Source of the DNA: a virus
Lineage: Duplodnaviria; Caudoviricetes
Virus record (IMG/VR): IMGVR_UViG_3300032312_000722
Location: 1 to 25,057 of that record
DNA length: 25,057 bases
Direction: 5' to 3' (one strand)
The notes under the pieces are model-generated. The model was not told the DNA's origin and searched no databases. It saw nothing but the letters and a program-made list of their open reading frames with translations. Each line of letters begins with the position of its first letter. Positions within the stretch are counted from its first letter, which is position 1. Shown piece after piece: positions 1-25,057 of the stretch. Both the position numbers and the translations under genes were made by a program.

Positions 1-65
1 GCCCCGCCACCAAAAGGCAGTTTTCTTCCGTTGTTTAGTCCAACATTAAGACTTAGCGAGGGCAT
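1..65 (-). CDS. N-terminus of a gene running off the left edge (MPSLSLNVGLNNGRKLPFGGG...), probably a virion/tail-associated protein
   Basis: ATG at 65 on the minus strand, frame open to the window edge, directly downstream of the head genes and a hairpin. Translated by hand. Confidence 0.55.
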   Translation of the reverse strand, partial: MPSLSLNVGLNNGRKLPFGGG

Positions 66-76
66 AAAATTACAAT

Positions 77-119
77 GCAATCACCCGCCAAGGACTTGAA
101 CCTTTGGCGGGTTGACTGC
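77..119 (-). terminator. Long intergenic stem-loop (terminator or processing site) with a T-loop-like apex
   Basis: Minus strand GCAGTCA-ACCCGCCAAAGG-TTCAAGT-CCTTGGCGGGT-GATTGC forms an extended stem. It is followed by an AU-rich stretch rather than a clean U tract. Confidence 0.55.
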
Positions 120-129
120 TAATAGGTAA

Positions 130-366
130 TTAGCCCTTGTAGGCGATCACACGTCCAGTTCCAGCAGTGAAGCTGTTAAACCGTCCGTAGATTATGTTCC
201 CGGAACCGATCGTCACGCCTGTCAGTGTGCCATCGAAGTCTCCCGCAATGGTGCTGAAGGTCGTGTCGGCCAGCATTTGGAGAGCCCAATATGCTTGCCC
301 GGCAACGCCTGTGGTGCCAACGGTAAAACCGTTCCTGGCTCCAAAACGATCTAAATCGGCAGACAT
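130..366 (-). CDS. Small putative virion protein (Gly/Thr-rich, beta-rich)
   Basis: 78 aa ORF coupled to the upstream gene by TAATG at 366; lies in the head-gene cluster. Confidence 0.7.
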   Translation of the reverse strand: MSADLDRFGARNGFTVGTTGVAGQAYWALQMLADTTFSTIAGDFDGTLTGVTIGSGNIIYGRFNSFTAGTGRVIAYKG

Positions 367-557
367 TAGCTGTAAACCGGGATCTTGTAGTTGGTGCCGT
401 TCAGCCGAACTGTGATGCCAAGGGTAGAGGTACCCGAGACAAATGTTCCTGTGGTTGCTGTCGTGATAAACTCGACGGCAACTGTTTCCCTGGCTGAGTC
501 AAGCCGGATGGGCTTGCCTTTTGCTTTCAATTCGCGACGCAGATTGATGTCACTCAT
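366..557 (-). CDS. Small putative virion protein
   Basis: 63 aa ORF, ATGA overlap with the upstream gene, C-terminal VRLNGTNYKIPVY beta-hairpin. Confidence 0.7.
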   Translation of the reverse strand: MSDINLRRELKAKGKPIRLDSARETVAVEFITTATTGTFVSGTSTLGITVRLNGTNYKIPVYS

Positions 558-847
558 GGATCTAATTTCCTATGTTTTGCCCAAACTTGTTTGATTGTAT
601 CGGCTTTATGTCTTGGGCGGAACTTAGAGCCGAGTTTTTGTTCTAGTGCGTGATAACCTTTTAGAATGTTGCGACCATCCATGGCCGACGGATGATATGC
701 TGGTTCTGAACCACAGTTAACAAGTCTGAAGTTAGAGGGAAAGTTGCGTCGTTTTAGCTTACTCGGGACATTGTCCCTTTCGTCTACCGGACGCTCGAGC
801 GTTACAACGCCCCCGGTGTCCCTGTCTTCGTACTCGTAGAGTGGCAT
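554..847 (-). CDS. FmdB-like zinc-ribbon-derived protein lacking the cysteines
   Basis: N-terminus MPLYEYEDRDTG matches the FmdB pattern MPxYEYxCxxCG, with the cysteines replaced. Confidence 0.6.
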   Translation of the reverse strand: MPLYEYEDRDTGGVVTLERPVDERDNVPSKLKRRNFPSNFRLVNCGSEPAYHPSAMDGRNILKGYHALEQKLGSKFRPRHKADTIKQVWAKHRKLDP

Positions 848-1191
848 CAGTCTTCCATCATTTCCCCGCCGTCCATCTTGACGGCTTCATTCCTGAGACG
901 CTCGCCTTCGGTTTCGGCTTCTGGAGATTCTTCTTCCATCTCTCCTTCTGCCTCGCTTACGCGAACGACGGCAACGCCTTCTTTGATTTCAACAACTTCT
1001 CCGGTCAATTCAACCATATCGCCAACCATAGGCTCGGCCTGTTCGGTTTCTTGCGAGATAGCTAGATTTTCGATCGGAATATTTACGATGTTAGCCATTT
1101 TTGTCCCCTTGCTTTTAGGCTCGGGCCCGGGGAGATTTTTGCCTCCCCGAGCCTTCGCTTCGGGCCCGATCATTAATACGATCGCGCCCAT
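847..1191 (-). CDS. Acidic hypothetical protein downstream of the capsid gene (alternative start at 1098, MANIV...)
   Basis: 114 aa ORF. An AAGGGG RBS-like sequence precedes the ATG at 1098. Glu-rich C-terminus. Confidence 0.65.
   Translation of the reverse strand: MGAIVLMIGPEAKARGGKNLPGPEPKSKGTKMANIVNIPIENLAISQETEQAEPMVGDMVELTGEVVEIKEGVAVVRVSEAEGEMEEESPEAETEGERLRNEAVKMDGGEMMED
1118..1153 (-). terminator. GC-rich hairpin just downstream of the capsid gene
   Basis: Minus strand CGGGGAGG-CAAAAA-TCTCCCCG with an outer GGCTCGGG/CCCGAGCC pairing option. No strong U tract. Confidence 0.4.
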
Positions 1192-1195
1192 TTAA

Positions 1196-2215
1196 TTAGC
1201 TGACTTCAGAACGACTAAACACGACTCGGTAGAACGCTCCGTTCAACTGAACCGCGGTGTAGTACGTTTTGACAGCGACCGAGGTCACCAAATCCAGAGG
1301 GTCGGACTTGTCCGGACCTTCTGCAATTAGGACCTTGGGGCTATAGGGCGAGTCGCCTGTGAGGCTAGGTACGCCGAATGCCTGGTCACCGAGCACAATG
1401 TTCGCCAAGAAAGGCGCAGTGCTGGAGTTATAGGACGCAGCTGCAGTGCCAGAGATGGCATTAGCAGAAGCAGAACCGAAGGACAGAATGTTGTGCGACA
1501 ACAGAGTCTTCACTCCGTAGTACGCGCCAACTTCACCCTTCAGCAAGCTATCCGTGCCCGAATAGTGATGCGCCTGGATATAGTCGTCATCGTTGAGGAT
1601 CGAACGAGCAGTACGAGGATCTGCGACCAGGACGTATCCGCCCTTGATTGTAGGAGCCTTGTCAACCCGGAGTGACGTCACGGAATCGAGCAAGTCGAGT
1701 GCCGTGAAGGAAGAGTTGGCTGCAGTCGCGGCGATGAATGCCGTCGAGTTGCTGTTCTGCGCGTAGCGGACCGAGGTAGACAGAGTGCCAGTTCCGGAGG
1801 TAGTTCCGGTCGTGAGCACACGGTGAACCAATGTATCCGCGTGAAGCGCGTGATCTTCCGCGAGTTGAGTCGTAGCCTGCGCCATTGAATCAAACAAGTT
1901 TGTGGCCTGCAAGATATCAGACAGCTTGACCAAGCTGGCAAACTGTTGGAGGGTCGCGCCGACAGTCGACAGGGTCAACTGACGTTCTGCGCCTGTTCCA
2001 GCGCTTGTGCCTTCCGACGTGATCTCAAGGATCGAGCTAATGCTAGGATTGTCGTAACGGAAAAAGCGAATCTGCTTTGAGCCGTTCTTCCGGGGAAGCG
2101 CGGCTTTCATTCCGAATTGTTCCATCTGAAGGATGGGCAATTGACGTTGGAGCAACTCTTTCGAGAAGTACTCCTGGTAGGCCGCTGCGAGCGAGCCAGA
2201 GGTTACTAGTGCCAT
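1196..2215 (-). CDS. Major capsid protein, N4-gp56 family
   Basis: 339 aa. Motifs LPRKNGSKQIRFFRY, KGEVGAYYGV and DKSDPLDL..VAVK typical of N4-gp56-like capsids. Strong AGGAG RBS; follows the scaffold gene. Confidence 0.9.
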   Translation of the reverse strand: MALVTSGSLAAAYQEYFSKELLQRQLPILQMEQFGMKAALPRKNGSKQIRFFRYDNPSISSILEITSEGTSAGTGAERQLTLSTVGATLQQFASLVKLSDILQATNLFDSMAQATTQLAEDHALHADTLVHRVLTTGTTSGTGTLSTSVRYAQNSNSTAFIAATAANSSFTALDLLDSVTSLRVDKAPTIKGGYVLVADPRTARSILNDDDYIQAHHYSGTDSLLKGEVGAYYGVKTLLSHNILSFGSASANAISGTAAASYNSSTAPFLANIVLGDQAFGVPSLTGDSPYSPKVLIAEGPDKSDPLDLVTSVAVKTYYTAVQLNGAFYRVVFSRSEVS

Positions 2216-2242
2216 ATAATTTTATCTCCTGTTGTCTAAACC

Positions 2243-3199
2243 CTAGTTAGCGTCGTCAAATTCCATCGCCATTCGGCGAAGTTCGGCACCTTGTTCTGCA
2301 GTGGATAAATCCTTAAACTGCTTCTTGGGCGCCGGGGTTGACGGTGAACCAACTCCAGGTTGTAAACGTTTTTTGAACTCCGCATTTTCTTTGCGGAGCT
2401 TTTCGACTTCATCTGCTAATCCGGTTGAGTTATCCGTTTTAAGAGCAAGCTGTGCGATCTCGACTGCATCGACGATGCCGTCAGGATACTGGCGAAGGAC
2501 TGCTTTTGAGTTAAGTAGTTCTGCTACTTTTTTATGCAGGCTTGAATTTGAATCCTTTAGATCTGGATGCTTATCAACCAATCTGTTTAGATTCTCGTTC
2601 CAAGCCTTCTCGCCCATCTCCTTAACTTTTCTCTCTTGAGATTGTACTTCGTACTTCTCAACCTCTTGAGCTCTCTTATCGGCCTGCTCGGCTAGATCTT
2701 CTCGACCCTCTTCTCGGAACTGCTTCGCAGCGTTTCGGTAATCGGTCGCGTCGAACTTGCCTGCTGGTCTCTCCTGGTCTGCCTTCCGCGCCTCATCACG
2801 TTCGCGCATGAATTCCTGGCGCTCACGTTCCAAGCGTTCCTTTTCGGCCTTAGATTCCGCCTTAGCTTGCTGAATGGCATCCCATTCTTTCTGCTGGCGG
2901 TTCTTTAGCTTCTCGTACTTGCTGGGTTCCTTGGCCTTGTCGGATGACTCAACCGGACTCTCAGACTCTGTCGTTGTTAAAGAACTATCACCTTTTTTGT
3001 CCACGACTTCGGTCGTAGAAGGCGAATTTTCTGTTTTAGGTTCTGTCGTCGACGTGGGGTTCGACTCGATCTTCTCCACTGGTTCCGACGTTGGTGTCGC
3101 TTCCGGTTTTGCTTCCACTCTATCTGGAGGGATAATCCCATCCTCAATCATGGCCGCTCTTCGTAACGATTCCGCCGTCAGTTCTATTCCATTACCCAT
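2243..3199 (-). CDS. Capsid scaffolding protein
   Basis: 318 aa, acidic/Pro/Ser-rich N-terminus, charged coiled-coil middle, directly upstream of the capsid gene. Confidence 0.75.
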   Translation of the reverse strand: MGNGIELTAESLRRAAMIEDGIIPPDRVEAKPEATPTSEPVEKIESNPTSTTEPKTENSPSTTEVVDKKGDSSLTTTESESPVESSDKAKEPSKYEKLKNRQQKEWDAIQQAKAESKAEKERLERERQEFMRERDEARKADQERPAGKFDATDYRNAAKQFREEGREDLAEQADKRAQEVEKYEVQSQERKVKEMGEKAWNENLNRLVDKHPDLKDSNSSLHKKVAELLNSKAVLRQYPDGIVDAVEIAQLALKTDNSTGLADEVEKLRKENAEFKKRLQPGVGSPSTPAPKKQFKDLSTAEQGAELRRMAMEFDDAN

Positions 3200-3281
3200 G
3201 CTAACCCCTTTACTCCAGCCCCGAGATGGTTAACGATCTCAGGCGGGATTGTGACTAGTCTATGTACTCCGCGGGCAACCT

Positions 3282-3569
3282 CTAGTCGTCTGCCCCTCCC
3301 GCGGGATGAGTGGCATCAATTCCAAGGGAATCGATAACTGCCACTGCAGATCTGAAACCTATGGCAAACCCACATGCTGTCAAGTCGCCTTTTTGAACTG
3401 CGCTAGAATCTTGCCTAATAGTCATATTTCTTAGGATCGCGGCGAACCTTACGCCATGCTCTGATCTCATAAAACTGCCAAGCGACCTGGCGTCTTCTTC
3501 GGTCCACTCGGGTTCGTCTACCCACTTGGTGAAGCGTATAAAGTTTAAGATTGCCCTTAGTCTTGTCAT
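3282..3569 (-). CDS. Small head-module hypothetical protein
   Basis: ATG at 3569 overlaps the FkbM stop (ATGA). It occupies the usual small-gene position between portal and scaffold. Confidence 0.65.
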   Translation of the reverse strand: MTRLRAILNFIRFTKWVDEPEWTEEDARSLGSFMRSEHGVRFAAILRNMTIRQDSSAVQKGDLTACGFAIGFRSAVAVIDSLGIDATHPAGGADD

Positions 3570-4366
3570 AGAATGCTTTCCGTCGAAAAACACAAGTTGT
3601 ATACGTTCTCAAACTTGGGCTCCTCGTCCATTGGTAGTTCTTTCGGCTCCTGACCCTCAATCAACCAACATCTGTACCCAATCTTTCCCATGACCTCTCG
3701 GACGTCGCGGTAGCTGTGCCCCATTTGAGCCAGCCCAAAATTATTTATCTCAAGCGCAACAATTGGCATGTTTTTTTTAAGCAGATCGATCATTCCATTC
3801 AGCCCCAGGACCTCCGCCCCCTCAATATCCATCTTGATGAAATCTACTTTCCCGAATGAGTCGTAATGATCTAGCGCAATAGAATAAGACACGACCTTCT
3901 GTGGGGATAGTCTGCTCTTTTCGTTAAAACTGTGCTTCCCACAATCCCATAGCGAGTGACCGCCGTCGTTATCCTGGTTAAGCCAAAACTGCACAGGGCC
4001 AGAGTCGTTTGAGATTGCCCAATTGTGCGGTCTTATGTTTCTAAAATTATTTAACCCGGCATTCATTACCAGCATGGAATAGTTGTCCGGATTCATTTCA
4101 AAGGAGTAAACCTCCCCATCCTCTCCAACCAGCTTCGCTGCGATCATGCTGAAGAACCCAACGTGGGCCCCAACGTCAATAAATGTATCTCCGCGCTTTA
4201 GCTTTCTAAGAATGAGCGCAAACAGCGCGCCCTCGTATGCGATGTTCTTTTCTAGGTGCGAACCAATATATTTCTGGCTCGTCTTTGAGTAATCTAAAAC
4301 TATCTTAACAGGGCCGTCGGAAACCCCTGGAAGTTCAATATTGAATATCTTAGACGGCTCGCTCAC
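3566..4366 (-). CDS. FkbM-family SAM-dependent methyltransferase
   Basis: FIDVGAHVGFFS SAM-binding motif, VYSFE, IKMDIEGAE..L.G and P++.+E motifs. Confidence 0.92.
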   Translation of the reverse strand: MSEPSKIFNIELPGVSDGPVKIVLDYSKTSQKYIGSHLEKNIAYEGALFALILRKLKRGDTFIDVGAHVGFFSMIAAKLVGEDGEVYSFEMNPDNYSMLVMNAGLNNFRNIRPHNWAISNDSGPVQFWLNQDNDGGHSLWDCGKHSFNEKSRLSPQKVVSYSIALDHYDSFGKVDFIKMDIEGAEVLGLNGMIDLLKKNMPIVALEINNFGLAQMGHSYRDVREVMGKIGYRCWLIEGQEPKELPMDEEPKFENVYNLCFSTESIL

Positions 4367-6270
4367 ACCATCGGTTGTTGCATGTTTCCTGGCATCTGTC
4401 CAGCCATTTCCTGGGGCGGGAGTTGCCCCTGAGCGCCCTGCAATTGTCCCTGCTGTTGCTGTTTCGCCCTGTTCATTTTCTTGAGTTCGGCAGTAATTGC
4501 CCGGGCAGTGTTCGGATCGATCTGTTCCAACGCTTGCAAGTGCTGGTCCAAATGCTGACCGATCGCCTGTGCTGTCGCCTGGTCAACCTGGCGGAATCCT
4601 TTTTCGGCCGCTTGCTGAAAGTCAAAGATGATCTCAAGATGAGCCCTATGATCGTCGGTCGGTTTAATCGCAATCGGGAACGCGGTCGTCATCATCGCGG
4701 CGAGTTCCTTCGCTTGCTCTTCCCTCTGCTCCTGTTGGTTCATCATCGGGTCTTGGACCAGGCGACGCACCAAGCTGGGATCGTCGAGCTCGAGCACGGA
4801 CTTAACAAGTTCGGCCTGGTTGATGAACGGAGACTGTCCGAGCAATTGCATCCGGGCTACTGCCTTTTGAAGTTGGAATTGGCGAGTTTGGAAATCGTAC
4901 CCGCCCTTGGGCATGATCGAATACTGTTCGTGCAATGCTTCCGGAGGAACGGTCCCGGTATCCTCTGCATATCGGAAATTCAAATCCTTCTTGTCGTACT
5001 GCAGATAGATCGACCAGCACTGCCGGAACAGGCGACCTAGCGACATGCGGAACAGACGGTTTCTTAAATCAGCACCCGCGGACCCGGTGTTCACCAACGC
5101 TTGAATTTCAGTCGCTGTTTTTCTGGAGCTACCGGGTTCCGAGGGATTGTTGCCTACGCCAAAATCGATCGTTCCAACTCTCTGCTCTGCCTCTGCACGT
5201 TCGTCGTACATGACTCGCATGAAGTCCATCGGAGGGGTCGTCATCTGAACAGGCTTGATGCCCTGGGGCAGGATCTGCCCAGGTTGCATTTTTAGATTCG
5301 CCATGTTGAGAGAAACAGGATTGTCGGCCTGGAACAACGGACGGTTCGCCAGTTCCAAGAAGTCGAGCATGGAGTTCTTTAGCTTCGCCAGGGTCATCTC
5401 ATTGGCAGCCAAGATCTCCGCAAGTCCGCGGGATGAGTAGAATCCTCCGTTGGTCAATTCATAGCTAAATTCTGTGAATGGGCATTGCTTGTGCTTGTAG
5501 GGAAGAACAAAATCTTCACGCACTGGATCAGTTGTTGCTAAGGGCGAGTACGTCGCAACGTTCCACTCGTCGTCTTCGTTCCTGGTGTAGATCTCCCAAA
5601 GAATGATCCGGTCCGGGCGAGAGTCGTAGGTGATGCCTTCGCGCTGGTAAACGGCTTGTTCCTTTTCGGTATTGATGCCCTCGAACTTGGTCCCGCGTCC
5701 GGCAATCCTCTTAATAAAATCCTCGTCCTGGTTGTAGGCCGCTACGCGCTTATACTGCTCCACCGATAGCACCATGACGTGACAAAGATAATCGGCGTCG
5801 TCCAAGGCAACGGTTTGGTCTGGCACAATGAACCTGGTCGGATCGATCGCCTGGAAAATGATTTCCTTCTTGCCCTCGTCCCAAATTGATTTGAGTACTG
5901 CCCGACCGAACAAGAGCATGTCGTCGATTAGGCGAACGATCTCAAATTGAAATGCGGTGCGCTCCCGGATCTTGTAGTCGAAGTATCGTTCTGCCGTAAC
6001 GGTAAGCGGAACCAACTGCTGGCGCATAGGAACAAACCCGGCGACGACGTCGTTGCCAAGGGCTGAGTTGACGTAGTTAGGTTTGAGTCTTTCAATAATG
6101 CGATCAATCAGCGCGACGTGCATGTCCGCCGCGGTCGGCCATGGCTTAACCTTCCGGCGCATTCCGAACGTGCGCATCTCATAGAACTGCCTCTGCCGGG
6201 CGTCCCATGTCGCGCGGTTCTTCAGATCCCGGAGGATGCGCGTATGAAGTTCGTTATTTATTGGTTCCAT
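4363..6270 (-). CDS. Portal protein (podovirus/P22-like)
   Basis: 635 aa between terminase and scaffold. Motifs LLFGRAVLK, CPF, YSSRGLAE, KTATEI and a Gln/Met/Pro-rich C-terminal tail. Confidence 0.85.
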   Translation of the reverse strand: MEPINNELHTRILRDLKNRATWDARQRQFYEMRTFGMRRKVKPWPTAADMHVALIDRIIERLKPNYVNSALGNDVVAGFVPMRQQLVPLTVTAERYFDYKIRERTAFQFEIVRLIDDMLLFGRAVLKSIWDEGKKEIIFQAIDPTRFIVPDQTVALDDADYLCHVMVLSVEQYKRVAAYNQDEDFIKRIAGRGTKFEGINTEKEQAVYQREGITYDSRPDRIILWEIYTRNEDDEWNVATYSPLATTDPVREDFVLPYKHKQCPFTEFSYELTNGGFYSSRGLAEILAANEMTLAKLKNSMLDFLELANRPLFQADNPVSLNMANLKMQPGQILPQGIKPVQMTTPPMDFMRVMYDERAEAEQRVGTIDFGVGNNPSEPGSSRKTATEIQALVNTGSAGADLRNRLFRMSLGRLFRQCWSIYLQYDKKDLNFRYAEDTGTVPPEALHEQYSIMPKGGYDFQTRQFQLQKAVARMQLLGQSPFINQAELVKSVLELDDPSLVRRLVQDPMMNQQEQREEQAKELAAMMTTAFPIAIKPTDDHRAHLEIIFDFQQAAEKGFRQVDQATAQAIGQHLDQHLQALEQIDPNTARAITAELKKMNRAKQQQQGQLQGAQGQLPPQEMAGQMPGNMQQPMV

Positions 6271-6514
6271 TATTCCTTGCCCTTACTTCGTATTCTAAAT
6301 CGTTTACCGTGTTGATTGCGTCGTATGCCCAGGATTGAACGTTAGGAGTAGATCTTGTGACCTCTTCAAACCTTGGGTCGTTGATCAATCTGTCCGCGTT
6401 CCCCGACGTTCTCACCACTGGGTCTACGGTTGCGCATCCACCAAGTGCTACCACCAAAAGAAGCGTCGATGCGACTGCGAGCGTCAGACCATTCTTTCCT
6501 AATCGCAGACTCAT
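6254..6514 (-). CDS. Outer-membrane lipoprotein, o-spanin (Rz1-like)
   Basis: MSLRLGKNGLTLAVASTLLLVVALGG-C lipobox. Overlaps the upstream single-TM gene in another frame. Confidence 0.7.
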   Translation of the reverse strand: MSLRLGKNGLTLAVASTLLLVVALGGCATVDPVVRTSGNADRLINDPRFEEVTRSTPNVQSWAYDAINTVNDLEYEVRARNNGTNK

Positions 6515-6590
6515 TGCGCTCACGTTCCCCGGGGAACAATCCAACAATTGCCTTCAGCAATTCGATAAGAGCGCCAATCCACGAAAACAC
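6366..6590 (-). CDS. Putative i-spanin (Rz-like)
   Basis: N-terminal hydrophobic/amphipathic segment followed by a charged region; the lipoprotein gene starts inside it. Confidence 0.55.
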   Translation of the reverse strand: MFSWIGALIELLKAIVGLFPGERERNESAIRKEWSDARSRIDASFGGSTWWMRNRRPSGENVGERGQIDQRPKV

Positions 6591-6596
6591 AAAATG

Positions 6597-6758
6597 TTAT
6601 TTGGCGTCGGCAGCCTTGATCAACCCGACTCCGGCGATGATCGCGGCGATGAGTATTCCAAGATCGGGCACTTTGCCTGTCTTCAAAAATTCCACCGCTG
6701 CTCCAGCGACGGCTACTACGATTGACAAAACTCCAGTTGCAGTTGTTTTCCAGTTCAT
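6597..6758 (-). CDS. Putative holin, 53 aa with two TM segments (not in the supplied ORF track)
   Basis: Hand translation MNWKTTATGVLSIVVAVAGAAVEFLKTGKVPDLGILIAAIIAGVGLIKAADAK, preceded by a GGAGG RBS. The NWKTT...G.I.A.DA pattern is common in small phage membrane proteins. Confidence 0.75.
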   Translation of the reverse strand: MNWKTTATGVLSIVVAVAGAAVEFLKTGKVPDLGILIAAIIAGVGLIKAADAK

Positions 6759-6775
6759 GTTGTTTTCCTCCCGGT

Positions 6776-8335
6776 TTATCCCCCGACATCCCAGCCGGAC
6801 ATTTCGTTGTCCGCGGATGCCTGCTTCATTAGTTCAAGCAAAGATGGACGCGTGTATGCCATTGTCAAGTCGTAGTCAATCCCCGCGTTATCGCATGCCA
6901 TCGCAACCGCGTCGGCCCTGTCCGGAGATGCCACTCCCCTGGACCGCATCGCGTCTTTCGACTCCAGGCCCAGTTTACCGCGAGACGTGGCTTGAGCTCT
7001 CCTGGTCACTAGTTGGCTTTTGAGAATATCGTCTTCGGGCAGGATGATGTCGCAAGTATCGATCTTTCTGGCTAGGCGGTGCCACATCTCGGAACCCTTG
7101 TTCTGGTACGCGTCGTTGTCCCTAGCGTTGCCACCAAAGTTAATCCGGTTCACGGTCCACCCGGCTTCGTTCAGCGCGTCGCACATCGGCAGACCCAGGC
7201 CCCCGGCGTCGGCGAATACTTGCTCCGGCTTAACCCCGGCTTTCTTTAGCTCCATAATAATCCGACCGACCGTTGCCATTGTGTCCCTTTCGCGCCATGT
7301 GATCAGTGGCAGGATTCGGTTGCCCTCCCGGATTGCGATCACGTTCTCGTCGCCACCCGCGGAAAAGTCGATGCCAGCTGCCCTGTCTGTCCCATTAGGG
7401 ACAGGAGGGTTGTTTACGCAATTGTCGTAGCTGCCTAAGCTCACGACTAGGCGCTCTTCGCCCAGGTCCATAAATTCTGCCTTGAGCATCGACTGAGTAA
7501 ATGGGCTGTTGATGCCATAGCGCTGTTGAATCTCCTGTATGTACAAAGGGCTGATATGGGGACAGTCCCAGGCGGTCGCTCGGGTCTTTTCCCACAGATC
7601 TGCCTCCTTTGTAAAGCATCGGTAGAACTGACCTACCGGAGCCCCCGGCGAACTGGCGACTAGTAATCTAGTTGGTTGGCACCGAAACACTGAAACGTAG
7701 ATCGGATCTTGGACGGTCTTGGCCTCATCGACGACGTACAGAAGGGGAGCGCTTTCATGGTTCGCAGCGTGGAAACCCTCCGCTCGGCCTGCTGATTCGT
7801 TGTCATTGCCTGCTGTAAACCCCAAAATTCGGCTTATACGCCCCGAGGCGTGCTTGAAGCGGATTTCCCCACTGGTGACCTCAACCATGTCCCCGAAGGG
7901 CCTTAGAAGGGCTTTAATCGCAGGCCAGAGCACGGATTCAACCTGGCGATACACCGACGCAGTAACGACTGACAAAGACTCCTCAAAGCATACCATGTGC
8001 CAGACTAGGGCCGGGGCGATGACATTTGACGTCTTGCCGGAACCGTTCGCAGCCACTAGCGCTACCCGGCTATAGATCGGGGCCAGGTTATTCATGACCT
8101 CTTTTTGCCAGGGGTATAGATTTAACCTGAGCACACCCTCCGCGAATCCTGCCGGGGTAGCTTGTTCGTCAACCTTCGATGCCGGGCCGGGTTTCGATGA
8201 CCCCTTTTTATTTCTAGCCGAATTTCTGAGGGGGGTCGCGCGCGCGCGCGCGCGTGTGGGGGGCCCCCCGGGGGGGGTGTCGTGGGGGGTCGGATTTTCC
8301 TGGGGTGTCGTCTTCACAATTTTATTGACTTCCAA
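6776..8335 (-). CDS. terL: Terminase large subunit (start codon uncertain)
   Basis: Walker A AANGSGKT, Walker B LLYVVDEA, coupling motif ASSP, and RNase H-like nuclease motifs GIDFSAGGDE, FADAGGLG and SPDRADA. Confidence 0.93.
   Translation of the reverse strand: MEVNKIVKTTPQENPTPHDTPPGGPPTRARARATPLRNSARNKKGSSKPGPASKVDEQATPAGFAEGVLRLNLYPWQKEVMNNLAPIYSRVALVAANGSGKTSNVIAPALVWHMVCFEESLSVVTASVYRQVESVLWPAIKALLRPFGDMVEVTSGEIRFKHASGRISRILGFTAGNDNESAGRAEGFHAANHESAPLLYVVDEAKTVQDPIYVSVFRCQPTRLLVASSPGAPVGQFYRCFTKEADLWEKTRATAWDCPHISPLYIQEIQQRYGINSPFTQSMLKAEFMDLGEERLVVSLGSYDNCVNNPPVPNGTDRAAGIDFSAGGDENVIAIREGNRILPLITWRERDTMATVGRIIMELKKAGVKPEQVFADAGGLGLPMCDALNEAGWTVNRINFGGNARDNDAYQNKGSEMWHRLARKIDTCDIILPEDDILKSQLVTRRAQATSRGKLGLESKDAMRSRGVASPDRADAVAMACDNAGIDYDLTMAYTRPSLLELMKQASADNEMSGWDVGG
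8230..8305. repeat. (CG)9 tract plus G/C homopolymer runs, candidate packaging (pac/terminus) site
   Basis: G6 at 8230-8235, (CG)9 at 8237-8254, G6C6G8 at 8258-8277, G6 at 8284-8289, next to an AT-rich block at the terS/terL junction. Confidence 0.6.
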
Positions 8336-8368
8336 ACCCCATATAATATAATTCTAATATTGGTCGTT

Positions 8369-9049
8369 TCATTTGTCGCACAATGAGTCTTGTGTGGTAT
8401 TTGCCTCAATAACAGCCTTCGACCCTGACTTCCCGGCATACTTAATTTTGTTTGCGTTGACTAACAGCGCAGCGTCGGCCGCGGTAAAATGTACGTTCGC
8501 CACCGATCCTCCGACCTGGACTCTTGCCTGCTGACCGAAATGCTCCTGAGCCCTGCGTTCGATGCGCCATGCGGCCGCTTGCCAGGTCCCCTTTTCTGCC
8601 GCCCTGTCAATGACTTCCAACGCGCGGGTGATGTGGAGCGACTCTGCTTTTTTTAAGCGTTCGGTGATGTGGGGCCTGGCGGATAAGAATGCTGATAGCG
8701 TGGACTTTGCGATTCCAAGTAAGTCCGCAATCATGGCATATGGGAACCCTTTACTCAGCGCAGTCTCGACTATTGTCAGGTGCTCCTCAGTAATCTTGGG
8801 CAATCCCCTGGCCCCAATAGCAACGTCCGGGATGTGATTAGGAACTTCGTTCATCAGCCTGCGCTCTTTGTCCAGGCGCTTCTCATCCACCTTCTCAATC
8901 TTCTTCTCGGGGAAGCGCAACTTCATGCGCCTCTTCTTTTGCTTCGGAACATGACCATGAACATGGTCAGATTCCTGGTTGGGACTAGAGGCTAGATCCT
9001 TTGGACTCGTAGTAATTGGCAAGTCGCTGGAGCTTCCAGATGCATTCAT
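8369..9049 (-). CDS. terS: Terminase small subunit
   Basis: HTH-like IADLLGIAKSTL and WQAAAWRIERR motif; immediately upstream of terL. Confidence 0.75.
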   Translation of the reverse strand: MNASGSSSDLPITTSPKDLASSPNQESDHVHGHVPKQKKRRMKLRFPEKKIEKVDEKRLDKERRLMNEVPNHIPDVAIGARGLPKITEEHLTIVETALSKGFPYAMIADLLGIAKSTLSAFLSARPHITERLKKAESLHITRALEVIDRAAEKGTWQAAAWRIERRAQEHFGQQARVQVGGSVANVHFTAADAALLVNANKIKYAGKSGSKAVIEANTTQDSLCDK

Positions 9050-9188
9050 TAACTAGTGTCTCCCCAACTTCGTCACTGCATCTCTTGTTGCAATTGGTAA
9101 GCAACTTCCAGAATGCTGAACATGCTGATTTGAGCTTAATGTTTTCATCGGTGATCGATTTGATTTTAGCTTCGTCTGACACATGCAA
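8985..9188 (-). CDS. Hypothetical protein
   Basis: 67 aa ORF after a GGGAGG RBS-like sequence; overlaps the terS 5' end. Confidence 0.5.
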   Translation of the reverse strand: MHVSDEAKIKSITDENIKLKSACSAFWKLLTNCNKRCSDEVGETLVNECIWKLQRLANYYESKGSSL

Positions 9189-9392
9189 CCCTCCCGGTAG
9201 TTAGAAAACCCCGCGCCCGGGAACCACTTTCACCCCTCCCGGGTCGCAGCCAGTTCCCCAACCCACCCCATAAGAACTGGCTTGCGTCAAAGTATTGCAT
9301 CCAGGCCAACGCGCAAGTCTTTCGTGTTTCGCCTACATTTTCTGGTAAGAATTAAAAAGGCATATGGTAAACTGAAAAGACCCCGCGGTTGG

Positions 9393-9497
9393 AGCGGTAC
9401 CGCTAGCGAAGCGAAGCGGGGGGACTTTAGTCCCCCGCTCTAACAGGGGTCTGTTTCACCATTATATATATATAAGGGGAACGAAATGGTGAAACAG
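9393..9497. promoter_or_regulatory. Origin-like intergenic element with nested inverted repeats around a (TA)n core
   Basis: Palindrome AGCGGTACCGCT at 9393-9404; hairpin at 9415-9439; perfect 13-bp inverted repeat CTGTTTCACCATT (9451-9463) / AATGGTGAAACAG (9485-9497) flanking TATATATATATA. Confidence 0.55.
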
Positions 9498-9560
9498 TGT
9501 AGAACCCGGGTTTAACAGAGTAGGGCGAAATAGCTGTTTCTGGCCCTTTCGGGCTATGTT

Positions 9561-9764
9561 TCAGGTCAGTTTAAGCGGTCGAAACGATGCCACCGGGAGC
9601 TCTTTCCCGGCCCAATTCCTGTTCCCTTTAGGCGCCCCACCCTTCTTACCGTTAGCGATCGACGCCTTGGCCTTAGCCTCCGACCTCACCTTGCCGATCC
9701 TGGACGCGAATAACGCCACCGGGACCGCACATCTACAGTTAGGACATTCAATTGATTGACTCAT
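9561..9764 (-). CDS. Small basic protein with CxxC and a KASIANGKKGGAP motif, putative DNA binder
   Basis: ATG at 9764 overlaps the Mom-like stop (ATGA). CPNC plus an NGKKGGxP motif of the kind seen in small phage basic proteins. Confidence 0.7.
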   Translation of the reverse strand: MSQSIECPNCRCAVPVALFASRIGKVRSEAKAKASIANGKKGGAPKGNRNWAGKELPVASFRPLKLT

Positions 9765-10429
9765 TCTTGCCTCCATTCTTTCCATTCTTTCCAGTTTTGT
9801 ATCTCCCATTTCAGCAACGACTTGTCCTTCTGATTGCAGAAATAGACAAACCTATGCTTCCTGGTCCGCGGAACAATCACTGCTTCCTCCATGGTCCTCG
9901 AGTGCCTGCTGTGCTTGTTGCCTACCACCTTGTCCCCGGAAGGTCTCTTGTCGGACAGTCCGGTATAGATCCAGTTCGTTGCCGAGTAGATCATTCCATT
10001 GTGCCCGGCCCCGGTGTCAGCATAGCTAACCAGGATTAAGTGGGGCCGCAACTTCGTTAGCTCACGAATGCTCCAGGATATAAATCTGCTCTCAGAGTTT
10101 TTGGGGCACCGATCGTCGAGCCACAATCTGTTCAACTCGTAGACCCTGGACGCGTTCTCTGCCCCGCATATGCCCCTGCATAGATGAGGCGACGCGGGTT
10201 TGCCGAATGAAATCACGCCTAGCAGTTCACTGCCATGGAAGCATCCGAACGACCAGTTGCACGGCACGGCCCGGTGCGCGTAGTGGTTAGCGACGACTAC
10301 TTCATTCATCGTCTTTGACCCTACGGCCCGGAATTTAAGTTGGAGCGCAGAGGTAGGAATTGCACCTCCGTTCTCCCCTTGGAATAGGGGAAGTTCTACT
10401 ACTGAACTATCTGCGCGTAAACTCACCAT
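9761..10429 (-). CDS. mom: Mom-family adenine modification enzyme (GNAT-like fold)
   Basis: Motifs NHY, LLGVISFG.P, ELNRLWLDD..PKNSESRFIS, LVSYAD...GH.G.IY.ATNW.YTG and K.R+VY. The start at 10429 (or GTG 10426) overlaps the upstream stop (ATGGTGA). Confidence 0.88.
   Translation of the reverse strand: MVSLRADSSVVELPLFQGENGGAIPTSALQLKFRAVGSKTMNEVVVANHYAHRAVPCNWSFGCFHGSELLGVISFGKPASPHLCRGICGAENASRVYELNRLWLDDRCPKNSESRFISWSIRELTKLRPHLILVSYADTGAGHNGMIYSATNWIYTGLSDKRPSGDKVVGNKHSRHSRTMEEAVIVPRTRKHRFVYFCNQKDKSLLKWEIQNWKEWKEWRQE
10341..10416 (-). tRNA. Non-canonical tRNA-Gly(UCC)-like RNA embedded in the mom 5' coding region
   Basis: GCGCAGA TA GTTC AGTAGTA GAAC T TCCCC TATTCCAA GGGGA GAAC GGAGG TGCAATT CCT(A)CC TCTGCGC T CCA: 7-bp acceptor stem, 4-bp D stem, 5-bp anticodon stem, T stem with one bulge, U73 and CCA. 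Confidence 0.8.
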
Positions 10430-10776
10430 GTCCCCATCTCGTCGATGAACCCGATCGTCTTGTCCCGGCGATCCTTCAGCACTGCCAGAAGCCTGTCGGT
10501 CATGTCGACCTCGGACAGCATGGAGTTTCCCCCTATGCAACTCCCACACCTATTGAGGTAGGTCAGGATCTTGGGCTTGTTGCTGGCGGACTGATTGATC
10601 TCACAGATTCCGTAGTCGTTCCCGGACCGATAATACTTGCCCGGGACCATCTGCTCAAACGTCAGTTCACCCTCCTCTTCGGAGTAATACTTCATGATTT
10701 CCTCCAGTACATTTTCCACATGAACACGGTGCATAGAATTCCGCATGGGGTCAATAGGATTAGTTCTGACATACAA
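10423..10776 (-). CDS. Hypothetical protein
   Basis: 117 aa, AAGGAGGT RBS, coupled to its neighbours. Confidence 0.7.
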   Translation of the reverse strand: MYVRTNPIDPMRNSMHRVHVENVLEEIMKYYSEEEGELTFEQMVPGKYYRSGNDYGICEINQSASNKPKILTYLNRCGSCIGGNSMLSEVDMTDRLLAVLKDRRDKTIGFIDEMGTW

Positions 10777-11215
10777 CCTCCTTCTTCCACTCGATCACCT
10801 TTAGGATCGAGGGCGCCTCGATGCCAAGGTAGAACTGGATGCCCTTTGTGTCCGTCACAAACTTCTTGCCCTTGTTAACTCCGTCGAGCACCTCGAAGAC
10901 AAACGACTTGTTCGCCCGACCCCTGTACCCGCACAAGCGAGCAGTGCCCTTGGGGGTCTTAAACTCCTTGGTCAAATGCTCCTCCTTCAGTCCGTCGAAT
11001 CCATGGCGAACAATTGACCGCAAGTCCGCCAGGTCTTTGGTTACAATCTCTCCGCCTTCCTCAACCGACCGGACTTCCATCTTGAAGGTGGCAGTGTCCG
11101 CGTTATAGGTGCAGTTGCCTAGCTTGAGGTTGAACTGCTTGTTGACCTTGTTGAGCTCTGCCAGGAGCGGGTCAATCTGATTGCGAATTATGTTGAGTGT
11201 GTCTTTGTTGATCAT
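10760..11215 (-). CDS. Hypothetical protein
   Basis: 151 aa preceded by the repeated leader AACCAAGAAAGACCAAC. Confidence 0.75.
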   Translation of the reverse strand: MINKDTLNIIRNQIDPLLAELNKVNKQFNLKLGNCTYNADTATFKMEVRSVEEGGEIVTKDLADLRSIVRHGFDGLKEEHLTKEFKTPKGTARLCGYRGRANKSFVFEVLDGVNKGKKFVTDTKGIQFYLGIEAPSILKVIEWKKEVVCQN

Positions 11216-11536
11216 GTTGTTGGTCTTTCTTGGTTATGAATTGCATTCACTGCACTTGCACTTACTAACGCCCTGGAGAAATGTGTAAGCCTCCTGGACG
11301 CTCGACTCATGGACCTGATGGGCCCCGGTCCCGGCATTATCTACCCAGCCTGGCTTGAGGTAGATCCAGAATCCGTCACCGTTGTCGCCAGTGCGCTTGA
11401 TGTACTCCTTAACCTGGGGGTCGTTCAGATCCGAACCGCGATAGTCGCGCTCGTCACTGATTGAATCTACCCGGTGGTCGCGCTTGATCTTTTCGATTAA
11501 TTTACTTTCGTGCATGTTGGTTGGTCTTTCTTGGTT
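11213..11536 (-). repeat. Two near-identical gene leaders AACCAAGAAAGACCAAC(C)AACATG at 11213-11235 and 11513-11536
   Basis: Direct repeat visible upstream of two consecutive ORFs. Confidence 0.8.
11234..11515 (-). CDS. Hypothetical protein with a C-terminal CxCxxC
   Basis: 93 aa, flanked by the repeated leaders. Confidence 0.7.
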   Translation of the reverse strand: MHESKLIEKIKRDHRVDSISDERDYRGSDLNDPQVKEYIKRTGDNGDGFWIYLKPGWVDNAGTGAHQVHESSVQEAYTFLQGVSKCKCSECNS

Positions 11537-11541
11537 GGGGG

Positions 11542-11814
11542 TTAGGCGTTACGATTGAAGCATATGTCGATGTACATCTTGGCGTCCCGGAGGGTCGATG
11601 CGATATCTATGCTGTTGCTGGAGTTGTAACCGTCCATGTCTTTGTATGTATTCCACTGGACTCCGGCGATCTCCTCGTCGAGTAAGTATCCGTTATCGAA
11701 CTTCTTAATGATCCATCCGCGGTACTGATACATGTCTTTCCCGAGTTTCTTGGCTGTATGTTTGTTGGCGACTTTGACCGCGCCAACTTCGGTTTGGGTT
11801 AATGTGTTGCTCAT
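11542..11814 (-). CDS. Hypothetical protein, first gene of the accessory operon
   Basis: 90 aa, ATG 6 nt below a -10 box. Confidence 0.7.
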   Translation of the reverse strand: MSNTLTQTEVGAVKVANKHTAKKLGKDMYQYRGWIIKKFDNGYLLDEEIAGVQWNTYKDMDGYNSSNSIDIASTLRDAKMYIDICFNRNA

Positions 11815-11820
11815 GGTTAG

Positions 11821-11849
11821 AAATTAACCCATCTCCTGGGTTATGTCTA
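11821..11849 (-). promoter_or_regulatory. Sigma70-like promoter with a palindromic operator in the spacer; probably leaderless mRNA
   Basis: TAGACA-17 nt-TAATTT-CTAACC-ATG, with TAACCCA-N5-TGGGTTA at 11825-11843 and an AT-rich upstream region. Confidence 0.65.
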
Positions 11850-11902
11850 CAAGTATTTTCAATACAATGCGTAAGTTGTTGATATTGAATGAAATACTTT
11901 TT

Positions 11903-13321
11903 CTAGAAACCTGGGGCCGGAACGCGGTAAACCTCGCCAAACTGCGATTTATCCTTCATCAACTTGCCGGACTTCACCAAGCGCGTGAGGTATCTCGAGA
12001 GGGTTCCCCGCGGAATTCCCATAGCAGGATCGGCCTTCTCCCATACCTCCTTGAACGATGATCCCTTCTCCTTGTCAACGCACGCCATCACTTCGTCGTC
12101 CTCGTATGCCTTCTTCGATCCTTCGGTTGGTCGCGCGTCGTCCGGATTAAATTCTGCTGTGCGTTTCATCAGCGGAAATTCCCACTGCACGCAAAACGGA
12201 TCGATCGGTGAGAAGTCTCTCATCGTTGGCTCGACGATCAGCACATTCTCTTCCTTGTGGGGATGCATAACGAAGATGCTGTCTGGGTCCCGGGCGAATA
12301 CGGTACTGCCTGACATCTTGTCAAACCCGGCCCTGTTGCCGTGTCCCTTGCTGAAGTGATGCCCGAACACGACGCTCGCGTTGGTCTCTACCGCAATGCT
12401 GTCCACCTCGTTCATCAACGTTGCCATCTCTCCGGCACTGTTCTCATCTCTCTCTCCGTACAACTTGTAGATCGGGTCAAAGCAGATCAGTCCAAACTCT
12501 CCGATCCGCAGCTGGTCGATGATCTTAGGCCGCAACGCGCTCAGGTCCGCCGAGTGTCCGCGCAGATTCCAAACAAATAACTGGTCATTGGGTATCTGAA
12601 TGCCTAGTGCCCGGCACACGGATCTGATCCGCTCGCGGAATGAGTACTGCTGGATCTCGAAGTTGATGAACAGCACCCGCGTCTTGCGAGTAGGCATCTC
12701 CCAAAACTTTGTGCCCGACGCCACACATATCGCCAACTGCAACAGCGTCCAGGTCTTCATGCTCTTGCTCGTCCCGCCCAGCACCATCTTGCAACCGCGG
12801 TGCAGGGCACCAAAGATAATCTCCTCCGGCTTCTCAATCGCCAATTCATCTAGAGCGCTAGCCTCCATGATGAGTGGGAGATTCCCACTGCCCCATGGCT
12901 TGCTGGCCCCGGCCAGGATGTTCCTAATATCTTCCGGGCACGCGTCCTGCTCTTCCATCGCACCGAGCGCCTTGAGCGCAGCTGCGTGCATGTTCCGCAT
13001 CCGGGTAGTCTTCCGCAACCTGGGCAACCAATAGTCCATCTTGGAAGCGGAGGTGATTGAGCCCGACATAATCTTTAGACTGAATTCGTGCACATACTTC
13101 GGATGCTCCTTGCCGACAAATTCGCCCATGGCGACAGCGTCAGGTGGCACACCATCCCTCAACCCCCGGGCGACGCACCGGGCTACTGGTTGGTAGTAGT
13201 TGTGCGGGTCGAGGATCTCAGCCTTGTTCCTGTCTAAAATAATTGGGTCGGTGAAGCATGCCGACAGCACTGCCCACTCAGCCTCATTGTCCCGAGGTGG
13301 TCCGTAAGAGTCTTGGTTCAT
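11903..13321 (-). CDS. Replicative helicase: DnaB N-terminal-like domain, RepA/AAA_25 RecA-fold ATPase and C-terminal wHTH
   Basis: PPRDNEAEWAVLSAC (DnaB-N-like), GGTSKSMKT (Walker A variant), LFINFE, ICFDP, GHHFSKG and SGS. ATG at 13321 overlaps the upstream stop. Confidence 0.85.
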   Translation of the reverse strand: MNQDSYGPPRDNEAEWAVLSACFTDPIILDRNKAEILDPHNYYQPVARCVARGLRDGVPPDAVAMGEFVGKEHPKYVHEFSLKIMSGSITSASKMDYWLPRLRKTTRMRNMHAAALKALGAMEEQDACPEDIRNILAGASKPWGSGNLPLIMEASALDELAIEKPEEIIFGALHRGCKMVLGGTSKSMKTWTLLQLAICVASGTKFWEMPTRKTRVLFINFEIQQYSFRERIRSVCRALGIQIPNDQLFVWNLRGHSADLSALRPKIIDQLRIGEFGLICFDPIYKLYGERDENSAGEMATLMNEVDSIAVETNASVVFGHHFSKGHGNRAGFDKMSGSTVFARDPDSIFVMHPHKEENVLIVEPTMRDFSPIDPFCVQWEFPLMKRTAEFNPDDARPTEGSKKAYEDDEVMACVDKEKGSSFKEVWEKADPAMGIPRGTLSRYLTRLVKSGKLMKDKSQFGEVYRVPAPGF

Positions 13322-13482
13322 TGTGGTTGCGTCCCCCACATGTCCTTCCAAACGGTCTTGCGCATTTGCAAGATCACTCGCCACACATTGTCAGGGAAGA
13401 TCCAGCACTTCTCGACCTGGAACTGTTCTGCCAGTTTCTTTAGCTCGTTGGGCACCTCAGACTTGTAGTCGTCAATCTTCAT
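13318..13482 (-). CDS. Hypothetical protein, 54 aa (not in the ORF track)
   Basis: MKIDDYKSEVPNELKKLAEQFQVEKCWIFPDNVWRVILQMRKTVWKDMWGTQPQ; abuts the upstream stop and overlaps the helicase ATG. Confidence 0.6.
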   Translation of the reverse strand: MKIDDYKSEVPNELKKLAEQFQVEKCWIFPDNVWRVILQMRKTVWKDMWGTQPQ

Positions 13483-13842
13483 TTAGTTACCCTTCCTTGA
13501 TTGGTGAAACTTTCGGTTCTCATTTTCACTACACTTCTCGGGCGTCAACTTCTCCAGGCGCCGGACTACGTCACGGTGGTCCACGTTGGCCCCGGCAGCC
13601 ATGAGCCATGTAGCCATGGGTTCACCGCGTATTGCGCGGACTAATTCGTCCGACTCGATGTAGCTTTTGTATCCGTCTCCGTGTCCCGAGTTGCGTCTCG
13701 GCTTGGCTATTGATACGAGCCCGGACAGAATCTTTCTGCGATTCAGTAGTTTAATGTCTGAGATCATCTGCACGACGACCTCTCCTGCGAGTTGCCTATA
13801 CCTTTCGGTCAGGTCTCCTTTTGTGAGTCTGGTGGATTGCAT
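13483..13842 (-). CDS. Hypothetical protein
   Basis: 119 aa with an AAAGGA RBS. Confidence 0.7.
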   Translation of the reverse strand: MQSTRLTKGDLTERYRQLAGEVVVQMISDIKLLNRRKILSGLVSIAKPRRNSGHGDGYKSYIESDELVRAIRGEPMATWLMAAGANVDHRDVVRRLEKLTPEKCSENENRKFHQSRKGN

Positions 13843-14060
13843 GGGTTGGTTCCTTTCGTTGGGGTTGTTGTCTTATCTTCTACAAAACTTCCTGTCAACA
13901 TGTCCAGCTTATATCCGTTTCCGTGCCAGTAATCGTAAAGCATCGCGTTAATCATTTTCCCTTGGTTACCGAACTCAAGCGGGAACAGATTCCCCGGGGC
14001 CAACCCGAACTCCTTCACAAGCGCCCCGAACTTTGCCGTTGTCAGCTTGTAGATTTTCAC
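13809..14060 (-). CDS. Hypothetical protein
   Basis: 83 aa, GTG start after TAAGGA. Confidence 0.55.
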   Translation of the reverse strand: MKIYKLTTAKFGALVKEFGLAPGNLFPLEFGNQGKMINAMLYDYWHGNGYKLDMLTGSFVEDKTTTPTKGTNPCNPPDSQKET

Positions 14061-14220
14061 TTAGTTCCTTATTGAATAGCAGGGCCGCGTCGACATTGGT
14101 AATGATCTGCCGGATCGCTGGGGCGTGAGTGTGGTCCGACGCATCTCTTTCTACAACGAGCATCCTCTTAGTTGCCTCGAGGATATCACGTTGCCATTCG
14201 ATGGTGTTTGCCAAACTCAC
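13975..14220 (-). CDS. Hypothetical protein
   Basis: 81 aa, GTGA overlap with the upstream gene. Confidence 0.55.
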   Translation of the reverse strand: MSLANTIEWQRDILEATKRMLVVERDASDHTHAPAIRQIITNVDAALLFNKELSENLQADNGKVRGACEGVRVGPGESVPA

Positions 14221-14372
14221 CGATTCTTGCTCTTGCCAGCCGAACTAATCGCGATCGCGACCATCTGCTCAAAACTCCGGGCCTTGCCTCCGGCTCCGCG
14301 CTCCTTGCCCTTCTTCTTATTATCCTTCATCAGTTCCCTCATGTTCTTACTTACGCTCTTACCTAATGGCAT
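14217..14372 (-). CDS. Small basic phage protein, DUF6496-like, 51 aa (not in the ORF track)
   Basis: MPLGKSVSKNMRELMKDNKKKGKERGAGGKARSFEQMVAIAISSAGKSKNR, with SKN.RELM and Q.VAIA.S.AGK motifs; AAAGGA RBS. Confidence 0.7.
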   Translation of the reverse strand: MPLGKSVSKNMRELMKDNKKKGKERGAGGKARSFEQMVAIAISSAGKSKNR

Positions 14373-14386
14373 ATGTGTCCTTTCTG

Positions 14387-14659
14387 TTATTTGTTTACCG
14401 ACATTGCATGCATGAAGATCGGAGTCTGCTCACCCACATACGATCCGGCAATGTTATAATCAAAATATTCGTGGGCCTCATCATGGTCCATGCCGTCCTT
14501 CATTAGCTCCTGGACAATCTTGTCTATGTCGTACACGGCGCACAATGGCCCATCAAATGTCCTGCCCACCCCCACAACCGCGCAGTCAAATCCGTCGGCA
14601 AACATGATGCCGTCAGCCTCTTCGCCAAATGTGTCGAGGATTTCGTCCCTTATGTTCAC
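14387..14659 (-). CDS. Conserved acidic phage hypothetical protein
   Basis: ADGFD.A++G...VYD...EA.EYFDYNI.G.YVGE.TP+F pattern common in aquatic phages. Confidence 0.75.
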   Translation of the reverse strand: MNIRDEILDTFGEEADGIMFADGFDCAVVGVGRTFDGPLCAVYDIDKIVQELMKDGMDHDEAHEYFDYNIAGSYVGEQTPIFMHAMSVNK

Positions 14660-15282
14660 GCTGTCTCCTCCTTGCGAAGATCATAGTAAAACGAATCTGT
14701 ATCCTCAGTCACCCACTTGTCGCTCTGATTCTCCACGCTGGGCAACTCTGTGCAGACCCGAAACTGCTTTAGGTTGTCTGGCAACTTCTTCGTAACCCAA
14801 TTGGAATCGCGCCAGAAGATTCTGTTGTTTGGCATACAGAGCAAGTAGCCATCGTCACCCTCGAACACATGACCACATTTGTAGTCAGATGGCTCATCGC
14901 TGTATGGGTTGTTGAACCAATCAACTGTGAACAAGTAGGTGCCCCACACCTTGGTCGCGTCCCTAAGCAGGATCTGCGCTCGGTGATAGGCGAGGAAGCT
15001 GTACTCTGTCACAGTCACGTTCTCGCTGAAGCAGTCCCATAGTTGCTTGTAGTTAAATGGGATGTCGTTGGTTGGCTCCTGAGTGTATATCTCTGACAGT
15101 GGTACTCGACTCCGCAGCATTCCCGAATCCGTCATTACATGAAAGGTCAGGATTGCCCCAGCGCAAGACTGCAATGCAAACACATAGACGTCGTAAAACT
15201 CAGTGTCCGCCTCGTTCTTAGTAAAGAATGATTTTCTCACCATGGCCTTAAAGGACGGGATATTCTCGTTGAGCGTTGCCAT
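14656..15282 (-). CDS. Conserved phage protein of unknown function
   Basis: 208 aa with LN.NIP, QLWDCFS, Y+FTVDW, K..H and PNNRI.W.D motifs. Confidence 0.8.
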   Translation of the reverse strand: MATLNENIPSFKAMVRKSFFTKNEADTEFYDVYVFALQSCAGAILTFHVMTDSGMLRSRVPLSEIYTQEPTNDIPFNYKQLWDCFSENVTVTEYSFLAYHRAQILLRDATKVWGTYLFTVDWFNNPYSDEPSDYKCGHVFEGDDGYLLCMPNNRIFWRDSNWVTKKLPDNLKQFRVCTELPSVENQSDKWVTEDTDSFYYDLRKEETA

Positions 15283-15455
15283 TACTTCTTCCGGGGCAAA
15301 TTGTTCTTAACCTTCTTCCAAACTGATTCGTCCTTATCAAAGCCAAGAGACCAGTTCATGACCTTGTTGTAGATCGAATAGCCATATCCAAACCGCATGA
15401 ACGTCCTTGAGATCAAGTCTCCTATCCAATAGAAAGTCCAGGCTAGTGCTCTCAT
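15282..15455 (-). CDS. Hypothetical protein, 57 aa (not in the ORF track)
   Basis: MRALAWTFYWIGDLISRTFMRFGYGYSIYNKVMNWSLGFDKDESVWKKVKNNLPRKK; overlaps neighbours at both ends. Confidence 0.6.
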   Translation of the reverse strand: MRALAWTFYWIGDLISRTFMRFGYGYSIYNKVMNWSLGFDKDESVWKKVKNNLPRKK

Positions 15456-15532
15456 TTATTCAGCTTGTCGCAGTACATGAGGAGTACTCCAAAGACAACC
15501 ATCCAAAACATGATTATAAAGAAATCGCTCAT
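15452..15532 (-). CDS. 26 aa single-TM peptide
   Basis: MSDFFIIMFWMVVFGVLLMYCDKLNK; ATGA overlaps at both ends fill the gap exactly. Confidence 0.5.
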   Translation of the reverse strand: MSDFFIIMFWMVVFGVLLMYCDKLNK

Positions 15533-16092
15533 CGCCACTGCCCTCCGGTAAGCCAGGCGACCAGCACCCATCTAGAGCCAAAGAACACTGGCAGTGCTTG
15601 GTGCCTGACGTAGGTGGGGAACATCGTTGCCGATCCCCGCTTCTTTACATCTTTCGCGTTGTGCAAGTCGCACTCAACCCGAAGTCCTCCGCCTAGAAAC
15701 TCTGATGGATCTGATAGGTTGATCACCATGGTTAGCTTGCGATCACTTCCGTCAAAGCAGTCAAAGTGCGGCAGGAAGAACTGACCCGGCCTGTAGCGCA
15801 GGATCTGCAGTTGCTGAATGCCTGTGATGTCAAACTTGTAGTGCTCTTCGTTTAGGTCCATGGCAACACTTCTGACAACGTCGTATAGCCACTTATAATG
15901 TTCTGCGAACGGCACCCAACAAGATGAGCATGTCCTGGTGTATGAAGACCTGGTCGTTCCGTCCTTCTTCATGACGTGAGATCTCCTCATGCCTATGACC
16001 TCGGCATCATCGCGAATCATATTGCACTGCCCCTGCGTCAACACGTCTGGCTCGCACACTGCCGTTAAAATCTTTTGCTTAAACTGGCTCAT
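15529..16092 (-). CDS. 2OG-Fe(II) oxygenase (prolyl-4-hydroxylase/PKHD-like)
   Basis: Q...Y..GQFF.PHFD (HxD), RKLT+VINLSD, GG.L, FP.Y..H...PV..G.R..LV.W. Confidence 0.92.
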   Translation of the reverse strand: MSQFKQKILTAVCEPDVLTQGQCNMIRDDAEVIGMRRSHVMKKDGTTRSSYTRTCSSCWVPFAEHYKWLYDVVRSVAMDLNEEHYKFDITGIQQLQILRYRPGQFFLPHFDCFDGSDRKLTMVINLSDPSEFLGGGLRVECDLHNAKDVKKRGSATMFPTYVRHQALPVFFGSRWVLVAWLTGGQWR

Positions 16093-16339
16093 TGGCCGCC
16101 TCCTTTATTGCTGTTACCATTGCGTACTGAAACAACGCGTCCTTATCGCTGGAGATATGGATGCGACCGGCCTCGACAATTGCCTCGTAAGTTTCCTTGT
16201 CTACGTCCAGGCCAAACTCGTAGCAAATAACTTTCTTCTCAGAAATTATTTTAATCAGACCTGTTTTAGATTCGCCTGGATTTCTTTTGTCTTTGCCAGA
16301 ATGTCTTCTGGCTTGATTGATTTTAGAACGTTGCACCAT
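16079..16339 (-). CDS. Hypothetical protein
   Basis: 86 aa after an AAGGAG RBS; overlaps the GT9 3' end. Confidence 0.55.
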   Translation of the reverse strand: MVQRSKINQARRHSGKDKRNPGESKTGLIKIISEKKVICYEFGLDVDKETYEAIVEAGRIHISSDKDALFQYAMVTAIKEAANEPV

Positions 16340-17319
16340 TTGGGTTCTCCTTTTATCGCGTTGACTGCATCTTTACATTTATCCTTGGGTTGCTCGTACA
16401 CCGAGCATGGGGCGTGGGGACAAACATCTTTAGGGAAGATTGGCTTCACATACTTGTAGTACTTCGAGGTGTGCTCAGGTCCGTAAGGTCCGTACAACCC
16501 TACGGTTGGCGCGTCGAATACCGCGGTCATGTGCATGATTGCCGACTCCGGGCAAACTGCCATGTCACAACGCGCGGCCAGGTGCATTAACGACCTGACG
16601 TTGCGCAATCTTCCCTGTAAATTGATTAGCCTGTTATGCGTGATCGACAGCGGAGGATCATCGTGACCAACCGCTACAACGCTCCAATCCTTATTCTCCT
16701 TTAGGAACGACTTGATGAACAGTCCTGCCTCGTAGGTCGGGTAACTCTTCCACAGGCTAGATCCACTGATCGAATAAAGTAGGAATGGTCCGGCAACGTC
16801 AAATCCAACCGTAGCAAGTTCATGCTGATCCTTTTCCATCAGTTTTGCATATGGCTTCTTAAACTGATCGTCAACCTCTACGCCCCAGGATCTGTAGACG
16901 TAGTCATACACGTTTCCGTCTAGGTGTGCGGTCTTCGACAAGATATCGTCAAGACAGACGTGGCCCTTGTACGACTTCCAGGTGGCGATTGTGGGTGCTA
17001 GCGGTAGCGCCCTGACTCCTGCAAATCCTTCCCACAATCCAAGATGACGCTGGGGAACGTAGACATCGATCCTTCCGTCTCCCTCGTAGTGTTGCATAGC
17101 CCTGGCGATGCCCATGGCGATGAACTGATCTCCAATCGCCCCGCCCCGGTACAGGGCCGCGTACCCGCCCGAGGCACAACCAACCCTGTACGGTATCGTG
17201 TACGCGTCTGCATGTGTGCCGGGCACCCCGCGGACTTCATCCGGGACTACGATCGAATCGTGCGGATGGTGGAGCCGATCGTCCAACATCATGGGATCTT
17301 TTAGGGTCAATATTCTCAT
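16255..17319 (-). CDS. Glycosyltransferase family 9 (heptosyltransferase-like, GT-B)
   Basis: GAIGD, K.YP and ESAIMHMTAVFDAPTVGLYGP (DSG.MH+AAA+..P.+.L+GP consensus); Cys-rich C-terminus. Confidence 0.88.
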   Translation of the reverse strand: MRILTLKDPMMLDDRLHHPHDSIVVPDEVRGVPGTHADAYTIPYRVGCASGGYAALYRGGAIGDQFIAMGIARAMQHYEGDGRIDVYVPQRHLGLWEGFAGVRALPLAPTIATWKSYKGHVCLDDILSKTAHLDGNVYDYVYRSWGVEVDDQFKKPYAKLMEKDQHELATVGFDVAGPFLLYSISGSSLWKSYPTYEAGLFIKSFLKENKDWSVVAVGHDDPPLSITHNRLINLQGRLRNVRSLMHLAARCDMAVCPESAIMHMTAVFDAPTVGLYGPYGPEHTSKYYKYVKPIFPKDVCPHAPCSVYEQPKDKCKDAVNAIKGEPKWCNVLKSIKPEDILAKTKEIQANLKQV

Positions 17320-17960
17320 GGTAATACCTTGTCCATTTCCTCAATCCACTTTGCCCTGGCATCTCCGTAGATCCCAGCTGCGTGTGGCATGAAACCATCC
17401 GACTGTTTCTTGTCTTTAGGCGTATTGATCTCCATCGCGTTCCATTCCCAACTCAGGAACCGGATAGAGTAACCGAGCATTCTGGCCCGGTAGTTAGTAA
17501 AAGTCTGCTCGGGGAATGCGAATGGGGCGTACACGAAATTGGCCCAAGCGCCTGCATGTTGCTTATCGCAAACCATGACTCCGGTATTGAAGTATCCTTG
17601 CGTCCACCTAACCGATCCGAGCAGTGCCTGGGATAGGATCATCTCGTTCGCCCGGCCCCAATGTAACTGGTCGCCGTGAGGAGCATCGGCACAAGCGTAG
17701 AAGTGTCCGTGAGGGAAAGTCTCGAATGGGTTTACGCACTCGCGCGAAATCAATACATCGCTGTCGACAAACAGAGTCCTGTCAGCATTCTGCACCGCAT
17801 CGACTAGCGACATCTTGGCTAGCAGTCCGATCGGCTTCTCCGGCTTAATGACTACAAGATCTGCGCCCCAGCGCGTTGACGCCTCTTTTATTCTAGGGAG
17901 GGAATGCTTCTCAAACCATTCCGGCAACTGGCAACTAACCGTTACTATTTGCTTCTTCAT
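17316..17960 (-). CDS. Glycosyltransferase family 8-like (GT-A)
   Basis: LFVDSD (DxD), YFNTGVMV, EQT..N, WN and H.AG motifs. Confidence 0.85.
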   Translation of the reverse strand: MKKQIVTVSCQLPEWFEKHSLPRIKEASTRWGADLVVIKPEKPIGLLAKMSLVDAVQNADRTLFVDSDVLISRECVNPFETFPHGHFYACADAPHGDQLHWGRANEMILSQALLGSVRWTQGYFNTGVMVCDKQHAGAWANFVYAPFAFPEQTFTNYRARMLGYSIRFLSWEWNAMEINTPKDKKQSDGFMPHAAGIYGDARAKWIEEMDKVLP

Positions 17961-18087
17961 GAAGCCCGGCCTCCTTAATTGCCTTCGCTAGCCCCTCCGG
18001 GACAATCTCAATCCTTCCGGTGGAATCAAAGATATCTCCGTTGGAAGTCACCGCGTAGTATCTTTCACCCCACTGGACGTAGATCAT
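17935..18087 (-). CDS. Hypothetical protein (MIYVQWGERYY...)
   Basis: ATG at 18087 overlaps the upstream stop; GGAAGG RBS-like sequence. Confidence 0.55.
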   Translation of the reverse strand: MIYVQWGERYYAVTSNGDIFDSTGRIEIVPEGLAKAIKEAGLHEEANSNG

Positions 18088-18281
18088 GTTGCCTTCCTCT
18101 CCTCCATAAATCTCTGGATGATTTGATGCAACCGATAGTTTTCCCAGGACAGATACTCCATAATGCGCTCCACCCTTGTCGACTCGTCCTTGTGAAGAAA
18201 CACTGCTAGCGGGTCTTCCCATGTTGTTGTCTCCGGGCCGATATGTATGCTGGTGCTATTTGTTGTCACGGATTTTGTCAA
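18084..18281 (-). CDS. Hypothetical protein
   Basis: 65 aa ORF tiling between its neighbours. Confidence 0.5.
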   Translation of the reverse strand: MTKSVTTNSTSIHIGPETTTWEDPLAVFLHKDESTRVERIMEYLSWENYRLHQIIQRFMEERKAT

Positions 18282-18387
18282 TTTTTTCGATTGCGATCAT
18301 GCTGATCCAAACTACTGGCGCAAGCACAATCACGACAGTTGTGATTAGCCCAATCAAAAATATCAACTCAATGATGCGCCCAGCCAT
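18256..18387 (-). CDS. Small single-TM membrane protein (MAGRIIELIF...)
   Basis: TAATG overlap at 18387 and a long hydrophobic stretch. Confidence 0.6.
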   Translation of the reverse strand: MAGRIIELIFLIGLITTVVIVLAPVVWISMIAIEKIDKIRDNK

Positions 18388-18758
18388 TAATGTATCTTCC
18401 CTTCCTTCGCCTTGTAGAGCGTAAACACGGCCCGAACCAGTGCTCGCTCCAGGTGGTCGATACAAGTTTCGCCGGAACTATCCGGAGAAGACGTGTTGCC
18501 ATCGATCTGTTGCATCGCCCGGGTCATGTGGGCAATTGCCCTGTCCGAGTTGTAGCGGAGCGAATTCTTGTGGAACCACTCTCCAAACCTGGACTTGTTT
18601 GACCCCCGGCTCATGATCTTTCTGATCACGTTGCTCGCATGAGTAGCTACGTCTTCGATGGTTGGTTCTGTATGCTCTCTGACCGGGAGCCCCTCCTGGA
18701 GCTCTCGAACTGCTGTGCCTAGCGAATCGATCGCTTCCATAATTGATTGTGTGCTCAT
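18387..18758 (-). CDS. Divergent dATP/dGTP diphosphohydrolase-domain (DUF5664-like) protein
   Basis: IMSRGSNK...GEW...RAIAHM...D.SGE...HL..A resembles the V+..GA.KY...NW...A.RH+...D.ESG..HL.HA consensus. Confidence 0.5.
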   Translation of the reverse strand: MSTQSIMEAIDSLGTAVRELQEGLPVREHTEPTIEDVATHASNVIRKIMSRGSNKSRFGEWFHKNSLRYNSDRAIAHMTRAMQQIDGNTSSPDSSGETCIDHLERALVRAVFTLYKAKEGKIH

Positions 18759-18759
18759 A

Positions 18760-19032
18760 TTAGCAATCCCACTTTCTTAGGCTCTTGTTGATCCTGCTGT
18801 TAGGGTCCCGGGCAGTCTTGGCCGAGGTCAACTTCTTCTTCATGCCCGACATGCGAGCACAAAAAGATTTGCGCCTCGCAGCCGAGGTTTCGGATCGAGC
18901 AGCCTGTTTCTTGCTGACCGGAGCCTTTAGGTTCCCGCCTGTAGACCGATTGTAGCTACGACGTCCGGCCTCATTCAGACCACCTTCCGGGTTCTTGCCT
19001 AGAGCCCTTTGCCATGCCGGACTATTTGCCAT
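18760..19032 (-). CDS. Basic phage protein, DUF6321-like
   Basis: KNPEGGLN..GR.SY, RRKSFCARM.GM and SRINKSLRKWDC motifs. Confidence 0.8.
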   Translation of the reverse strand: MANSPAWQRALGKNPEGGLNEAGRRSYNRSTGGNLKAPVSKKQAARSETSAARRKSFCARMSGMKKKLTSAKTARDPNSRINKSLRKWDC

Positions 19033-19180
19033 AACCAATTTCCTTGGCAGTTAGTTTTGACCTCTCAAACGCCTTCGCGGTTGGAGCTCCTTTAGAGCCC
19101 GGCTTTCTCATTTTTTCTTTCGAGCCAGCTTTAATCCTGGCCCTCTTTTTGTGTATGTTTGCGTATAGTCCTGGTTTCAT
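19022..19180 (-). CDS. Small basic phage protein, 52 aa (not in the ORF track)
   Basis: MKPGLYANIHKKRARIKAGSKEKMRKPGSKGAPTAKAFERSKLTAKEIGYGK; AAGGAG RBS; recurrent GLYANI..KR...MRKPG.KGAPT family. Confidence 0.8.
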   Translation of the reverse strand: MKPGLYANIHKKRARIKAGSKEKMRKPGSKGAPTAKAFERSKLTAKEIGYGK

Positions 19181-19197
19181 ATTTATTTCTCCTTTTG

Positions 19198-20070
19198 TTA
19201 AACCACACCTTTGGGTTTGAATTTCTTGTCAAAGCACCACAGTGCCAGACAGTGCTGAAAAGCACTCCAGCCATCCTCCAACTCCTGCTCGCTCCACTTG
19301 TAAACAAACGGAGCGGATGGAGTCTTCGACGATAGTATCACCGACATGCAGTGCGCTTCCTTACCAAGGGCCTTCCTATAGGCCCCCAACTGCATCGCGT
19401 CGTGTGGGTACACCGGGCGCCTAGATGCTGTCACCTTCTCCGGGTCGAACGATCTGTTCTTCAGATCGATTAAGCATGTGCCATACTCGGAGTGATCGAT
19501 CAGCGCGTCCGCCTTTCCGGCGTATCCAGCACCGACCAGCACCTTCTCTTCCCAATGCGCCTTCACGACCTGGGAGTTGATCCACTCCACCATGTACTCT
19601 GCGAATGGAATAAGATCCTCCCGGATGTGTATATCTGATGTAGATACAGGCTCCTTCTTTTCGCGCAGTAGTGGCAATAGTCTCTCCTGGACGTCGTGCA
19701 TGGAAGTACCATGGTTCGACGCTTTCTTGGTCACTGCCTTGCTCAACTCCTCAACTGCCGAGGCCCAATCCTCCAGGGTTTCCCCGGGAAGTCTCGGGCG
19801 CTCGTCGGCTGCGAGTAGGACCTGGGTTATTTTCCAGGCATTCAGTTGGGGGGCGTCCTTCACTTTCATCACCGAAGTGACCGACGGTAGCAAATCAATT
19901 CCCTCCTTGGCTAGCTTCCTCACGTCCCGGAGCGTTGTTGGACGATCGCGCCCTTCAGCGTCCGGGACCGTGTGGTAAGCCTCTCCATCAGTCGAGTACC
20001 AGTGCGCGGAGAATTCCGCTGACACAAGCCTCGTCGGCGTTTCCGAATAAGTAGAGAGTTCCAGTGCCAT
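19198..20070 (-). CDS. PD-(D/E)XK exonuclease (phage recombination, Cas4/YqaJ-like fold)
   Basis: PSVT, GT.+H, E, YAGKAD, IDLK and QLGAY motifs. Confidence 0.85.
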   Translation of the reverse strand: MALELSTYSETPTRLVSAEFSAHWYSTDGEAYHTVPDAEGRDRPTTLRDVRKLAKEGIDLLPSVTSVMKVKDAPQLNAWKITQVLLAADERPRLPGETLEDWASAVEELSKAVTKKASNHGTSMHDVQERLLPLLREKKEPVSTSDIHIREDLIPFAEYMVEWINSQVVKAHWEEKVLVGAGYAGKADALIDHSEYGTCLIDLKNRSFDPEKVTASRRPVYPHDAMQLGAYRKALGKEAHCMSVILSSKTPSAPFVYKWSEQELEDGWSAFQHCLALWCFDKKFKPKGVV

Positions 20071-20687
20071 CAGAACGGTGCTCCGTCGTCAGTCGCCGCG
20101 GTCGATTTGACTCCACCGAGCTCTTTCGACAGAAGGACTTTTTCCTGTAGCCACTTCGGCAAGTTGGTAAACTCGCCACCCTGACCCTGCTCAATCTCAT
20201 ACGAGATAAGATTGTTTACGCGCTCAGGAACGACCATGCCTTTGGGCAATTTGGATGCCGATCCAATCGCAACGTAGGTCTTGCCGGAGGTTTGGCTAAC
20301 CTTGTGAACTACGTTGAGCAGTGCCGACTTCCCCAGGAAGTCAGTCACCTTGAAAGAGGCGAGTTGCTTCGCGTTGAGCGCCGACCCGAGCCAGCCTTCA
20401 ACAAACTTCCGAAGCGACGCCTTCGGTCCGATCGACGCGGTAAACTCCGCGGAACAGACCAACGGCTTCTTGATAATGGTGACCTTACCATTCTCCACTT
20501 GCTCGAAGTCGTCGTTCTGGTCGCAGATCTCAAACGCGATACGGATTTTCTTTAACTCCTTCGTCTCGCCTTGGTAGGTGCTCTTCTGGGTTCCCATGTC
20601 AACTACCGAATAGCAGATTGCAGGATGCGCTCCCGCTTCTACGATCGGTCTTTCTTTTGTGCTTTTCTCACTTAGTACTAGCGCCAT
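20070..20687 (-). CDS. Putative ssDNA-binding/replication protein (NGO0469-like)
   Basis: G.H.A.C..+VD+GTQ, KA.LRK, LP.W+QEK+..S.E and an acidic DDGAPF tail typical of SSBs. Confidence 0.75.
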   Translation of the reverse strand: MALVLSEKSTKERPIVEAGAHPAICYSVVDMGTQKSTYQGETKELKKIRIAFEICDQNDDFEQVENGKVTIIKKPLVCSAEFTASIGPKASLRKFVEGWLGSALNAKQLASFKVTDFLGKSALLNVVHKVSQTSGKTYVAIGSASKLPKGMVVPERVNNLISYEIEQGQGGEFTNLPKWLQEKVLLSKELGGVKSTAATDDGAPF

Positions 20688-20701
20688 ATATGTATTCTCC
20701 T

Positions 20702-21115
20702 TTATGGTTTATTTGGGTTTATTTGAGGTGAAGTCTGATGAATGTCTTTTGCGTGTGTGACTGCTGGCAACACGATCGGAAGACTATTATTTACTAAATC
20801 GATCCAATCTTGGAATTTCATTGTGACGTGCCATCCTGTTTGATTTCTTCGATGACAGACGATAGGTGTTTTACCAGTTTTTGAATCGTTGGTAGACTGT
20901 TGCATCCAGTCGTAAATTTTGGTTTGCTGGCAGTACTTGACCTCGACGTGGAAGGGCCAGAATTCTGATTCGACCAGTACGTCACTAGCTCCGCCATCCG
21001 GAGACCCGCAGAATTGCTGGGCGCGCCTAGCCTTCCATCCAGCCTCACTGAGCAGGCTTGATACCTCGCGTTCACCGCGTTTCCCCTTGTTGCGTGACAT
21101 CTTTCCTCCGCCCAT
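20702..21115 (-). CDS. Holliday junction resolvase (Hjc-like PD-(D/E)XK)
   Basis: SRNKGKRGERE, SD+ and HVEVK motifs; AAGGAGGT RBS. Confidence 0.82.
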   Translation of the reverse strand: MGGGKMSRNKGKRGEREVSSLLSEAGWKARRAQQFCGSPDGGASDVLVESEFWPFHVEVKYCQQTKIYDWMQQSTNDSKTGKTPIVCHRRNQTGWHVTMKFQDWIDLVNNSLPIVLPAVTHAKDIHQTSPQINPNKP

Positions 21116-21143
21116 GGTGACCTCCTTGTTTCAAGATCACCGG

Positions 21144-21172
21144 ACTCTGCCGAAACACGGCAACCAGGTCAA
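21144..21172 (-). promoter_or_regulatory. Putative sigma70-like promoter for the replication/recombination genes
   Basis: TTGACC-17 nt-CAGAGT with an A-rich upstream tract, ahead of the resolvase RBS. Confidence 0.45.
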
Positions 21173-21209
21173 CACATTATTTTTGGGGAACTTTAATTAG
21201 CTTGACTTG

Positions 21210-21599
21210 CTATATCTTCGACAAACTCATCCAGGCAATTGAATCTTCTGGAGATGCAGAACGCGTCGATTTCATTTTTCTTGAGTCAAATACCCAAAGT
21301 AAATCCTTGTCCAGCGCGACCAGGAATATTAAGTCGATGCACTTGCCGTACTTCCTCTTGTCGACTCCGCGCCCGGTGCTGAACTTGTAGCTCGGGCCCC
21401 TTCTGCCACTGCTGTGCAGTCGTGGAGATCCGCAAGACTTAACCTGGATTCTTTTGAATGTTCCGTCTTTTTCCGCGACGATGTCGTACCCGGCGTTGTC
21501 CTCAAATGGAGTCAACACGTTCCACCCGGAAGCGAGGAGTCCTGCGATTACCCTAGCGACTCCTACTGCTCCTGTCTGACGATTACCCGGTTGGGGCAT
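21210..21599 (-). CDS. PD-(D/E)XK endonuclease (group I intron-associated/PDDEXK_5-like), free-standing
   Basis: L...GWNV..P..DN..YD+V.E......RIQVK motif. Likely ATG at 21599 within the lysozyme 3' end. Confidence 0.8.
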   Translation of the reverse strand: MPQPGNRQTGAVGVARVIAGLLASGWNVLTPFEDNAGYDIVAEKDGTFKRIQVKSCGSPRLHSSGRRGPSYKFSTGRGVDKRKYGKCIDLIFLVALDKDLLWVFDSRKMKSTRSASPEDSIAWMSLSKI

Positions 21600-22407
21600 T
21601 CCCAAAAAGCCGATATCTGTTCGAGACCCTATTCTGGAGACCATTGAGAAACTTTTTACGTTCCGGGTTCTGCTCCGCAAGCCTTCTCTCGTAGGTCATC
21701 TGCTCGACGGAAACGTTCTTCATTACCTCTGATGGGTTCAATCCCTCCAGGGCCTTGAGCGTCTGAGGCCCAAGAGCTCCGTCATCCTTCACCCCGACCG
21801 CACGTTGCAGGAACTTTGTCGCCCCTCCGACCCCGCGGTTGAATGCCAGGTCCTGGAAGAAGGGTCGGTAAGGCTCGGGAAGTTTAGACGTGAAGGGCCT
21901 GGTATATTCTACGACGTACCTGGCAGCTGCGTCCCTGCGCTCCCCCGCTGGAAGATTCTTCAGCATCTCCGCGGCCGCTGGATGATACTTGTCGTTGATC
22001 CCGGCGACCTCGTAGCTACCGCCCATATCCCCGGAAGGAAGATTGTAGACCATGACGTTCCCGGACTTGTCCTTCCTGGCCTCCATGTCAACCGTTGCTA
22101 GGGCTGAGTCGTATTCGTTCTTTGGAACCTTCGGCCCGATTAGGTTTTGATCCTGCATAATGTTTTTAGTCACTTGATCCTCCATTGCTCTTTGTGTTGT
22201 CTCTGACCGAATATCGTCCATCGTCGCAGCCGACCGCATACGCTCAGACATTGCGACCAGGCGCTGACCCTTTTCGTCGGTCCACCCCGCCCTCTGTGGC
22301 TCCTGCATGGGCCTGGACGCGTTTTGCCTGTCAAATTCCCCGGCTCCAAATGGGGTAAAATTTCTGCTTGCGCTTAGTTCAGGGATCTGTGTTAGAATGT
22401 TTGCCAT
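21583..22407 (-). CDS. GH108-family lysozyme with a peptidoglycan-binding domain and a ~100 aa N-terminal extension
   Basis: E...D.GG....GI, D.AFN.G...A.K.LQRA+GV..DG.+GP.TL.A+ and FL.G..NR motifs. Confidence 0.85.
   Translation of the reverse strand: MANILTQIPELSASRNFTPFGAGEFDRQNASRPMQEPQRAGWTDEKGQRLVAMSERMRSAATMDDIRSETTQRAMEDQVTKNIMQDQNLIGPKVPKNEYDSALATVDMEARKDKSGNVMVYNLPSGDMGGSYEVAGINDKYHPAAAEMLKNLPAGERRDAAARYVVEYTRPFTSKLPEPYRPFFQDLAFNRGVGGATKFLQRAVGVKDDGALGPQTLKALEGLNPSEVMKNVSVEQMTYERRLAEQNPERKKFLNGLQNRVSNRYRLFGNAPTG
22390..22398 (+). promoter_or_regulatory. Extended -10 promoter for the plus-strand gene
   Basis: TGtTAGAAT, 7 nt before the ATG at 22406. Confidence 0.5.
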
Positions 22408-22678
22408 GAAGAAAATCCTATTGTTGGTCGTCTTGTCACTCGGTCACTGTTTCGCCGGGGATCTCACAGATGCAACCGGGAACTACGGTGGTTCCGCCTA
22501 CCGTACTTCCTACAGTACATCCACAGGGGAATACGGTGGTTCCATCTTTAGGAACAGGAATCTCTCCGACGCTTCCGGAAACTACGCTGGATACATTACA
22601 AGGAACGGAAGCATCGTCGACGCCAAGGGGGCCTACGGAGGTTTTATTTCCAGGTTTGGAGATACCGACGTCGAGTGA
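22406..22678 (+). CDS. Secreted small beta-repeat protein (moron-like)
   Basis: Signal peptide MKKILLLVVLSLGHCFA followed by four repeats of (L/I)xD/TxxGxY(G/A)Gx(I/A)xR. Confidence 0.75.
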   Translation: MKKILLLVVLSLGHCFAGDLTDATGNYGGSAYRTSYSTSTGEYGGSIFRNRNLSDASGNYAGYITRNGSIVDAKGAYGGFISRFGDTDVE

Positions 22679-22680
22679 GG

Positions 22681-25057
22681 TCATTTTTTGGCCTCTTCTG
22701 CTTTTATCTTTTCAAGCCTTCTGCGATTGAGCTCTACCTCAAGCAGAATTTCTTTTTGAGCTTCCGTTATTTTTGATCTGACCTCTGGATCTTCTTTTCG
22801 GATTGGTTGCTCGGGAGCGAACTCGGCAAAGGCTTTTCTGAGGTTTTTGACATATTCCCCGCGATACTGAATGAGCCTCCGAATTCTTTCACCGCCTCCT
22901 CTGGCGTCAAAAACTCGAAGGAACGAATTCCCGGAAGGTTCATCTTTATAACTCTGCCCATAGGATTCAATCTTGCACGGAGTTGGCTTAATGTCAACTT
23001 CGCCCAATCCCTGCTCTTGCGCCCATTTGGACATTGCGCCACCAAGAGAAATTGCTTTCTCCTCTGTAAATCCTTTCGGCTTAAAATCCTTTCCTGCATC
23101 TGCAATAAAAATTGTGTCATATCCGTCAATAGGGAATGCATTCATGCCTTTGATTTGATCGATTTTTGCCAAGGCATTAAGGTTTTCCTGGGTAAATGGA
23201 GTTCTGTCAGACTTGCGAATGTAAATTCCATTGCTTGCCTTTCCTCCCTGCCCATTGATAACAGACATTGCCATGGTCTGTTCTGAGACATATGCCAGAC
23301 CAACCGTAAGCATGTCGGCAACTTCCTTGCTGCCCATCGCCCGAATCATCATTGCCGGAGATGCCTCTCCACCAAAATAACCCTTCCCGGATGTGATGCT
23401 TACTTTCCTTAGAGATCCTCCAATAATTCCAACGAGATCATTTACCGTCTTTTCTATTACAGAAGAAGTAATTGAAGCCTGTTGATCTGGCGTAAGTTTT
23501 CCGAATTCCGGAAACATCTTTGGCAGAACTGCTCCGGAACTGTAGTTAACTTCAGCATAAATGTCTCTTGTGTTCGTCCGGAACGAGCCCTCAGACGTTC
23601 CTTCGTTAAGTCCGTATTGACGCAATATTCTCATCCATCCAACAGCCTGCGCCTGGGCGGGTTTCCAATTGCCTCCCTCCCAATTTTGTTCATTCAGAAA
23701 ATCTGTGAGTTTATTACCCCAAACCGAAATCCCCTCATATTGATTTGCTCCGGGGCTCCCGCGCATGTCAGCAAAAATTGTAGAAGATTTTTCACCGGGT
23801 TGCTGAATTACCACTTTCTCAGGAACCTTCGTTGTTTTCCCATTGGCCGAAACAACCTTGAATTCAGATGCTTTGAGCGAAACTGGCTTGCCATTCATGA
23901 AAAGATTGTTGTCTTCAGAAAGGGAAATTAATCGAGTCAATGTTTGCTGATCGACGTGCCCACTATCGCGTCCAGTGTGAACATCCGCTACAAATGGTTG
24001 CCCTCCTTGGGGATTGTCTCCCATAAACGATCGCGACGATCTGCCAAGCCCAGCATCTGCAAAATCTGTTAACTTAGGCCCATACCCACCCTCGGGAGTT
24101 TTCCCTCGCAGAATTGCTTCTACCTTGTCGTCGGCAAGTCCACCCTTGAGAAGTTTTCCTGTCTTTTCGTTAACGCTAATGATGCCAGCGATCCTGTCCA
24201 TCGCCCTAAACATAATTCCAAGAGCTTGTCCTGGGGAGGCGTTTTGCTGACCAGCAAGCCACGCGACCATGTATCTTCCTGGGTCTTCATCAAACTTCCC
24301 TCTAAATTCCTGTGGCAAGTTGTCGTACCATTGGCGGAATTTGCCGATTTCGTCGGAAGTCAACCATGCGTTTGTTTCTCGTTGCCAGGCAGAAAATGGT
24401 TTACCACCATCTTCAGCGCTAGATCCAATTACAATTGGCTTTCCATCTCTGGTCGTAAATTCAGTAAGTTTATTCTTTGCCACACCAGTGCCTTCTCGCC
24501 TTGCAAGCCGAAGTTTAAGGTTTTTCTCTGGATCGCCAGCTGCCTTACGAAGCGTTGCGGTAAACTCTTCATCAGTTAAAGGAGTCTTTGCTGGAGCCTT
24601 CGCCGGGGCAAATCTCTCTCCCGGCGCCAAGTTCGCGGCCTGCTTCTGGTAATCGAAAAAGAATCCTGTGCGCCCGGTATCGCGAGAGTTGGCGATACGG
24701 TCTAGGCGATAAGATTTGACCAGGCTCCCCGGGGGTCGCCCTTCGGTGGCGTACATTGGATTAGCATCTTTGTTGGCAATGTTTGTGATGCCGAATAGGT
24801 AGTTGATTGCGTTGCGCTTGTCGATGCCGATCCCTGTCTCCCCCGGCCTTTCGTTGGCATGGTTATCCAGGTACTGCATGACGTCCTTCTCGTATGAGGC
24901 CAAGTCTCCGCCCCACACCTCGTTGATCCGGCCCTTGCCACTCCTGGCAAAATCCAGCATGCGACCGCGCAGTGCAGATATGTCCACTGCCTGGGCCAGA
25001 ATGTTCCCGGCCTTGGACAGGCGCCAACCCAGGAACGCGATCTCGGATTGTCCAACC
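22681..25057 (-). CDS. C-terminal part of a very large virion/ejection-type protein, truncated at the right edge
   Basis: The frame stays open beyond the track's start at 24987 (…VGQSEIAFLGWRLSKAGNILAQAVDIS), giving more than 790 aa; multidomain appearance. Confidence 0.8.
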   Translation of the reverse strand, partial: VGQSEIAFLGWRLSKAGNILAQAVDISALRGRMLDFARSGKGRINEVWGGDLASYEKDVMQYLDNHANERPGETGIGIDKRNAINYLFGITNIANKDANPMYATEGRPPGSLVKSYRLDRIANSRDTGRTGFFFDYQKQAANLAPGERFAPAKAPAKTPLTDEEFTATLRKAAGDPEKNLKLRLARREGTGVAKNKLTEFTTRDGKPIVIGSSAEDGGKPFSAWQRETNAWLTSDEIGKFRQWYDNLPQEFRGKFDEDPGRYMVAWLAGQQNASPGQALGIMFRAMDRIAGIISVNEKTGKLLKGGLADDKVEAILRGKTPEGGYGPKLTDFADAGLGRSSRSFMGDNPQGGQPFVADVHTGRDSGHVDQQTLTRLISLSEDNNLFMNGKPVSLKASEFKVVSANGKTTKVPEKVVIQQPGEKSSTIFADMRGSPGANQYEGISVWGNKLTDFLNEQNWEGGNWKPAQAQAVGWMRILRQYGLNEGTSEGSFRTNTRDIYAEVNYSSGAVLPKMFPEFGKLTPDQQASITSSVIEKTVNDLVGIIGGSLRKVSITSGKGYFGGEASPAMMIRAMGSKEVADMLTVGLAYVSEQTMAMSVINGQGGKASNGIYIRKSDRTPFTQENLNALAKIDQIKGMNAFPIDGYDTIFIADAGKDFKPKGFTEEKAISLGGAMSKWAQEQGLGEVDIKPTPCKIESYGQSYKDEPSGNSFLRVFDARGGGERIRRLIQYRGEYVKNLRKAFAEFAPEQPIRKEDPEVRSKITEAQKEILLEVELNRRRLEKIKAEEAKK

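What the first reader, a model, noticed from the sequence alone, without database searches (positions are those of the whole stretch)
10341..10416. A tRNA-Gly-like cloverleaf encoded inside the mom gene: possible dedicated glycyl donor for DNA modification
Seen: a 76-nt minus-strand cloverleaf with a perfect GCGCAGA/TCTGCGC acceptor stem, GTTC/GAAC D stem, TCCCC/GGGGA anticodon stem around TATTCCAA, a T stem, U73 and encoded CCA. Bacterial GlyRS identity elements (G1-C72, C2-G71, G3-C70, U73, anticodon CC) are intact. Translation features are degraded: no G18G19 in the D loop, GTGC instead of GTTC, an A51-U63 pair plus a bulged A in the T stem, and an 8-nt anticodon loop. Established: staphylococcal non-proteinogenic tRNA-Gly species used by Fem ligases show similar loss of GG and GTTC and bind EF-Tu weakly, and several GNAT-fold enzymes use aminoacyl-tRNA. 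The carbamoylmethyl group has the atoms of a glycyl unit. I recall recent work implicating Gly-tRNA-Gly as the Mom co-substrate, which should be verified. Inference: a two-component enzyme-plus-private-tRNA system in which the phage supplies an EF-Tu-evading glycyl carrier for its DNA-modifying enzyme.
Basis: partly seen in the sequence, partly recalled or inferred. Interest (0 to 1): 0.95.

Follow-up and report, generated by a model that had tools for sequence, protein, structure and literature searches.

The report
Glycine tRNA hidden inside Mom gene
The first 30 codons of this phage's mom gene (a relative of the phage Mu enzyme that disguises DNA with glycine taken from charged glycine-tRNA) also spell a deformed but strongly conserved glycine-tRNA shape that sits at the start or end of mom genes in many phages, and it is likely the enzyme's private glycine carrier, though nobody has tested that.

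Summary
Confirmed. A 76-nt tRNA-Gly-like cloverleaf (10341-10416, minus strand; Rfam 33.5 bits) fills codons 5-30 of a 222-aa Mom gene. It is under RNA-level selection: four-fold sites vary at 5 of 14 positions inside it versus 44 of 44 outside, and all four stems covary. Glycine identity elements (GCG/CGC, U73, CCA, anticodon CC) are near-invariant. The family hallmark is one bulged base in the EF-Tu-binding T stem. Two scans by DNA pattern, blind to protein, put the element at a mom gene in 135 of 160 viral loci: 5' end 49, 3' end 86, no overlap in 7. The same pattern without the bulge gave 0 of 96. Best reading (0.6): host GlyRS charges an excised RNA that avoids translation and feeds Mom, and excision also cuts the mom message. 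Excision, charging and transfer are untested; Mu and most Mom genes lack the element. The embedded pseudo-tRNA was noted without a function in Dehalococcoides islands (2011), and Mom's use of Gly-tRNA was shown in 2023/2026; my searches found no paper linking them. This scan reached the same reading before on other genomes.

The parts
10341..10416 (-). 76-nt tRNA-Gly-like cloverleaf with encoded CCA, lying in codons 5-30 of mom
   Evidence: Rfam RF00005 33.5 bits; fold z -3.25; covariation
10341..10351 (-). 3' acceptor strand, U73 and CCA (glycine identity, partner of 10410-10416)
   Evidence: sequence; GCG/CGC in 102 of 103, U73 in 96, CCA in 101 family representatives
10410..10416 (-). 5' acceptor strand; predicted RNase P cut at its 5' edge, 13 nt after the A of the start codon
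   Evidence: sequence; the cut is inferred
10354..10354 (-). bulged A between T-stem positions 63 and 64, the family hallmark, in the EF-Tu contact zone
   Evidence: 27 A and 1 G in 28 representatives found through the protein, not the pattern; no-bulge control has no Mom
10379..10386 (-). 8-nt anticodon loop holding TCC; the CC (10381-10382) straddles a codon boundary
   Evidence: CC in 99 of 103 loops, spelled by 22 different dipeptides
9761..10429 (-). mom gene, 222 aa: unstructured 30-residue head encoded by the tRNA, then the GNAT core
   Evidence: Pfam PF25680, phrog_1384; only PDB match is Mu Mom 8bv8, E 2e-25; AlphaFold pLDDT 45/55/67 for residues 1-30, mostly over 90 in the core
10423..10776 (-). 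upstream 117-aa ORF of unknown function whose stop codon overlaps the mom start (likely translational coupling)
   Evidence: no Pfam or PHROG match

Best explanation
The element is a conserved, deformed glycine-tRNA gene written into the mom coding sequence, and it likely works as Mom's private glycine carrier. Shown: the fold, its conservation at RNA level, glycine identity elements, the T-stem bulge, and the tight link to mom at either end. Inferred steps: host RNase P and 3' trimming cut the 76-mer out of the mom message; host GlyRS charges it (G1-C72, C2-G71, U73, C35 C36); the bulge next to pairs 50-64/51-63 and the odd anticodon loop keep it from EF-Tu and the ribosome; Mom takes the glycine from its CCA end and puts it on adenine N6 in phage DNA, as Mu Mom does with host Gly-tRNA. 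Because excision removes the start codon (5' class, as here) or the stop codon (3' class), each transcript would give enzyme first and carrier afterwards, which would also cap the amount of enzyme.
For: RNA-level selection: among 34 distinct close relatives four-fold sites vary at 5 of 14 positions in the element and 44 of 44 outside; synonymous change at 10 of 21 versus 112 of 115 invariant residues (Fisher p 2e-8); two compensatory pairs (columns 11-23 and 50-62) change only synonymous bases. In 58 gap-free 76-mers the acceptor and T helices are paired in 100% of cells, covariation score 0.445 versus 0.135 shuffled (0 of 500) and 0.08-0.25 slid. D stem complete and anticodon stem at least 4 of 5 in 78 of 103 versus 39 of 515 shuffles. 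Anticodon CC kept in 99 of 103 across 22 dipeptides; CC is a GlyRS determinant (PMC9976931), whereas Mom accepts all three isoacceptors and is thought to read the acceptor end (PMC13219725), so CC points to charging. Only 5 of 103 keep all of: canonical anticodon loop, D-loop GG, TTC. Protein-blind scans: Mom beside the element in 74 of 80 (Pfam 74 of 74; 75 of 80 with a wider HMM) and 60 of 80; no-bulge control 0 of 96 loci and 0 of 30 whole records. Position is free: 5' 49, 3' 86, no overlap in 7 of 135, which suits a diffusible product. 3 of 401 genomes of the phylum of G001 hold the pattern, all 3 at a mom 5' end.
Against: Mu Mom works with all three host tRNA-Gly isoacceptors and Mu has no such element in its mom region; model R1 found it at only 8 of 69, 24 of 60 and 21 of 80 mom loci in three sets, so it is dispensable for many Moms. 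128 of 135 elements overlap the coding sequence, more than a plain trans donor needs, and the same reading frame is used at both ends (35 of 36 fully translated 3' cases), which I do not explain beyond common descent. 25 of 160 pattern loci have no Mom within the flank; of 22 such records searched whole, 2 hold a Mom over the cut-off and 18 nothing, two of them 83-85% complete; a bulged tRNA-Gly also sits away from Mom in G002 (L598). Two residues important in Mu (R151, W48) are not kept in this protein, so its activity is not certain. I found no measurement of what a T-stem bulge does to EF-Tu binding (listing only). No evidence of a processed 76-mer.
Confidence: 0.6

Rival explanations
1. 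The element is a cis-acting control structure only: a tRNA mimic in the mom message that RNase P cuts, or that Mom or GlyRS binds, to hold down a toxic enzyme; it is not a glycine donor.
For: 128 of 135 elements overlap the mom reading frame; in 29 the stop codon lies inside the element, mostly in its first bases, so a cut at the tRNA 5' end removes the start or the stop codon. Mu controls Mom translation through Com (record annotation) and lacks the element.
Against: Seven elements do not overlap mom at all, and L536 holds two copies in tandem behind the stop; a regulator rarely works the same from either end; RNase P needs neither glycine identity nor anticodon CC (own knowledge), yet both are kept.
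Confidence: 0.22
2. The conserved part is the short peptide or a recombination cassette: the stretch is kept for its amino acids or as a homology block that shuffles Mom bodies.
For: Same frame at N- and C-terminus; 21 of 26 residues invariant among close relatives; identical elements head Mom bodies only 23-35% identical (10 pairs); tandem mom genes each carry one (L178); position classes are interspersed on the tree, 23 changes among 192 rows.
Against: Synonymous sites are frozen and covary; the peptide has low pLDDT and no secondary structure; 29 elements are not translated past an internal stop and 7 lie outside the frame; recombination does not need a cloverleaf.
Confidence: 0.08
3. The RNA is a decoy or sponge that protects the glycine-tRNA supply, for example against host anticodon nucleases or Gly-tRNA acetylating toxins, rather than a substrate.
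For: U73 and G71, the TacT determinants (PMC9976931), are kept; anticodon loops vary in size and sequence.
Against: A decoy need not stay attached to mom in 135 of 160 loci; GlyRS determinants and CCA are kept.
Confidence: 0.06
4. It is an ordinary decoding tRNA-Gly, or a decayed tRNA or attachment-site remnant that lies in mom by chance.
For: Passes the Rfam tRNA threshold; 5 of 103 representatives look canonical apart from the bulge.
Against: Ordinary phage tRNAs with the same T arm but no bulge were never beside Mom (0 of 96); 13 of 14 host tRNA-Gly away from Mom in G001-G005 lack the bulge (read partly by eye); full-length covariation rules out decay; no integrase among the 28 ORFs scanned.
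Confidence: 0.04

Closest known systems
76-bp tRNA-Gly-like 'pseudo-tRNA' embedded in the first 150 bp of the mom homologue of Dehalococcoides ssrA genomic islands (McMurdie et al. 2011, PMC3146451)
   Same: Same length, same place in mom, DCC anticodon in a non-standard loop (passages read); relatives in Dehalococcoidia MAGs match my model.
   Different: The passages read describe it in 16 islands and one fosmid, use it as a primer target and give no function; they do not mention the T-stem bulge, the 3' or non-overlapping placements, or its spread in phages.
Phage Mu Mom (PF25680, PDB 8bv8), Gly-tRNA-Gly-dependent adenine N6 modifier (Silva et al. 2026, PMC13219725)
   Same: Same family and fold; H58, Y59, R111, S124, D149, Y159 of Mu align to H49, Y50, R101, S114, D138, Y148.
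   Different: Mu uses host tRNA-Gly of all three isoacceptors and has no embedded element; R151 and W48 are not kept; the HTH-like insertion is shorter.
Staphylococcal non-proteinogenic tRNA-Gly (NP1, NP2, NEW) serving FemXAB
   Same: Glycine identity kept, D-loop GG lost, weak-binding A51-U63 in this window's copy (PMC4574755, PMC3239215, PMC9976931; passages).
   Different: Those are free-standing chromosomal genes with altered T-stem pairs; this one is encoded in its enzyme's reading frame, marked by a bulge, and its acceptor would be DNA.
Allo-tRNAs and 8/4 tRNA-Sec/Cys with bulge 51a (Mukai et al. 2017, PMC5389517)
   Same: Non-canonical acceptor branch with a bulged base, found in bacteria and phages (passages).
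   Different: Those have 8/4 or 9/3 branches and Ser, His, Cys or Sec identity; this one is 7/5 with the bulge on the 3' strand and glycine identity.

Membership tests
Mom family (PF25680) | profile match above the curated cut-off | tested here: met
   134-136 bits against a cut-off of 27.1; phrog_1384
Mom family (PF25680) | GNAT fold and homology to Mu Mom | tested here: met
   8bv8 E 2e-25; HHalign probability 99.3; model pLDDT 86.6; no fold search was run
Mom family (PF25680) | residues needed for Mu activity (H58, Y59, R111, S124, D149, R151, Y159, W48) | tested here: inconclusive
   6 of 8 kept; R151 aligns to G140 and W48 to K39
Mom family (PF25680) | makes N6-carbamoylmethyl-dA from Gly-tRNA | not testable with these tools
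   needs an assay
Translating bacterial tRNA-Gly | cloverleaf with glycine identity (G1-C72, C2-G71, U73, C35, C36) | tested here: met
   identity set from PMC9976931
Translating bacterial tRNA-Gly | unbroken 5-bp T stem, 7-nt anticodon loop with U33, G18G19, TTC loop | tested here: not met
   window copy fails all four; 5 of 103 relatives keep the last three, none of the 103 lacks the bulge position (75 of them had it imposed by the pattern)
Non-proteinogenic (dedicated donor) tRNA | altered EF-Tu contact pairs in the T stem | tested here: met
   bulge between 63 and 64 in 28 of 28 representatives found through the protein
Non-proteinogenic (dedicated donor) tRNA | exists as a mature RNA, is charged, binds EF-Tu weakly, is used by the partner transferase | not testable with these tools
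   only assembled contigs were available
Dehalococcoides mom-embedded pseudo-tRNA | 76-nt tRNA-Gly-like fold in the first 150 bp of mom | tested here: met
   the paper's own sequences (supplementary figure) were not compared

The most novel reading that the evidence does not exclude
A widespread class of phage and island genes in which one transcript yields both a DNA-modifying enzyme and its own orthogonal aminoacyl carrier: a bulged tRNA-Gly excised from the enzyme's reading frame, charged by the host, invisible to EF-Tu, and preferred by its Mom over host tRNA, with excision doubling as the off switch for the enzyme.
Probability: 0.4. Interest if true: 0.92.

Novelty: new variant of a known kind. 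Interest (0 to 1): 0.78.

Why it matters
It would be a dedicated, non-translating tRNA for DNA modification, and a case of a tRNA gene that is at the same time the coding sequence of the enzyme that uses it. It explains how a Mom enzyme could get Gly-tRNA past EF-Tu without draining translation, gives a function to a pseudo-tRNA noted in 2011, and is testable at once with the published GlyRS-coupled Mom assay. The T-stem bulge is a candidate natural EF-Tu antideterminant, useful for building orthogonal tRNAs, and a sequence marker that finds mom genes without protein searches.

Tried and rejected
RNA evidence: 15 runs listed, none held half of the words; 8 laid, all assembled contigs, which cannot show ends or strand. 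Two metatranscriptome contigs (X1, X3) bridge the whole element, which fits precursor RNA or DNA and says nothing on processing. Short gene start at ATG 10309 (tRNA merely upstream): rejected, because the first GNAT strand lies before it and homologues mostly lack an ATG there (2 of 46 have one within five codons of the CCA). No promoter or terminator signal above chance around the element. A gap-free alignment of 58 sequences mixes two D/anticodon registers, so those helices scored only 56.5% and 63.5% and RNAalifold lost the D arm; a per-sequence parse was used instead. tblastn of cultured phages: 310 records match the Mom core, none of the 60 listed covers the first 21 residues; the other 250 were not seen. 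Neighbours of Mom-less elements gave no recurring acyltransferase in Pfam. The tree is FastTree only, with long branches flagged, so it shows mixing of classes but not direction. Look-up of earlier findings by sequence gave nothing. Supplements of PMC13219725: 2 files searched, no hits; 1 file had no readable text; bioRxiv supplements were closed, so a remark on embedded tRNAs there cannot be excluded.

Full report
Setting. The window is a 25,057-base linear virus record, about 65% complete, with portal, capsid, terminase, primase-helicase and endolysin matches. The element lies on the minus strand between the primase-helicase region and the terminase genes.

Observation. Rfam RF00005 scores 33.5 bits against a gathering score of 29 and is the only match in the window; ARAGORN at default finds nothing; the fold has z -3.25. 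The Mom reading frame (PF25680, phrog_1384) most likely starts at ATG 10429, overlapping the stop of the upstream ORF, and gives 222 residues. The tRNA covers codons 5-30 and the Pfam match starts right after the CCA. AlphaFold gives residues 1-30 pLDDT 45, 55 and 67 per ten with almost no secondary structure, and a confident core after them. The only solved relative is Mu Mom, 8bv8; six of eight residues important in Mu are kept, R151 and W48 are not.

Conservation through the protein. Of 122 proteins examined (120 best of 1,508 hits, plus two readings of the window's own), 71 carry the translation of the T arm near the N-terminus. DNA for 255 mom loci came from four scans (the scans in 24 and 26 kept the best 80 of over 550 each). 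A pairing score found the cloverleaf at the 5' end in one reading frame, with one upstream exception, L249. Covariance model R1 found it at 8 of 69 viral, 24 of 60 genome and 21 of 80 metagenome mom loci, and not in the Mu mom region (sequences read). So it is common but not universal. Among 34 distinct close relatives, four-fold sites vary at 5 of 14 positions in the element and at 44 of 44 outside; two base pairs change on both sides through synonymous substitutions only. This is selection on RNA, not on peptide.

Structure. In 58 gap-free 76-mers (16 found through the protein, 42 through a pattern that fixes the T arm and the 3' end) acceptor and T helices are paired in every cell; pairs 4-7 of the acceptor show 15 to 32 two-sided changes each; covariation score 0.445 against 0.135 for shuffles. 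D and anticodon helices scored lower there because two registers were mixed. Parsed one by one, 103 representatives under 90% similarity (75 from the pattern, 28 from the protein) have a complete D stem plus at least 4 of 5 anticodon pairs in 78 cases, against 39 of 515 shuffles; GCG/CGC 102, U73 96, A73 6, CCA 101, CC in the anticodon loop 99. The CC was never part of a pattern; in 71 of 78 translated representatives it straddles a codon boundary and is spelled by 22 dipeptides. Translation features vary: canonical anticodon loop 21, D-loop GG 45, TTC 49, all three 5 of 103. The constant defect is one extra base between T-stem positions 63 and 64: 27 A and 1 G in the 28 representatives on which it was not imposed (these were picked for pairing, with 0, 1 or 2 extra bases allowed).

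Association without the protein. Of these 135, 47 lie inside the 5' end of the frame, 1 overlaps it partly, 51 are fully translated at the 3' end, 29 contain the stop codon, and 7 do not overlap. The same pattern without the bulge gave 96 loci, among them ordinary Gly, Leu and Lys tRNAs, and no Mom, nor in 30 whole records (the same search did ring). In 401 genomes of the phylum of G001 the pattern occurs three times, each at a mom 5' end; one of the three was already known through mom. Against: 25 of 160 loci lack Mom in the flank; of 22 such records searched whole, 2 hold a Mom over the cut-off, 2 a weak match and 18 none; L598 is a bulged tRNA-Gly away from Mom. On a 192-row FastTree the 5', 3', free and element-less classes are interspersed (23 changes), and identical elements head Mom bodies of 23-35% identity, so the element moves as a module.

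Mechanism. Mu Mom transfers glycine from Gly-tRNA-Gly, accepts all three E. coli isoacceptors, rejects glycine on tRNA-Ala, and is thought to read the acceptor end (PMC13219725). GlyRS identity is G1-C72, C2-G71, U73, C35, C36, and EF-Tu reads three T-stem pairs (PMC9976931, PMC3239215). The element keeps the first set and breaks the helix at the second. The simplest reading is a carrier that is charged but kept out of translation, as for the staphylococcal cell-wall tRNAs (PMC4574755). Release needs RNase P and 3' trimming (own knowledge), which would separate the start or the stop codon from the message; that 128 of 135 elements overlap the frame suggests this coupling is itself selected. 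None of these steps is shown. RNA runs offered only contigs. A purely cis-acting role is the main rival (0.22).

Known and new. PMC3146451 reports a 76-bp tRNA-Gly-like locus in the first 150 bp of mom in 16 Dehalococcoides islands and one fosmid, without a function in the passages read. Searches found no paper joining this element to Mom's Gly-tRNA chemistry; the library lacks most subscription papers. What I saw of each paper: PMC13219725, abstract, sections 9, 10, 13, 14, keyword passages and a keyword search of 2 of 3 supplements; its preprint 10.1101/2023.03.24.534169, passages; PMC3146451, PMC9976931, PMC4574755, PMC5389517, PMC3239215 and PMC7824862, passages only. Earlier notes of this scan reached the same reading on other genomes and led me to PMC3146451; my reading was recorded before I saw them. 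Added here: the bulge as a diagnostic with a negative control, the 3' and non-overlapping placements, and the synonymous-site test. Verdict: real, new variant of a known kind, interest 0.78.

Noticed in passing
L178:539-614 and L178:1230-1305 (also L179): Two divergent Mom-type genes in tandem in a close relative, each with its own 5' element; the window has only one.
   Followed up: partly
L536:901-1006: Two elements in tandem just behind the mom stop codon, without overlap.
   Followed up: no
L232:878-949 and L127:2714-2785: A second type of free-standing tRNA-Gly-like element with a different T arm, about 200-270 bases upstream of mom.
   Followed up: no
L598:1501-1577: tRNA-Gly(TCC) with a bulged U in the T stem in an Acidobacteriota genome, away from any Mom and beside a phosphatase-like gene; possible other use or remnant.
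   Followed up: partly
L484, L517, L526 (beside endolysin and SprT-like genes); L485, L511, L549 (beside Hsp20); L513, L519, L523 (beside ParB-like genes): Bulged or near-bulged tRNA-Gly-like elements with no Mom in the flank; the partner enzyme may be a distant or different acyltransferase.
   Followed up: partly
L378 and about 40 similar loci: A recurring tRNA-like element with encoded CCA that ARAGORN does not call and that has no Mom nearby.
   Followed up: no
window 9200-9560: Non-coding gap between mom and the terminase small subunit with a perfect 13-nt inverted repeat (9451-9463/9485-9497) around an AT run and two terminator-like hairpins; possible origin, genome end or late control region.
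   Followed up: partly
window 15529-17960 and 3566-4366: 2OG-Fe(II) oxygenase, two glycosyltransferase-like genes and an FkbM methyltransferase: possibly a second DNA or surface modification set.
   Followed up: no
L117:2994-3065: A 72-nt element whose length would put the usual TAG at tRNA positions 8-10 in frame; it reads TCG there instead, a hint of selection on both RNA and reading frame.
   Followed up: no
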